Assembly (NCBI GenBank): GCA_030740155.1
Contig: JASLXV010000069.1
Location: 1 to 64,000 of the forward strand
Direction: 5' to 3'
DNA length: 64,000 bases
From: Dehalococcoidia bacterium
Lineage (GTDB): Bacteria; Chloroflexota; Dehalococcoidia; Lucifugimonadales; UBA3495
The notes beneath the pieces were generated by a model, which was not told the origin of the DNA, searched no databases, and saw only the letters and a list, made by a program, of their open reading frames with translations. The translations under genes and the position numbers were made by a program. Every line of letters begins with the position of its first letter. The first letter of the stretch is position 1. Below are positions 1 to 64,000 of the stretch, piece after piece.

Positions 1-1322
1 TGGCCGAAGGTGGGTTCCCCATCCCGGCGACCCTCCACCGCGCCCTGGTGAACAACCTGGAGAATTCACCCATCTCGGGCTGGCCGACCAGCATGGAGGC
101 CTATTACCCCGGGGGAAAGGTGCCGGACATCGGCGATGTGCTGGTGCAGCCGGACTTGGCGAGGACCTTCCGTCGCCTGATCGAGGTGGAGCGGGATAAC
201 GCTTCCAGGGGCCGGGAGGCCGCGATCCAGGCAGCGCGGGACTTCTTCTACCTGGGTGATATCGGCGAGGAGATGGTACGCTTCGTCCAGGAAGGGGGCG
301 GCCTCCTGACCATGGAGGACCTGGCTGATTTCCACGTGAAGTTGGAGAAGCCGGCCGCCGGGAGCTACAAGGGCATAGATGTTTATACCTGCGGACCCTG
401 GTGCCAGGGCCCGGTGAGCATCGAGACCCTTCAAATCCTTGAAGGATATGACCTCAAGGGTATGGGCCACAACAGCCCGGACTACCTGCACACGCTTCTG
501 GAAGCCCTGAAGATCGCCTTCTCCGACCGCCACAGCTACTACGGAGACCCGGACTTCGTGAACGTCCCCATGGACGGGCTGATGTCCAAAGCTTACGCGG
601 CCGACCGGCGCGGCGCCATCGACCCGCGGCTGGCCACCCCCGAGATGCCCCTTGCCGGGAATCCGTGGGCCTTCCAGAACGGCGATGGTCCCGCCACCCG
701 AGTGGCCCACCCGAAGGCGCTTGCCGGCGTTATGGAGGCGGATACCAGCTACTTGTGCGTGATCGACCGTTGGGGCAACGCCTTTTCCGCGACCCCCAGC
801 GACAGCATGGGCAACACGCCCGTGGCCCGGGGGCTTGGTTTCACGGTCTCATCCCGCGGCTCCCAGACCTGGCTGGACCCGGACCACCCGTGCGCCCTGG
901 TCGCGGGCAAACGGCCGCGGCTCACCCCGAACCCCGCGCTGGCAATGCGGGACGGCAAGGTGTGGATGCCCTTCGGCACTCCCGGCGGGGACGTGCAATG
1001 TCAGTCGATGGTCCAGCTGTTCCTGAATGTGGCCGAGTTCAGGATGGACCTGCAGCAGGCGATTGAAGCTCCCCGGATTTCCACCTGGAGCTTTCCCAAC
1101 TCCTTCTGGCCCCACGCCTACACCCCTGGGGCGGTGGGGGCCGAGGGCCGAATCCCGTCCGACACCCTGGCGGAACTGGAGCGGCGCGGCCACAAGGTGG
1201 AGGTATGGGATGAATGGACGGTGAAGGTGGGTAACCTGTGCGGCATCCAGGTTGACCGGGAGCGGGGCGGACTGAGCGCCGGCGCCGATCCTCGTCGCGA
1301 CGCCTACGCCATGGGCAGGTAA
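1..1322 (+). CDS. ggt: Gamma-glutamyltransferase family protein (5' truncated by window edge)
   Basis: The frame is open from the window start. Motifs LVQPDLARTF, ADTSYLCVID (nucleophile Thr), GKRPRLTP, FGTPGGD and C-terminal AGADPRR. Confidence 0.9.
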   Translation, partial: AEGGFPIPATLHRALVNNLENSPISGWPTSMEAYYPGGKVPDIGDVLVQPDLARTFRRLIEVERDNASRGREAAIQAARDFFYLGDIGEEMVRFVQEGGGLLTMEDLADFHVKLEKPAAGSYKGIDVYTCGPWCQGPVSIETLQILEGYDLKGMGHNSPDYLHTLLEALKIAFSDRHSYYGDPDFVNVPMDGLMSKAYAADRRGAIDPRLATPEMPLAGNPWAFQNGDGPATRVAHPKALAGVMEADTSYLCVIDRWGNAFSATPSDSMGNTPVARGLGFTVSSRGSQTWLDPDHPCALVAGKRPRLTPNPALAMRDGKVWMPFGTPGGDVQCQSMVQLFLNVAEFRMDLQQAIEAPRISTWSFPNSFWPHAYTPGAVGAEGRIPSDTLAELERRGHKVEVWDEWTVKVGNLCGIQVDRERGGLSAGADPRRDAYAMGR

Positions 1323-1419
1323 CCCGGCGAAGCAAGACCATTGTCCGCCACTGAGGCACAGAGAACACAGAACGGCTAAGAGCCTCTGTGTTCTCCGTGT
1401 GTTGGTGGCTTGTCGCCGG

Positions 1420-2168
1420 TTAGTGGGCGGTCCGGCCGCCATCGATTACCAGCTCGCTTCCGGTCACGAATGACGACTCGTCGGAGGCCAGGTAAAGGGC
1501 GCCGTAGGCCACGTCCTCGGGGCGGCCGATCCTGGCCAAGGGGGTCCGTTCCAGGCGGTTCCGGCGGTAGGCTTCGGTGGCCAGCAGTGGGGCCGTCATC
1601 AGCGTCTCGATGGTGCCCGGGTGGACGGAGTTGGCCCGGATGCCCTCGCCAGCGTACTGAATGGCGGTGGCTTTGGTGAATAGACGCACGGCGCCCTTCG
1701 ACGCACTGTAGGCCGCCGAGGTCGGGTTGCCGACCAGGCCTGCCGTCGAGGAGATATTGACTATCGACCCGCCTCCGGCCTTCCGCATCTCGGGGATGGC
1801 GTACTTCGTGCCCAGGAATACGCCCTTGGCGTTGATCTCCATCACCTGGTCCCACACTCTCCGCTGGTCTCCTCCACCCTCTCGGTGCGGTAGATGCCGG
1901 CGTTGTTGACCAGCACGTCCAGTTTGCCGAACCGCTCCACCGTGGCGGCGACGGCCTTGATCCAATCTGACTCACTGGAAACGTCCAGCCGGACGAATAA
2001 GCACTCGCCGCCGCTCTCTCCGATCTCGGCCTCCGTGCGGCGGCCCTCTTCCTCTAGGACGTCGCCGATGACCACCTTGGCGCCTTCACCGGCAAATAGC
2101 TTGGCCTCCGCGGCGCCCATCCCTCTGGCGCCTCCGCTGATAAGGACAACTTTGTTCTCCAGCCGCAC
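1420..2168 (-). pseudogene. Short-chain dehydrogenase/reductase (SDR) interrupted by a 1-bp frameshift near 1857
   Basis: The N-half (GGARGMG, NNAG) is in ORF 1842..2243 and the C-half (YSASK, NSVHPG) in ORF 1420..1965. GGAGG precedes GTG at 2168. The junction GAG-TG-TGG lacks one base relative to the adjacent paralog (E-x-WDQVM). May be a sequencing error. Confidence 0.85.
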
Positions 2169-2395
2169 TGTGCTACCTCCTTCATGGATAACTGCTTTCT
2201 CACTCGATACTCCTTCGACCCTGGATATTCCCTGTCGGGCCATCCGGGCGGAGCCGCAAGGAAATACAGGGTCTAGAGCGCAATACGAGTTGCGAGCAAT
2301 TCAGAGACGGGGCACTGGTGTCCACCGCTCCAGATACCGAGGCGGCCGCGGCCGCCAGCCAAAACGTCTTGGGGTATCCCCGGCCTGTGACGGGC

Positions 2396-3148
2396 CTACT
2401 GGGCCGTCAGGCCAGCATCTATAACCAACTCGCTTCCGGTGACGAAAGAGGACTCATCGGAGGCCAGGTAAAGCACGCCGTTGGCCACATCCACCGGTTG
2501 CCCCAGCCGGCCGAGAGGAGCCCTGGCGATATGAGTCTGGCGGCCGGCCTCGTCGGGAAGCAAGGTGCCGGCCGTCATCAAGGTCTCAACGACCCCCGGA
2601 TGGACCGAGTTCGCCCGGATGCCGTAGCGGGCACACTGGATGGCCGTGGCCTTGGTGAACAGACGCACGGCCCCTTTTGACGCACTATAGGCCGCCGCCA
2701 GGGCGCTACCGACCAGCCCGGCGATTGATGAGATGTTTATGATCGAGCCGCCACCGACGGTTCGCATCTCGGGGATGACATACTTCGTGCCCAGGAAGAC
2801 GCCTTTGGCGTTGATCGCCATCACCTGATCCCACATCTCCGGGCTAGTCTCCTCGACCCTTCCCAAGGGGAAGATCCCGGCATTGTTGACCAGAACGTCC
2901 AGCTTGCCGAACCGGGCTACCGTAGCGCCGACGGCCCGCCGCCAGTCGTCCTCGCTGGTGACGTCGAGCCTGACGAACAGGCACTTGCCGCCGCTTTCGT
3001 TGATTTGGGCCTCGGTCTGCCGGCCTTCTTCCTCCAGGATGTCGCCAATGACCAGGCTGGCTCCTTCGCGGGCGAACAGCCTGGCTTCTGCAGCGCCCAT
3101 ACCCCTGGCCCCGCCGCTGATCAGAGCAACCTTGTTCTCCAGCCGCAT
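2396..3148 (-). CDS. SDR family oxidoreductase, tandem paralog of 1420..2168
   Basis: ISGGARGMG, NNAG and YSASK motifs; 250 aa; GGAGG RBS. Confidence 0.93.
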   Translation of the reverse strand: MRLENKVALISGGARGMGAAEARLFAREGASLVIGDILEEEGRQTEAQINESGGKCLFVRLDVTSEDDWRRAVGATVARFGKLDVLVNNAGIFPLGRVEETSPEMWDQVMAINAKGVFLGTKYVIPEMRTVGGGSIINISSIAGLVGSALAAAYSASKGAVRLFTKATAIQCARYGIRANSVHPGVVETLMTAGTLLPDEAGRQTHIARAPLGRLGQPVDVANGVLYLASDESSFVTGSELVIDAGLTAQ

Positions 3149-3334
3149 TGCGGTGCCTCCACCGGGTCGCCTGCGTCGATTCTAGTACCTTGAGAGCCGA
3201 AGTCAAGGGTATGCCGCCGACGGCTCCCCAGCCTGCCTTCGGAGGGCCACTCGATTCTGCCTACCCTGCCGATGGACTGCGTGGCCAACAAGGCTTACTC
3301 AGGCTCCATTGCGCTCGGTCCCCTCCCCGCCATG

Positions 3335-3398
3335 GTCTTTCCGGCGAAGGCCGGAACCCAGAGAAGCGTGCTGAATCCAGGCGGCCCACGGAATGACG
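3335..3398. repeat. REP-like palindromic element
   Basis: GTCTTTCCGGCGAAGGCCGGAACCCAG (CCGG/CCGG stem) followed by GGAATGAC; intergenic between divergent genes. Confidence 0.5.
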
Positions 3399-3579
3399 GA
3401 CCGGGAATCGGCCCATTCGCGAAACACCGGACGCGAGATAATTGACCCTGCGTGGCGCCGTCTATAGACTGATAAGAGTACATCCAGGAAAAGTCATCGC
3501 CCGCCGCCGGGTGCTGAATGCCCCGCGGGCAGATTTTCCCGCCCGCCGCGAGACGAGAAGAGGCTTGAAGCCTTTGGCC

Positions 3580-4134
3580 ATGACTCCGGAAATATGTCCG
3601 CCTTCTCCCGTCACCCGCCCGGCGGTGCGCCGGTGGCAGAGGGCCGCCGCCCGGATAATATTCCCCATATTGCTGCTGCTCCTGCTTGCCTGCAGCCGCG
3701 GCCCGCAAGCGGAGAAGGCCCCGGACTTCCTGGTGACCAGCTTCGACGGCGCGGAGTTCAAGCTATCGGCCCAAGAAGGCCGCAACGCGGTGGTGCTCAA
3801 CTTCTGGTACCCCACCTGCCCGCCTTGCCGGGCGGAAATGCCTGCCTTCGAGAAAGCCTGGCAGCAGCTAAAGGATGAAGAGGTCCGGTTCCTGGGAATG
3901 TTCGTGCCCCAGGGCTTCGATTCCGAGCAGGACGCGAAGGATTTCATCGACGAGTTGGGGTTGACCTACCAGTTCGCCACCGACCAGGGGGGCCGGATCG
4001 CCTATTCGTACCAACTGGAGCACTTCCCCACGACTTACTTCATCGACAAATCGGGGCGGATCTTCAAGAAGCACATCAGCACCCTCGACGAGGATGGAAT
4101 AGTCCGCATCGTGCGCGAAATGGCCCAGGGTTAG
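3580..4134 (+). CDS. TlpA/ResA-like thiol-disulfide oxidoreductase lipoprotein
   Basis: Lipobox LLLAC, APDF, NFWYPTCPPCRAEMP (CxxC), PTTYFIDKSG. Start position uncertain. Confidence 0.85.
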   Translation: MTPEICPPSPVTRPAVRRWQRAAARIIFPILLLLLLACSRGPQAEKAPDFLVTSFDGAEFKLSAQEGRNAVVLNFWYPTCPPCRAEMPAFEKAWQQLKDEEVRFLGMFVPQGFDSEQDAKDFIDELGLTYQFATDQGGRIAYSYQLEHFPTTYFIDKSGRIFKKHISTLDEDGIVRIVREMAQG

Positions 4135-4187
4135 TTCCACGTGGCTACGCGGGAATTGCAGCCGACGGTTATGGACGGCCCTCGAGC

Positions 4188-4667
4188 ATGAGTGTCCTGG
4201 ACTGGATTCTGGTAGTCATCCGTTGGGGCCATGCCCTGGCCGCCGTGGCTTGGGTGGGCGGAGGCCTCTTCTACCTGATGGTGTTGCGCCCGAGCATCCG
4301 GCGGTCTCCCCTCCCACTGGAGACCGGACGGACCCTCGGCGTCGAGTTTCGAGGGCTGATTGGCACCGCCATCGGGGTGTTGCTGATCACCGGCGTCATT
4401 CTCTCGGCGGCCAGGCTAACCGAGGACGCAGTAAGCGTGGCCTATGTGGCCGTCCTGGCCGTGAAAATAGTCCTGGCGATGTACATGTTCTATATCGTTC
4501 GGTTTCTGCGCCGGCAGAGCTACCCGGAGGAGGCGGCCCCGGAGCGGGGCTGGTGGGCCCGGACCCGTGGCCGTCTGACCGGTACAACCGCCGTACTGAT
4601 AATTGGACTGGTGGTCTTTGGCCTGGCCGACATCCTCTCCGCCCTGTTCGAGCAGGGACTGGCGTAG
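4188..4667 (+). CDS. Membrane protein, CopD/DUF4149-like (about 4 TM helices)
   Basis: RWGHALAAVAWVGG motif and four hydrophobic segments. Confidence 0.65.
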   Translation: MSVLDWILVVIRWGHALAAVAWVGGGLFYLMVLRPSIRRSPLPLETGRTLGVEFRGLIGTAIGVLLITGVILSAARLTEDAVSVAYVAVLAVKIVLAMYMFYIVRFLRRQSYPEEAAPERGWWARTRGRLTGTTAVLIIGLVVFGLADILSALFEQGLA

Positions 4668-4736
4668 CCGGGGGACCGCCGGACCGGAGGGTTATCCTCG
4701 TATCAGCAGGCCGGCCATCACCATTCCGCCGGCTGG

Positions 4737-4757
4737 GCTGATAGCTGAAAGCTGACC
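4737..4757. repeat. 7-bp GCTGANN tandem repeat (dispersed family)
   Basis: GCTGATA-GCTGAAA-GCTGACC. Similar runs near 7495, 32234, 39465, 41364, 43088, 44358, 55702 and 56485. Confidence 0.7.
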
Positions 4758-4773
4758 GCCAAATGGAGGGCCA

Positions 4774-4956
4774 TTGAAAAAGGCGCTTATGGAAATCCTG
4801 GCCTGCCCGGTGTGCAAGGGCGAGCTGGAACTGAAGGTGGAAACCGAGGAAGGGGATGAGGTGGTCACCGGGTCGCTGATCTGCCACCAGTGCAACGAGA
4901 CCTATCCCATCGAAGATACCATCCCCAACCTGTTGCCGCCCGACATGCGTAGCTGA
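4774..4956 (+). CDS. Trm112 family protein
   Basis: LMEILACPVCKG...LICHQC...YPIEDTIPNLL; GGAGG before the TTG start. Confidence 0.9.
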   Translation: MKKALMEILACPVCKGELELKVETEEGDEVVTGSLICHQCNETYPIEDTIPNLLPPDMRS

Positions 4957-4989
4957 ACACGCACACGGGAAGCGGCCGGAGTGGAGTTA

Positions 4990-5059
4990 GCCACAGAGGC
5001 ACAGAGGCACAGAGACATAAATAAGACGTAATAACTCTGTGTCTCTGTGCCTCTGTGGC
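4990..5059. repeat. Inverted repeat of CACAGAGG/A octamers (dispersed family), between convergent genes
   Basis: GCCACAGAGGCACAGAGGCACAGAG (4990-5014) pairs with CTCTGTGTCTCTGTGCCTCTGTGGC (5035-5059). Confidence 0.8.
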
Positions 5060-5104
5060 CATCTTCCCGTGAGTCGCCTTAAGGGCACGTGCCTTGGCGG
5101 GACC

Positions 5105-5650
5105 CTAACGCCCGTCGCCGACCAGGACCCGGACCACCTGTGGCGCCAATTCCTCGGCCCGGAGGCGCAGCTGCTCCCGGGTGAGGTTCTCGATGGGATG
5201 CTCGGTGAACAGGGTGGGGTAGTCGGGCGCGCCCCACATCTTGGCCATGCCCGCCGCGGTTGGATGGAAGCGATCGGTACAGATGGTGGCCGAGGGTATG
5301 CCGGCGTTCTCCACGTGGATGCCGTCGTGCACACTGCACGCGCTGCAGGAGCCTCAATCGCCGACGGCGACGATCACCGAGTCGCAGCTCTCCGCCAGCT
5401 CCCGGATCACCTCCGGGTCCGCCGGTTTGGAAGCGCTGGGCTTCCGGTGCCACTTGACGTCGGAGATCTCGTACCGGGTCCGGAGAAGGTCCACCAGCTC
5501 CTCCAGCAGCACGTCGGCGTTCCGTTTGCTATCGTCAATGACACCCAGCCGGGTCCCCGCCAGGGTGGGCAGCCGGGGCGCGCCGTCGAAAGGCGCGATG
5601 ATGGCTTCGGTGGTCGGGTTGACCAATATGTGTTCGGTTCCTTCAGGCAT
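5105..5650 (-). CDS. UGSC-motif selenoprotein (thioredoxin-like), Sec encoded by in-frame TGA at 5354-5356
   Basis: ORFs 5354..5818 and 5105..5332 share a frame and join as VAVGD-U-GSCSACSVHDG. AAGGAGG precedes ATG at 5650. A hairpin follows the TGA. Confidence 0.88.
5326..5340 (-). promoter_or_regulatory. Candidate bacterial SECIS hairpin
   Basis: CGTGCA-GTG-TGCACG is a perfect 6-bp stem with a G-containing loop, starting 13 nt after the UGA. Confidence 0.6.
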
Positions 5651-5718
5651 GATTTCCTCCTTCGGCCGTGGGACAACTGCTTCAAACTCCGGTTCGCCGG
5701 CAGATGATCGATTCGGCG

Positions 5719-6327
5719 CTACGCGGGAGAATAGACGAAGGGAGAGAACTCCCCGTATTTTCCGCTGTAGTCGAAGGTCATGCCCTCGACGTTGAACCGG
5801 TGGGTATCGGCGGAGCATAGCTCTTGGACATTCGACGTGAACCCCGTCGGCTTGTTCAAGGTTGCCAGCTCGTCTTCGCCGGTCACGGGATTCTTCATCG
5901 GCCCGAACTGCAATTCCAGGACGCCGGGGATAGTTACTCTGCTGCGGATTCCGTCCAATCGAAGGTTAATGGGCAGGTAGCGAAAACCTCGAAAGTCGGA
6001 AGTGAGGTCCATGAAGACGCTGAAAGGCGGGACTTCTTGGATCAAGGCTTCTACGGTGGTCCGCTGCTTCAGAGGTACCTGGTCGTCGATCATGACCACC
6101 GTTGTGGCATTTCCCTCGTGGACGGCGCCGGGGAATCTGTTGTATATGGCAAAAGTGCTCCCGTCCAACGCGGTCCCGGCGTAGTGGCCATGCTCCACGT
6201 GCCATACATAGTTGCCCTCGCAGTATCCCGGCGTGGGCGGCTCCTCGAAGTTGCAGGGGCAACCCCAGCCGCAGTTACAGGCCCCCAACAGGGTCCCCTT
6301 CAGCAGGTACGTCTTTTTCTCAGCCAA
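5719..6327 (-). CDS. DUF1326 family Cys-rich protein
   Basis: GACNCGWGCPC...PTPGYCEG N-terminal motif, then HVEHGHY and PGAVHEGN. Confidence 0.8.
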   Translation of the reverse strand: MAEKKTYLLKGTLLGACNCGWGCPCNFEEPPTPGYCEGNYVWHVEHGHYAGTALDGSTFAIYNRFPGAVHEGNATTVVMIDDQVPLKQRTTVEALIQEVPPFSVFMDLTSDFRGFRYLPINLRLDGIRSRVTIPGVLELQFGPMKNPVTGEDELATLNKPTGFTSNVQELCSADTHRFNVEGMTFDYSGKYGEFSPFVYSPA

Positions 6328-6367
6328 GCGTGCCTCGCTTCAGTGTGGGGCGCCCGCCCGGATGCCC

Positions 6368-7429
6368 TCAATTTGCGACCGCCTTGGTCACCGCGGTGGA
6401 ACCGACCTTCGGTCCCCAACTGGGGATGACCGAGGACATGTTGGCCTCCACGCCTCCGGCGAACACCAGGAGGATGTCCTCCGGCTCCGGCACCAGAGAC
6501 AGGAACCTCCCGTCGTCTCCCGGCTCAACCGGCTCAGGCAACACCCACGCGTTTTTCAAATCGGCCACCGACCGGCGGATTCGGGTGTGAAGATAGTTGC
6601 GGACCTGCTCTTTGGTCCAGTCGCGCCAGAGGGTAGAGTTGCCGGCGATGGTCACCACGATCTCTCCCTGGCGTATCCGGACGCTGGGATCGCCCACGGA
6701 GCCGGAGGTGGACATGCTGGTACCCAGGCTGGAGGCCACGTCGGCGACAGAGTGCAGGATGGCCTCCGGCTCCCCACGGGCCCGGACCTGCCGGGGGGCC
6801 TCGGAGGCGAACACGGTCACCGCGCTCTGGCCGGGAGCAAAGCCACGCTCCACGTGCAATGGGGTCCAATGGGTCTCGGTTTCCGCCTCGGCGATGCAAT
6901 AGGAGAGCTTGCCCGGATGGCCGAGCACCGAGCGGTCGAACAGGCCGGGGATGGCGGCGCAGGCGTTCATCAGGATCAGACGAACCGCCCGGCCGATGGT
7001 CATGTTGGCCCGGTTGCCGGGACCGAAGAGGTTGTTCCTGGTGTTGATGTTCAGCTCTTGAACCACCGGGCCGTTGACGATGACCAGGATCGCCGACCCG
7101 CCCATACTGGATGAAGGCCCTACCAGGTTAAACACGGGGTCCAGCATCGCCTCGGTGGTGGCAATGAGCACCGGCAGATGTTCCGGGAGACACCCGGCCA
7201 TCACCGCGTTGGCGGCGACCTTACCGACGGTTATCTCGCGGCGGCGCTCCGGAAGCTCCCCCACCACCTCTGAGGCGGGGCGTCCCACGGATTCCACGAA
7301 CTGGCCGACCCGGTGTTCGGTGGGAGGCGCCACGGGAAGGCCATCGGTCCAGCCCAACTCGTGGCAGCGCTCGATGGCCTCCAGGGCGCTATCCCAACGG
7401 ACGGTGGTGGTTTCCCCAAGATCGCTCAA
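6368..7429 (-). CDS. Conserved protein of the family found with UGSC (seleno)proteins
   Basis: GWTDGLPVAPPT, KVAANAVMAGC, PGNRANMTIGRAVRL, GHPGK, WTPLHVERGF. TTG start at 7429 is inferred. Confidence 0.75.
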   Translation of the reverse strand: MSDLGETTTVRWDSALEAIERCHELGWTDGLPVAPPTEHRVGQFVESVGRPASEVVGELPERRREITVGKVAANAVMAGCLPEHLPVLIATTEAMLDPVFNLVGPSSSMGGSAILVIVNGPVVQELNINTRNNLFGPGNRANMTIGRAVRLILMNACAAIPGLFDRSVLGHPGKLSYCIAEAETETHWTPLHVERGFAPGQSAVTVFASEAPRQVRARGEPEAILHSVADVASSLGTSMSTSGSVGDPSVRIRQGEIVVTIAGNSTLWRDWTKEQVRNYLHTRIRRSVADLKNAWVLPEPVEPGDDGRFLSLVPEPEDILLVFAGGVEANMSSVIPSWGPKVGSTAVTKAVAN

Positions 7430-7528
7430 ACTCGTGCCCCCCTTGAGGATGAGCCATCGGCTCGCGGATCGACGCCGATGGCTCACTGCTGTTCGCTGAT
7501 AGCTGTTAGCCGATGGCCGGCCGCTACC

Positions 7529-8473
7529 CTACCAGTTGCGGTCGTACTTGGACAGGCTGCGCAGCTCCTTGGGCGGGTCCATCTTGGAGCCGCGGATGGT
7601 GAAAGACACCTCGCCCACGTAGATGGCGCCCTTGGAGTCCACCGCGACGCTGTGGGGCGCGATGAACTGGCCCGCTCCTTCGCCCTCCTCTTGGGCGCCG
7701 AAGATACACACCCTCTTGCCGTTCAGGTCGTAGACGGTGACGCGGTGGCCCAGGCCGGGGGCGTCGTCGACTCCGCCCATTCCGTTGAGTTCTCCCACGT
7801 AGATATGGTCCTGCCACAGCACCATGGCATCCGGCCGGTGGATATTGTTCCACATGGTGATGAAGTTGCCCTTGGGGTCGAATATCTGAATCCGGTGGCA
7901 CTCCCGGTCCACCACGTAGACCCGGTCGTTGCTGTCCACGGCGATGTTGTGGGGCCGAATGAACTGGCCGGCGTCGATTCCGGGGCTGCCCCAGGAGAGC
8001 TTGTATTCCCCGGACGACGTGTACACGTGGATTCGGGAGTTGCCGTAGCCGTCGGAGACGTAGATATCGCCGTTGCTGGGCATGATCGCCGCGGAGGTCG
8101 GGCGGTTGAAGGGCTGGCCGCTCCACCTGGGGGCTGGGTTGTTGCGCTCCCCGATCTCCATCAATTTTTCCCCATCGGGGCTGAACTTCTGGATGGTGTG
8201 GATCCCGTCGTCGGCTATCAGCAACGAGTCGTCGTGGGCGATGTACAGCCCGTGGGTCCGATTGCTGAAGTAGCCCTCACCGAAGGTCCGGACGAAGTTC
8301 CCTTCCCGGTCCAGGACAATAATGGGATGCTCTCCCCGGGTGAGGACGTACACGTTGTCCTTGGAGTCGACCGCCACGCCGGGGCACTCGTGGAAGGTAG
8401 TGCCCGCGGGCAATTTGGCCCAGTCATCAACAAACTTGTATTGAAAGTCGCCGCCGCCGTAGGTATTAGCCAT
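7529..8473 (-). CDS. NHL-repeat beta-propeller (peptidyl-alpha-hydroxyglycine lyase-like)
   Basis: Repeated GQFxxPHxIAVDSxxxVYVxD units; SDGYGNSRIH. Confidence 0.88.
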   Translation of the reverse strand: MANTYGGGDFQYKFVDDWAKLPAGTTFHECPGVAVDSKDNVYVLTRGEHPIIVLDREGNFVRTFGEGYFSNRTHGLYIAHDDSLLIADDGIHTIQKFSPDGEKLMEIGERNNPAPRWSGQPFNRPTSAAIMPSNGDIYVSDGYGNSRIHVYTSSGEYKLSWGSPGIDAGQFIRPHNIAVDSNDRVYVVDRECHRIQIFDPKGNFITMWNNIHRPDAMVLWQDHIYVGELNGMGGVDDAPGLGHRVTVYDLNGKRVCIFGAQEEGEGAGQFIAPHSVAVDSKGAIYVGEVSFTIRGSKMDPPKELRSLSKYDRNW

Positions 8474-8658
8474 TACTCCCCCTAATAATCCGTTTTCGCC
8501 GCGTCCCCAGTCGCTCGGCGTCAGAGTGGAAATGCGCGGAGATCGCGGGCCGAAGCTAACTGAGGATAACCTTCATGGCAGGTGAAGATTATCCTAGAGT
8601 GTCTCAAATGAAGTGTCAATGGGACCTAGGGAGGGTGGCCCGTCGGAGTGCCCCGGCT

Positions 8659-9027
8659 CTATGCGGCCGATGGGTCATCCTGATACAGGCCGAAGGCATT
8701 ACCCTCGGTGTCCCGGCAGACGGCGACGTAGCCCATACCCGGAATCGCCATCTTGGGCATCCACAAGCTTCCGCCGCCCTCCACCGCCTTCTGGGCGAAC
8801 TCGTCCACCGACGGCACGTCCACGTAGTTGATGCCGGTGGCAGCCGGGTCGGGGCGCTTCATTATCGCGCCGTCAATTCCCGGCTCCTGGTCCTCGCCGG
8901 TGTTTACGAGCCAGTACTCCACGGGGCCGTCCCAGCCTTTGATCTTCCATCCGAACAGGTCGCCGTAGAATTTGACTGCCCTTTGCACGTCGTCGGCATG
9001 TATCTCGAAATGCACTACCCTGGGCAT
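8659..9027 (-). CDS. VOC/glyoxalase family protein
   Basis: VVHFEIHADD...FYGDLFGW...DTEGNAFGL. Confidence 0.9.
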   Translation of the reverse strand: MPRVVHFEIHADDVQRAVKFYGDLFGWKIKGWDGPVEYWLVNTGEDQEPGIDGAIMKRPDPAATGINYVDVPSVDEFAQKAVEGGGSLWMPKMAIPGMGYVAVCRDTEGNAFGLYQDDPSAA

Positions 9028-9248
9028 AACCCATCCTCATCAACCGTCTAGTACCCCATGTAGCGTAACCTTGCTGAAAACGAATGAACCCCTACCTTCT
9101 CCAGCGAGTTGGAAGGAACCAGTACTCCCCCCTTTGCGAAAGGGGGGAGTTACAGGAGGGGGACCGCACCTCAACTAGTGCCGCTCCACGAAACCGGCCG
9201 CCGAGTTTCTCGCCCCCTTCTCCGTGTCTCTGTGGCCAACGGGAGAGC

Positions 9249-10445
9249 CTAGCGGCGCTCGAACACTGCGGCGACTCCCTGTCCACCACCGACGCACATG
9301 GTCTCCAACCCAAACTGGGCTTCCCGGCGCTCCATTTCGTGCAGCATAGTGGTCAATATGCGAGCCCCGGTGGCGGCGATGGGGTGGCCCAGGGAGATAC
9401 CGGAACCGTTCACGTTCAGATTGTCCTGGTTGGGCAGCTTCCATTCCCGCAGCACCGCCAGCACTTGGGCGGCGAAGGCCTCGTTCAGCTCGATGAGGTC
9501 CATATCCTCCAGGGACAGACCCACCTTATCCATCACCTTGGCCACCGCGGCGACCGGGCCGATGCCCATGTATGCCGGGTGGCAGCCGGTCGCGGCCCAG
9601 CCCCTCAGGAAGGCCATGGGCTTCAGGCCAAGCTCATCCAGCTTGTCGCCGGCCACCACGAGGCACACCGACGCGGCGTCGTTCTGGCTGCTGGCGTTGC
9701 CGGCCGTCACGGTGCCATCCTTCATAACCGGGCGCAACTTGGTCATGACTTCCATTGAGGTGTCAGCCCGAGGGCCTTCATCCTTGTCGAAGATGACGGG
9801 GTCGCCCCGGCGCTGGGGAATGGGCACGCCCACGATTTCATCGCTGAACTTGCCTTCGCTGACGGCGGCAACCGCCCGCTGGTGGCTCTGGAGGGCAAAC
9901 TCGTCCTGCTCCTGACGGGGGATCTCGTACTGTTTCGCCAGATTCTCCGCCGTCTCGATCATCCCGTCGATGAAGCCGAAACGCTCCTCGGGCTGGATGG
10001 TTGCCCGAGCCCGGACGAGCCTGTCGTGGAAGTTGAGCGACCCGAACCGCGCTCCCCACCGGGCCTCGTTTACATAAAACTCCACGTTACTCATGCTCTC
10101 AACGCCGCCGGCGATGACGACATCGGCGTTGTCCGTCTGGATCAGCATCGCGGCGTTGAGGATAGACTGCAAGCCCGAGGAACAACGGCGGTCCAGTTGA
10201 TAGCCGGGGACCTCGATGGGCAGTCCCGCCTTGAGGGAGGCAAGCCGGCCCATGGCCGGATTCTCGCCGCTGGGGTAGCCGTGGCCCAGAATCACATCGT
10301 CAACCTTGGCCGGGTCCAACCCGCTCCGGTCCAGCGCGGCTTTTATCACCAGGCTGGCCAGGTCGACGGCGGTAAGGCCTTTCAGGCTGCCGCCGAAGCT
10401 GCCCACGGGGGTACGCACGGGTGAAACTATGGCAACTTCTCGCAT
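9249..10445 (-). CDS. Acetyl-CoA C-acyltransferase (thiolase)
   Basis: RTPVG, DRRCSSG, ELNEAFA, GHPIAATG, MCVGGGQG. Confidence 0.95.
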   Translation of the reverse strand: MREVAIVSPVRTPVGSFGGSLKGLTAVDLASLVIKAALDRSGLDPAKVDDVILGHGYPSGENPAMGRLASLKAGLPIEVPGYQLDRRCSSGLQSILNAAMLIQTDNADVVIAGGVESMSNVEFYVNEARWGARFGSLNFHDRLVRARATIQPEERFGFIDGMIETAENLAKQYEIPRQEQDEFALQSHQRAVAAVSEGKFSDEIVGVPIPQRRGDPVIFDKDEGPRADTSMEVMTKLRPVMKDGTVTAGNASSQNDAASVCLVVAGDKLDELGLKPMAFLRGWAATGCHPAYMGIGPVAAVAKVMDKVGLSLEDMDLIELNEAFAAQVLAVLREWKLPNQDNLNVNGSGISLGHPIAATGARILTTMLHEMERREAQFGLETMCVGGGQGVAAVFERR

Positions 10446-10802
10446 GACTTACTCCTTCGTAAACTCGTGGTGGATGAGAACCGGCGGTTTACTCGAAACG
10501 CCAGAGATTATGATACCTTGTTGGGCCGGTGGTGTCGATTGTTAGGCCCGCCCATTCAATGACGCCTGGCCGGTCCACATCCAGCTCGACCTCCGCAGCG
10601 TTAAATTGGGAATACGTCCCAGGCTTAAATTGGGTATATTTGCACAATGGATCGAACGAGCTTACCCTGAATTTACCACTCAATACGGGGCCAACCAAGC
10701 TCCGCGGAGCCGAGAAAAGGCCTGCCACCGTGGATAGGGACGATACTAATTGGAGTGCGGCTGGCACGATGCCGCTCTCGCCGTGTCTGATGGAGGTGCG
10801 AG

Positions 10803-11415
10803 TTGATAGAGCAGACGGAGATGTTGCGGCTTCTGGAGAAGCGTCGCAGGGATGCCGTGGTGATGCCGGTATTCCGCACCGCGGCCCCTTGGTCCCGGAT
10901 AACCCGGAATCCGAAGCGGGATGTGCCCATGGGGACCAACGAATTTCCCTTCGCCATGAGCAAAGCATCGTCGTTTGCCCTGGGATTTTGCCCTGGCCCA
11001 ACCGTCGGTCAAAGTAATACTGTTCGACGGCGACGGCGGCTTGCTGATGAGTTTGGGCAGCCTGGTCACCATCGCCAACCAAGGGCCCAAGAACCTCTGC
11101 CATTTCGTCATGGACAACGGCGTTTACGCCACCACGGGAGGCCAGGAGATTCCGGGGCGCGACGCCAGTTCCTATAGGGCCCTGGCGAGAGTCGCCGGCT
11201 ACGCCCAGACCTACGAGTTTGACGACCTGGAGGAGTTCGCCGTCCGGATCGACGAGATTCTGAACCAGGACGGGCCGATATTTGTGTGCATCAAGACTGT
11301 TCCCGACATCTGCACCCCTGAAGAGCGCTCCTCGGGAGACCTAACCCAGCAGGTTCCAAAGCCCATTATCGATCTGCTGGAGCAGTTCGGGGCCAAGCAA
11401 GAACAGGACCGGTAG
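10803..11415 (+). pseudogene. TPP-binding protein (sulfopyruvate/phosphonopyruvate decarboxylase beta-subunit-like) with +1 frameshift at TTTT 10986-10989
   Basis: AMSKASSFALG(F) in ORF 10803 continues as ALAQP...DGDGGLLMSLG...MDNGVY in ORF 10975. Removing one T restores GFALAQP. Confidence 0.8.
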
Positions 11416-11567
11416 CCTAGCCGAACCCCCTCCATCGCTTGGGTCTACGAAACCTGTCACCGGAATGTTGGCAAACGTTGCGCGACCCCTCCCATCAAGG
11501 TAAGCTTGATCCGGCGATGGCCCGGCCGGCCTCACCTCTATCGGCCAGCAGTCGCGCTTGATGCCCA

Positions 11568-11592
11568 GCCCGCACCGGAGCGGGCCTTTTTT
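11568..11592 (+). terminator. Intrinsic terminator-like hairpin in the MFS leader
   Basis: GCCCGC-ACCGGA-GCGGGC-CTTTTTT directly before the GGAGAGGAG RBS. Confidence 0.7.
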
Positions 11593-11603
11593 CGGAGAGG
11601 AGA

Positions 11604-12932
11604 TTGGCTCACGTAGAGTCTGACACCGGCAAGGGCCGGAGTTCTGGAATATTCTATGGCTGGTGGGTGGTGGCGGCCTCCTCCGCCATGGTCTTTTTCG
11701 CCAGCGGGATTTTCTTCCGGGGCTTCGCCGTCTTTTTCAGGCCGGTCCGGGATCACCTGGACCTGAGCGACGCCCAGACCGCCCTGGTGTTCTCCGTCGC
11801 CAGGGCCGAGGGAGGCCTGGAAGGGCCGGCGGCGGGTTGGGCCATCGACCGCTTCGGCAACCGAAAACTGCTGGTGGCCGGCGTCATCCTCGCCGCCGCC
11901 GGCTACCTTATTTTCTCCCGGTTCGTCAACAGCTTCTGGAGCTTTGGGCTCGTCTACCTGGGCATGATCTCCCTGGGCAACACCTTCGCCTTCCAACACG
12001 CCATGTTCGCGGGGATGAATAACTGGTTCCGCCGCCGGCGCTCCCTGGCAATTTCGACGATGGCGGCTGTCTCATCCCTGGGTGGGCTGGTGCTGGTGCC
12101 CCTGGTCTCCCTGATCATCTTGAATATCGGCTGGCAGTGGGCGGTCCTCGCCGCCGGCTTGGCGTATCTGTTTGGCATCCTGCCTCTAACGTTGATCTTT
12201 CGCAACCGGCCGGAGGACATGGGGTTGCTCCCCGACGGTGACGCCACGCCTCCGATGGTGGCCGTCAGCGGACCGGGCCGGCCGGGACGTTACGCCGAAA
12301 TCCGGGACTACACGGTACCCGAAGCCGTCCGCACCCAGGCTTTCTGGATGCTGCTCCTGGGCGCCGGGCTGAAACAGGTTGCCACCATGGGTATCCAGGT
12401 AAACATCGTCCCCATCCTGGTGGAGAGCAAGGGAGTCGGCGATCAGACCGCCGCCAATCTCCTCGGCCTGATGTTCGGCATCAACTTTGTCGCGCGTCTC
12501 GTGATGGGGTACCTGGGGGACCGGTGGTCCAAGGCCCGGATTCTGGCCGCGACGCTGGCCCTGGAGAGCGTGGCGTTCCTGTGCCTCTTGATGGGCTCCT
12601 GGGATGGTCCGGGGATTTCCCTGGTGATGCTGTTTATTCTGCTGGAAGGATTGGGGGACGGCGCCGGGGTCATCATCTGGGCGGCCCTGGGCGAGTTCTA
12701 CGGCCGGGACCGGTTCGCCAGCCTGCGCGGCATCATTACCTTTTCCCATAGCTGGGCCCAGGTGGGATCGCCCCTGTTCACCGGCTGGGTGAAGGACCGG
12801 TACGGTACCCACAGTCCGGCCCTGATAGCTGCGATAGTCATCGCCGCCGCGGCCAGTGTGTGCTTCCTGATGATTCAGAAACCACCCCAGCTCACCTGGG
12901 ACCCGGCCAAGGTGGCAGAGAACGCCGGCTAG
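11604..12932 (+). CDS. MFS transporter
   Basis: IFYGWWVV start, GWAIDRFGNR motif A, about 12 TM segments. Confidence 0.92.
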   Translation: MAHVESDTGKGRSSGIFYGWWVVAASSAMVFFASGIFFRGFAVFFRPVRDHLDLSDAQTALVFSVARAEGGLEGPAAGWAIDRFGNRKLLVAGVILAAAGYLIFSRFVNSFWSFGLVYLGMISLGNTFAFQHAMFAGMNNWFRRRRSLAISTMAAVSSLGGLVLVPLVSLIILNIGWQWAVLAAGLAYLFGILPLTLIFRNRPEDMGLLPDGDATPPMVAVSGPGRPGRYAEIRDYTVPEAVRTQAFWMLLLGAGLKQVATMGIQVNIVPILVESKGVGDQTAANLLGLMFGINFVARLVMGYLGDRWSKARILAATLALESVAFLCLLMGSWDGPGISLVMLFILLEGLGDGAGVIIWAALGEFYGRDRFASLRGIITFSHSWAQVGSPLFTGWVKDRYGTHSPALIAAIVIAAAASVCFLMIQKPPQLTWDPAKVAENAG

Positions 12933-13108
12933 TACATCGGCAAGAATAAGATTCGGCGAGGGCCATCACCCCGAGAAATGGCGCTCACCACTCTACGGGA
13001 CGGACTCAGCGAACCCCGCGGGCGACGCGATTTTTTCACCTGCCGGTGGCGCCCCACCGGGCCTGGCAACTCGGAATGACATCTTTCCACAACCATGCTG
13101 ACTGAGCC

Positions 13109-13330
13109 CTAGTAGTGTATCGCCCGGCCCACCCCACCTCCGGCGGCGATTGCGTCTCCGTTGATCGCCCCAGACTTGGGTGAGGTCAAGAAGGCGACAA
13201 TGTAGGCAATATCACGGGCATCGATAACCCGGCGCACCGAGTTGCCTGCCGCCATTCGACGCTCCACCTCGGCGTTGGATACGCCCTGCCTGCTGGCCTG
13301 GTCCGCCACCATCCCTGCGGTAATCTCAGA
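13109..13330 (-). pseudogene. C-terminal remnant of an SDR gene
   Basis: RRVIDARDIAYIVAFLTSPKSGAINGDAIAAGGG resembles an SDR C-terminus. No Rossmann N-terminus upstream. Confidence 0.6.
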
Positions 13331-13504
13331 CAGTTCCGGCGCCGGCCAGCCGCCAAGGGCCCGGACCCTGCCGATCCTCGCCCTCGGATAGGGGTATTTC
13401 ACCCAGCGTAATCAGGGGGTATCCGCCCTGCAAGCGAACGGTCTTCCGGAGTAACGTTTAAGTAATGCCCATGAAGAACGTATGAATCACCTTGGAGACA
13501 GACG

Positions 13505-13696
13505 ATGCTAATCCAGCAACCCCTCTTGAACACGTGCTGCCACCATTGGGACATTCAGACGGCCAACGGCCCGGTCAGCATGGGAGTATGCCGAAACTGC
13601 AGTGAGTCGAGAGAGTTCAAGAACTCCACGGACGACTGGGCCTTCATTGATCCCCGCCGCGACCAGAACAACTTGGATTCTTCACCCGAAGAGTAG
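13505..13696 (+). CDS. Small putative zinc-ribbon protein (63 aa)
   Basis: CCHHW...GVCRNC...REFKN; GGAG RBS. A 13-bp hairpin follows at 13722-13758. Confidence 0.65.
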   Translation: MLIQQPLLNTCCHHWDIQTANGPVSMGVCRNCSESREFKNSTDDWAFIDPRRDQNNLDSSPEE

Positions 13697-14302
13697 CGGC
13701 CAAGCGGGCTCGGCCCTCGCGCGGAGGGTTCGATACGGAAGCTAGATCGAGCCCTCCGATCGTGGCGTCGCGGCCTGCCGTCCCGCGTGTGGTGACGCCG
13801 GACGGCAGGCGCGGGTTCTTCCGCCTGTCTAAAGACCCCACCACCACCATTTCCGCCACAATTCTGAGACCCGTCGCTACCCTCCCGCGCACTTAGACCC
13901 CGATTCTTACATCCGCCGCGAATCTCAACCCTGCTGCGTCTGCCGCCGCCACTGCCTCAACCTTGCCCCGGTAGACCCCCATCCCTGCGTTTTCTCACAA
14001 TCCAACGGTCGCGCATCTCCGAGGCGGCATCGTCGTCGGTACCTTCGACTCGGCTTGATAGGCGTTTTCGGGCGTGTCGCCCGGGGATGCCACGGGGGCA
14101 CCGTTCCCTGATTCCCTCATGCCGGCCCCGGGGAGCTGACCCATTCCGCCGGGGAGATCGGCAAAGACCGGATCAATCAAGGCTACCACTAAGCCGGTAT
14201 CTGAATTAACATGGGTAGGAGCTTTCGCTGTCGACAATCCGCGGAGAGTCAGTCGACAGTACACAGTTGATTAACACCGGCCCAAGGAGAACTGACCGGC
14301 AC

Positions 14303-16177
14303 ATGCCTCTCGTTTCGACCTCAGATGTGGGGATCACCTTTGGCGTTGACGTGATATTCGGGAACTTGAACCTGGAAATCCACGAACGGGCGCGCATCGG
14401 TATCGTCGGCCCCAATGGCGGCGGCAAAACCTCTCTACTCAAGATTCTAGTCGGGGAACTCGAGCCCAGCGCCGGCACGGTGCAGTTGGCCCGGGGAATC
14501 CGGGTCGGCTATGTTCCCCAGTCCCCGGAGACCACCACCAGCGGCTCCCTGAAAGACGAGATCATGACCGCATTCGACCGGGTGCGCCAGTTGGAACACG
14601 AGCTGGAAGCCGGGGGACGGCAGCTTGGCCGGACGGATACGGGCCAGGAGGACCAAGCGGGGAGACATTATACCGCGCTGCTGGATGAATTTGAGTCGCT
14701 GGGCGGTTACACCTACGAGAACAGGATGGACCGGATGGTGGAGGGCCTGGGCCTCTCCAGGCGGGCCTTGCAGACACCGGCGGCGCGGGCCAGCGGAGGG
14801 GAGCGAGCCCGGGCCGCTTTGGCCCAAGCCCTGCTTGGTGAACCCAACCTGCTGGTATTGGATGAGCCGACCAACCACCTGGACCTGAAAGGACTGATCT
14901 GGCTCGAGCGCTATCTAGCACACTTTCAGTGCGCCTTCGTGGTGGTCTCCCACGACCGGTATTTCCTAGACCGGACGGTCAGCCAGGTGTGGGAGTTGGA
15001 CTTTGGAAGGATTCAATCCTTCACCGGCGACTATTCCAAATACCGGGCACTGAAGGCGGAGCTGCTGCTGACTCAACAGCGGGAGTACGTAAAACAGCAG
15101 GAATACATAGCCAAGGAAGAGGCGTTTATCCAGCGCTACCGTGCGGGCCAAAAAGCCCGGCAGGCCCGGGGCCGGGAGACCCGGCTGCGCCGGCTGAGCA
15201 AAGTGGAGAGGCCGGAGACAGACCGGGCGATTGCCCTATCCAGTTTGACCGCCAAGCGATCGGACCAAATGGTCTTGAGCACCCGTGGGCTGACGGTGGG
15301 ATTCCCCGGGGATCGAGCACCCACTGAGCTGCTTTCGGTTCCGGATATGAAACTGGAGCGCGGCTCTCGCACTGCCGTCATCGGAGCCAACGGAACCGGT
15401 AAGACAACCCTCCTCAGGACCCTCCTCGGTCTGACGCCGCCGGTCCGGGGCCAGGTAGCCTTGAGCGGCAAGCTGGCGGTGGGATACCATCGGCAGGGGC
15501 TGGATGACCTCGACGCGGACTCCACGGTCCTTGAATCCCTCCTGGAAGCCAAAGAGATGCCCCCCGGAGAGACGCGGTCTTATCTAGCCCGCTTCCTGTT
15601 TATGGGCGAAGACGTATTCCGGCTGGTCGGCGCCTGTAGCGGTGGCGAGCGCAGCAGGCTGGCCCTCGCCCGGCTCTTGGTCACAGAGCCCAATCTACTC
15701 ATCCTGGACGAACCTACCACCCACCTCGATATCCCCAGCCGTGAGGCGCTAGAACAGGTGCTCTTAGCCTTCCAAGGCACGCTGCTGTTTGTCTCCCATG
15801 ACCGGCAATTCGCCTCGCTGCTGGCTCAGGAGCTGTGGGTGGTCGACCAGGGAGCGGTCCATCGGTTCGCCGGCACCCTTGAGTCGTGGTTGCAAAGCAC
15901 CAGGGAAACCCCGGAGGAGCCGGTGACTCCACAGAAGCTCAAGGGGAAGCTCAAGATCACCAGGCGGCCGGCCCACGCCAATAAACCGCCATCTCCAGCG
16001 CTCGACGAGCACTTGATTCGGATCATCGACGGCCTCGAAAACCGCCTGATAGAGATCCAACTGGAGCTGGAGGAAGCCTCGGAGCAACGCGACCTGGAGG
16101 CGATTGCCCGTATTGGCGAGGAGTATGTCAGCACCAAAGCGCAGCTAGACGAGAGGTTGGTGCAGTGGGGCGGCTAG
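14303..16177 (+). CDS. ABC-F family ATP-binding protein
   Basis: Two ABC domains (GPNGGGKT, SGGE, LDEPTNHLD; GANGTGKT, SGGE, LDEPTTHLD), a linker, a coiled-coil tail and no TM segments. Confidence 0.93.
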   Translation: MPLVSTSDVGITFGVDVIFGNLNLEIHERARIGIVGPNGGGKTSLLKILVGELEPSAGTVQLARGIRVGYVPQSPETTTSGSLKDEIMTAFDRVRQLEHELEAGGRQLGRTDTGQEDQAGRHYTALLDEFESLGGYTYENRMDRMVEGLGLSRRALQTPAARASGGERARAALAQALLGEPNLLVLDEPTNHLDLKGLIWLERYLAHFQCAFVVVSHDRYFLDRTVSQVWELDFGRIQSFTGDYSKYRALKAELLLTQQREYVKQQEYIAKEEAFIQRYRAGQKARQARGRETRLRRLSKVERPETDRAIALSSLTAKRSDQMVLSTRGLTVGFPGDRAPTELLSVPDMKLERGSRTAVIGANGTGKTTLLRTLLGLTPPVRGQVALSGKLAVGYHRQGLDDLDADSTVLESLLEAKEMPPGETRSYLARFLFMGEDVFRLVGACSGGERSRLALARLLVTEPNLLILDEPTTHLDIPSREALEQVLLAFQGTLLFVSHDRQFASLLAQELWVVDQGAVHRFAGTLESWLQSTRETPEEPVTPQKLKGKLKITRRPAHANKPPSPALDEHLIRIIDGLENRLIEIQLELEEASEQRDLEAIARIGEEYVSTKAQLDERLVQWGG

Positions 16178-16303
16178 GCCGCCACCCATCCCCTGTGCCA
16201 AACCTCCCAAGTATCTAGCTCCGAGGCGTTCTGCCCGATACCCTCGGGGTTACCCTCAACCCCACCCTCTTCTTGGGCTGCTGGGTTTTCTGAGTTCAAG
16301 CGT

Positions 16304-17431
16304 TCATTTTTTCAGGCTTTCCAGCAGATCTACGATCTTCTCCTTGATATCTTTACCACCCTCTTTCGCCCTCTGCTCCTCCCAGGCCTTCGCGTCAGCA
16401 TCGGCACGCGCCAATCGCTCCGGCTCCCTCCACTCTTGATGGAGCGCTCTCTGCCACGCTGCCTTATCATCCCTGGCAGCGGCTCTGGCGAGCGCTTCAA
16501 GGAGGATCGTGGGCACCTCCGCCCCCTCCGACACCAGCTTCGTCGCCAGGGCGAACAAAGCCACGGGGGTTCGAGCCATGCCCCTTCCTTGGTATCTCAT
16601 CGCGTGCCCGTCCACCGCAAGGTCTCGCCAGTACTGGGCATACGGGGTACGGTTCGCCTCATAAGCCGCCGTGTAACCCTGGCAGTCCAGCGTCTGCAGA
16701 TAGGCCTGCTTGACCCGCTGCAGGTGGGTTGGGACCTCGCTGGCAACTCTTTCCGCATAGGCCAGCGTCTCCCTCTCCAGGGTTTCATAGTCGGGGAAGA
16801 CACGGTTGATCAAGCCGCTTTCTAGGGCTTCGCGGGCGGTCATGAACCGGTTCTCATAGGCAAGCTCGAGGGTCTTGCGCGGGCCCAGGTCCCAATCTCC
16901 TCTGCTGCTGGAGCCCAGGAATAAGGCGTCCTCGGAAGCGAATATAACATCCAAGCCCGTGGCGTGGAGAAATGCCCCATAAATACAATAGCTGTGCACC
17001 ATGCCAATGGTCGGTTTTGGGGTGCGGGGCAGTTTTTGGTGGAGCCACCAAGAAACATAGTAGTCGTGCTCAATGTTGTATTGGTGCCATAGCGCGCGTT
17101 CGGTGCCGAACCGTTCGATTAGCTGCGGGGCCGTTTCGTCGGTTACCAAGCAGGGAGCCGACTCCGGCGTCAGCCCATTGGTATCGTCTCCGCAGGAGAA
17201 ACAACGGCCTTCTCCGGAAACGACGATCACCCGGCACTGGGGATCCTGGCAGGCACGGTCGTACGCATCCTCTAGCTCGCCGAACATGGCATGGCTTTGA
17301 GCGTTCAGGTATCGTGGCCTAGCCATCTTGATTCTAACCACCTTGCCTGGCTCATACTTGATACGCTTGTACTCCTGGTACGGCACCATTGGGTTTCTAA
17401 AGAATCTCTCTTCTGTAGGAAAGTGGGGCAT
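16304..17431 (-). CDS. Divergent enoyl-CoA hydratase/isomerase family protein with C-terminal extension
   Basis: RPRYLNAQS, SGEGRCFSCGDD, PKPTIGMVHSYC, TAREALESGLINRV. Confidence 0.8.
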   Translation of the reverse strand: MPHFPTEERFFRNPMVPYQEYKRIKYEPGKVVRIKMARPRYLNAQSHAMFGELEDAYDRACQDPQCRVIVVSGEGRCFSCGDDTNGLTPESAPCLVTDETAPQLIERFGTERALWHQYNIEHDYYVSWWLHQKLPRTPKPTIGMVHSYCIYGAFLHATGLDVIFASEDALFLGSSSRGDWDLGPRKTLELAYENRFMTAREALESGLINRVFPDYETLERETLAYAERVASEVPTHLQRVKQAYLQTLDCQGYTAAYEANRTPYAQYWRDLAVDGHAMRYQGRGMARTPVALFALATKLVSEGAEVPTILLEALARAAARDDKAAWQRALHQEWREPERLARADADAKAWEEQRAKEGGKDIKEKIVDLLESLKK

Positions 17432-17889
17432 AATTTCCCTCCATCTCTTCGTTTTCAGCCGGGATTCCCCATTCTGATCTGCCTGGGCGCAGGTAGGCCT
17501 CTATCCTTGACAGGACCATAGTAGTGTCACCCACGAACGCCGTCAACCATTCGGTCGAACTCGCTAAACCATCTCAATGCGTTGGGAGTCAGCGATCGGC
17601 GGGCGGCGGAGTTGGCTTTCACCGAGTGTTGCGCTCCCCCTGGACTGCTCCGGGGGCCACCGCCATCGCCGGTTCGCCTCCGGTCAGTCTTCAAGCCGGG
17701 CTGCGTCACCCGGTAGCACCAGAGCTATAGACCGCTGGCGTGGACTCTGTCCCTCCCCCTTGACACCCACAATACCGGTCGATGAAAATCCTCTCATGGA
17801 ATGCCCGTGCCCCCCAAGGGCCGGAGTCCGTTCCACGGAACCAACCCTCCGTAAGTTGGGCAAATTGCTGGGCGCCGCCTCGAGGTCGA

Positions 17890-18597
17890 ATGGCTCGTTC
17901 TGAACCTCTGGTTCTGGTGGTCGAAGACGACCCTCCGATGCTGCGGTTCATCAGCCGCACCCTCGAGGTCAACGACTTGACGGTAGCGGTCGCCGCGGAT
18001 GGGCCGATGGCGCTGCAGATGTTTCGGGCCAAGAGGCCGGATCTGGTGGTGTTGGATATTGGCATCCCTGGTCTGGACGGGCTGGAAGTGTGCCGCCTCA
18101 TGAAGCGCATCCACCAGACGCCTGTCATCATGGTGACCGCCAGAGGCACCGACGAAGACGTGGTGCACGGCTTTGAGGTGGGAGCGGAGGACTATCTGGC
18201 CAAGCCTTTCGCCGGAAGCGTGCTGGTGGCTCGGGTCAAGGCGCTCCTTCGGCGCGCCCAGGTGTGGGATGGTCTTCCCGGAGACCTGATGGAGTGTGGC
18301 GACCTCGTGGTGGACTTCTCGGCCCGGCGCATCACCCGGGGCGGACATATCGTTCACCTCACCCCCACCGAATACAAGCTGCTGACCGTGCTATCCCGGC
18401 ATCGTGGCCGGGTCCTCACGTCCAACCAGATCATCACCGACGTTTGGGGGGAGCCCCTTCAGGGCGACGCCCAGGCGTTGCGCACCCACATAGGCCGATT
18501 GCGCAAGAAGATCGAGCCCGATCGCGGCCGCCCGGTTCACGTCCGTACCGAGCCCGGAGTGGGCTACTGGCTGAGCTGTCCTCACCCTGAACGTTAG
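17890..18597 (+). CDS. OmpR/KdpE-type response regulator
   Basis: VLVVEDD, VVLDIGIPG, YLAKPF, winged helix LTPTEYKLL...TEPGVGY. Confidence 0.92.
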   Translation: MARSEPLVLVVEDDPPMLRFISRTLEVNDLTVAVAADGPMALQMFRAKRPDLVVLDIGIPGLDGLEVCRLMKRIHQTPVIMVTARGTDEDVVHGFEVGAEDYLAKPFAGSVLVARVKALLRRAQVWDGLPGDLMECGDLVVDFSARRITRGGHIVHLTPTEYKLLTVLSRHRGRVLTSNQIITDVWGEPLQGDAQALRTHIGRLRKKIEPDRGRPVHVRTEPGVGYWLSCPHPER

Positions 18598-19016
18598 GGC
18601 TTTCCCAGGGCAGGCATTCTCCGGTTGCTCGCGGAGTACTCGGCCGGTGCCCATTCAAGTTGAAACCGGCGGATAAGAGTACATCCACAACCTGACCTTC
18701 CCCCCAGCGAAGCAGGAAAGCAAAGTTGGGCGTTTGGCCGTCTTCGCCAAAACCGCCAACCTTGGGTCAAGGGTCGAGATCGTGGTCCGACTCTCCCCAT
18801 CACGCGCCCAAAGGCTCTTGCCCCTGTTTGTTATACTCGATATTAGCTTTCGATGCTGTTGACGTGGCGTCCGCGGGGCATTCCTCGCTGCCTGAAGCTG
18901 CAGCAGGTGCTGCGTGGTCGCCAATTCCACGCAGTCTGCAAGCCGGCCCGTGGCCCCGACCCATCTCGCAACCGGCCAGCTTGTAGTCACGGCGCAACCA
19001 CCGCCAGGGAGTTTCC

Positions 19017-21713
19017 ATGGACGAACACGCGGTCCAAATCCTTCTGGTTGAAGACGAAGAGGCCCACGCCGAGATGGCTCGGCGCGCCTTCGCAGCCCAC
19101 GGCGGGCGGTTTCAATTGACGATCGCGGGCAGCCTGGTGGAGGCCCGGGCGCATCTGGCGGAGGCCAGCCCGAACCTGGTTATCGCCGGCCTGCGCCTGC
19201 CCGACGGACTGGGGACCGATCTGATGCCGGCCGAGACAAATGGCCACGCGGTTCCCTTGGTGGTGATGACATCCCAAGGCGACGAGAGGTCCGCGGTGGA
19301 ATCCATGAAGGCCGGAGCGGTGGACTACGTGGTCAAGTCGGACGCCGTTCTGGCCGATGCGCCCCACATCGCCGAGCGCGCCTTGAGAGAGTGGGAGAAC
19401 ATTTCCGAGCGTAGGAGAGCAGAGGAGGCGTTGCGCCTGATCGAAGGACGGTACCAAAAGATTTTCGACAACTCCAACGACGCCGTATTCCTGATTGACC
19501 CGGGTCTGGATACCATCGTCGAGGTCAATCCCAGGGCTTGCAGCATGCTCGGTTACACTCGGGACGAATTACTGTCAGTCTCCATCTCGACCGTACACCC
19601 CGGGAAGAATATGGCCGAGCTACAAGAGTTTGCCCGATCGGTGTTTGAGACCGGCAAGGGCTGGACCAACGAGTTGACCTGCTACACCAAAGACGGCCGG
19701 ACCCTGCCCGCCGAGATATCAGCCTCATCCATTGACATCGGCGGCCGGCCCCACATGATTGCCATGGTTCGGGACATCACCGAGCGCAGGCGGGCGGAGA
19801 AGGCGTTGCACTATAGCAAGGCCAGGAGCGCCGCGATCTTGGAATCCGCTTCCGAGGGTATTCTGGTCGTCGACAGTGCCGGCCTCATCGTGATCGTCAA
19901 CGCCCGGACCGAAGCTCTATTTGGCTACAACCGGGACGAACTCGCAGGGCGTCCGGTCGAGATGCTGATCCCCGAATACCTCCAGGGGAGCCACGCGGTC
20001 CACCGGCAACGTTTCTTCTCATTCCCGCACCGGCGGGTGATGGGCTCCGACCTGGCATGCGTCGGGCGATGTAAGGATGGGAGCCAGTTTCCAGCGGACA
20101 TCAGCCTGAACTCGGTCGAGACAGAAGAGGGAGTACTCGCGATAGTCTGCATCGTAGACCAGACCGAGCGCCAACAGGTGGAGGAGGAAGTCCGAAAACT
20201 GTCCCACGCCGTTGAGCAAGTCTCCGTGGCCGTTGCTCTCACCGATCTCCAGGGCCGGTTTGAGTACGTCAACCCCGCGTTTACCCAAATCACCGGCTAT
20301 AGCTTGGAGGATGTCAAAGGAAAGAATCCGAGTATCTTGAAATCGGGTCTGACTTCGCGTGAAGATTACAGCTACCTGTGGAAGACGATTCTCTCCGGCG
20401 GAGAGTGGCGGGGAGAGTTCCATAACAGAAAGAAGGACGGCGAGCTTTTCTGGGCGTCCGCGTCCATCTCCTCTATCAAAAACCCGAAAGGAATCATTAC
20501 CCATTTCATTGCCGTTGAGGAAGACATTACCGAGCGCAAGCGGGCGGAGGAGGCGCTAAGCCGGCTGGCTAAGGAAACTGCTTTGGTAGCCGAAATTGGC
20601 CGGATCATCAGCTCATCGTTGGATGTCGACGAAGTTTACGAACGCTTCTGCCAGGAGGTACAGAAGCTCATCGCATTCGATAGGATCGCCATCAACCTTG
20701 TCGATCTCGAAAACTACACCTTCTCCAGCACCTACGTGTGGGGGGTCGAAACTCGGGAAATGCGACGGTGGCAGACCTTTTCGATGGCGGGGTCGTTCGT
20801 GGAAAAGGCGGTCCAAACCAGGTCGGCGCAACTGGCCCACTTCCACAGCGAGGAAGAATTGGCCCGACAGATTCCTCGATTGCTGCACAGTTACAAGGCC
20901 GGCCTTGTTTCCTTCCTCGCGGTCCCACTGGTGTCCAAGGGAGAAGTAGTGGGCGTTATTTTCTTTCAGTCAGCCAAGCACGGCGCTTATACCGAAAGGG
21001 ACGTTGCCCTGGCGGAAAGGGTGGGGGCCCAGATCGCCGGCACCATCGCCAATGCGCGACTCTACGCCCAATGACTACTGGCCGAGGACCGGCTCAGAGC
21101 TTCGCTCAACGAGAAAGAGGTGCTCGTCAAGGAAATCAACCACCGGGTCAAGAACAATCTGCAGATCATCTCCAGCCTTCTCAGCCTGCAGTCCAGAGAC
21201 ATCCAAGACCAGGGGGCCCTCCAGGTATTCAAGGTCAGCCAGGACCGCATCAAGGTGATGGCTCTGGTTCACGAAATGCTCTACCAGTCCGAGGACCTGG
21301 GCCGAATCGACTTCGGCGAATACCTCAGCAGCCTGACCTCGGACCTGTACAACGCCTACGGTCTCGGTACCCAAGGAATCGAATTGAAGATCGACGTCGA
21401 ACGAATCTTTCTAGGGGTCGACACGGCAATCCCCTGTGGCCTGATCGTCAACGAACTGGTCTCGAACTCCCTGAAACACGCGTTTCCGGAAGGCGAGACC
21501 GGCGAGATAAGTGTGAGCGTTCGCGGGGAGGATGACCAGTTTACAATGGTGGTCAAAGACAGCGGTGTGGGGCTCCCGGAAGGCTTGGACATTCAACAAT
21601 CGAAAACGCTGGGCCTTACGATAGTCAAAGCCCTGACGCAGCAGATAAACGGCGCCATCGATCTGAGCAGCCACGACGGATCGCTAATCAGCATCACGTT
21701 TCCAGTGCCGTAG
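19017..21713 (+). pseudogene. Hybrid REC-PAS(x3)-GAF-HisKA_2 histidine kinase interrupted by in-frame TGA at 21072-21074
   Basis: ORFs 19017..21074 and 21120..21713 share a frame: [35 protein letters not shown]. HATPase motifs [10 protein letters not shown] and DSGVG. Confidence 0.8.
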
Positions 21714-21731
21714 CGACAAGGAAGTTCCTTT

Positions 21732-23279
21732 ATGGGCAAAGCCCGAGTCCTGGTGGTCGAAGATGAGGCGATCGTAGCTATTGACCTGAAGTATAAGTTG
21801 GAGGCCCTGGGATACTGTGTCCCCAGCGTCACCAGATCCGGGGAGGAGGCCATCGCATTGGCCGCCGAATTGAACCCCGATTTGGTCCTGATGGACATCA
21901 AGCTAGATGGGGATGTCGACGGAATCGACGCCGCTCGGCAGATTTGGGGCCGGCTCGACGTTCCAGTGGTATATCTCACCGCCCATGCGGATGACACCAC
22001 GCTGCAGCGGGCCAAGATGACCGAGCCTTTTGGCTATCTGCTCAAACCCCTGGACCAGAGGGCGCTCCTGACTATCGTCGAGATTACCATCCACAAGCAT
22101 CGGGTGGAGCGAAAGCTAAGAGAAAGCGAACGGTGGCTGGCCGCGGTACTCCGAAGCACCAGCGACGCCATTGTCACGGCGGACGCCACCGGATGCATAA
22201 CCTATATGAACCCGGTCGCCGAGGCGTTGATGGGCCGCGCGAAAGGGGACGCTCTCGGCAACGACTTGGCGGCTCTTTTCGACGTCACCGGCGAACAGGG
22301 CCGGAGTTCCGCCGAGAACCCTGTTACGCGGGCGTTTCGGGAGAGTACCGTCGTCCAGCTAGCCGATGATAGCGCCCTCGTTTCAAAGAGTGGGCGGACA
22401 ATCTCCCTCGGCGGCACCGCGGCGCCCATGTGGGATGACGCCCGGAAAGTCACCGGCGTCGTCCTGACTTTCCGCGACATCTCCGAGCGAAAGCGGGCCG
22501 AGAGCGAACTGGCCGCGGCCTTGGAAAGAGCCCGGGAGGCTGACCGCCTTAAATCGCAGCTTCTTTCCACCGTATCCCACGAACTCCATACCCCGCTGGC
22601 GGCAATAAAAGGCTTCGCCACCACCCTGCTGGACAATGAAGACAAGCTGGAATACGGGGAGCGACGGGAGTTCCTGCAAGAGATCGACGCCGCTTCCGAC
22701 CGCCTCACCAACCTGATCGCCCAACTCCTCGAGTTCTCCCGGATGGAGGCAGGCCTGCTGCCCATCGAGCAGGTCCCGACAGAGGTTAACGAGGTCCTGG
22801 CGGGAGCACTGAGCCACTGGCGAATCCGCGCGCCGGAACGATCCGTCGCCGTCGTCGTGCCCCAAGCCTTGCCCAAGGCCATGGCCGATCCCCGTCGCCT
22901 GCGCCAGGTGTTGGACAACCTGCTGGAAAACGCGCACAAATACACCCCGGCCCATTGCCTGGTGTCGATAGAGTGTGTCGAAACCGTCAGCGACGGGAAG
23001 CCGATGGTCCAACTTACCGTGCGGGACGAGGGCCCGGGGATACCCGCGGAGCAGCTGGAACGCATTTTTGATCCGTTCCAGCAGGCGGATGCGGCCGGCC
23101 GCCAGGCGGGTGGAGTCGGCTTGGGCTTGGCGATCTGCCGTCGCATCATCGACGCCCAGCAAGGCCGCATCTGGGCCGAGAGTTCAGTCGGCCAAGGAGC
23201 CGCATTCGTCATGACGCTTCCGGTAGCGGGCGGCAAGCGGCGCCGGGTCAGTCGGGGAGAAAGACCCCGCGCCGACTGA
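21732..23279 (+). CDS. Hybrid REC-PAS-HisKA-HATPase sensor kinase
   Basis: VLVVEDE/LMDI receiver, PAS, SHELHTPL, NLLENAHKY, DEGPG, GVGLGL. Confidence 0.92.
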   Translation: MGKARVLVVEDEAIVAIDLKYKLEALGYCVPSVTRSGEEAIALAAELNPDLVLMDIKLDGDVDGIDAARQIWGRLDVPVVYLTAHADDTTLQRAKMTEPFGYLLKPLDQRALLTIVEITIHKHRVERKLRESERWLAAVLRSTSDAIVTADATGCITYMNPVAEALMGRAKGDALGNDLAALFDVTGEQGRSSAENPVTRAFRESTVVQLADDSALVSKSGRTISLGGTAAPMWDDARKVTGVVLTFRDISERKRAESELAAALERAREADRLKSQLLSTVSHELHTPLAAIKGFATTLLDNEDKLEYGERREFLQEIDAASDRLTNLIAQLLEFSRMEAGLLPIEQVPTEVNEVLAGALSHWRIRAPERSVAVVVPQALPKAMADPRRLRQVLDNLLENAHKYTPAHCLVSIECVETVSDGKPMVQLTVRDEGPGIPAEQLERIFDPFQQADAAGRQAGGVGLGLAICRRIIDAQQGRIWAESSVGQGAAFVMTLPVAGGKRRRVSRGERPRAD

Positions 23280-23335
23280 AGTGGCGGCCGCAGTCGTTTA
23301 CCTAACGCCTGCTCTTGTCCTAGATCTAGTCCTCT

Positions 23336-24052
23336 CTAGCTCGATAGATATTGGCGGACCTCCAGCAGCAGCGCCACGAATTCGTCCTTGGACAGCCTTC
23401 CGGTGTTGGTGTTGCGCGGGCTGGGATGGTAGGAAGCGACCATCCGGGGAAGGTCCGCGCCGGGATGGTACCAGGAGCCGTGAGCGAACGTGCCTTTCAC
23501 CGGCTCTCCCTTGATGCGGGCCAGGGCTCGCAGGCAAGCCTGAAAGGCGACGTGGCCCAGGACGAGAATTGTCCGCACCCGGGGGAGAATGCCTATTTCC
23601 GAGACCAGGTAAGGCAGGCAGGCCTGTTGCTCTTCGGAGGTCGGCCGATCCCCCGGAGGGACGCATCGCACCGCGGCGCAAATGTAGGCGTCCCGCAGTT
23701 CCAACCCGTCTCCTCGATGCTCGGAGGTAGGTTGGTTCGCGAAGCCCGCCTGGTGCAACGCGGCCATGAGGAACTTGGCGGAGAGGTCGCCGCTGAACAG
23801 GCGGCCGGTTCGGTTGGCCCCGTCGGCCGGCGCCAGGCCGACGACCATCAGGGAAGCCGAGGGGTCGCCAAAGCCGGGGACGGGCCTCGACCAGTATTCC
23901 CAGCCGGCGTAACGGGGTCTCTTCACCTCTCCCATGTGTTCCCGATGCTCCACCAGGCGAGGGCACAGGCGGCAGGCGATGACCCGCCGCTCAAGCGCGG
24001 CGAGCCGCCGCCCCACTACTGCCGTGTCCCCAGGTGGGTAAGCGTGGCTCAA
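23336..24052 (-). CDS. Uracil-DNA glycosylase (family 5/UdgB-like, Fe-S)
   Basis: CRLCPRL, PVPGFGD, GLAP..GANRTGR, VRCVPP, SYHPSPRNTNTG. Confidence 0.88.
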   Translation of the reverse strand: MSHAYPPGDTAVVGRRLAALERRVIACRLCPRLVEHREHMGEVKRPRYAGWEYWSRPVPGFGDPSASLMVVGLAPADGANRTGRLFSGDLSAKFLMAALHQAGFANQPTSEHRGDGLELRDAYICAAVRCVPPGDRPTSEEQQACLPYLVSEIGILPRVRTILVLGHVAFQACLRALARIKGEPVKGTFAHGSWYHPGADLPRMVASYHPSPRNTNTGRLSKDEFVALLLEVRQYLSS

Positions 24053-24102
24053 TTGTGGGTTCCCTCCCGGCCTCCGCGGGCGTCGATGCTATACTCTCCG
24101 GT

Positions 24103-24978
24103 ATGACCGCCCTATCCGTCGGCCTGGTTCTCCTTTCGGCCTTTGCCCACTCCACCTGGAACCTCTGGCTCAAACGCTCGTTCGATAAAGAGGTCTTCGT
24201 CTGGTGGCTGATGGTCACGGCCGGCATCTTGATGTTCCCCCTCGGCGCCGCCTTGTTCTGGTTCAACTCCGTCGGCACGCCGGGGTGGTGGTTCCTGCTG
24301 GCCACGATAGTCCTCCACATACTCTACTTCGTCTTGCTGGGCCGCGGCTACACCCGGGGTGACCTGTCCCTGGTCTACCCCATCGCCCGGGGAGTCGGCC
24401 CCATGCTGGTGCCCGTTCTTGCCGTGGCACTCCTGAGCGAGAGCATCGCGGCGCCGGCCATCATCGGCATCGTCGCCATCGTCGGCGGAATCTACACGGT
24501 TTCCTGGTGGGGCAACTTCCGGCGACTGGCCAGCCACCCGCTGGACCTGCTGAAGAACGCCGATACCCGCTACGCAATCCTGACCGGCCTCACCATAGCC
24601 AGCTACACCATTGTCGACAAAAAGGGTGTCGACCACGTGCAGCCATTCCTCTACATGTACCTGATGACCTTGGGTTCGGCGCTGGGACTGACTCCGTACA
24701 TCCTGCGGCAGCGGGGGAGCGGCGCCATCCGCCGGGAGTGGCGCGCCAACGCGGTCCTCATCGTGCTCGGCGCCCTCCTCATCTTCCTGGCCTACGGACT
24801 GGTGCTGACCGCCTTCTCCCTGTCCAGGGTCAGCTACGTGGCGCCGGTCCGCGAGGTGGGCATCGTCATCGGGGTGCTATTCGGGGTGTTCCTTCTCAAA
24901 GAGCCCTTCGGCCGGGGCCGGTTGCTGGGTTCCGGCCTCATCATCCTCGGCGTGGTGCTCATCGCGCTCTCGCCCTAG
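24103..24978 (+). CDS. EamA/DMT family transporter
   Basis: LLSAFAHSTWN, GDLSLVYPIARG, YTIVDK, VAPVRE; about 10 TM segments. Confidence 0.9.
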   Translation: MTALSVGLVLLSAFAHSTWNLWLKRSFDKEVFVWWLMVTAGILMFPLGAALFWFNSVGTPGWWFLLATIVLHILYFVLLGRGYTRGDLSLVYPIARGVGPMLVPVLAVALLSESIAAPAIIGIVAIVGGIYTVSWWGNFRRLASHPLDLLKNADTRYAILTGLTIASYTIVDKKGVDHVQPFLYMYLMTLGSALGLTPYILRQRGSGAIRREWRANAVLIVLGALLIFLAYGLVLTAFSLSRVSYVAPVREVGIVIGVLFGVFLLKEPFGRGRLLGSGLIILGVVLIALSP

Positions 24979-25086
24979 AGACCGTGGGCCCGGTTCTTTC
25001 TGGCGACGGCGAACCCTCGCGGGCCACTTGGGGTGCTGTATAATGTCCCCGCCCCGGTAACCGTTACGAAAGGCGGATAAACAAGA

Positions 25087-26169
25087 ATGACCGATCGAGA
25101 TAGACTGGTCAACTCCTTCTGCGAACTGGTGCGTATCGACAGCCCTTCCGACGAGGAAGAGGAGGTAGCGCTGCATCTGGTGGAACGGCTGCGCGGCCTT
25201 GGCTTTCAGGTGGACCGGGACGCCCATGGCAACGTGATCGCCTCCGAGCCGGGCGATGATCCGTTGCTGCTCTCGGCCCACATGGATACGGTGGAACCGG
25301 GACGGGGCATCAAGCCCCAGGTATTGGGTGACCGGATCGAGTCGGACGGCACCACCATCCTCGGAGGCGACTGCAAGGCAGGGGTGGCGTCGATCCTTGA
25401 AGCCTTGGAATCGCTGAAGGACCGGAACGAGGCCCGGCGCCCGGTCCAGGTGGTGTTGACCCGGGGTGAGGAGATCGGCCTGGTGGGGGCCAGCAACCTG
25501 GACTATTCGATGATCCGGGCCCGAGAGGCGGTGGTCTTCGACGGCAACGGGCCGGTGAACCACATCACCGGCGCCAGTCCCACCTACATGCGCTTCGACG
25601 TGACGGTCAAGGGGCGCGCCGCCCATGCCGGGGTGGAGCCGGAAAAGGGGCTCTCGGCCATCCGAATCGCCGCGGACATCATCGGGGAGTTGCCCCACGG
25701 CCGGCTCGACGAGGAAACCACCTTCAATGTCGGGATGATTTCCGGCGGGTCGGTGCGCAACGCGGTGCCGGCGGAGGCCACCTTCGGCGGTGAGTTCCGC
25801 AGCCGCAACACCGAGACGCTGGACCTGCTGCGAATGCAGGTGACCACCACCCTCGAGCAGGCGAGAAAGCGATACCAGGACGCCATCATCCATGAAGAGC
25901 TGGAGGTGATGTTCCACATGTACAACCTCAACCCCAATGATCCCATCGTCCGCCTGGTAACCGGGGTGATGGAGGAGATGCGCCTCAGCCCGAACATCCG
26001 GCCGTCCGGCGGCGGCACCGACGCCAACGCCATGCGGCTCAAAGGCATCGACTGCGTGGTGGTGGGGATGTCCACCAACGAGATGCACACGATCAAAGAG
26101 TACGTGGTCGTTCCCGACTTGGTGGACACCGCCAGGTTTTGCGAAAGGGTGATAACCGTCAAGGTCTAG
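25087..26169 (+). CDS. M20/M25/M40 metallopeptidase (peptidase T-like)
   Basis: SAHMDTV, GGDCKAG, GEEIG, AHAGVEPEKG, GGTDAN, H-T-x-x-E. TATAAT at 25039. Confidence 0.9.
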   Translation: MTDRDRLVNSFCELVRIDSPSDEEEEVALHLVERLRGLGFQVDRDAHGNVIASEPGDDPLLLSAHMDTVEPGRGIKPQVLGDRIESDGTTILGGDCKAGVASILEALESLKDRNEARRPVQVVLTRGEEIGLVGASNLDYSMIRAREAVVFDGNGPVNHITGASPTYMRFDVTVKGRAAHAGVEPEKGLSAIRIAADIIGELPHGRLDEETTFNVGMISGGSVRNAVPAEATFGGEFRSRNTETLDLLRMQVTTTLEQARKRYQDAIIHEELEVMFHMYNLNPNDPIVRLVTGVMEEMRLSPNIRPSGGGTDANAMRLKGIDCVVVGMSTNEMHTIKEYVVVPDLVDTARFCERVITVKV

Positions 26170-26208
26170 GCGCCTCTTCCCGGCCGGGAGAGGTACTCGC
26201 CCCAAAGC

Positions 26209-26329
26209 TGTCATTCCGAACAGCGAAGCGATACTGTCGTTCCGAATCAAGCGAAGAATCTGGTGGTGGGCTCCCGAGGGCGAGCGTGAACCCATCACAC
26301 CGGTCCCCTCGCTCCACTTGGGATGACAT
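26209..26329. repeat. REP-like element (TGTCATTCCGA...GGGATGACA family)
   Basis: Inverted ends TGTCATTCC / GGGATGACA. Related copies at 34581-34788, 48915-49110 and near 13070. Confidence 0.55.
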
Positions 26330-26410
26330 CTTCCAGGGTACTTTTGAGGCGAGGCCGTCGGCAGGGGCAAGCCCGAAGGGCTATTCTCACAGGAAGGTCA
26401 CGAGCGCGAA

Positions 26411-27193
26411 ATGAACGGTGCAGAGCTTAAAGCGAAGCTGACAGCCGGGGGCCGGGTCTACGGCACCATGCTGAGCATTCTGACGACCCCTCGCTGGGTT
26501 CCGATCCTCAGCGGGGTCGGCCTGGACTACGTGATCATCGACACCGAGCACAACCCCCGCAGCCGGGGCGAGCTGGGCGATTTACTGACCATGTTCAACA
26601 CCACCGACATCGCGCCCCTCGTCCGCATCCCCATACCCGATTCCCACTACGTCACCATGGCCATGGATGCCGGGGCCCAGGGCGTGCTGGCCCCCTACTG
26701 CGAACGGGTGGAGCAGGTGAAGGAGGTGGTGGGGGCGGCCAAATGGCGTCCCCTGAAGGGGGAGGCGGTGGCCCGCGTGGTAGAAACGGGCGAGCACGTG
26801 AGCGACGCTACCAGGGCCTATTTGGAGGACCGGAACCGGAACAGCGTAGCCATCATCGGCATCGAGAGCGTCGCGGCAGTCAACAACCTGGAGAAGATAC
26901 TGGAGGTGCCCGGCATCGACGGTATCTTTGTCGGCCCCAATGACCTGAGCATCTCTCTGGGAATACCCGACCAGTACGACCGGCAAGAGTACCGCGACAC
27001 CGTCAAACATGTCATCGATACCGCCGGGCTCAGGGGGGTCCCCGTGCTGGTGCACCACCAAACGCCGGAGCTTGCCACCTTCTGGATGAGTCAGGGCGCC
27101 CGCTTCATCCTCCACAGCGCCGACCGCCGGGCGATGGCCGAGGGATTCCGCGCCGACTTCACCCGGTTGCGGGACTACGCCAAAGAGCTTTAG
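26411..27193 (+). CDS. HpcH/HpaI aldolase family protein
   Basis: IIDTEH, PLVRIP, IGIES, FVGPNDLS. Confidence 0.9.
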   Translation: MNGAELKAKLTAGGRVYGTMLSILTTPRWVPILSGVGLDYVIIDTEHNPRSRGELGDLLTMFNTTDIAPLVRIPIPDSHYVTMAMDAGAQGVLAPYCERVEQVKEVVGAAKWRPLKGEAVARVVETGEHVSDATRAYLEDRNRNSVAIIGIESVAAVNNLEKILEVPGIDGIFVGPNDLSISLGIPDQYDRQEYRDTVKHVIDTAGLRGVPVLVHHQTPELATFWMSQGARFILHSADRRAMAEGFRADFTRLRDYAKEL

Positions 27194-27394
27194 CCGCAAT
27201 TGCCCCAGGCGGTAGGGCACGGAAGCCTCTCTCGATCGAGCCCCCGGGGTGACGGCCCGGATTCCAAGCCATTCAGGGCACACTGTAATAGGGGAATTTT
27301 GGGTTCGCGGCCGCTGGCTTCCGGGTGGAGAATTCTTGACGGTCCAGGCATCCTGGACCGGGGTGGCGCGGCAGCGCCGAAAAGGAGATGGGTC

Positions 27395-28267
27395 ATGCCA
27401 AACAGACGTTACGGTGAACTGGTTCCGGGCTACGAGCTTCCCGAGTTCCAGCTCAAGATCAAGAACACCTCGGATAGCGGCATCCACGACGACGCCACGG
27501 CGAGCGGTTACGGCTACAAAGGCGGCCTGGTTCCAGGCAATACGATATACTCCTACATGTCTCGAGGCCTGGTGGGCTACTTCGGCAGTGCCTGGCTCGC
27601 CTCGGGCCAATTGCAGGTCCGGTTCGCCCGGCCACTCTATGAGGGAGAGGATATGACCTGCAAGTACGTGGTGACGGAGCGGGTTGAGGAAGCCGCCGGA
27701 GAGCGGGTCCTTTTCGACTTTACGGCGGAAAACGGTGGAGGTGAATCGTGCGCGCGCGGTTCGGGAAGCCTCCTCCTGGGAGAGAGCCCGGCCGCGCCCG
27801 AGGAACTGCCCTTCGTAGCCGCGGCCCGACGGGGGAACTTGCCGGAAATACCCATGATCACGCCGGGCAACGTTGCCTTGAACCTGGCCTTCGAGCCCGA
27901 GCGTATAGAGGACTCCACCGAATCCAATGATGCCTACATCGTCCGGGTCAGCGACCCTCTGCCCATCTACCAACGCCTCATGCATCCAGGATGCCTGCTG
28001 CGATGGACTACCCTCGCCGAGAAAGCGCTGCGGGAACGGCCGGGCTCCCCGGATTTGGGCCCCGCGATGCATACCGCCTACAAGGTGGAGAATTTTGGGC
28101 CAGCTCTAGCGGGACGGCCGTACACCGTCTACGGTACTTTCATCGAGGACTACAACCGCAAGGGGCACGATTACTACACCACGGACACCATCATATGTGA
28201 CGAGCTATCAGGGCCCGTGGCCCGGGTGCAGATGACAACGATCTATCACCTCAAGCCGAAAGAGTAG
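27395..28267 (+). CDS. Double hotdog-fold (MaoC-like) protein
   Basis: IHDDATA..GYKGGLVPG and VRFARPLYEG in the N-half; degenerate second hotdog domain. AGGAG RBS. Confidence 0.7.
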   Translation: MPNRRYGELVPGYELPEFQLKIKNTSDSGIHDDATASGYGYKGGLVPGNTIYSYMSRGLVGYFGSAWLASGQLQVRFARPLYEGEDMTCKYVVTERVEEAAGERVLFDFTAENGGGESCARGSGSLLLGESPAAPEELPFVAAARRGNLPEIPMITPGNVALNLAFEPERIEDSTESNDAYIVRVSDPLPIYQRLMHPGCLLRWTTLAEKALRERPGSPDLGPAMHTAYKVENFGPALAGRPYTVYGTFIEDYNRKGHDYYTTDTIICDELSGPVARVQMTTIYHLKPKE

Positions 28268-28350
28268 CGACGGGGGCTTAGTAGTCTATCACTCGCAAGG
28301 GCATAACATGACACGCGGTCAAGCACAAATGTGTCCCACATATAACTGCA

Positions 28351-28629
28351 ATGGCCACTAGGACGGTCATACATCTTAGCAAGAACAACAGCTCGTGGGA
28401 CCCCGTTAGCCAAGGACTGTGGGTTACCAAGACTGACGTGGTCGAGCTTCATCGGTGCGCTTACCGAGTGTTCTTAGCCCACCAACAACGTCGTCCCTAT
28501 TCCGAATATCTCACCAAACCAGTACAGCAGTTGCTCTCGCTGGGCATCAGCACCGAAGAACGTGTTGTGTCTCAGACAGTCGGCCATCTCGAGCATAAGC
28601 ATCGATTTGCCACCGCAATTGCCATGTGA
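28351..28629 (+). CDS. Hypothetical or remnant ORF in a lower-GC patch
   Basis: 92-aa ORF in a visibly AT-richer intergenic stretch; no clear family. Confidence 0.3.
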   Translation: MATRTVIHLSKNNSSWDPVSQGLWVTKTDVVELHRCAYRVFLAHQQRRPYSEYLTKPVQQLLSLGISTEERVVSQTVGHLEHKHRFATAIAM

Positions 28630-28703
28630 CCCACTGGGAAAGCAACTCGGACTGCAGACGCAATAGGGCATGGGACACAGGCTGACCGCTGCCGCCTTGA
28701 CCG

Positions 28704-29861
28704 CTACTTCGTCAGGATGTGCACGGTGGTCACGTCGCCCGCCCCGGAGCACTGGGCTAGGCCCACCTTTGGGTTGCCCACCTGTCGTCGCGGTCCGGCT
28801 TCCTGCCGCAGCTGGGTGACGGTCTCGTGGATCATCCGGATGCCGGTGGCGCCAAAGGGGTGGCCCATGGCCAACAGCCCGCCGTCGGTATTAGTGGGAA
28901 TGTCCCCGGAGAGGGCCGTTCGACCCTCCACGGTGGCCTGCCACGCCTGGCCGAAGGGGACCAGGTGCAGGGATTCAAGCTGTTGCAGCTCGCCGATGGT
29001 GGCGGCGTCGTGGACCTGCACCAGGTCCACGTCCTCCGGCCCGAGGCCGCTCATCTCGTAGGCTTCCAGGGCCGCGGGCTCGGTCCGGTAGGGGCTGAAC
29101 GCCGAGTGGTCGCTGCCCCGGCCGTTGTAGCTGCCGGAGCGCAGCACCGCCGCGGTCACGCGGACGGCCCGTTCCTTGGCTACTCCGTAGCGGTCCATGG
29201 AGTCCGCGGCGCACAGGACGGCGGCGGCGGCGCCCTCGCTGGTGGGACAGCACTGGAATAGAGTCAGGGGATCGGAGATCAGGCGCGAGCCCAGGACCTG
29301 CTCCAGGGTGTGGGTCTCTTTTCGGTGGGCGTAGGGGTTGAGGGCGCCGTTCTGCCGGGCCTTCACCGACACCTGGGCCAGGGCGGAGGCCGGCGCGCCC
29401 GTATCCTCCATGTAGCGGCGCATCCGCAGGGCATACCCGGCCATCATGTGGTCCCCGCCGATGTAGCGCTCCGGACTATCCTCGGCGGTCACGGTGACCG
29501 GCCCCCGGGGCACTTTCTCGGCCCCAAAGGCCAGCGCCAGGTCGAACACCCCGCTGGCGACGCCCCAGTAGGCCTGCCAGAAGGCGGTGGACCCGCTGGA
29601 GCAGGCGTTCTCCACGTTGATTATGGGTATCCCGGTCAGGCCCAGCTTTCCCAGGGCGGTTTCCCCCACCGACATTCCGTGGTAGTAGACGTGGCCGAAG
29701 TAAGCCACCGGGATGTCCTTCCAGCGGACCTCCGCATCCTTGAGGGCGGCTACCACCGCCTCCAACGCCAATGCGGCCAAGTCTTTGCTCGGAAACCTGC
29801 CGAAGGGGTGCAAGCCTACTCCGGCGACCATCACCTCGCGGCCTGGGCGGAACTGGGTCAC
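28704..29861 (-). CDS. Thiolase family protein (SCP2/SCPx-type)
   Basis: NVENACSSGS, QCCPTSEGA, QVHDA, NTDGGLLAMGHP. Confidence 0.9.
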   Translation of the reverse strand: MTQFRPGREVMVAGVGLHPFGRFPSKDLAALALEAVVAALKDAEVRWKDIPVAYFGHVYYHGMSVGETALGKLGLTGIPIINVENACSSGSTAFWQAYWGVASGVFDLALAFGAEKVPRGPVTVTAEDSPERYIGGDHMMAGYALRMRRYMEDTGAPASALAQVSVKARQNGALNPYAHRKETHTLEQVLGSRLISDPLTLFQCCPTSEGAAAAVLCAADSMDRYGVAKERAVRVTAAVLRSGSYNGRGSDHSAFSPYRTEPAALEAYEMSGLGPEDVDLVQVHDAATIGELQQLESLHLVPFGQAWQATVEGRTALSGDIPTNTDGGLLAMGHPFGATGIRMIHETVTQLRQEAGPRRQVGNPKVGLAQCSGAGDVTTVHILTK

Positions 29862-29880
29862 GGCATTGCCTCCTCGGTGA

Positions 29881-30297
29881 TCAGGGCGAATCCTGCGCCG
29901 GCCGCCACTTGTAGACCGCCCTTTCGGTGTCTCCCTCGCCGGCCTTAACGGGCTGCAGGGCTAGTTCGACCGCCATCCCGATTCTCAGGGCGGTTTCCGG
30001 GCAGTCAATCAGCTCGGCCAGCACCTGGGGGCCCTCGGGCAGTTCGACCTGTCCCAAGACGTAGGGAACCGGCCCCGGCCAACCTGGCGACGGAACCCGA
30101 ACCACGGTGTAGCTGTACAGGGTCCCCTGCTTGCTCAGCTCGACCGGCTCCAACTCGACTGAGGTACACCCCTGGCAGTAGATTGCCGGCCCGAAGACGT
30201 GGCCCCCGCAGTCCCGGCAGCGGAACCCCAGGAGGACACCCTGGGTCCCCTCTTCGTTGGTGAGCTTCAAGCGGTTGATGTCGACGGAAACAGGCAT
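29881..30297 (-). CDS. DUF35-type Zn-ribbon/OB-fold protein (thiolase partner)
   Basis: CRDCG...CQGC, GTLYSYTVV, LRIGMAVEL; adjacent to the thiolase. Confidence 0.88.
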   Translation of the reverse strand: MPVSVDINRLKLTNEEGTQGVLLGFRCRDCGGHVFGPAIYCQGCTSVELEPVELSKQGTLYSYTVVRVPSPGWPGPVPYVLGQVELPEGPQVLAELIDCPETALRIGMAVELALQPVKAGEGDTERAVYKWRPAQDSP

Positions 30298-30522
30298 AGG
30301 CTTGGCGGTCTCCTTTGCGCTGGGAATTTCAGCTTAAACCGGCCGCTGGGGAGTGTCAACCCGGGTTTCCGACCCCCATTGACCAGCTTTGTCCCACATG
30401 GTAGGTTTGGGGTTGCCGAAAAAGCGCTAGTCCGCAGCTTCACGACGCCACGGAGGCTACATGGTTTCTCGGTGTCCCCCTGTCTCTGTGGCCAAATGTA
30501 TTATTGGCTGGCAGGAACCGGT

Positions 30523-32166
30523 ATGAGCGACGCGACGGCGCCCGTGGCTTCCGGGGGTGGAAGCTCCTGGGAAATGACCCTGGGAGAGTTCCTGGACCTG
30601 GCGGTTGCCCGGAGCCCGGACAAGCTCTGCCTGGAAATCTCCGGACAGAGTTTTACCTACGCCCAGCTATGGCGGAAGGCGCTGGAAACCGCCGGCATGT
30701 TCCAGTCGATGGGCGTTGGAAAGGGAGATAGGGTATGCCTTCTCCTGCCCAACTGTCCCGAGTTCCTATTCTGCTGGTTCGGCTTGTCGGCCCTGGGCGC
30801 CATCAGCATACCCATCAACACCGCCTACAAGCGGGACGAGACGGCCTACATCCTGAACGACGCTGGCGCCAAGGCCCTGGTTGCCCACGACTCGTTGCTG
30901 GACGTGGCCCGGCAGGCGGCCCTTCTCGCCTCCAGCGTGCAATACCGGCTGGTGGTTGGAGGCGATCCCGCGATACAACAGGAGGAACCGGGCTGGACCG
31001 GTTTCTCTGACGCCTTGTCGAAATCCGACGTGCTGGCGGCGCGGCCGGAGGTCTCTCCGCAAGATATCTCGATGCTGGTGTACACGTCGGGCACCACCGG
31101 CAACCCCAAAGGGGTCATGGTGACCCATCAAATGTATGTGGCCGCCGGCCAGGGGTTCGCCCATTGGACCCAGGCCAATCCCGAGGACCGGTTCTTCACC
31201 TGCCTGCCCTACTACCACGCCAACATCCAGTACTACTCCACCATGGGGTCTCTGGCGGCAGGGGCCACATTAGTAGTGGCCGACCGGTTCAGCGCCTCCC
31301 GCTTCTGGGGCCAGGTCCGGGAAGCCAGGGCGACCGTTGTCAACTTCATCGGCATGATGATGCCGGTGCTGGCCAAGCAGCCCGAGTCGCCCGCCGACCG
31401 GCAGAACTCGGTCCGGCTATTCTACGGTTCCCCCGCAGCCTCTCCCGAGTTTCTGGAGGTCTTCCAGGAAAGGTTCGGCACCAACATCATCGTCGGCTTC
31501 GGCATGACCGAGACCTGCTTCGGCACCATCGAACGCATCGGAGAGCCGCGCCGCCCCCGCTCGTCGGGGCAGGCGCGGCAGCACCCCGACCCTAGCTTCG
31601 TCAACCAGGTACGCCTATCTGACCCCGAAACCGGCGTCGCGGTGGGCCTCAACGCCGTGGGCGAGATCACCATCAAGAACCCGGCGGTGATGCCCGGCTA
31701 CTGGCGCAACGAGGAGCAGACGCGCTTGGCCCTGCGCGATGGCTGGCTTTACACCGGAGACTTGGGCTGGATGGACGAGGGCGGCTTCCTCTACTTCGTC
31801 GACCGGAAGAAGGACATCATCCGGCGGAGAGGCGAGAACATCTCCTCCCAAGAGGTAGAGAACGTGATCAAGCGCCTCCCCGACGTTCTGGACTGCGCGG
31901 TTTTGGCCGTTCCCTCGGAGCTGGGGGAAGACGAGGTCAAGGTTTACGTGGTGCCCAGGCCCGGCACCACTGTCAAGCCGGAGGATGTGGTCTATTGGTG
32001 CGCCGAACACCTGGCCTACTTCAAGGTCCCCCGGTACGTGGAGATGCGGGACGACCTGCCCCACACCCCCAGCCTCCGGGTTCGCAAAGACCTGTTGCGA
32101 CAGGAGCGGGAAGACCTCATTAAGGGCTGCTTTGACCGGGAGGCGGCCGGGATTCGCCTTCGCTGA
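30523..32166 (+). CDS. AMP-binding acyl-CoA ligase (CaiC-like)
   Basis: YTSGTTGNPKG, GFGMTE, YTGDLG, RRRGENISS, FKVPRY. Confidence 0.92.
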   Translation: MSDATAPVASGGGSSWEMTLGEFLDLAVARSPDKLCLEISGQSFTYAQLWRKALETAGMFQSMGVGKGDRVCLLLPNCPEFLFCWFGLSALGAISIPINTAYKRDETAYILNDAGAKALVAHDSLLDVARQAALLASSVQYRLVVGGDPAIQQEEPGWTGFSDALSKSDVLAARPEVSPQDISMLVYTSGTTGNPKGVMVTHQMYVAAGQGFAHWTQANPEDRFFTCLPYYHANIQYYSTMGSLAAGATLVVADRFSASRFWGQVREARATVVNFIGMMMPVLAKQPESPADRQNSVRLFYGSPAASPEFLEVFQERFGTNIIVGFGMTETCFGTIERIGEPRRPRSSGQARQHPDPSFVNQVRLSDPETGVAVGLNAVGEITIKNPAVMPGYWRNEEQTRLALRDGWLYTGDLGWMDEGGFLYFVDRKKDIIRRRGENISSQEVENVIKRLPDVLDCAVLAVPSELGEDEVKVYVVPRPGTTVKPEDVVYWCAEHLAYFKVPRYVEMRDDLPHTPSLRVRKDLLRQEREDLIKGCFDREAAGIRLR

Positions 32167-32318
32167 GCCGATCGTGCCGCCTTCAGCCACCCTCGGACAA
32201 CCCGGCTCGGCAGGCGCCCAGCGGCGGCTACTGGCTGAAAGCTGATCGCAGACCGCTCCGAGCGCGAACCTGCCGGAGCGACTAGAAAGAAAAGAGAAGT
32301 ACCTGAAGGAGGAAGGAA

Positions 32319-33128
32319 ATGCCTGACTACAGCTATGAGACCCTTCTGGTGGAGAAGACAGACAATATCCTGACCATCACGCTGAACCGCCCGGAGCGCC
32401 TCAACGCGATCAATGAAACCATGCACCACGAGCTGGAAAACGTGTTTGCCGCGGTTGGCGTGGACCCGGAGATATGCGCCGTGGTGGTGACGGGGTCCGG
32501 CCGGGGCTTTTGCTCCGGCGGCGACGTCCGGGCCATGGACGAAAGGGGCGGCGCCATCGCCCTCGCGAACCGGCCCCTGGGCGCCGTCTCCCAGAGCGGC
32601 CGGCGCCTCTTCCACAACATGCTGTGGGTGGAGCAGCCGGTGATATGCGCCCTCAACGGCGTGGCCGCCGGCCTCGGGGCGACCATCGCCCTGTTCTGCG
32701 ACATCGTCTACGCCTCGGACCGGGCCCGGATCGGCGACACCCACGTCCGCGCCGGACTGGTGGCGGGCGACGGCGGCGCGGTCGTCTGGCCCCTGCTCAT
32801 CGGCATGTCCAAGGCCAAGGAGCTGCTCATGACCGGGGACATCATCGACGCTCAGGAAGCGGAGCGCATCGGGCTGATCAACAAGGTAGTCCCCCACGAT
32901 GAGTTGATGGAGACCGTCATGGAGCTGGCCCAACGCCTGGCCTCCGGCCCCGCCCTCGCCGTGCGGGCTACCAAGCACACGCTGAACAAGAAGCTGTGGA
33001 ATGACCTCAATCTGATGCTGGACCTGGGCCTGTCCTTGGAGGAGCGAAGCTCTCGCCATGAGGACCACAAGGAAGCGGCCCGGGCCTTCGTGGAGAAGAG
33101 GACTCCCACGTACAAGGGGACGATCTAG
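32319..33128 (+). CDS. Enoyl-CoA hydratase/isomerase family protein
   Basis: LNRPERLNA, FCSGGD, NGVAAGLG, AGDGG. Confidence 0.92.
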   Translation: MPDYSYETLLVEKTDNILTITLNRPERLNAINETMHHELENVFAAVGVDPEICAVVVTGSGRGFCSGGDVRAMDERGGAIALANRPLGAVSQSGRRLFHNMLWVEQPVICALNGVAAGLGATIALFCDIVYASDRARIGDTHVRAGLVAGDGGAVVWPLLIGMSKAKELLMTGDIIDAQEAERIGLINKVVPHDELMETVMELAQRLASGPALAVRATKHTLNKKLWNDLNLMLDLGLSLEERSSRHEDHKEAARAFVEKRTPTYKGTI

Positions 33129-33306
33129 CCGTCAGTTAGGATGCACCGGCTCATCGCCCGCCCGGCCCGGTCTACGAGCGCTCCGGAACGGGTGGTGGGA
33201 AAACCGGGTGTCGAATAGTGAATCGGCCAATTTTACGGCGGACTCCGCGCGGTTCGTGGATTTGAGGTAACCCAGGCGGAGGCGCCCGCGAAATAGAGGA
33301 GACGAT

Positions 33307-34257
33307 ATGGAAACCGTTGGGTTTATCGGCCTGGGGAATATGGGGGGCGGAATGGCCGCCAATATCCAGAAGGCAGGGTACCCCATGGTGGTCTACGACC
33401 TCCGCGAGGAGGCCACCCGGCCTTTCCTGGAGAATGGGGCCCGCCTGGCTAACTCTCCTTCAGAGATCGCCGGACTCTGTGACGTCGTTCTTACGTCGTT
33501 GCCCGGACCCCGGGAAGTGGAGGAGGTGGCCGTCGGACGGGAGGGGTTGCTGGAGGCGATCAAGCCGGGCGCAATATTCATCGAGCTTTCCACCAGCCGT
33601 CCGACGCTCATTCGGGAGATCGAGCCCCGGTTCCGGCAGAAGGGCGCCCACGTGCTGGACGCGCCCATCAGCGGCGGCAAGACCGGGGCGGCGTCCGGGA
33701 ATCTGGCGGTAATGGTGGGTGGTGAGCGGGAGGTGTTTGACCGAATGAAACCCTTGCTGGACTCCTTCGGTGACAAGGTGTTCTATGCCGGGGAGATCGG
33801 CGCCGGCAGCGTGGCCAAGCTGGTCCACAACATGATCGGCCATGGGGTGAAGCAGGCCATCGCCGAAGGGATGACCCTCGGCGTCAAGGCCGGCGTGGAC
33901 GCTGAGGCCCTCTGGGAGTGCGTGCGCCGAGGCTCGCTGGGCCGAATGCGCGTTCTCCACGAGGGAATTGCCAAGACGATGTTCCGTGGCGAGTACGAGC
34001 CGCCCAGCTTCGCGCTGGCCCTGTCGCGCAAAGACATCGGGCTGGCGACCGAGTTGGGCCGGGAGTTCAACGTGCCGATGCCGGTGGCCAACCTCGCCGA
34101 ACAGATCGTCGTACAAGCCCTGAACCGGGGATGGGGCGACCTGGACAGCAGCGCCACCTTCATGCTTCAGGAGGAGAGCGCCGGCGTAGAGGTGCGGGCG
34201 CCGCACGTGGACCCAGCAAAGGCGGGCCGGTTCATCTCGACCAACCCCGACGCCTGA
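33307..34257 (+). CDS. NAD(P)-dependent beta-hydroxyacid dehydrogenase (3-hydroxyisobutyrate DH family)
   Basis: GFIGLGNMG, DAPISGG, KLVHN, KD. Confidence 0.92.
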   Translation: METVGFIGLGNMGGGMAANIQKAGYPMVVYDLREEATRPFLENGARLANSPSEIAGLCDVVLTSLPGPREVEEVAVGREGLLEAIKPGAIFIELSTSRPTLIREIEPRFRQKGAHVLDAPISGGKTGAASGNLAVMVGGEREVFDRMKPLLDSFGDKVFYAGEIGAGSVAKLVHNMIGHGVKQAIAEGMTLGVKAGVDAEALWECVRRGSLGRMRVLHEGIAKTMFRGEYEPPSFALALSRKDIGLATELGREFNVPMPVANLAEQIVVQALNRGWGDLDSSATFMLQEESAGVEVRAPHVDPAKAGRFISTNPDA

Positions 34258-34309
34258 GCGCTCCGGTCACTCGCCCCGGCCCATCAGCTCCAAAAAGGCC
34301 GATCACGCT

Positions 34310-34788
34310 CCTTCGACAAGCTCAGGATGAACGGATTTCCCCCAAGCTCACCACGAGCGGTTCCTCCCAGCTCGCGGTGACTTCAGGGCAAACAGGTTCC
34401 TCCCCGTTCGTGGTGGGTTCAGGGCAGACGGATATTCCCCGTTCGTGGTGAGCTTGTCGAACCACGGTGGCCGACAATTGTGTGGTCTCCAATTCTCTGC
34501 AATATATGTTCCAACTTCTTGCTAGCCACCGCGAGTCACCGCGAGAGGGCGTTGCCCCAAGCCAGTCATTCCTCCGCAAGTGTCATGTTGAGCCGGCCGC
34601 AGCGGCAAAGCATCTGGGCAGAGATTCTCCTCCGCCTCCCCGGATCCCTCGGCCTTCCCGCGAAGGACTCGGGATGACAGGGCAACGCCCATTTTCGTCG
34701 GCCGTGGTGCCCCATACAATCGGGGCATGAACGGTTCCGAGGAGCGAAACTACACCGTCATTCCGAGGAGCGAAGCGACGAGGAATCT
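34310..34788. repeat. Cluster of REP-like palindromic elements
   Basis: TTCGACAAGCTCA (34312) is inverted with TGAGCTTGTCGAA (34449), with internal CCGTTCGTGGTG repeats. Also TGTCATG...GGGATGACA (34581-34679) and GTCATTCCGAGGAGCGAAGCGACGAGGAATCT (34757). Confidence 0.7.
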
Positions 34789-34849
34789 GGTGCGGGGTTC
34801 GTCCATTGCAGCCTGGACCCGCCACCCCAGGCCCATCGCATCACTCAGG

Positions 34850-34886
34850 AAACCAAAGAGGCCCGGCGAAGAGCCGGGCCTCAAAA
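34850..34886 (-). terminator. Intrinsic terminator after the tubulin-like operon
   Basis: 10-bp stem GAGGCCCGGC/GCCGGGCCTC, followed on the minus strand by TTTGGTTT. Confidence 0.7.
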
Positions 34887-34907
34887 GCAGTTGCCGTTTT
34901 ACGTCGA

Positions 34908-36491
34908 TCAGCTCACGGGGGGATGATACTCCGGAATCACCCCATCGGCGATGACGCCCAACTCTTTCCACAGCCCGTGGAGCAATATCTGGTCGCTGGG
35001 CAGCCCATTAGAGACACGGGGTATCAGCTCTTCACGGCTATCCCGCATGGCCTTGAGGTCTTCGTCGATCAACTCGATTATGGCATTCCTCACCCCGGTA
35101 TCGGTGCCGATATCAGGGTAGAGTTTCCAGCACTCGGCGGTCACGCTCTTCAGCCACTCGCTTTGGGTGGAACTAGCGCCCCTGTTCTCCGCGAAGTGCC
35201 AGGCGTACCATGCGGTCACCATCTCACGAAACATCGTGAGGTCTTCGGCCGGCGCACCCACTATCGACATCTGGACGTCGAATCGGTGGTTGTCTCCGGG
35301 ATGGCCCTCTACCGCCGCGAACTTGCGCCCGCCTCCCAGGCCCCTCAAGACGATATCGTGGACGTTGGAAGCGGTGATGCCAACGCCCGAAGCCGAGTCA
35401 ACGTGACCCACTCCTACTTCCCCAACCCTCCACAGCTTCTGCTCCATCGCGGAGGCGCCCCGGTGCATGTCAGCCAGCAGTTCGCCCAGGTCCTCGCCGA
35501 ACCGCGCCCCATGGGAGATGATGGAAAGGAATCCGGCCTCCAGCGATACATTATCCTGAATCTTCTGAGACATTGACTCGGCGAGAAGGTCCTCTAATTG
35601 TTGCAGGCCCACACGGTTGGTGCCATACACGGACACTCCCGCAAGGGCGCGCCGGACACTCTCTGCTACGTCGAACGCATCGCTGTTGCTAAGTTGGAAC
35701 CTGTCCAGAATCCGATGGGCAATGGCCAACGCCTGCTCTCCCCGCAGCAGGTTCCTCACGGTGGGATCTTCGCTCTCAAAGGACCATAACTCAGGATTGG
35801 TCACCTCTTGGAAGAGGCCACCGCCCAGGCTTGCACGCTTCCGCAGCGCCGGTGTGACCTCGTACCACGATGACAGGTATTCCTTGATCTCAGCTTCCAT
35901 TGCCTCCACAATTTCGGCCACGTGGTTCTGGCAAAGGTCCTCCAGCCAGTAGCCCATCTGGGTTTTCCATCGTGGGAGGCGCTTCCGCCGGTCCGCGGGG
36001 TCTACCAGGTCATTGTAGGAATGCTCCGCAGTTTGGGGCAATTCACGCCGGAAGGTGCGAGTAGAGAGGTTCTCCCACCTCTTGACGGAAGGCTCTTGAT
36101 ACGGCGCCTGGATGATGTCATATAGGAAGCGAGTTTCGAGCCTGGTGCGAATCTCGCGGCTGAGTTCGTCTCGCTTGAGGTCGGCAAAACTCTCGGCTCG
36201 CGCTTTCTCGTTCCGGATTTGGCCGTTAGCCTCAAGGATCAGATGGTTGCTGATGTTCCCTTCCGGGCTCAGCTGCTCGAATACCAGCTGAACAGCCTTG
36301 CCAACCTCTTCCATGGCGCCATGCATCACCGAGTTCAGTTGCGCGAGGACATCCTGAGAACTGGCCCCGCTCGTCTCCGGAGTCAAGAAATCCAGGGGGT
36401 CCATTGTTTGAAGCATCCGGGTGGACGCCTCGAAGAAAGATTCTCGCTTCCGTGGCACCTTTAACTTGTTGAACAATCGTCCTATTCCCAT
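34908..36491 (-). CDS. Hypothetical 527-aa helical protein, partner of the tubulin-like protein
   Basis: Long acidic, helix-rich ORF starting 6 nt after, and in frame with, the tubulin-like ORF. No recognised motif. Confidence 0.8.
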   Translation of the reverse strand: MGIGRLFNKLKVPRKRESFFEASTRMLQTMDPLDFLTPETSGASSQDVLAQLNSVMHGAMEEVGKAVQLVFEQLSPEGNISNHLILEANGQIRNEKARAESFADLKRDELSREIRTRLETRFLYDIIQAPYQEPSVKRWENLSTRTFRRELPQTAEHSYNDLVDPADRRKRLPRWKTQMGYWLEDLCQNHVAEIVEAMEAEIKEYLSSWYEVTPALRKRASLGGGLFQEVTNPELWSFESEDPTVRNLLRGEQALAIAHRILDRFQLSNSDAFDVAESVRRALAGVSVYGTNRVGLQQLEDLLAESMSQKIQDNVSLEAGFLSIISHGARFGEDLGELLADMHRGASAMEQKLWRVGEVGVGHVDSASGVGITASNVHDIVLRGLGGGRKFAAVEGHPGDNHRFDVQMSIVGAPAEDLTMFREMVTAWYAWHFAENRGASSTQSEWLKSVTAECWKLYPDIGTDTGVRNAIIELIDEDLKAMRDSREELIPRVSNGLPSDQILLHGLWKELGVIADGVIPEYHPPVS

Positions 36492-36497
36492 AATTCT

Positions 36498-37538
36498 CTA
36501 CCTGTACCCGGAATTCCACTTGGTCTGAAGGTATTGGCGTGCCGTCAGGTTGAAAAAGCCTTCTAAGAGACCGACTTCCTTGGAGCAGATGGAGCCAAAC
36601 CGGGCGTCCACCTTGTTGTTGGCCTCTCTCATGGTTTCGTGGTAGCGGGCCCACCAGTCTGATCCCGTCCCCCATGATTCGCCGACCAGTGTTTCCAGGA
36701 CCCGGGCGATGTGGGCCCGCTGCGCGGGGAGAGAATCTTTGGGCGACCGGTGCATCAACGCGATGTCGAAATGGGGCCCTGTCGCCTGGATCTTCTTGTC
36801 GGGGTAGACGGTGACGTAGAAGGTGTCCGACCCGGTATGTCTTCCATCACCCACGGATACCCCGGTCGCGGCGCGAAGGAACTGTATCGTGGAGTAAGCA
36901 TTTCTCAACTGGAGGGGATAGCTGTTGTCCGGGTCTCTGGACATGCCCCTCTGGGGCACCAACAGATGGAGGACCACGCTGAAGTTGTAGGCGGTCCCCC
37001 TGGCCTCGGAGAGGGCCGCCAGCAGGACCGGTAGCGCGCCGATGGTCCCACCACCAAGGAAGCCTATCACATGGACCCTCAGGTAAGTCTTCCCCTCGTA
37101 GTAGGGGCACACTTCCCCAATCATCGCGTCTAGGTGTCCCCTCATCGCCGCGTAGTTGTACCGGGCGGCAACACCGGCGTTGGCCAGCATCCCCAGCGCG
37201 CCCTCCCGGGAGAGGCTGAGGTTCTTCAACTCCGGCACGCACTCGGTAATCCAGGGCCGCATATCCCGCAGATTGGAAAAATGGGGAAGCGTCAGGGGGA
37301 TGAAACGCGACGCCCTGGAGATTTCGTCACGAGTGGCCTCCCTGGTGTCCATGTACAGGAACCCCAGGGATTTCCTGTCGTTCAGGCTCCAGCTCTTGGT
37401 GATGTCTTCTAACTGTCTCCCGACTTGGCACGCTGTCGAGCCCAGTCCGACGACCACCGCTGGAGATGCAACCCGCTGCGCCGACCTTGTCCCTCCCAAT
37501 TTAGAGAGGAAGGTGCTTCGAATTGCTGAAGTTACCAT
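36498..37538 (-). CDS. Divergent tubulin/FtsZ-superfamily protein (Tubulin_2-like domain)
   Basis: Motifs in family order: PAVVVGLGSTA, FLYMDT, W...GA, VHVIGFLGGGTIG, LLVP, NAYSTIQFL, FD. AGGAGG RBS. Confidence 0.75.
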   Translation of the reverse strand: MVTSAIRSTFLSKLGGTRSAQRVASPAVVVGLGSTACQVGRQLEDITKSWSLNDRKSLGFLYMDTREATRDEISRASRFIPLTLPHFSNLRDMRPWITECVPELKNLSLSREGALGMLANAGVAARYNYAAMRGHLDAMIGEVCPYYEGKTYLRVHVIGFLGGGTIGALPVLLAALSEARGTAYNFSVVLHLLVPQRGMSRDPDNSYPLQLRNAYSTIQFLRAATGVSVGDGRHTGSDTFYVTVYPDKKIQATGPHFDIALMHRSPKDSLPAQRAHIARVLETLVGESWGTGSDWWARYHETMREANNKVDARFGSICSKEVGLLEGFFNLTARQYLQTKWNSGYR

Positions 37539-37629
37539 AGGGCCTCCTGAGCTGTTACCGGCGATGTAATGAACACGGATTCAAATAGGATACCAATACG
37601 AAAACAGCCATGGGTAACATAGCCGTTCA

Positions 37630-37658
37630 ATGATATTCCCTTCTTATATGTGTGTCAA
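37630..37658 (-). promoter_or_regulatory. Sigma70-type promoter of the tubulin-like operon
   Basis: TTGACA-17 nt-TATCAT on the minus strand in an AT-rich intergenic region. Confidence 0.75.
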
Positions 37659-37734
37659 CTTTTGATCTTCTCCCAGCATTAGTCGCCTTTCGGATTGAAA
37701 GCCCGGTAGTTTACATAAATCCGGAGTCAGGCCT

Positions 37735-39408
37735 TTATAGCGCTCCGTCAATGCTCACGTCGATGACGGCGGGCTTCCCGCTGGCGTAGGCCTCGCGCAG
37801 CGCGGGGCCAAGCGCCGCAGGGTCCTCCACTTTTTCTCCGGCCACTCCCATACCCCTGGCGATGGCGGCCAGATCCAGGGGGTTGGCGAATTCCATACCG
37901 GTGTACTCGCTCCGGCGGTCCTGGTCGTCGAGCATGCGGCGCAGGTATATCTCCATGTTGACCTTAAGGATACGGTAGGCCCGGTTATTGCAGATGGCGT
38001 ACACCACCGGAATGTTGTAGCGGGCGGCGGTCCACAAAGCCTGGACAGTGTACAACGATGCGCCATCGCCCACCACCGCCAGCACCGGCCGGTCCGGGTT
38101 GGCCAGCTTGATCCCCAGGGCGCCGGGCATGGCCCAGCCGAGGGCGCCACCCCGGATTCCGTGGAGGTCGCCCGGATGTTCGAAGCTGAATTCCCGCATC
38201 AACGCGGGGCGGGAAGTGACCGACTCGTCGGCGATGATCACATCGGACGGCGAAGCCTGGGCCAGCTCGTGCATCATTCGCTCCACGGGCATGGGCTTCC
38301 GGTCCCACACACTCGCCAGCCGCTGCCGGTATTGCTCTTCAGACCGGCGCTTCTCTTCGGCCCAGGCAGCAGCCCGGGTGGCCGCGGCCTCGAGAGCCGG
38401 GGCGGACATATCTTGGCCCAGGGCGTCGGCCAGCTCTTCCAACCCGGCCGCCGGGTCGGCCAGTATCCCCACCTCGGTCGGGTACGTCTTCTCCAGCTCC
38501 CAGGAATCATTGTCCAGGTGAATCAGCTTGGTGGCCGGGCCAAGGAAGGGGTCCGGTACGTATAGGAAGGACGAGAACACGTTGGCGCCGACGGCCAGCA
38601 CCACGTCTACGCCGTCGAATTGGCGACGGGTGGACGGGGAGTTCAGATTCAACATGCCCCCGTAGAGGTCGTGGCTGGTGGGAAAGTTGACTTCCGTTAG
38701 AGTGGCGGCATACACCTTGGCTCCGAGCTGCTCCGCCACCCGGACCACCTGGGACACCGCCCCCGAGTGGGCCACCCGGTCCCCCACCACGATGATGGGA
38801 TTCTCGGCCTGGGCCAGGATTTGGGACGCCCGGGCCACCGCGGCCGTGTCCGGGCGGGTGCGATAGTACCCCTGCGAAGAGGGGATGATCTCCACGTCGG
38901 CCGTCTCGTCCATGGAATCCCAGGGCAAGGAGAGGAACACCGGGCCGGTGGGCGGCGTTTTGGCCTCTTTGAAGGCACGCCGCAAGGCCATGGGAACCTC
39001 TGATGCGTGGAGAATCTCGGCGCTCCACTTGGTGTATTGGGCCGCCATCTGCACCAGGTTACCGGATAGCACCGGCTCGGTCAGGAACATCCTCGAGTCC
39101 GAGTTTCCTGCGGTCAAGACCAGGGGCGTGCCGCCTTTGAAGGCGTTGTACAGGCCGCTGATGCCGTTGGCGAGGCCTCCGGCGATATGAACGTTGGCGA
39201 AGCTGGGGCGTCCAGTAGCCCGGGCGTAGCCGTCGGCCATGCCCACGGCGCTCCCTTCCTGCAACGCCTGAACATACCTGAGCTGCCGGAAGTCTTGCAG
39301 GACATCCAACAGCGGCGATTCGCTGGTGCCAGGGTTTCCGAATATGTACTCCACCCCTTCAGCGAGGAGCATCTGGGCCAGGGCATGTTTCCCAGACATT
39401 ATCGGCAT
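37735..39408 (-). CDS. TPP-dependent enzyme (benzoylformate decarboxylase-like)
   Basis: FGNPGTSE, QEGSAVGMADGYA, GGALGW, GDGASLY...NNRAY. Confidence 0.9.
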   Translation of the reverse strand: MPIMSGKHALAQMLLAEGVEYIFGNPGTSESPLLDVLQDFRQLRYVQALQEGSAVGMADGYARATGRPSFANVHIAGGLANGISGLYNAFKGGTPLVLTAGNSDSRMFLTEPVLSGNLVQMAAQYTKWSAEILHASEVPMALRRAFKEAKTPPTGPVFLSLPWDSMDETADVEIIPSSQGYYRTRPDTAAVARASQILAQAENPIIVVGDRVAHSGAVSQVVRVAEQLGAKVYAATLTEVNFPTSHDLYGGMLNLNSPSTRRQFDGVDVVLAVGANVFSSFLYVPDPFLGPATKLIHLDNDSWELEKTYPTEVGILADPAAGLEELADALGQDMSAPALEAAATRAAAWAEEKRRSEEQYRQRLASVWDRKPMPVERMMHELAQASPSDVIIADESVTSRPALMREFSFEHPGDLHGIRGGALGWAMPGALGIKLANPDRPVLAVVGDGASLYTVQALWTAARYNIPVVYAICNNRAYRILKVNMEIYLRRMLDDQDRRSEYTGMEFANPLDLAAIARGMGVAGEKVEDPAALGPALREAYASGKPAVIDVSIDGAL

Positions 39409-39478
39409 CTTTAATAGATCCTTTCCTTGCAATTATCGGCCGGCGCCCGGCCATAATATGTCGTTTGATAGCTGATAG

Positions 39479-39892
39479 CTATTTGTCCTGGTAGATCATC
39501 CACTCCAGCAGGTTCTGGTCCGGGTCCCGCGCGTATAGGCTCAGAGAGGGGTGCCCGCCGCCGCCGCGGGCGCCCCGGCGGGCCACCGGGCCTTGGATGA
39601 CCTCCACCCCGGCCTTCTTCAGCATCTCCTGGCACTCCTCCACCGTTCCGTCCCAGACAAAGCAGATGTCGGTGCAGCCGGGCACCGCGGTCGGTCCCCG
39701 CAGGCCGGCGGTGAAACCCTCGGGGTGGATGTTGATCTTGGAGTCTCCGACCCGGACGGAGAAGATGTGCACCTTGCCGGCGCGCCACTCCTCTTCGTCG
39801 TTGATGGAAAAGCCGACCCGCTTGTAGAACTCGATCAGGCGCTCCGCATTTGTGGTTGGCATGGCAATGTGGTCGATGCTTACCGTTCCCAT
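39479..39892 (-). CDS. VOC family protein
   Basis: IDHIAM...FY, DICF, LYARDPDQNLLE. Confidence 0.85.
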   Translation of the reverse strand: MGTVSIDHIAMPTTNAERLIEFYKRVGFSINDEEEWRAGKVHIFSVRVGDSKINIHPEGFTAGLRGPTAVPGCTDICFVWDGTVEECQEMLKKAGVEVIQGPVARRGARGGGGHPSLSLYARDPDQNLLEWMIYQDK

Positions 39893-40061
39893 CTTGGACC
39901 TCCTTCCATCCTTAACCGCCCATCCTCAACTGCGGGCCTATACTGTCGCCGATCGATTACTCGATGCGCTGATGGGAATGCTCAATCCAGGGCATCGAGG
40001 TTGGGGGAAATCCCCCTGTATCCCCCTTTACCAAAGGGGGACGGAAGGGACTTCCTCGTGG

Positions 40062-41192
40062 CTAGGTTTGCCCGCCAACTACACGGGCCACCTCATCAAT
40101 GGCGCGGTCTATGTCCGCGGCCGCGGTGAACCGGCCGACCGAGAAGCGAATGGTCCCCATGGCGTATTCCAGGGGCACTTCCATGGCCTTGAGGACGCTG
40201 GAAACCTCCACCCGGTCTCTGTGGCAGGCCGAGCCGGCGGAGGCGGCCACGTCTTTCAGCTCGGAGAGGATGGTATTGGCTTCCAGTCCCTTGAAGCTGA
40301 CGCTCGCCGTATTGGGCAGCCGTTTCTCCCGATGCCCGTTGACCCGGGCATTGGGAAACCGGTCCAGCAGGCCACTCTCCAGCCGGTCCCGCATCTCCTG
40401 CATGTGGTCGTGGTATTCAGACAGGTTCCGGTCGATCAGCTCGAAGGCTTCGCCCAGCGCCACGATCTGAGCCACGTTTTCCGTCCCGGCCCGCCAGTCC
40501 ATCTCGTGGTTCGCACCGTGGATCAGCTTCTCCAGCTTTACTCCGGCCCGCACGTATAGAGCCCCGATCCCTTTGGGGGCATACAGCTTGTGGCCGGCGA
40601 CGGTGAGCAGATCCACTCCCAGCTCGTCGACGTGGACCGGCATCTTGCCGAGGGATTGGGCGCAATCGGAGTGGACCAGCACGCCCCGTCGACGAGCGAT
40701 GCCGGCGATGTCGGCGATGGGTTCGATAGTACCCACCTCATTGTTGGCGTGCATGATGGTAACCAGCACGGTCTGCTGGGTGATCGCCGCCTCGACGTCC
40801 TGGGGATCGACCTGCCCGTTACGGTCCACGGGCAGGTAAGTGATCCGGCAACCGTTTTCCTCCAGGTAGCGGCACACCTCGATCACCGAGGGATGCTCCA
40901 CGGTCGAGGTGATAATGTGGTTGCCCCGGCCCCGGCGGGCGCCGGCCACGCCTTTGATGGCGTAGTTATTCGACTCGGTGCCGCCGCTGGTGAAGACCAC
41001 CTCGTCCGTCCCGCAGCGAAGCGTTGCCGCCACCTGGCTGCGGGCCCTATCGACGGCCTCCTTGGTGGTGACCCCGAAGGCATGGCCGCTGGACGGGTTT
41101 CCGAAGTGCTGCTGAATGAACGGCAACATGGCCTCAGCGACCTGTGGGTCAATGGGAGTGGTGGCGTTGTAATCCAGATAAATGGGGTTCAT
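40062..41192 (-). CDS. Cysteine desulfurase family (class V PLP) protein
   Basis: IYLDYNATTP, FTSGGTESNN, HKLYAPKG, SAGSACH. Confidence 0.93.
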   Translation of the reverse strand: MNPIYLDYNATTPIDPQVAEAMLPFIQQHFGNPSSGHAFGVTTKEAVDRARSQVAATLRCGTDEVVFTSGGTESNNYAIKGVAGARRGRGNHIITSTVEHPSVIEVCRYLEENGCRITYLPVDRNGQVDPQDVEAAITQQTVLVTIMHANNEVGTIEPIADIAGIARRRGVLVHSDCAQSLGKMPVHVDELGVDLLTVAGHKLYAPKGIGALYVRAGVKLEKLIHGANHEMDWRAGTENVAQIVALGEAFELIDRNLSEYHDHMQEMRDRLESGLLDRFPNARVNGHREKRLPNTASVSFKGLEANTILSELKDVAASAGSACHRDRVEVSSVLKAMEVPLEYAMGTIRFSVGRFTAAADIDRAIDEVARVVGGQT

Positions 41193-41402
41193 TGGCTCCG
41201 GGCCTCCGCCGCACCTGATTGCTCGCGCTCCGGGGCAAGCCTTGTTTTAGCCTCCCATGGTATCTTCAACCGATGCCACTGGCAAGGAAGGTGTCACCGG
41301 CGCTTCGGGAAGCGGCGCCGGTGTAGTATTATGGTGCCGCGAAGAGACACCTCTCGGCCGGCAGTTGATAGCTGACGGCTGACGGCCGATGTTGGAGGCG
41401 CC

Positions 41403-42962
41403 ATGTTCGACCTTTTGATCAAAGACGGCCGCGTCATCGACGGAACCGGCCAAGCCGGGTTCCAAGCCAGCGTGGGCATCACCGGCGACGAGGTCACCAT
41501 CGCCCGGGGCGACACCTCATCGTTGGCAGCGGCCCGAGTCATCGACGGTAGTGGCTACGTGGTCTGTCCGGGCTTCATCGACATGCATTCCCACTCGGAC
41601 CTGAAGCTGCTGGCCGAGCCCAAACACGAGGCGAAGGTCCGCCAGGGGGTCACCACCGAGGTCCTGGGCATGGACGGCCTGTCCTACGCTCCCACATCCC
41701 CGGCCAACCTGGAGCAACTCCTCACCTATCTCGCCGCCATCAACGGCAGGCCGCCGGCCGGCGTCCGGTGGGGCAGCGTCAAGGAGTTCCTGGACCTGTT
41801 CGACCGGCGGGCGGCCTGCAACGTGGCCTTCATGGTGCCCCATGCCGCTATCCGGGTGGAAGCCATGGGATGGGAAGACCGGCTTCCCACCGGCGAGGAG
41901 CTAGCCCGGATGAAGGAGCTAGCCCGCCAGGGGATGCGGGACGGCGCCTTTGGCTTCTCCACCGGTTTGACCTACGCCCCCGGGGCCTACAGCGATACCG
42001 AAGAGCTGGTGGCCGTGTGTGAGGCCATCAAGGACCTGGGCGGCTTCTACATGACCCATGCCCGGTACACCCTGGGCGACCGGCTGCTGGACCCCTTCCG
42101 GGAGGCGATTGCCATCGGACGCCGCAGCAGCGTACCGTCGCACATTTCCCACTATCACAACCCCGTCGACGGAATGGGCGAGCGGATGCTGGCCCTGGTG
42201 GACAAGGGATTGGACTCGGGACTTGACATAACTTTCGATCAGTATCCTTATGCCGCGGCCAGCACCATCCTGCATTCGCTGCTGCCCTACTGGGCGCATG
42301 CGGGAGGCCCCGGAGCATTGCTGCAACGTATCCAGGACCCGGGGATCAGAGACGAGATCGGCAACGCGATGGACCCTTTGTGGGGGCCGTCCCTGGAGGA
42401 TTTCTTCTTCAGCCACCTCGGCACGGCCAAGAACAAGGAGTGGGAGGGCCGATCTCTGGCAGACCTGGCAAGGGCCCAGGGCAAGCGGATGGTTGACACC
42501 ATCTGCGACCTGCTCATCGAAGAAAACCTGGAGGTGGCCTTCGTGGCCCGCACCGGCAACCCGGACAACATCCGCACCATCGTTCGCCATCCGGCGCACA
42601 TGGTGGGCTCCGACGGCCTCCTTACCGGGGAGAAGCCCAACCCCCGGAGCTACGGGACCTTCCCCTACATTCTGGGCCAGTTCGTCAGGGAAGAAGGGCT
42701 GCTCCGGTTGGAGGAAGGGGTTCGCAAGATGACTGCCCTGCCGGCCCAACGGCTGGGGCTGAAGGACCGGGGCATCCTGCGAGACGGCATGAAGGCCGAC
42801 GTCGTGATGTTCGATCCGGAACGGGTGCGGGCATTGGCCACCTTCGACGAGCCCAAACAGTACCCCGAGGGCATCGACTACGTGGTGGTCAACGGCAGGC
42901 TGGTGATAGACAATGGTACTCATACCGGCGCCCTGCCGGGCCGGGCCCTGCGGTCGCAGTAG
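41403..42962 (+). CDS. N-acyl-D-amino-acid deacylase family amidohydrolase
   Basis: PGFIDMHSHSD, QGVTTE, GFSTGL, DQYPY, VGSDG, PRSYGTF. Confidence 0.92.
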   Translation: MFDLLIKDGRVIDGTGQAGFQASVGITGDEVTIARGDTSSLAAARVIDGSGYVVCPGFIDMHSHSDLKLLAEPKHEAKVRQGVTTEVLGMDGLSYAPTSPANLEQLLTYLAAINGRPPAGVRWGSVKEFLDLFDRRAACNVAFMVPHAAIRVEAMGWEDRLPTGEELARMKELARQGMRDGAFGFSTGLTYAPGAYSDTEELVAVCEAIKDLGGFYMTHARYTLGDRLLDPFREAIAIGRRSSVPSHISHYHNPVDGMGERMLALVDKGLDSGLDITFDQYPYAAASTILHSLLPYWAHAGGPGALLQRIQDPGIRDEIGNAMDPLWGPSLEDFFFSHLGTAKNKEWEGRSLADLARAQGKRMVDTICDLLIEENLEVAFVARTGNPDNIRTIVRHPAHMVGSDGLLTGEKPNPRSYGTFPYILGQFVREEGLLRLEEGVRKMTALPAQRLGLKDRGILRDGMKADVVMFDPERVRALATFDEPKQYPEGIDYVVVNGRLVIDNGTHTGALPGRALRSQ

Positions 42963-43124
42963 GGTTCTACCGGTCAGCCTTCAGCGCTCGGCCGGGGTTG
43001 CTTCCCCGATGCCCATGGGGCATAATCCATGGCGATGTCCGCCAGTCAGGCGGCCGTTCGGTGGCCGCCGAAGGCCGGAAGCGGAGCGCTGAAGGCTGAA
43101 AGCCGACAGCTTTGGAGAGTTGAA

Positions 43125-44357
43125 ATGGACTTCGAACCTACTTACACCAGAGAGCAAGAAGAGTTCCGGCAGGAAGTTCAAGAGTGGCTCAAGGAGAACG
43201 TGCCCTCCAACTTGGAGCATCCGCCGGACCCCATCGACCTTACCTACGATCAATACCTGATGCGGCGTGAGTTGGGCCGCCGGTTGGGCGCCAAGGGGTG
43301 GCTGTGGCCCACGGCTCCCACCCAGTATGGCGGCGGCGGCCTTTCCCTGGACCACTCGGTGGTGATCGAGGAGGAGATGGACTCCTACGGCCTCACCGTT
43401 CCTCCCTACTACGATTCCGGCGGCAGGCTGGGTGGCCCGTCAATCCTGGTCTGGGGCTCCGAGGAGCAGAAGCAGCACTTCCTGCCCATGATATTCGGGG
43501 GCCAGATTCGCACCTGGCAGCTGCTAACCGAGCCGGAAGCGGGCTCCGACCTGGCCAACGTTCAGTCCACGGCCATTCCCGATGGCGACGACTACGTCAT
43601 CAACGGGCAAAAGGTCTTTATCGGCAGCTCTTACGGCTGCGACTATATGTGGTCCGTGCTCCGCACCGACACCGAGGCGCCAAGACACCAGAACCTGGGC
43701 TGGTTCATGATACCGGCGGACCTGCCGGGGATATCCATTGTGCCCATGGACCTGCTCATCGGTGGGGGAGAATCCGGGGCCGGCTCCGGTACCAAGAACA
43801 TGATTTTCTTCGACAACGTCCGGATATCCAAGTTCCACATGGTGGGCGGACACAACCAGGGATGGAAGGTGGCCACGACCCACCTGGAGCTGGAGCATGG
43901 CAGCGGCGGGCGCATCGCCCGGAACTGGCTGGTGGACCGCCTCTTCGACTATTGCCGCAGCACCCAGCGCCGCGGCCGGCCGCTGAGCAAAGACCAGGAC
44001 GTACGCGACCACCTGGTGGATGTGTATATCAACGCGGAAATCCTGCGGCTGTTCAACCTGCGCAACTACTGGATGGCCCGTAGCGGGACCAGCATGACCT
44101 ATGAAGGACCCCAGTCGTCCTTCGTCCGCAAGATGTCCGGCCTGCGAATGACCAACACCGTCCTGAACCTCCTGGGACCCGCGGCCCTGACCCATGACGC
44201 CCAGTGGGGCGCCGCCGACGGCCACGTCGAGGCCCACCAACGCTCGGGCATCGTCGCCGTCCATCCGGGGGGCACTGCGGATATTCAGAAGGTAATCATG
44301 GCGCGGCGCATCGGCATCGGCCGCGAGGTGAAGGAGAAGGCCGGAGCACTTGCTTAA
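43125..44357 (+). CDS. Acyl-CoA dehydrogenase family protein
   Basis: LTEPEAGSDL, INGQKVF, FFDNVR, GGTADIQ. Confidence 0.92.
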   Translation: MDFEPTYTREQEEFRQEVQEWLKENVPSNLEHPPDPIDLTYDQYLMRRELGRRLGAKGWLWPTAPTQYGGGGLSLDHSVVIEEEMDSYGLTVPPYYDSGGRLGGPSILVWGSEEQKQHFLPMIFGGQIRTWQLLTEPEAGSDLANVQSTAIPDGDDYVINGQKVFIGSSYGCDYMWSVLRTDTEAPRHQNLGWFMIPADLPGISIVPMDLLIGGGESGAGSGTKNMIFFDNVRISKFHMVGGHNQGWKVATTHLELEHGSGGRIARNWLVDRLFDYCRSTQRRGRPLSKDQDVRDHLVDVYINAEILRLFNLRNYWMARSGTSMTYEGPQSSFVRKMSGLRMTNTVLNLLGPAALTHDAQWGAADGHVEAHQRSGIVAVHPGGTADIQKVIMARRIGIGREVKEKAGALA

Positions 44358-44442
44358 CAGCCATCAGCTTTCAGCTTTCAGCAGCCACTCCAATAGTTGG
44401 CCCCTGCTGGCTGACAGCTAATTCCCAGAGGAGGAACCACCC

Positions 44443-45564
44443 ATGGACCTGTCGCTGACCTCGGAACAAGAGATGCTGAAGACGGCGGTTCGCCGCTTCG
44501 TTCAGAAGGAGTACACCAAAGAGACCCTTTTGGACATGGCAACGTCGGGCCATGTAGCGCCTTCAGACCCCTGGCAGAAGCTGGCCGAGACCGGATGGCT
44601 GGGCATCGTGGTCCCGCCGGAGTACGGCGGCGAGGGCGCCTCGCTGACCGATGCCGGGGTGATGTTCGAGGAGCTTGGCCGGGGACCGGTGCCTGGACCC
44701 CACCTTACCTCCGGCGTGCTGGGAGTGTTCACGGTCCTGGAGGGAGGCACCGAAGAGCAGAAACGCGACTGGCTGCCCCGAATCTCCAAGGGCGAGGCCC
44801 GGCTGGTTCCGGCGGTAACGGAGGCCGATTACAGTTGGGAGGCCGGGGACGTGCGCCTGGTGGCCCGGCGGGACGGCGACGGCTATCTCTTGAACGGCAC
44901 CAAGGTATTCATTCTGGACGCCACCTCCGCCACCCATCTCCTGTGCGCCGCTCGCTCGGAAGAGGACGGCGAAGTCGGCATGGCGACGGTGCCGGTAACC
45001 TCTCCCGGCCTCTCCATACGCGCCCTGCCCGGCATGGCCTGGAATCTGGCGGAGGTCAAGTTCGACGACGTAGCGATCGACAAGCCGGACATTCTGGGCG
45101 AGTCGTTCACCAGCGGGTGGGCTGCTCTGGAGCGGGCCATCGCCCGGACCATCCCCGTCATGAGCGCCTACCAGGTTGGGGCCTGCCAGTCGATCTACGA
45201 GTTGTCTGTAGCCTATAGCCGGACCCGGATGCAGTTCGGCACGCCGATCGGCCGGTTCCAGAGGGTGCAGGACCATGTTATCAACCTGGTCAACCAACTG
45301 GATGCAGCCCGTTGGACCACCTACGAGGCCCTCTGGAAGCTGGACACCGGCAAGGCGGCCGCCGACAGCGTCCACCTGGCCAAGGCCGTGGGCAGCGAGG
45401 CCTACTATCAGGCTTGCAACCACGCCCACGAGGTCCACGCCGGGGTGGGCAGCATGACCGAGTACGGTCTGACACTGCACACCACCGCGTCCCGTACCCT
45501 GTACCACTATCTCGGGGACCCTCTCTACCACCGCCGCCGGCTGGCCGAGGCGTTGGAGTTGTAG
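44443..45564 (+). CDS. Acyl-CoA dehydrogenase family protein (second subunit type)
   Basis: LNGTKVF, RMQFGTPIGRFQ, EVHAGVG; degenerate TEP motif (VTEADY). Confidence 0.88.
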   Translation: MDLSLTSEQEMLKTAVRRFVQKEYTKETLLDMATSGHVAPSDPWQKLAETGWLGIVVPPEYGGEGASLTDAGVMFEELGRGPVPGPHLTSGVLGVFTVLEGGTEEQKRDWLPRISKGEARLVPAVTEADYSWEAGDVRLVARRDGDGYLLNGTKVFILDATSATHLLCAARSEEDGEVGMATVPVTSPGLSIRALPGMAWNLAEVKFDDVAIDKPDILGESFTSGWAALERAIARTIPVMSAYQVGACQSIYELSVAYSRTRMQFGTPIGRFQRVQDHVINLVNQLDAARWTTYEALWKLDTGKAAADSVHLAKAVGSEAYYQACNHAHEVHAGVGSMTEYGLTLHTTASRTLYHYLGDPLYHRRRLAEALEL

Positions 45565-45568
45565 GCGC
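45517..45568 (+). repeat. Direct repeat copy 1 (3' end of the acyl-CoA dehydrogenase gene)
   Basis: 46/52 identical to 46565-46616 by manual alignment. Confidence 0.85.
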
Positions 45569-45576
45569 CGCGAGAA

Positions 45577-46521
45577 TCAGGTTTCGTTTTGCGGCACCCC
45601 GGTCAGCTTACCGAAGTTCAAATAACGATCGAGGAAGACGTCTATCCACTCTTTCCGGGTGTTGCGCTGGACGGACGCGCACACGCTCTCAAGCGTCCAG
45701 GGCTCGAATGTATTGGCTTCGATGAGACACGCGTTGTAATCGTCCACGGCGCGGGCACAGAATTCGTTTCGTTCGGGATACAGGAACACAAAGAAGCCAT
45801 CATCGAAATCTGCTGCCGCCAGCAAGCTGCCCGCCAGTAGATGGTCCCGCCACACCTGTTGAAGTGGCTGTTTTTGAAGTAGCTTCAGGCGGTCATCCCT
45901 GAAACAGCCCATGGTGCGAGCTACTTCGATGTAACGGGGCCGATGCCTGGCCGGTTTGCCTAGCAGGTTTTCGTGGTACTTTACCTCTACGCCGACGAAA
46001 CCCCTCCCACCTTTCGAGGTAATATAATTGATATAGACGTCAAAAGCGGAGTTGTCCCCGGTGTAATTGTCGTCTCCTCGGCCTGGCGAGTACTCGAACT
46101 CGATACCGGTAACCTCTGCAATACGGCCGCCGCTCAGTGCGCCAAGAGACGACGTGGCTAACGATAGATCTTGTTGGAGTTCGCCGAACAGGTTGAATGC
46201 CAGGGGTTGGCTCGACAACAAGTCGTTAAATATCCTCGGCCGTCCATACAGCTTGCCACTGCTTTTGGTTTTGTCGAGCACCTCCTGCCCCACGACTCCG
46301 CGCACCGTTTCCGTGAGGTAATTCGACAATGTCTCCTCGGCCCATGGCATTGCCAACCGTGAGCCGAGGAGCCTGCTTCCGCCTCTACCTCGGTGCTCAC
46401 CGATCGGGTAGCCACGTTCCACACGCCACATGGACTGCAACACCCGGGCCTGACGCTGGAAATTTCGCCGGTCGATCTTCTCGAACACTTGGTAACGCCT
46501 CGCAATTTCATCAAGGTTCAT
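45577..46521 (-). CDS. Putative PD-(D/E)XK restriction-endonuclease-like protein (PGN_0703-like)
   Basis: LLSSQPLAFNLF, SAFDV...GVEVKYHE, QQVWRDHLL. Visibly lower GC than neighbours. Confidence 0.7.
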   Translation of the reverse strand: MNLDEIARRYQVFEKIDRRNFQRQARVLQSMWRVERGYPIGEHRGRGGSRLLGSRLAMPWAEETLSNYLTETVRGVVGQEVLDKTKSSGKLYGRPRIFNDLLSSQPLAFNLFGELQQDLSLATSSLGALSGGRIAEVTGIEFEYSPGRGDDNYTGDNSAFDVYINYITSKGGRGFVGVEVKYHENLLGKPARHRPRYIEVARTMGCFRDDRLKLLQKQPLQQVWRDHLLAGSLLAAADFDDGFFVFLYPERNEFCARAVDDYNACLIEANTFEPWTLESVCASVQRNTRKEWIDVFLDRYLNFGKLTGVPQNET

Positions 46522-46564
46522 AGAGTGAAGATACTCCTATGGCGGCGGTGACCACCACAACGTC

Positions 46565-46616
46565 GACCCCCTGTACCACTGCCGCCGGCTGGCCGAAGCG
46601 TTGGATCTGTAGGCGC
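46565..46616 (+). repeat. Direct repeat copy 2 (orphan gene 3' end)
   Basis: Encodes DPLYHCRRLAEALDL*, versus DPLYHRRRLAEALEL* in copy 1. Confidence 0.85.
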
Positions 46617-46623
46617 TAGAGCC

Positions 46624-48819
46624 TCAACGGCCCGCCGACTCGGCGGGTCTTTCCCCGGCAGCGGTACCCTTTAGTCTCAAACCGATCCGGGCCAGGTTTA
46701 GCTCCAGGTACGAGTAATCCCGGCCCAGCAGTTCCCGTACCGGGGCCAAGAGGAGGCCCTCTGTTTCGTGGAACGCCTTCTCGATCTTCGCCAGGCGCTC
46801 CGCTGGCGGCATCAAATAGCCCAGGTCAAGCTCTTCGCCGGCCATGACCAACTGCTCCAGGTGGTAAACGATGGTGCTCTCCGCCAGGCCGCGGGCCTGC
46901 GCAATATCGCCGAGCGGCAGCTTTTGACGGGCCAATCGCTTCGTTTCTTCCCGGGTTGCCCCGCCTCGCCGGGCGTTGCCATTTCTCTCGCGCCGGCCCC
47001 TGGGCGCCTCTTTTCCCACAAGCCCGTTGGTGGTGGCGTGGTCGCTGATTAGCGCCAGGAAGGGCTCGCTGAATTCGTCAAGTTTAACCCTTCCGACCCC
47101 GGATATCCGGAGAAAGCTCTCTTCGGTCTGGGGAAGGTAGGATGCCATCTGCCGGAGCGATGCGTCACCGAATATCAGGTACGGCGGTACGCCGCGCTCA
47201 TCCGCGATCCGCTTGCGCAAGACCCGTAGCTTCTGAAACAGGTCCGGGTCACCGGTCAGGTTATCGGCAACTGGGGTTGAGGTATCGCCCATTGAACGAT
47301 CCGGGGAGCGTATGGGCCGCGTGAGGGTCAACTGCTCCCGGTTTCGGAGGAAAGCGTTGCCCGCATGGGTGACGAAGAGGGTGGGAAACTGACCGGCATC
47401 TTTTTCCAGCAGCCCCTTTCCCAGGAGGGCGTTCATCGACTGCGTCAGCTCATCAACGGAAAGATCACGGGCGATCCCATACACCGTCAGCCGGTCGTGC
47501 TCCCATTTGCGGATTTGCTTGGTCGCGGCGCCTCGAAGCACGCCGGCGATGTGGCTCGCGCCGAACCGCTCACCGGTCCGGATGACCGCCGAAAGGATCT
47601 TCTGAGAGATTTCGGTGGCGTCATACTCCTCCCGCTGTTCCAAGCAGACGTCGCACCCGCCGCAGCTTTCCTCTTCCCACTTCTCCCCGAAATACTCCAG
47701 CAGGTGTTTTCGGCGGCAGGTCTGGAGTTCAGCGAACTCGACCATTTGAGCCAGCTTCAGCCGAGCGCTATCTCGCTCCGTGCGGCCCTCGATCCGTTCG
47801 ATGAAGTAGTCTTGCCTTATCTTGTCGCCGTAGGAGTAAAAGAGGACGCACTCGCTGGGCAGTCCGTCGCGCCCGGCCCGTCCCGTCTCCTGGTAGTAGC
47901 CTTCGAGGGACTTCGGCAGGTCGAAGTGGACCACCAGGCGAACGTCCGGCTTGTCGATCCCCATTCCGAAGGCGATGGTCGCGACTACGATGGGGACCTC
48001 ATCATGGATAAACTTTTCCTGGGTATCGTTACGCGTCGACCGCTCGAGGCCGGCATGGTATGGCAGCGCCTTGAATCCTCGATCCGACAGGTCCTCCGCC
48101 AGGGCTTCGGTGTCTTTGCGGGAGATGCGGTAGATGATGACGGAGCAGGGGCCGTGCTTTTTCAGCAGCTTCAGAAGTTCATCGAAGGAGTCCCTTTTGG
48201 GTTGGACCACGTAGCTGAGGTTGGCGCGGTTGAAGCTGGATATGAATGTCTCCGGCAGCCGGAGACCAAGCTGGGTAACGATGTCCTGGCGCACTTCCAT
48301 GGTGGCCGTGGCGGTCAAGGCGATCACCGGGACGTTGGGGAAATCGTGCCTGAGGGTTTTCAGGTTGCGATAGTCCGGCCGAAAGTCGTGGCCCCATTCT
48401 GAAATGCAGTGGGCCTCGTCGATGGCGAAGAGGCTGATGTCCAGGCTTCCCAAGAATTCGCGGAACCCCGGTATGGCCAGGCGTTCCGGAGCGAGGTAGA
48501 GAATCTTGAGGGAACCCTCCAGGGCCCGCGCCCGTACTCGATTGATCTCCGAAGCAGGCAACGTGCTGTTGATGAACGCGGCCGGAATGCCGTTGGACTT
48601 GAGGCCGTCAACCTGGTCCTTCATCAGGGCGATCAGCGGCGAGACCACGACGGTAAGTCCTTCGAAGCGGAGGGCCGGCATCTGGTAGCAGAGCGACTTG
48701 CCTCCGCCCGTGGGCATCAAGACCAGGGTGTCCCCTCGGGCAAGCACCCGGGTGATGATCTCTTCCTGTTGGGGGAGGAAGTGATCGAAGCCGAAATTAG
48801 ATTTTAGAAGCGCAAGCAT
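46624..48819 (-). CDS. recQ: ATP-dependent DNA helicase RecQ
   Basis: [37 protein letters not shown], Zn-binding CRR...CGGCDVC, RQC, HRDC and C-terminal HTH. Confidence 0.96.
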
Positions 48820-48987
48820 CGAGCCATGCTAGCCTGGCGGCTTGTATTCATCAATGCCCACCTGTCAGTGCCGGTGCCAGGCACGGGGATTGGCCTCAGA
48901 AACACCCGGGGATATGTCACCCCGAGTGAAGCGAGGCGTTTCGGGTAAAAGGTCCAGGCCGCCACGCGGGGACCCCCTCTGAAAATG

Positions 48988-49024
48988 GCCCTCACCCCCG
49001 GCCCCTCTCCCGATGGGAGAGGGG
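48988..49024. repeat. Palindromic CCCTCACCC...CCCCTCTCCC/GGGAGAGGGG element (intergenic copy)
   Basis: 35/37 identical to the copy inside metH (58896-58932). Variant near 52955. Confidence 0.85.
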
Positions 49025-49231
49025 GCATCGAGTGTTTTCATCTGCCGGTGGCGCCTCGCCGGGGCATGACAACTCGGAGTGACAGCGTCGCTTCGCTTCT
49101 CGGAGTGACCGCTTTGGGGCGAAGCCCAGGTACGGGTTTAGGTCGAATCCCCCCCAGTTCCCCTGCTCAGAGGGGCATCGAGGGGGATTTGTGATTCCTC
49201 TGATTTGGCTAGCGATGCCTAGGTTGGTGGC

Positions 49232-49996
49232 TCACCGCCCCTTCCAAACCGGGGCACGCTTCTCCGCGAACGCCTTGACGCCCTCCTGGGCGTCCTCGGT
49301 GTGCAGAACGAAGTCCCGCTTGGATTGGGCGTAGGCGACCCGCCGCTCCAGGTCCATTGCCGCGCCGTTGACCGACGCATCCTTGATGGCCGCGATGGAA
49401 AGGGGAGCGTTGGCGGTTATCTTGCGGGCCATCTCCTCGGCCCTGGGCATCACCTCATCCGGCGGCACCACGTGGTTGACCAGCATCAGGTCCAGGGCCC
49501 GCTGGGCGTTAACGAACTCACCGGTGAACAGAAACTCGAAGGCGATGTTGCGGGGGACCACCTGGGCCAGCAGGGCCGGGCCGCTGACCGAAGATATCCC
49601 TCGTTTGACCTGAGGCCAGCCGAACTGGGCCTCGGTAGACGCGATCCGGATGTCGCTGCCCAGCGCAATGCCACAGCCCTGGGCCAAACAGATGCCGTTG
49701 ATGGCGGCGATGATCGGCTTCCAGATGTTGCACTGGACCACGTACAGGTCGCCGGTGCTGGGTCCCTCGTTGGCGCGGGCGGCGGCCATGGCCACCAGGT
49801 CGTGGCCCGTGGAGAAGGCCCGGCCCCGGCCGGTCACGATGGCGCACCGCACCTCAGGGTTGTTCTTCACGTCCTGAAAGGCGTCCCAGAGCAGCTGCCG
49901 CATCTCCGGATTGATGGCGTTGAGCTTCTCCGGGCGGTTCATCGTGATGTAGGCGATGCCGTCCTTAATTTCGTACAATGCTTCCGGTTCTGCCAA
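49232..49996 (-). CDS. Enoyl-CoA hydratase/isomerase family protein
   Basis: MNRPEKLNA, FSTGHDL, KPIIAAING, EGVKAFAEKR. Confidence 0.92.
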   Translation of the reverse strand: MAEPEALYEIKDGIAYITMNRPEKLNAINPEMRQLLWDAFQDVKNNPEVRCAIVTGRGRAFSTGHDLVAMAAARANEGPSTGDLYVVQCNIWKPIIAAINGICLAQGCGIALGSDIRIASTEAQFGWPQVKRGISSVSGPALLAQVVPRNIAFEFLFTGEFVNAQRALDLMLVNHVVPPDEVMPRAEEMARKITANAPLSIAAIKDASVNGAAMDLERRVAYAQSKRDFVLHTEDAQEGVKAFAEKRAPVWKGR

Positions 49997-50138
49997 TCTT
50001 GCACCTCCCTGATGTTTTGTGGTTCTTCCTAGATTCTGAAACTCTCACCGATGGTCCCCAGAAACACCCAAAGAAAAGAAATCTCCGTGCCTCTGTGTCT
50101 CTGTGGTTCCGTACCCCCGGTACCCCGGGTACCCCCAC

Positions 50139-51416
50139 CTACCCCATGAGCCGCGACCCGATGGGCTTGGTGCCGATCACCTCCTGCGCTTCCAGGGCGG
50201 CGATTTCCTCACGCGGCATGCCCAACAGCTCCCCGTAGATCTGATTATTGTGCTGGCCCAGGGTCGGCGAGGCCCAGCGGACCCGGACGGGGGTGGCCGA
50301 CATCTTCCAGGGCATGCCCGGGTAACGGCGTGGGCCAACCTGGGGATGGTCCACGGTGACAAAGGTGCCCCGTTCGGTATAGTGGGGGTCTTCCAGCAGG
50401 TCCGGACCCCGCAGCACCGCGGCGGAAGGCACGCCGATACCCTGAAGTTCCTCGGCTGCCCGGAATGCATCCTGCCCGGCCGTCCAGCGGGTTATAATTT
50501 CGTCCAGCTCGTCCAGGTGCTGCAGCCGGCCGGCAGCCGTGGCGAAGCGAGGGTCGCCGGCCAGATCTTCGCCGCCGACCAGGCGGGCCAGCCCCCGCCA
50601 CTGCTCGCTGCTGGTGACGGCGATGGTAACCCAGCGGTCTTCCCCGGCGCAAGGGTAGACGTTGTGCGGCGCGAGATCGGGGGACCGGTTGCCTTTCCGC
50701 TCCGGCTCTTCGCCGCTGATCTGGTACGCCAGCACGTCGGCGCCGGTGAGGGCCACCGCAGATTCGTGCTGAGACACGTCGATCATCATCCCTTTGCCGG
50801 TGCGTCGCCGGTAGCGTAGTGCGGCCAGCAGCACCCCGGCGGCGTGGGAGCCGGTTATGGGGTCGCCATGGTTTATGCCGGATTTCATCGGCCCCTCACC
50901 GGCATACCCGGTCATGTGGGCCATCCCGGAAAGCTGCTCCTGGCCGATGCCGTAGCAAACGTAGCCCTTCCAGGGGCCGGTATTGCCGAATGCCGGCATG
51001 GAGACGTAGATCAGATCTGGGCGAAGCCTGCGCAGCGCTTCGTAGTCGTACCCCAACCGGGCCAGGCTACCCTGACGGAAGTTCTCGATCAAGGCATCGC
51101 TGAGCGAGACCAGTTGTTCGAATATCCGTCGTCCCTCGTCGGAGGTCAGCTCCAGGGTGATTCCAAGTTTGCTGAGATGCAGGGTGTTGAACCAGCCGTT
51201 ACGGTTCCAGGGTTGTTCCCCCGGCTCGCCGTCGGGGTAGGAGGCGATGCCTCGGGCCGGGCTGACCGGCCCCCGATGGGAGTCGTAGACGCTGAGCGAC
51301 TCCAGTTTGATCACTTCCGCACCCATATCCGCCATCAGCTTGGTACAGTAAGGCCCCGCCCAAATCCGGGACAGGTCCAGGATGCGGTAGTTTGCCAGAG
51401 CTTGACGGTCACTCAT
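50139..51416 (-). CDS. Family III CoA-transferase (CaiB/BaiF)
   Basis: ILDLSRIWAGP, ENFR, FGNTGP, catalytic region HGDPITG. Confidence 0.92.
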   Translation of the reverse strand: MSDRQALANYRILDLSRIWAGPYCTKLMADMGAEVIKLESLSVYDSHRGPVSPARGIASYPDGEPGEQPWNRNGWFNTLHLSKLGITLELTSDEGRRIFEQLVSLSDALIENFRQGSLARLGYDYEALRRLRPDLIYVSMPAFGNTGPWKGYVCYGIGQEQLSGMAHMTGYAGEGPMKSGINHGDPITGSHAAGVLLAALRYRRRTGKGMMIDVSQHESAVALTGADVLAYQISGEEPERKGNRSPDLAPHNVYPCAGEDRWVTIAVTSSEQWRGLARLVGGEDLAGDPRFATAAGRLQHLDELDEIITRWTAGQDAFRAAEELQGIGVPSAAVLRGPDLLEDPHYTERGTFVTVDHPQVGPRRYPGMPWKMSATPVRVRWASPTLGQHNNQIYGELLGMPREEIAALEAQEVIGTKPIGSRLMG

Positions 51417-51552
51417 TATTGGGACTCCGTTAAAAGCCGTGAACACCACCCCTCCCGGAAAGAACCCGGAGGGCCGTGAATAGCTGGGCCCTGCAAGTCC
51501 TTGGCAAGGAGGGTGGGTCGGGAAGGATAGCGTTGTTTCAGGGCTGGAGTAC

Positions 51553-52848
51553 CTAGATCAGTTTCTGGTCCCGAAGCTTATCGATATCCCGGCCGGCGTA
51601 CCCCAGCTCTCCCAGCACGTCCCGAGTGTGCTCTCCCCGCAGCGGCGCCCGGCGGTAGACCCAGGCTTTGCCGGCGTTGCCGGCGCCGTCGAGTTCCAGG
51701 TTGGGCGCGGCGGGAGGACCGGGATATTTGAGCGGGCCGGCCACCGGGTGGTCCAGCTCCACGAAGTAGTCACGGGCGATCAACTGCTCCATCTCCAGGA
51801 TGTCCGACATGGAGGCGACGAAGGCGAAACCCAGGCCGCGTTCCTGACCGGCCTTGAAAATCTCCAGCTTGTCGTGGTCCAGCAGCCAGGGAAGCATCAG
51901 CGCCTCCACCTCGTCGGCGTTGACCAGGCGCCCCTGGCGGGAGTGAAAGCGAGGGTCGGCAAGCTCCTCCCGTTCCATGATGTTGGCCACCTGCGGCCAG
52001 CGATGCTCTGGGCCGGCGATAATTCCCACGTAGCCGTCGCGGCAGGGGTAAATGCCCCAGGCGGCCCGGCCGTAACCCCGGTTGCCCGCCCGGTTGAATT
52101 CCCGCCCGGAATAGCTGTACTGCATCAAAGCGTTTTCCAGGATGTTGGTGGCGCTCTCGGCGATGGAGATGTCGATGTGCTGGCCTTCCCCCGTCTCCTC
52201 GGCGTACATCAACCCAGCCATGGTGGCCACGAAGGCGTTCTGCCCGGCACACAGTTGCGCCAGGGGCGGCCCTTCTTTCAGCGGCTCCTGCTCCGGCTCG
52301 CCGGTGATGTTCATCAGCCCCCCGGCGGCGTAGAGGTTGATCTCCGCTGCCTTGCGGTCCCGGTAGGGCCCGGTCTGCCCGTAGTTGGAGATCGAGGTCA
52401 TCACCAGAGCCGGGTTCACCTGCCGTAAATCGGAGTAGCCCAGACCCAAATCTTCGAGGGTGCCCGGCGCAAAGTTCTCCACCACGATGTCTGAGTTCCG
52501 CGCCAGCTGGAGCAGTATCTCCTTGCCGGGACCGGACCTGAGGTCCAGGGTCACGCTTCTCTTCGACGTGTTCAGGTAGAGGAACCAGGCCCCAGACTCG
52601 CCTCTCATCCCATCTTCCGGCCGCGCCGCTCCGTCAACTGAGGAGGCAAGGGGTACGGCAAAAGGGCCGATCCGCCGCGCCGGGTCGCCGGCGCCGGGCC
52701 GTTCAATCTTCACAACGTCGGCGCCCATCGTAGCCAACAGCTTGGTGCAGTAAGGGCCGGACAGATAATGGGTCAAGTCGAGGACTCGGACGCCTTCCAG
52801 AAGTCCGGCCGGCGCCTCACCGGCGCCTGATGCATTGGTGCTCGCCAT
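51553..52848 (-). CDS. Family III CoA-transferase (CaiB/BaiF), catalytic Asp apparently absent
   Basis: VLDLTHYLSGP, NTSKRS, ENFAPG, YGQTGPY; PLAQLCAG at the Asp position. Confidence 0.9.
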   Translation of the reverse strand: MASTNASGAGEAPAGLLEGVRVLDLTHYLSGPYCTKLLATMGADVVKIERPGAGDPARRIGPFAVPLASSVDGAARPEDGMRGESGAWFLYLNTSKRSVTLDLRSGPGKEILLQLARNSDIVVENFAPGTLEDLGLGYSDLRQVNPALVMTSISNYGQTGPYRDRKAAEINLYAAGGLMNITGEPEQEPLKEGPPLAQLCAGQNAFVATMAGLMYAEETGEGQHIDISIAESATNILENALMQYSYSGREFNRAGNRGYGRAAWGIYPCRDGYVGIIAGPEHRWPQVANIMEREELADPRFHSRQGRLVNADEVEALMLPWLLDHDKLEIFKAGQERGLGFAFVASMSDILEMEQLIARDYFVELDHPVAGPLKYPGPPAAPNLELDGAGNAGKAWVYRRAPLRGEHTRDVLGELGYAGRDIDKLRDQKLI

Positions 52849-53276
52849 CGCCTCTTGGCCTTTCTCGGCTCGGGTAGAATTTGGTCCGCTGGTTATTGTG
52901 GCACCGGCTCGTTACAGATGCAAGCGGCCCGGACGCCCGGACAGGGTTTGGCGGCCCTCACCCGGCCCCGGCTGCGCCGGGACATCCCTCTCCCGAATGG
53001 CGAGGGAACGAGGGTGCGGGTATCGCTCCTGGATTCACTCTATCTCTTAATGCCGACGTCGCCAGGGAGGACTTGCGCCTCTTTCCGGCTTCACTGTGAC
53101 ATCAAGGTATTTATGATATTCTTCTATTTCACCCGCCGGCTGGCCCGCAGGTGGTCAGCCACCCCTACATTCGTTTCAGAGCAGCGCGGTCGAATTCCGG
53201 GCGGCGTCCTGGGGTAATGGCTGGTCATTCGAGGCTAGCGGCCGGTCTAGACCGGGCCGCGGGAAGGACAAACAGA

Positions 53277-54416
53277 ATGGAACGCCCCATTTTTCAACCG
53301 GTGGGCACCCCCGTGGAAGAGCTGGACACACCGGCTCTCGTAGTGGACCTGGAGGTTATGGAGCAAAACATCGAGACATTACACTCCTACTTCCGCCAGG
53401 CTGACGCCAAGGTCCGCCCTCATGTGGCCGGCCACCAATGTCCTCAAATCGCCCACCGGCAACTGGCGGCCGGGGGGACGGTTGGGGGCATTGCGGTCAC
53501 CACTGCCGGAGAGGCGGAGGTTTTCAGCAACGCCGGGTTCACCGATATCCTGGTGGCCAATGAGATAGTCACCCTGCCGAAGATTCGCCGGCTGTGCGTC
53601 CTCGCCGGGCTCAACCGTATCACGGTGGCCGTGGACAACCCCCGGAACGTCGACGCTCTCTCCGCGGAGGCGGTGACGGCGGGAGTAACCCTGAATGTGC
53701 TGGTGGAGGTTGAGGCGGGATTGGGACGCTGCGGGGTACCACCGGGAGCGGCGGCCCTGGAGTTGGCCCGGGCCGTGGAGCGCTCGCCGGGACTCGCCTT
53801 CGCGGGATTGATGGCGATTCCACCGGCGCCCCTACCCTCACCGGAAGAGAATGGGGACCTGACGCCGCCGGACCGGGCATCCCTGGAGGCTGAGACCAGC
53901 CGCCGGCTCCAACCGGTGCTGGATACCCGGCAACTGATCGAGGGTGACGGGCTGCCGGTGCAAGTGGTGAGCGTGGGCGGGACCCACAACTACGACATTG
54001 CCGGCGCAATGTCCGGTGTGACCGAGATACAGGCGGGCTCGTACCCTCTGATGGACTTCAGCTATTGCCGGGTGCGGGCTGAGTTCACCCCGGCGGCCCG
54101 GATTTTGGCCCAGGTAATCAGCCATCCGGTGGGGCATCTGGCGATCGTGGACGCGGGGCACAAGGCCACCGGTCCCGACCATGGAATAGCCGTCTTGGAT
54201 GGAGAGCCGGGGGCATCGGCCCTACGGTTCAGCGCCGAGCACGGCATCTTGGAGCTGGAAGGGCTGGCCATCCATCGGTTTCTGCCGGGCGCCACGGTCT
54301 GGCTGGTGCCCCAGGACCTGCGCCTCTGCCTCAACCAATATGACTACATCCGCGCGGTTCGGGGCGGCAAGCTGGAGGGCTTCTGGCCCATGACGGCCCG
54401 CGGGCGCTTTGATTAG
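53277..54416 (+). CDS. DSD1/D-threonine aldolase-like fold-type III PLP protein lacking the PLP lysine
   Basis: LDTPALVVD, RPHVAGHQ, GLGRCG, VGGT, EIQAGSY, SAEHG. Confidence 0.85.
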   Translation: MERPIFQPVGTPVEELDTPALVVDLEVMEQNIETLHSYFRQADAKVRPHVAGHQCPQIAHRQLAAGGTVGGIAVTTAGEAEVFSNAGFTDILVANEIVTLPKIRRLCVLAGLNRITVAVDNPRNVDALSAEAVTAGVTLNVLVEVEAGLGRCGVPPGAAALELARAVERSPGLAFAGLMAIPPAPLPSPEENGDLTPPDRASLEAETSRRLQPVLDTRQLIEGDGLPVQVVSVGGTHNYDIAGAMSGVTEIQAGSYPLMDFSYCRVRAEFTPAARILAQVISHPVGHLAIVDAGHKATGPDHGIAVLDGEPGASALRFSAEHGILELEGLAIHRFLPGATVWLVPQDLRLCLNQYDYIRAVRGGKLEGFWPMTARGRFD

Positions 54417-54427
54417 CGGTTAAGTAA

Positions 54428-54544
54428 GCCACAGAGGCACAGAGACACAGAAACAGAAAGTAAGTTTAGGGGCTCCTGTGGGTCTCAGTGGCTCCATGGC
54501 TCAGAGGTAGAGAAAGAAAAAGAAGGCCTCTGTGCCTCTGTGGC
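54428..54544. repeat. CACAGAG-family inverted repeat
   Basis: GCCACAGAGGCACAGAG ... CTCTGTGCCTCTGTGGC. Confidence 0.75.
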
Positions 54545-54593
54545 TCCGGGGCTTATCACCGGATACACCTAGAAACATCAGGAGGGGAAGACC

Positions 54594-55694
54594 ATGGACC
54601 AGCACTACCGGTCCCAGCCGGGCACCCCAGTCGAGGAGCTTGACACCCCCTGCTTGATACTGGACATGGACTCCATCGACCACAACATGGACGTCATGTC
54701 CAACTATTACGCCGGGCAGTCCAGCAACCTTCGCCCCCATAGCAAGAACCACAAGACCCCGGCCCTGGCCCACCGGCAGATTCGCCGCGGCGGCACCGTG
54801 GGCGGCGTGTGCGCGGCCAAGGTCGCCGAGGCCGAGGTGATGGTCCACGGAGGGATACCCAGCGTATTGGTCACCAGCGAGATCATCGCCCCCCGGAAGA
54901 TTCAGCGTCTATGCGCCCTGGCCCGGCAGGCCGAGATGATCGTCGCCTGCGACAGCCTGCAAAACGCCCGAGACCTATCCGGGGCGGCCGCCGGCGCCGG
55001 GGTCAACCTGGGCGTCCTGATCGAGCTTGAAACCCAGATGAACCGGTGCGGCGTCCAGGATATCGAACAAGGTGTGGCCCTGGCCCAGGGCATCCACTCG
55101 CTGCCCGGATTGACCTTCCGGGGCATCATGAGCCACCAGATGATCCCGCCGATGGAAGACCGGGAAGACCGGGTCACCGAGGGCCGCCGGATGATCCAGG
55201 TTGTTATCGACTTGAAGGACGCCATCGTGGCCGCCGGTATCCCAGTGGAGATCGTGTCCACCGGCGAGACCTGGAGCTACGACGTGGCCGGGGAGATTCC
55301 CGGCGTGACCGAGGTCCAGGGGGGCAGCTACCTGGTCATGGAGACCAAGTACTCCTACATGTCCGATTTCCATTACTCGGGAAAGGTGCTGACCACCATC
55401 ATCAGCACGCCCCGGCCGGGTATCGCCGTCGGCGACGCCGGCGCCAGGGCCGTCGGCGCCGTGAAAGGGATGCCCCTGGTGGACCGCCGGCCCGGAGTCA
55501 CCGTCGAGTCCATGGACGCCGACCATGCCATCTTCCGCCTGGCCGACGGCATAGAGCTGAATATCGGAGACCAACTGGCCCTGATACCGGGGCAGCAGGA
55601 CGCCATGGTGAGCCGCTGGGACCGGTTCGTCGGGGTGCGCGGCGGCAAAGTGGAGGTGGTCTGGGACATCCAGGCCCGTGGTTGTCATAACTGA
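54594..55694 (+). CDS. DSD1/D-threonine aldolase-like fold-type III PLP enzyme
   Basis: LDTPCL, RPHSKNHK (PLP Lys), MNRCG, EVQGGSY. Confidence 0.88.
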   Translation: MDQHYRSQPGTPVEELDTPCLILDMDSIDHNMDVMSNYYAGQSSNLRPHSKNHKTPALAHRQIRRGGTVGGVCAAKVAEAEVMVHGGIPSVLVTSEIIAPRKIQRLCALARQAEMIVACDSLQNARDLSGAAAGAGVNLGVLIELETQMNRCGVQDIEQGVALAQGIHSLPGLTFRGIMSHQMIPPMEDREDRVTEGRRMIQVVIDLKDAIVAAGIPVEIVSTGETWSYDVAGEIPGVTEVQGGSYLVMETKYSYMSDFHYSGKVLTTIISTPRPGIAVGDAGARAVGAVKGMPLVDRRPGVTVESMDADHAIFRLADGIELNIGDQLALIPGQQDAMVSRWDRFVGVRGGKVEVVWDIQARGCHN

Positions 55695-55799
55695 GGGGTG
55701 AGCAGCCAGCGGTCAGCTTTCAGCTGTCAGCCGTCGGTTTTCAGGCCACTGCTGGTGGCCTGAAGCCGGTAACGAACCCCGGTAGCGCCCTCTGGCCCC

Positions 55800-56465
55800 C
55801 TATGCCGGCGCGGGGGCGAAGTCGGGCGATAGCATCAGGTAGTTCTGCTGGGATATCAGGTGCTTTTGCACCCGGGGCACGTACTTCCCGGCCCAATCGG
55901 GGTCGGCGTAGACTTGGGCCCTCGCTTCTTTCATGTGGGCGTGGTCTCGATAGGCCCAGATGTGCACGATCTTGTTCAACTCGCCGAGGTCAGGAGTGTA
56001 CCAGCCGGCTAGCTTGACGCCGTATCTAAGCCGGATCGGCAGGCCCAAATCCCTCACCGCCTCGATGTAGTCCGGGATGGTTCCATGCTTGACCATGTAG
56101 ATACGGAAGTCGTAGACCATGGAGTTTCCCGGCTTGGCGCTTCCTGACCCCGGCTCGGGGGCGAAGTCGGGCGACACCATCAGGTGGGTCCTCTGGGTCT
56201 CGATGAGCGGCGTAATCCGGGGTACATACTTCCCCGTCCAATCGGGGTCCGAAGTGAACTGAGCCCTCCCTTCCCTCAGGTGGGCGTGGTCCCGATAGCC
56301 CCAGATGTGCACCACCTGGTTCAGCTCACCGATGTCGCTGTAATACCAGCCGGCCAGCTTGATGCCATACCGCTGGCGGATGGGAAACGCTAGCTCCTTC
56401 ACAGCCGTCATGTAGTCGGGCGTGCATCCGGGCTTCAACGTGTACATCCGGAAATCGTAGATCAT
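55800..56465 (-). CDS. NIPSNAP family protein with two tandem domains
   Basis: Two near-duplicate halves, MxYDFRxY...GELNxxVHIWxY...SPDFAP. Confidence 0.9.
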   Translation of the reverse strand: MIYDFRMYTLKPGCTPDYMTAVKELAFPIRQRYGIKLAGWYYSDIGELNQVVHIWGYRDHAHLREGRAQFTSDPDWTGKYVPRITPLIETQRTHLMVSPDFAPEPGSGSAKPGNSMVYDFRIYMVKHGTIPDYIEAVRDLGLPIRLRYGVKLAGWYTPDLGELNKIVHIWAYRDHAHMKEARAQVYADPDWAGKYVPRVQKHLISQQNYLMLSPDFAPAPA

Positions 56466-56503
56466 GGCGCTTACCTCCGTTATTAGCTGTCAGCCGTCAG
56501 CCG

Positions 56504-58147
56504 TCACAGCCCGATGATCTCCCCTGTCGGCGTTACGTCCATGTCCAGGGCCAGGGGGTGAGAGGGCAGGCCGGGGAGCGTCGCCACGTTTCCGGCCAGA
56601 GGATACAAGAAGCCCGCTCCCAACGAGGCTCGAATGTCCACAATGGGGAAGGTGTAGCCTCTGGGAGCGCCCCGCTTGGACTGGTCGTGGGTTGTGGAGA
56701 GGTGCGACTTGGCCATGCAGATGGGCAGGCCGCCCCATCCCTGGGCCTCGAAGTAGCGTCGCTGGCGCCGTGCCTCCGGAGACCAGGTCACGCCGTCGGC
56801 CCCGTAGATCTTCTGGGCCAGAGACAGCACTTTTTCCTCGATGGTGGCATCCAGAGGATACGGGTAGGTGATCTCCGGCGGTTCCTGGGCAATCCGAGCC
56901 ACGGCCTCAGCCAGGGCAGCCCCGCCTTCGCCGCCCTGGGCGAACCCGCAACACTCCACCGCCGCTTGAGCCCCGGCCGCCGAGGCGATTTGGGCCACTT
57001 CCCGCATCTCCTCTGGGGTATCGCTGTGGAACTGGTTGATGGCTACCACCACGGGCAGGCCAAAGCTTTGGATCAGAGCGATGTGATGCTCCAGGTTGGA
57101 AGCGCCGGCTCGCACGGCAGCGGGGTCCGGTTTCTCCAGGGCTCGCCGGGCGGTGCCCCCGTGCCACTTCAAGGCCCGCACCGAGGCCACCAGGACTGCC
57201 GCGCTGGGCATCAGGCCGCTCTGCCGGGCTTTGATGTCCATGAATTTTTCGAACCCCAGGTCCGAGCCGAACCCGGCTTCGGTAATGACGAAGTCAGTGT
57301 ACGCCAGGGCCATCCGGTCCGCCAGGACGGAGTTGCAGCCGTGGGCTATGTTGCCAAAGGGCCCGGCATGGATCAGGGCCGGCTGCCCTTCCATGGTCTG
57401 GACCAGGTTGGGCATTATGGTGTGGCGCAGCAGCGTCATCAGGGCGCCGGTCACACCCAGCGTTTCCACGCTGACCGGCTCGCCGTCGCGAGTGGTGCCC
57501 ACGACTATGCGCGAGACGCGCGCCCTCAGGTCTTCCAGACCCTCCGACAGGGCCAGAATGGCCATGATCTCCGAGGCGGAGACTATGTCGAACCGGGTAT
57601 CCCGCAGGGGGCTGTTGGCGCTTCCTCCCAGACCGGTGATGATCTGCCGGATTGCCCGGTCCGACGCGTCGGTGACCCGAGCCCACTGGATTCCCGTGGC
57701 TTCAAAACCGGGGACCGAGTTACGGTACACGGCGTTATCGATTAGAGCGGCCAGCAGGTTGTGGGCCGAGGCTACCGCGTGGGCATCCCCGGTGAAGTGG
57801 ATGTTGATCTCATCTTCGGGAACGACCCGTGCCTTGCCTCCTCCGGTGCCGCCTCCCTTGATCCCAAAAATCGGTCCCAGAGTCGGCTCCCGAAGGGTGA
57901 CGGCGGCGCGGCAGCCCAGCTTGCTGAGGCCCTGTACCAGGCCGATAGCCGTGGTGGTTTTGCCTTCGCCCGCTGGCGTGGGGGTCATTCCGGTCATCAC
58001 CACCAGCCTGGCCTTGGCTTCTCCCTCTTGGCGGACTGGCCCGGCCTGCAGGGCCTCAAGCTGGATCTTCGCCTTGTAACGGCCGTAGGGAATCAGGTGA
58101 TCTTCTTTGACGCCGAGACGGGCCGCGATCTGGACGATGGGCTCCAT
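56504..58147 (-). CDS. fhs: Formate--tetrahydrofolate ligase
   Basis: PYGRYKAK, TPTPAGEGKTT, FGIKGGGTGGG, HAGPFGNIAHG, TEAGFGSDLG, PICMAKS. Confidence 0.96.
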   Translation of the reverse strand: MEPIVQIAARLGVKEDHLIPYGRYKAKIQLEALQAGPVRQEGEAKARLVVMTGMTPTPAGEGKTTTAIGLVQGLSKLGCRAAVTLREPTLGPIFGIKGGGTGGGKARVVPEDEINIHFTGDAHAVASAHNLLAALIDNAVYRNSVPGFEATGIQWARVTDASDRAIRQIITGLGGSANSPLRDTRFDIVSASEIMAILALSEGLEDLRARVSRIVVGTTRDGEPVSVETLGVTGALMTLLRHTIMPNLVQTMEGQPALIHAGPFGNIAHGCNSVLADRMALAYTDFVITEAGFGSDLGFEKFMDIKARQSGLMPSAAVLVASVRALKWHGGTARRALEKPDPAAVRAGASNLEHHIALIQSFGLPVVVAINQFHSDTPEEMREVAQIASAAGAQAAVECCGFAQGGEGGAALAEAVARIAQEPPEITYPYPLDATIEEKVLSLAQKIYGADGVTWSPEARRQRRYFEAQGWGGLPICMAKSHLSTTHDQSKRGAPRGYTFPIVDIRASLGAGFLYPLAGNVATLPGLPSHPLALDMDVTPTGEIIGL

Positions 58148-58425
58148 GGGACCTCCGGTTTCTCCTCGCCGGTGGCGGCTGAGGAGAAGTATGTTTCGCT
58201 CTCGCGAGAAGAGAAGACCTATCCTCAATCTCAGCCGAGCATGTCATCGGCACGGGCAGATTAGCAGTGTCTCGTGCTGCCGATCGACTCAGATTTGCGA
58301 ACGGGCTCCGGTGCGGCAATTCCGCTCCGGTCTGGAACCGGCCTAACGCCTCCCAAGTCCGGCACATAGGCCACTTGCGAGCGGGCCCACCGCGCATCCC
58401 GGCTTACCGTCGTGGGAATCCTGGA

Positions 58426-61400
58426 TTACCGAGAGGCGATCTCCCGCTCCAGCCGGTCGATGTCATCTGGAGTCAGGTTGAAGTACTTGGCGTCGTGATG
58501 GTGGAATACCAGAGCCGAGACCGACGCCTCCGGGTCCATCATAAACCCTTCGGTCAACTCCACGCCGGTATTGGCGGTGACATCCAGCAGGCGGAAGAGG
58601 GTCTCCTGGTTCTCCAGACGGGGGCAGGCGGGGTAGCCGAAGGAGTAGCGCCGGCCTCGGTACTGGGTGCGGAACAGGTCCCGGTGGGGGGTGCCCGCGG
58701 GGTCGCCGAAGCCCCACATCTGGCGAATCTGCTGGTGGAGCAGCTCGGCGAACCCTTCCGCGCACTCCAACGCCAGGGCCTGGAGGATGTGAGAGTCCAG
58801 GAACCGGCCCTCTCCCTTCAGGCGCTCCGACAGCTCCAAAACCCCCGGCCCTATCGAGGTGACGAACATAGCCACGTAGTCCATCTCCAAAGTCTCCCCT
58901 CTCCCCCCGGGAGAGGGGCCGGGGGTGAGGGCTTTCGGCAGCACGTAGTCGGTCAGACAAAGCCCTTCCCGCTGGGACTGGCGGCCAAAGTAGAAGCTCC
59001 CCAGGATCGTCCGGCCATCGGGCCCGTAGAGCAGCAGGCGTTGCTCGTCGGCCTGACAGGGGAAGAACTTGAACACCCCGGTGGCGCCGATGTCGCTGCT
59101 GGCCAGAACGATCTCTTCGACGCCGCGCACCGCATCGCGCAGCTCCTGGGCCGCGGGGTCCCCGGCGGCCAGGGCGTCGGCAAAACGGCCTTTGAAACCC
59201 AGGTGGCGGCCGTAGAGCATCTGGGGGTTGATGTACGGAAAGATTTGCTCCAGGTCGAAGTCGCGCAGCACGTGAAGCCGCAGGTCCGGCGGATTTGGAA
59301 CCGGGAAGTCGTGCCGCACTCGGGCCGGCGGCGCCGCGGGAAGCGCACCGCTCTCGTCGCGAGAACGGGCGAGACGACCTTCTTTCAACAACGCCGATGT
59401 CTCGGCATCGAGGGCCGCGGCCAGCTTCTGGCGCTCGTCGGCCTCCTGAATGGTATTGGCCAGGCTCAGCCCCGACATGGCGTCGGGCGCGTAGGCCACC
59501 AGGTCCCCGTGTTCCGGCGCGATGCGCAGTCGGGTGAACCGGTTGGAGAGAGCGGCGCCGCCCACCAGGAGGGGGCAGACAACCCCCGCCTGCCGGAAGT
59601 CGCGCACCGTTTCCACCATCATCTGGGCTGACTTGACCAGCAGGCCCGAGAGGCCGATCATATCGGGCCGGTGCTCCTGATACGCGTCGATCAACTCCTG
59701 GGGCAATACCTTGATGCCCAGGTTGATTACCCGGTACCCGTTGTTGGAGAGGATGATGTCCACCAGGTTCTTGCCGATGTCGTGGACATCGCCCTTCACC
59801 GTTGCCAGGACCACCTTTCCCCTGGCGGCGCTCTCGGCCCGCTCCATGTGGGGCTCCAGATGGGACACGGCAAACTTCATCGACTCGGCGGACTGGAGCA
59901 CCTCGGCGACGATCAACTGGTTGTCGTTGAACTGCCGTCCCACCTCCGTCATTCCCGCCATCAATGGGCCGTTGATAATTTCCAGCGGCCCCCGGTCCCC
60001 CAGGGCTTCTTCCAGGTCTTGGGCCAGGCCTTCCTTGGTGCCTTCGACGATGGCCAGGGCCAGGCGCTGGTCTAGGGGGAGGTCGCGCCGCTCCTCGTTG
60101 GTAGCCTTGGGGGCTTTGTCCCTGAAGTGAGCGACGAATGCCGCCAACGGGTCTTCGCCCTGGTTCCAGATAAGGTCTTCTGAGAGTTCCCGCTCTTCCT
60201 CGGGGATGACCGGGTACCGCTTTAGCAACTCCGGGTTGACTATGGCCATGTCCAACCCGGCCTGAACGCAGTGATACAGGAACACCGAGTTGAGCACTTC
60301 CCGGCCGGCCGGAGGCAGCCCAAACGAGACGTTGGAGACACCGAGGATCGTTTTACACTCGGGCAAAGCTTCTTTTATGAGGCGGACACCCTCGACGGTC
60401 TCCAGGGCGGACCCGATGTAGCTCCGGTCTCCGGTGCCCGCCGGGAAGACCAGGGGGTCGAAGATGATGTCCTCCGCGAGCACGCCGTACCGCTCGGTCA
60501 AGAGCCCAAAGGACCGCACCGCGATGTCCAGCTTGCGCTGGCGGGTAATGGCCTGGGCCTGCTCTCTGTCCTCGTCGATACACCCCACCACCAACGCCGC
60601 GCCATACCGGCGGGCCAGGGGCACCACGGCTTGGAACCGGGCTTCGCCGTCTTCGAGGTTGATGGAGTTGATGACCGACTTGCCCTGCAACCGCTTGAGG
60701 GCCTCTTCGATGACCCTTTCATCGGTGGAGTCGATCATGACCGGCACTTTAATCTTCTTGGTCAGCAGGTCAAGAAACGCGATCATGTCGGCGGCCTCAT
60801 CTCGGTCCGGGTCCTGGAGGCACACGTCAAGCACGTGGGCCCCGTTGCGGACCTGGCGGCGTCCGACCTCGGCGGCCTCTTCGGTCGCGCCCTGGGCGAT
60901 TAGCCGGCGGAAACGCCGGCTGCCCAGCACGTTGGTGCGTTCACCGACCAGTAGCGGACGCGCGTCTTGGTCGACCACCAGGGCTTCGATACCGGACAGA
61001 CGGGTCTCCCGGTTCCCGGCCGGCTCTCTGATGCGCTTGCCGGCCGCCAGTTGGGACAGCAGGCGGATGTGCTCGGTGCCGGTGCCGCAGCAACCGCCCA
61101 GCACGTTGACCCAGCCGGCGTCCACGAACCGGCCCAAGGAGCGTGCCAGCATCTCGGGTGTCTCGTTGTAGTTTCCGTCCTCATCGGGAAGGCCGGCGTT
61201 GGGGACGCACGACACCGGGAACCGGGACAGCCCGGCCAGGGTGCGGATGTGGTCGGTCATGAACTCCGGGCCGGTGGCGCAGTTGAAGCCAGTCCAGAGC
61301 AGGTCCCGGTGGGCCAGGGAGGTGTAGAAGGCTTCCGCGTCCTGGCCCGCCAGAAGGGTACCCATGGGCTCGATGGTCCCCTGCACCGCCACGGGAATCG

Positions 61401-61980
61401 TTCTGCCCAGCTCAGCGAAGGCCTGGTCGATGCCCTCCAGCCCTGCCTTGACGTTGAGGGTGTCCTGGCTGGTCTCCAGGATCAGGACATCCACGCCGCC
61501 CTCTGTCAGCCCGGCCGCCTGTTGACGGTAATCCTCGGCAAGCTCGTCGAAGGTGATGCCGCCGGTCACGGAGATGGACTTGGTGGTCGGCCCCATGGAC
61601 CCGGCCACGAACCGGGGCTTATCGGCGGTGCTGGCCGCATCGGCCAAACGCCGGGCCAGTTGGGCTGCCTCCCGGTTGATGCGGCGGGCCTCGTGGGCCA
61701 GGCCATACTCGGCCAGGACCACGGCGGTAGCTCCGAAGGTATTGGTCTCCAGGATGTCGGCCCCGGCGTCCAGAAACTCCTGGTGAATCTCCGCTATGAC
61801 ATCGGGCCGGGTGATCACCAGGTACTCGTTACAGCTTTCGAATTCCGTGCCGCCAAAATCGTCCGGGCCCAGGCTGCGGTCTTGGATCGACGTTCCCATG
61901 GCGCCGTCCATAACCAGAATCCGTTTCCGGAGTGAGGTTTTCAGGGCGTCGATTCGATTGTGATGGTCCATAAACTTCAT
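58426..61980 (-). CDS. metH: Cobalamin-dependent methionine synthase
   Basis: DGAMGT, NCATGP, GGCCGT, GERTN, DVHDIGKN (B12-binding), RYSFGYPACP. Confidence 0.97.
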   Translation of the reverse strand: MKFMDHHNRIDALKTSLRKRILVMDGAMGTSIQDRSLGPDDFGGTEFESCNEYLVITRPDVIAEIHQEFLDAGADILETNTFGATAVVLAEYGLAHEARRINREAAQLARRLADAASTADKPRFVAGSMGPTTKSISVTGGITFDELAEDYRQQAAGLTEGGVDVLILETSQDTLNVKAGLEGIDQAFAELGRTIPVAVQGTIEPMGTLLAGQDAEAFYTSLAHRDLLWTGFNCATGPEFMTDHIRTLAGLSRFPVSCVPNAGLPDEDGNYNETPEMLARSLGRFVDAGWVNVLGGCCGTGTEHIRLLSQLAAGKRIREPAGNRETRLSGIEALVVDQDARPLLVGERTNVLGSRRFRRLIAQGATEEAAEVGRRQVRNGAHVLDVCLQDPDRDEAADMIAFLDLLTKKIKVPVMIDSTDERVIEEALKRLQGKSVINSINLEDGEARFQAVVPLARRYGAALVVGCIDEDREQAQAITRQRKLDIAVRSFGLLTERYGVLAEDIIFDPLVFPAGTGDRSYIGSALETVEGVRLIKEALPECKTILGVSNVSFGLPPAGREVLNSVFLYHCVQAGLDMAIVNPELLKRYPVIPEEERELSEDLIWNQGEDPLAAFVAHFRDKAPKATNEERRDLPLDQRLALAIVEGTKEGLAQDLEEALGDRGPLEIINGPLMAGMTEVGRQFNDNQLIVAEVLQSAESMKFAVSHLEPHMERAESAARGKVVLATVKGDVHDIGKNLVDIILSNNGYRVINLGIKVLPQELIDAYQEHRPDMIGLSGLLVKSAQMMVETVRDFRQAGVVCPLLVGGAALSNRFTRLRIAPEHGDLVAYAPDAMSGLSLANTIQEADERQKLAAALDAETSALLKEGRLARSRDESGALPAAPPARVRHDFPVPNPPDLRLHVLRDFDLEQIFPYINPQMLYGRHLGFKGRFADALAAGDPAAQELRDAVRGVEEIVLASSDIGATGVFKFFPCQADEQRLLLYGPDGRTILGSFYFGRQSQREGLCLTDYVLPKALTPGPSPGGRGETLEMDYVAMFVTSIGPGVLELSERLKGEGRFLDSHILQALALECAEGFAELLHQQIRQMWGFGDPAGTPHRDLFRTQYRGRRYSFGYPACPRLENQETLFRLLDVTANTGVELTEGFMMDPEASVSALVFHHHDAKYFNLTPDDIDRLEREIASR
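58896..58932 (-). repeat. Palindromic element inserted in-frame within metH
   Basis: Encodes ALTPGPSPGGRG between LTDYVLPK and ETLEMDYVAMF. Confidence 0.85.
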
Positions 61981-62005
61981 TTCCCAACGGTATTTATGCT
62001 ATCCC

Positions 62006-62014
62006 ATTGTAACA
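62006..62014 (-). promoter_or_regulatory. Extended -10 element upstream of metH
   Basis: TG-T-TACAAT about 25 nt before the start codon. Confidence 0.45.
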
Positions 62015-62164
62015 CCAGCAGGCGCCGAGAATGGGCGCCGCCCAGACGGAAAAGCCGCGACCAGGCAACCACCCCAGGCCTAGGCCGGATGGCCTGGGTA
62101 GCCCCTGAAAGCGTTTGCATCTCCCAGCCGGCTTGGACATCTAACCCTTGGTTTTGGCGGCTGG

Positions 62165-62827
62165 GTCACCTATTGCGTGGGCAATGCCGCGTTGGACGGT
62201 GCGGTCCAGCTCAAAGAGGCCATCCTCGCCACGGCGTCCTAGATGCTGGAGAGACCCCCGGAGGCGCTCGAGCTGAAGGATGGACGGGTGGCCCTATCGA
62301 CAGGCCCCAGCGCCCCCCCCGGTTACGGTCTCCCCGACTCAGGTGGCCCAGGCCAGGCGTTCGGCGAGCCTCCCCCTTAGCTTTGACGGAATCTTCGACG
62401 CCACCCCGCTGATCCACGAGCTGGAGACCGGAGAGCCCAATCCCTTCCCGGTGTACGTCTCCGCCACCCATCTGGCGGAGGTGGAGGTGGACATCGAGCG
62501 GGGGCTCGTGCGGGTGATCCGGATAGTTGCCGCCCACGACGTCGGAAAGGCCGTCCTTCCTCTGGGGCCGAAGGGCCGATAGAAGGGGCGATCGCCATGG
62601 AGCAAGGGTTCGCCCTCAAAGAGGAGTTCCGTCCGGGCGAGACGATAGGCTTCAAACAGTACCGCATCATCACCGCACGGGAGGTCCCCGAGGTGGTAAT
62701 AAAGCTGGTGGAGTTGGTGGACCCCACGGCGGGACTCGGAGCCACGGGGGTCCGCGTACACGATCTCCCCGCTACGCCGCCTCGCCTGCAGGCCTTACTA
62801 GCTTCCCAAAGCATTCCGCTTTCTTGA
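62165..62827 (+). pseudogene. Remnant of a xanthine dehydrogenase-family molybdopterin-binding subunit (C-terminal part)
   Basis: TYCVGNAA...LKEAIL, AEVEVDIERGLVRV..VAAHDVGKA, IEGAIAM..GFALKE, HDLPATP are spread over several frames, with a TAG at 62240 and frameshifts. Confidence 0.8.
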
Positions 62828-62899
62828 AGGGGTCGAGGGGGAACTTCTATTGCGGAAGAAGTTCCCCTTGGGCTTCCCCAGACGCTAACCCGCGCTCAC

Positions 62900-64000
62900 T
62901 TACCGCCCCAGCCACACACCCACCGCCTCCCGGTTTCGCTCCAGCCACTTGATGTTCAGCCGTATTCGCTCCAGGGCCTGCCGGATGGTGCGCTCGGCGG
63001 CCGGGGTTGGATGCTCGGCGAAGAAGGTTTCCACGTCGGCCAGCTTCCCGGAACTGGCGAAGTTACCGCAGATGGAGACCAACCGCATCAGGCCGAAGCC
63101 GCCACTGCCGTAGCGCCGGTCGAACTCGGGCCAGTTGTCTTTGACGAACTCCCAGGCCAGGTCCCGGCCCTGCCGGTTGGCGCCGACTCCGGTCACGACG
63201 AAGATGGCGTCCTGGGAGCGCACGTCAGAGGTCAGCGCGCGTTTCAGGGTCTCCAGCAACAGCTCCTGATCGCTGAACCGGGTGACGGCCATCAGCAGCC
63301 GCATCTTCTCCTCCTGGAGGGTGGCCTCCTTCTCCAGCTTCCAGAGTTGGTCATAGGTGGTACGGTCACCGGTCTGCCCGGCCAGGCTGAAGACCGCGCC
63401 CCTGATATCGGGATGCACGTTGCCCGGGTCGGTCAAGAACCGGGCGAAACGGTCCCTGGCCTGGCTCAGCACTTCGGTATCCTCGTAGCTGCCCGCCTGG
63501 CTCAACACGGTGCTGCGCAACAGGGCGTCCAGGTGCCCTTCGCCGGGCCGGGCATCCCATCCCGCCCGCTCGACCGCCGGACGGAAGATGGCCCGGGCGA
63601 AGGCCACGAAGGCGTCATGGCTCGGGTCGTCGGCCAGGAGCCCATCGATGTCCCGCAGGTTGCTGGAGAGGTCTCCCCACACCGAGGCGTCCACCTCGCT
63701 TCCGTAGGCTTGGGCCAGGGATAGGAACTGGGTCACGGGCAGCAGCCCCGCCCGGGAGAGGGAGTAGGCGTCATTCTGGACCCCCAGCCGGTCGGGCGCC
63801 GGAAGCTCCAGAGACCTGATGGCGGGGACCAGCCGTTCCCAGTCCTCGGTTTGATAGTTCACCCGGAAGAAGCCGGTCTGATCAGGGTTGACCTTGAACC
63901 AACGGCCCGCTTCTCCCTTTTCTTTGGTCAAGCCCGGCAGGGGCAGCCGCGCCTGCCGGCTGTCCATCAAGAGGGAAGCCGGTTCAGCGGCGCCGGTGTA
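62900..64000 (-). CDS. M1 family aminopeptidase, C-terminal ERAP1-like region (5' part outside window)
   Basis: WFKVNPDQTGFFRVNY, DRLGVQNDAY, AWEFVKDNW, QALERIRLNIKW. Confidence 0.88.
   Translation of the reverse strand, partial: YTGAAEPASLLMDSRQARLPLPGLTKEKGEAGRWFKVNPDQTGFFRVNYQTEDWERLVPAIRSLELPAPDRLGVQNDAYSLSRAGLLPVTQFLSLAQAYGSEVDASVWGDLSSNLRDIDGLLADDPSHDAFVAFARAIFRPAVERAGWDARPGEGHLDALLRSTVLSQAGSYEDTEVLSQARDRFARFLTDPGNVHPDIRGAVFSLAGQTGDRTTYDQLWKLEKEATLQEEKMRLLMAVTRFSDQELLLETLKRALTSDVRSQDAIFVVTGVGANRQGRDLAWEFVKDNWPEFDRRYGSGGFGLMRLVSICGNFASSGKLADVETFFAEHPTPAAERTIRQALERIRLNIKWLERNREAVGVWLGR

Follow-up and report, generated by a model that had tools for sequence, protein, structure and literature searches.

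Organisation of the locus

The window analysed here, a stretch of 64,000 nucleotides from a Dehalococcoidia bacterium (contig JASLXV010000069.1), carries on its minus strand two adjacent genes, referred to below as ORF A and ORF B. In the direction of transcription, the unit consists of a sigma-70-type promoter (TTGACA-17-TATCAT, 37630..37658, matching the consensus at 11 of 12 positions), a ribosome-binding site (AGGAGG, 37543..37548) located 4 nt ahead of the ATG at 37538, ORF A (36498..37538, 346 aa), encoding a Tubulin_2/FtsZl1 nucleotide-binding domain, ORF B (34908..36491, 527 aa), which starts after a gap of 6 nt, and an intrinsic terminator with a 10-bp stem (34858..34882), which, like the promoter, was located by a consensus scan. 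These five elements had been listed in a first-pass annotation of the window, and all of them were recovered at the same places. The setting it described, among metabolic genes and beside a repeat cluster, was found as well: the flanking genes encode a TPP enzyme and a dehydrogenase of the 6PGDH/HIBADH type, and a cluster of multi-copy REP-like repeats (34291..34800, no strand assigned) lies downstream, outside the A-B unit. The cluster comprises at least two families of elements, which occur also in many other RNA contigs, and two of the elements gave 89 and 52 matches in the genome, a count that includes both strands and may register palindromes twice. Another gene in the window, among metabolic genes, encodes a PD-(D/E)XK nuclease (45577-46521, minus strand; PF20796, PF22558 REase-ARP).

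Scanned in the window alone, both transcription signals are within chance, with 3 promoter-like sites as opposed to 1.8 ± 1.8 in shuffled sequences and 2 terminators as opposed to 4.8 ± 2.5. Among the collected loci, 61 of 71 that could be scored have a promoter-like site (at least 9 of 12 positions) no more than 200 nt upstream of A, compared with 5 of 213 coding control windows, and a terminator-like hairpin is found 3' of B in 44 of 72 loci compared with 13 of 216 control windows; since they are kept across loci, both signals are regarded as real. GGAG or GAGG occurs within the 16 nt preceding A in 67 of 71 loci. The A-B junction is bridged by contigs from RNA libraries in six of eight runs belonging to three studies. 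Four contigs from two studies stop at 34892-34896, beside the terminator, one continues to 34767, and two extend to 37585 and 37595, near the promoter. Assembled from libraries without a DNA control, these contigs are a weak hint that A and B share one transcript. B directly follows A in all 73 loci and the vWA-partner profile had no match among the 3,738 ORFs of the loci, which is in line with the earlier description of a self-contained two-gene unit.

ORF A and its nucleotide-binding loops

ORF A scores 32.8 bits against Pfam PF13809 Tubulin_2 (curated cut-off 27, E 5.9e-8), and it has the nucleotide-binding fold of tubulin/FtsZ; PF00091, the second profile that had been proposed for checking, gave no match. 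The identity to solved structures of CetZ, TubZ, FtsZ and tubulin (4b45, 4ei7, 2vaw and 7quc) is 11-18%. The alignment of A to the FtsZ of P. aeruginosa ends at residue 253, and the C-terminal end of A is formed by a strand (313-321) and a helix (327-341), with a pLDDT below 50 for residues 309-327 when A is modelled alone.

The sequence contains the motifs GLGSTA, GALGMLANAG, GGGTIGA and NAYSTIQF, which had been read as deviating GTP loops. The deviation was confirmed, but the change in the T1 loop is not specific to the unit, as it is common to full-length relatives that keep GGGTGSG. The T4 loop of the split form is GGGT[VISC]G, one residue having been lost relative to the GGGTGSG of the nearest full-length relatives, so that in place of the FtsZl1 signature GGGTG(S/T)G, A has the shorter GGGT-x-G; in the T3 loop, the conserved Arg is lost. 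G162-G164, T165 and G167 are invariant in 64 of 64 aligned rows, and D294 and E301 are invariant in the 61 split rows, where they are candidates only for the T7 catalytic acid. Judging from the conserved glycine loops, A would quite likely still bind a guanine nucleotide. With the shortened T4 and altered T3 loops, there is an even chance that hydrolysis would be slow or dependent on another factor.

ORF B and its relationship to ORF A

ORF B has no match in the family, PDB or Atlas searches. It comprises a basic and aromatic N-terminal peptide, a long helical bundle (approximately residues 45-221) and an alpha/beta C-terminal region (approximately 340-480). The basic, F- or W-containing N-terminal peptide is present in 68 of 73 loci compared with 4% of 865 long ORFs of the genome, and at least four K/R residues occur in B165-176 in 61 of 61 rows. 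In the window, the basic peptide (36491-36430) ends in an almost invariant Ser18 that follows several Arg and Lys residues, and may serve as a membrane anchor or as a site of phosphorylation.

The earlier annotation had taken B for an independent partner of unknown type, a view that has to be abandoned. An exhaustive search returned 36 proteins, including P0229 (969 aa) and P0230 (850 aa), which B matches from about residue 355 on (E 1e-41 and 5e-32, respectively). The first 330 residues of these two proteins are a homolog of A, with 41% and 39% identity (E 5e-80 and 4e-76). A and B are combined in one chain in P0229 and P0230 only, whereas they are separate genes in all 73 loci. P0229 also ends in a PKD-like domain (residues 896-953, E 2.7e-5, below the cut-off). 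Residues 257-423 of B align by hhalign with the C-terminal part of the nearest full-length FtsZl1 proteins at P 57.8% and E 1e-4, a weak match in which the order of motifs can be seen.

A phylogenetic tree of the N-terminal domain was constructed from 35 rows, consisting of 10 split forms, 2 fused forms, 9 of 11 near and 8 far relatives, 3 FtsZ and 3 CetZ-like sequences. Split and fused forms constitute one long-stemmed clade (100/100), in which the fused rows are basal and the split rows cluster with a support of 88/95 (not starred). The vWA-linked full-length relatives are the sister group (91/89, not starred), and the deeper joins are unsure owing to long branches. From the fused proteins and the tree, B derives from the C-terminal part of the ancestral protein that also gave rise to A, and A and B are almost certainly the halves of a split gene; gene fission would be the simplest reading.

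It could be proposed instead that the pair is a remnant left by decay, or that an artefact of sequencing or readthrough makes a single long gene look like two, as the stop codon of A is TAG in 69 of 73 loci, the 6-nt gap of the window is in frame, and three loci contain broken frames (L066, L086 and L090; in L066, a DDE transposase at 11767-13050 interrupts B). However, long ORFs of this genome end in TAG more often than in any other stop codon (400 of 865), no more than 13 of 73 loci have the gap in frame, and B has its own ATG; because the gap is mostly out of frame and B has its own start, the gene split is regarded as true. In addition, median dN/dS, calculated from 8 disjoint pairs out of 41 loci with four broken loci excluded, is 0.034 for A and 0.065 for B (rounded, 0.03 and 0.07), compared with 0.024-0.048 for three neighbouring genes, which indicates strong purifying selection on both. 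The frame distribution and dN/dS refute decay or artefact, an explanation with next to no probability left; a decayed fragment was one of the findings that the earlier annotation had named as its own possible undoing.

Comparison with the FtsZl1 family

FtsZl1 was described by Makarova and Koonin (2010; PMC2875224) and is equated with Pfam PF13809 Tubulin_2 in PMC9871819. Within the tubulin superfamily it forms a widespread branch, and the descriptions of it found in our literature search are all computational. According to the account of the family in PMC2875224, the majority of members occur in operons with vWA, kinase, GTPase or OmpA genes, the C-terminal domain had no detected similarity to the C-domains of tubulin/FtsZ or to other known domains, and membrane remodelling was predicted. 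The pair shares with the family as outlined there an FtsZ-like domain at the N-terminus, the long helical region, the C-terminal domain and the occurrence beside a normal FtsZ, and the C-terminal homology is clear between B and the fused forms and weak between B and the vWA-linked members. It differs in the split into two genes, so that the coiled coil and the mostly helical C-terminal domain, which that account places in the same chain, are encoded separately in 73 of 73 loci, as well as in the shortened GGGTG(S/T)G loop and in having no neighbour that matches the vWA-partner profile and no kinase, GTPase or OmpA gene among the conserved neighbours surveyed. The split pair descends from the FtsZl1 family but, lacking its signature loop, single chain and operon, is not a canonical member.

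The nearest full-length relatives are the FtsZl1 proteins of Chloroflexota (L127-L136 and L140; hhalign with A, P 99%, E 8e-19). They resemble the pair in their non-GG T1 loop but are single chains of 830-1060 aa with intact GGGTGSG and GAGGIR loops, encoded in an operon of a vWA protein, the tubulin-like protein and usually a second long ORF. The latter (745-1180 aa) follows the full-length FtsZl1 gene in L127-L131, L133-L136 and L140, and also in L122-L125. By eye, its start looks like a first tubulin strand, there was no Pfam match in those scanned, and it is possibly a degenerate second tubulin-like subunit.

As these relatives occur together with a vWA protein and a second long ORF, and the source genome encodes three vWA proteins, the pair might depend on a vWA or second tubulin-like partner relocated elsewhere in the genome, in which case the unit would not be functionally self-contained. 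We consider this very unlikely: besides the empty search of the locus ORFs, profiles of the relatives' partners gave only two short, weak matches (E 0.003-0.005) among 15,471 genome ORFs, and two of the three vWA proteins could be placed, one as a cobaltochelatase and the other by being encoded beside a CbbQ/NirQ ATPase.

Distribution and genomic neighbourhood

The pair belongs to marine Dehalococcoidia, and the 73 loci from the genome collection are all titled Dehalococcoidia, SAR202, Chloroflexota or uncultured bacterium. ORF A was found in 13 of 36 genomes of the family and in 0 of 24 further families of the order, and ORF B in 54 of 150 family genomes, where its presence is nearly all-or-none by genus (g7 19/20, g21 20/21, g2 0/21, g12 0/17). 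The usual flanks are a 6PGDH-type gene (66 of 74 loci), an amidohydrolase gene (62 of 74) and a TPP enzyme gene (51 of 74). Five genomes without the pair were checked, and one of them retains the region in one piece as an empty site, in which the TPP and 6PGDH-type genes are approximately 160 nt apart. With the same flanks in most loci, presence by genus and dN/dS like that of its neighbours, the pair follows a housekeeping pattern. A nitroreductase gene (60 of 74 loci) and an EVE-domain gene (50 of 74, e.g. L071:15437-15913) are further usual neighbours, both absent from this region of the window, and in one clade, a conserved 257-aa protein without a Pfam match is encoded upstream, at a distance of a few genes (L078:5067-5840 and 22 further loci). 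Some genomes contain two copies of the pair (L063 and L067; G441:C3 for B), one of them outside the usual site.

This distribution also bears on a role in defence, in which the pair would be a minimal anti-phage or conflict system, a reduced core of the vWA-tubulin (GAP1-N2/DO-GTPase) systems that oligomerises on infection. Tubulin-domain proteins with coiled coils were placed in predicted conflict systems by Kaur et al. (2020; PMC7159879), and the systems treated there resemble the pair in joining a tubulin domain to a coiled coil or helical part, with multimeric assemblies proposed. In agreement with the first-pass annotation, distant relatives do occur in conflict-type loci, as distant FtsZl1 genes of Chloroflexota lie beside cas1 (L123:383-2886, with a reverse transcriptase; L124:2128-3144) or a GAP1-N2/GAP1-M gene (L137:597-3317). 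The patchy distribution, the empty site and the EVE gene would fit as well. However, the systems in PMC7159879 come from firmicutes and actinobacteria and involve DO-GTPase, GAP1, FNIII and vWA genes, and a cluster of this kind was not noticed among the genes conserved around the pair; the conserved neighbours surveyed are metabolic, EVE, RecQ-type or one unknown, and no effector gene is among them. GAP1-N2 was not found in the source genome (G000, 93.7% complete), PADLOC 2.0 had no family matching A or B with E up to 1, and no relative of the pair was found in viral contigs or plasmids. Together with the fixed site among metabolic genes, the low dN/dS and the presence by genus, this makes a conflict system improbable.

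Predicted complex of ORF A and ORF B

Modelled alone with AF2, residues 345-374 and 386-413 of B have a pLDDT below 50. In our reading of the alignment, residues 340-435 follow the spacing helix-strand-helix-strand-strand-helix, like the second half of the tubulin C-domain. Before the complex was modelled, a pairing of the last strand of A with the last strand of B was set down as the expected contact. The complex was predicted from A 18-346 and B 12-515 with GTP included, using 64-row alignments, in three runs and with three controls. The ipSAE was 0.90 in the three runs, as opposed to 0.00 for the best of the three controls; the mark used, which 116 of 157 solved complexes but also 2 of 215 mismatched pairs attain, applies roughly here, as own alignments and GTP were used. 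Contact agreement between runs was at least 94% and the partner pLDDT at least 83. With A present, the pLDDT of B rose from 62 to 83-85, and in the other chains from 72 to 88-89, a gain of approximately 16-22 points.

The strand pairing set down beforehand is present in the model. The top contacts (A314-B413, A316-B410, A317-B409, A318-B408 and A320-B406) describe an antiparallel register of A314-320 with B413-406, and further contacts connect A211, A212 and A215 with B424, B427 and B428, and B471-474 with A219-220. In tubulin, strand S7 pairs with S10, and helices H11-H12 cross the N-domain, an arrangement that the predicted contacts fit. The result indicates likeness to a folded unit rather than binding in cells, as the halves of split genes tend to pass such a comparison. 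At the level of profiles, B aligns with CetZ-like proteins over 92 columns at the predicted place with E 0.042, which is not significant. Of the controls, 1 of 9 windows and 1 of 40 shuffled sequences scored better, and B has no match to FtsZ.

From the model, B likely contributes what A lacks of the tubulin C-terminal domain, for which the sequence signal is weak, and A and B would very probably form an obligate heterodimer. Going further, B probably corresponds to S8-S10 and H10-H12 of a tubulin/CetZ-type C-domain, with a helical arm of approximately 330 residues placed after S7/H9 and the gene break at the start of the insertion. If B completes the C-domain of A in this manner, the coiled coil of FtsZl1 would be an arm inserted inside the tubulin fold, and the family would have to be re-read: in place of a truncated head on a coiled coil, it would have an intact tubulin into which a long arm is inserted. 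The account in PMC2875224 saw no C-domain similarity, whereas our complex model suggests completion by B, so that the mapping would be new if confirmed; a literature search found no description of the split form or of the inserted-arm architecture. The pair is the simplest known setting for this question, as it comprises two soluble genes without accessory proteins and is broken naturally between head and arm.

Proposed function

We propose, as an evenly balanced reading, that the halves of an FtsZl1-lineage protein re-associate into a single tubulin fold with a helical arm and act as a GTP-binding, membrane-associated housekeeping scaffold. In this mechanism, strand 313-321 of A would pair antiparallel with strand 405-413 of B, and the B helices 417-431 and 465-477 would pack on A helix 208-223. 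The basic and aromatic N-terminus of B and its patch 165-176 may bind anionic membranes, with the heterodimer oligomerising on the inner membrane; this is the weakest step and somewhat doubtful. It is proposed because of these two features, the membrane remodelling predicted in PMC2875224 and a likeness to dynamin-like stalks, which is sub-threshold and within background. The heterodimer would then shape or organise the inner membrane in the absence of the vWA membrane protein by which its relatives are anchored.

In tubulins, the region after the central helix makes filament contacts, and the predicted interface buries part of A 286-311, which belongs to this region. Together with the shortened T4 loop, the lost Arg in T3 and the finding of no transmembrane helix in B, this would suit a soluble, non-polymerising heterodimer serving as a scaffold or sensor, in which the head would report on GTP/GDP or a different nucleotide while the arm binds a partner protein encoded elsewhere. 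We regard this as unlikely, though less so than a conflict system, as no candidate partner is conserved in the neighbourhoods surveyed and A is conserved like core enzymes over its whole length (72% median identity), which would be more typical of many self-contacts. Of the roles suggested at first for a minimal two-component system, cytoskeletal, scaffold or defence, the conserved two-gene unit stands and a scaffold is favoured, whereas defence has become the weaker option.

In its widest and rather speculative form, the membrane-associated scaffold would make FtsZl1 proteins complete tubulins with a 330-residue arm inside the C-domain, working as a dynamin-like head-and-stalk machine, and the pair a stand-alone, two-chain cytoskeletal element of an abundant deep-ocean group, held together by strand complementation and attaching to membranes by means of a new basic N-terminus. 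Bacterial dynamin-like proteins (IniA, LeoA, C. jejuni DLP) differ in their GTPase fold, and the pair has no transmembrane paddle; CetZ, TubZ, FtsZ and tubulin, for their part, have no long inserted arm.

Besides the pair, the source genome has its own FtsZ (C67) and two stand-alone CetZ-like genes with PF00091 and PF21011 (G000:C50:42847-44103, corresponding to L091:9848-11104, and G000:C60, L147:1426-2643), an unusually rich tubulin set for a bacterium. Within the family, 24 of 36 genomes have CetZ_C matches, as opposed to 0 of 24 further families of the order, and PMC9871819 mentions that CetZ-like proteins exist in Dehalococcoidia.
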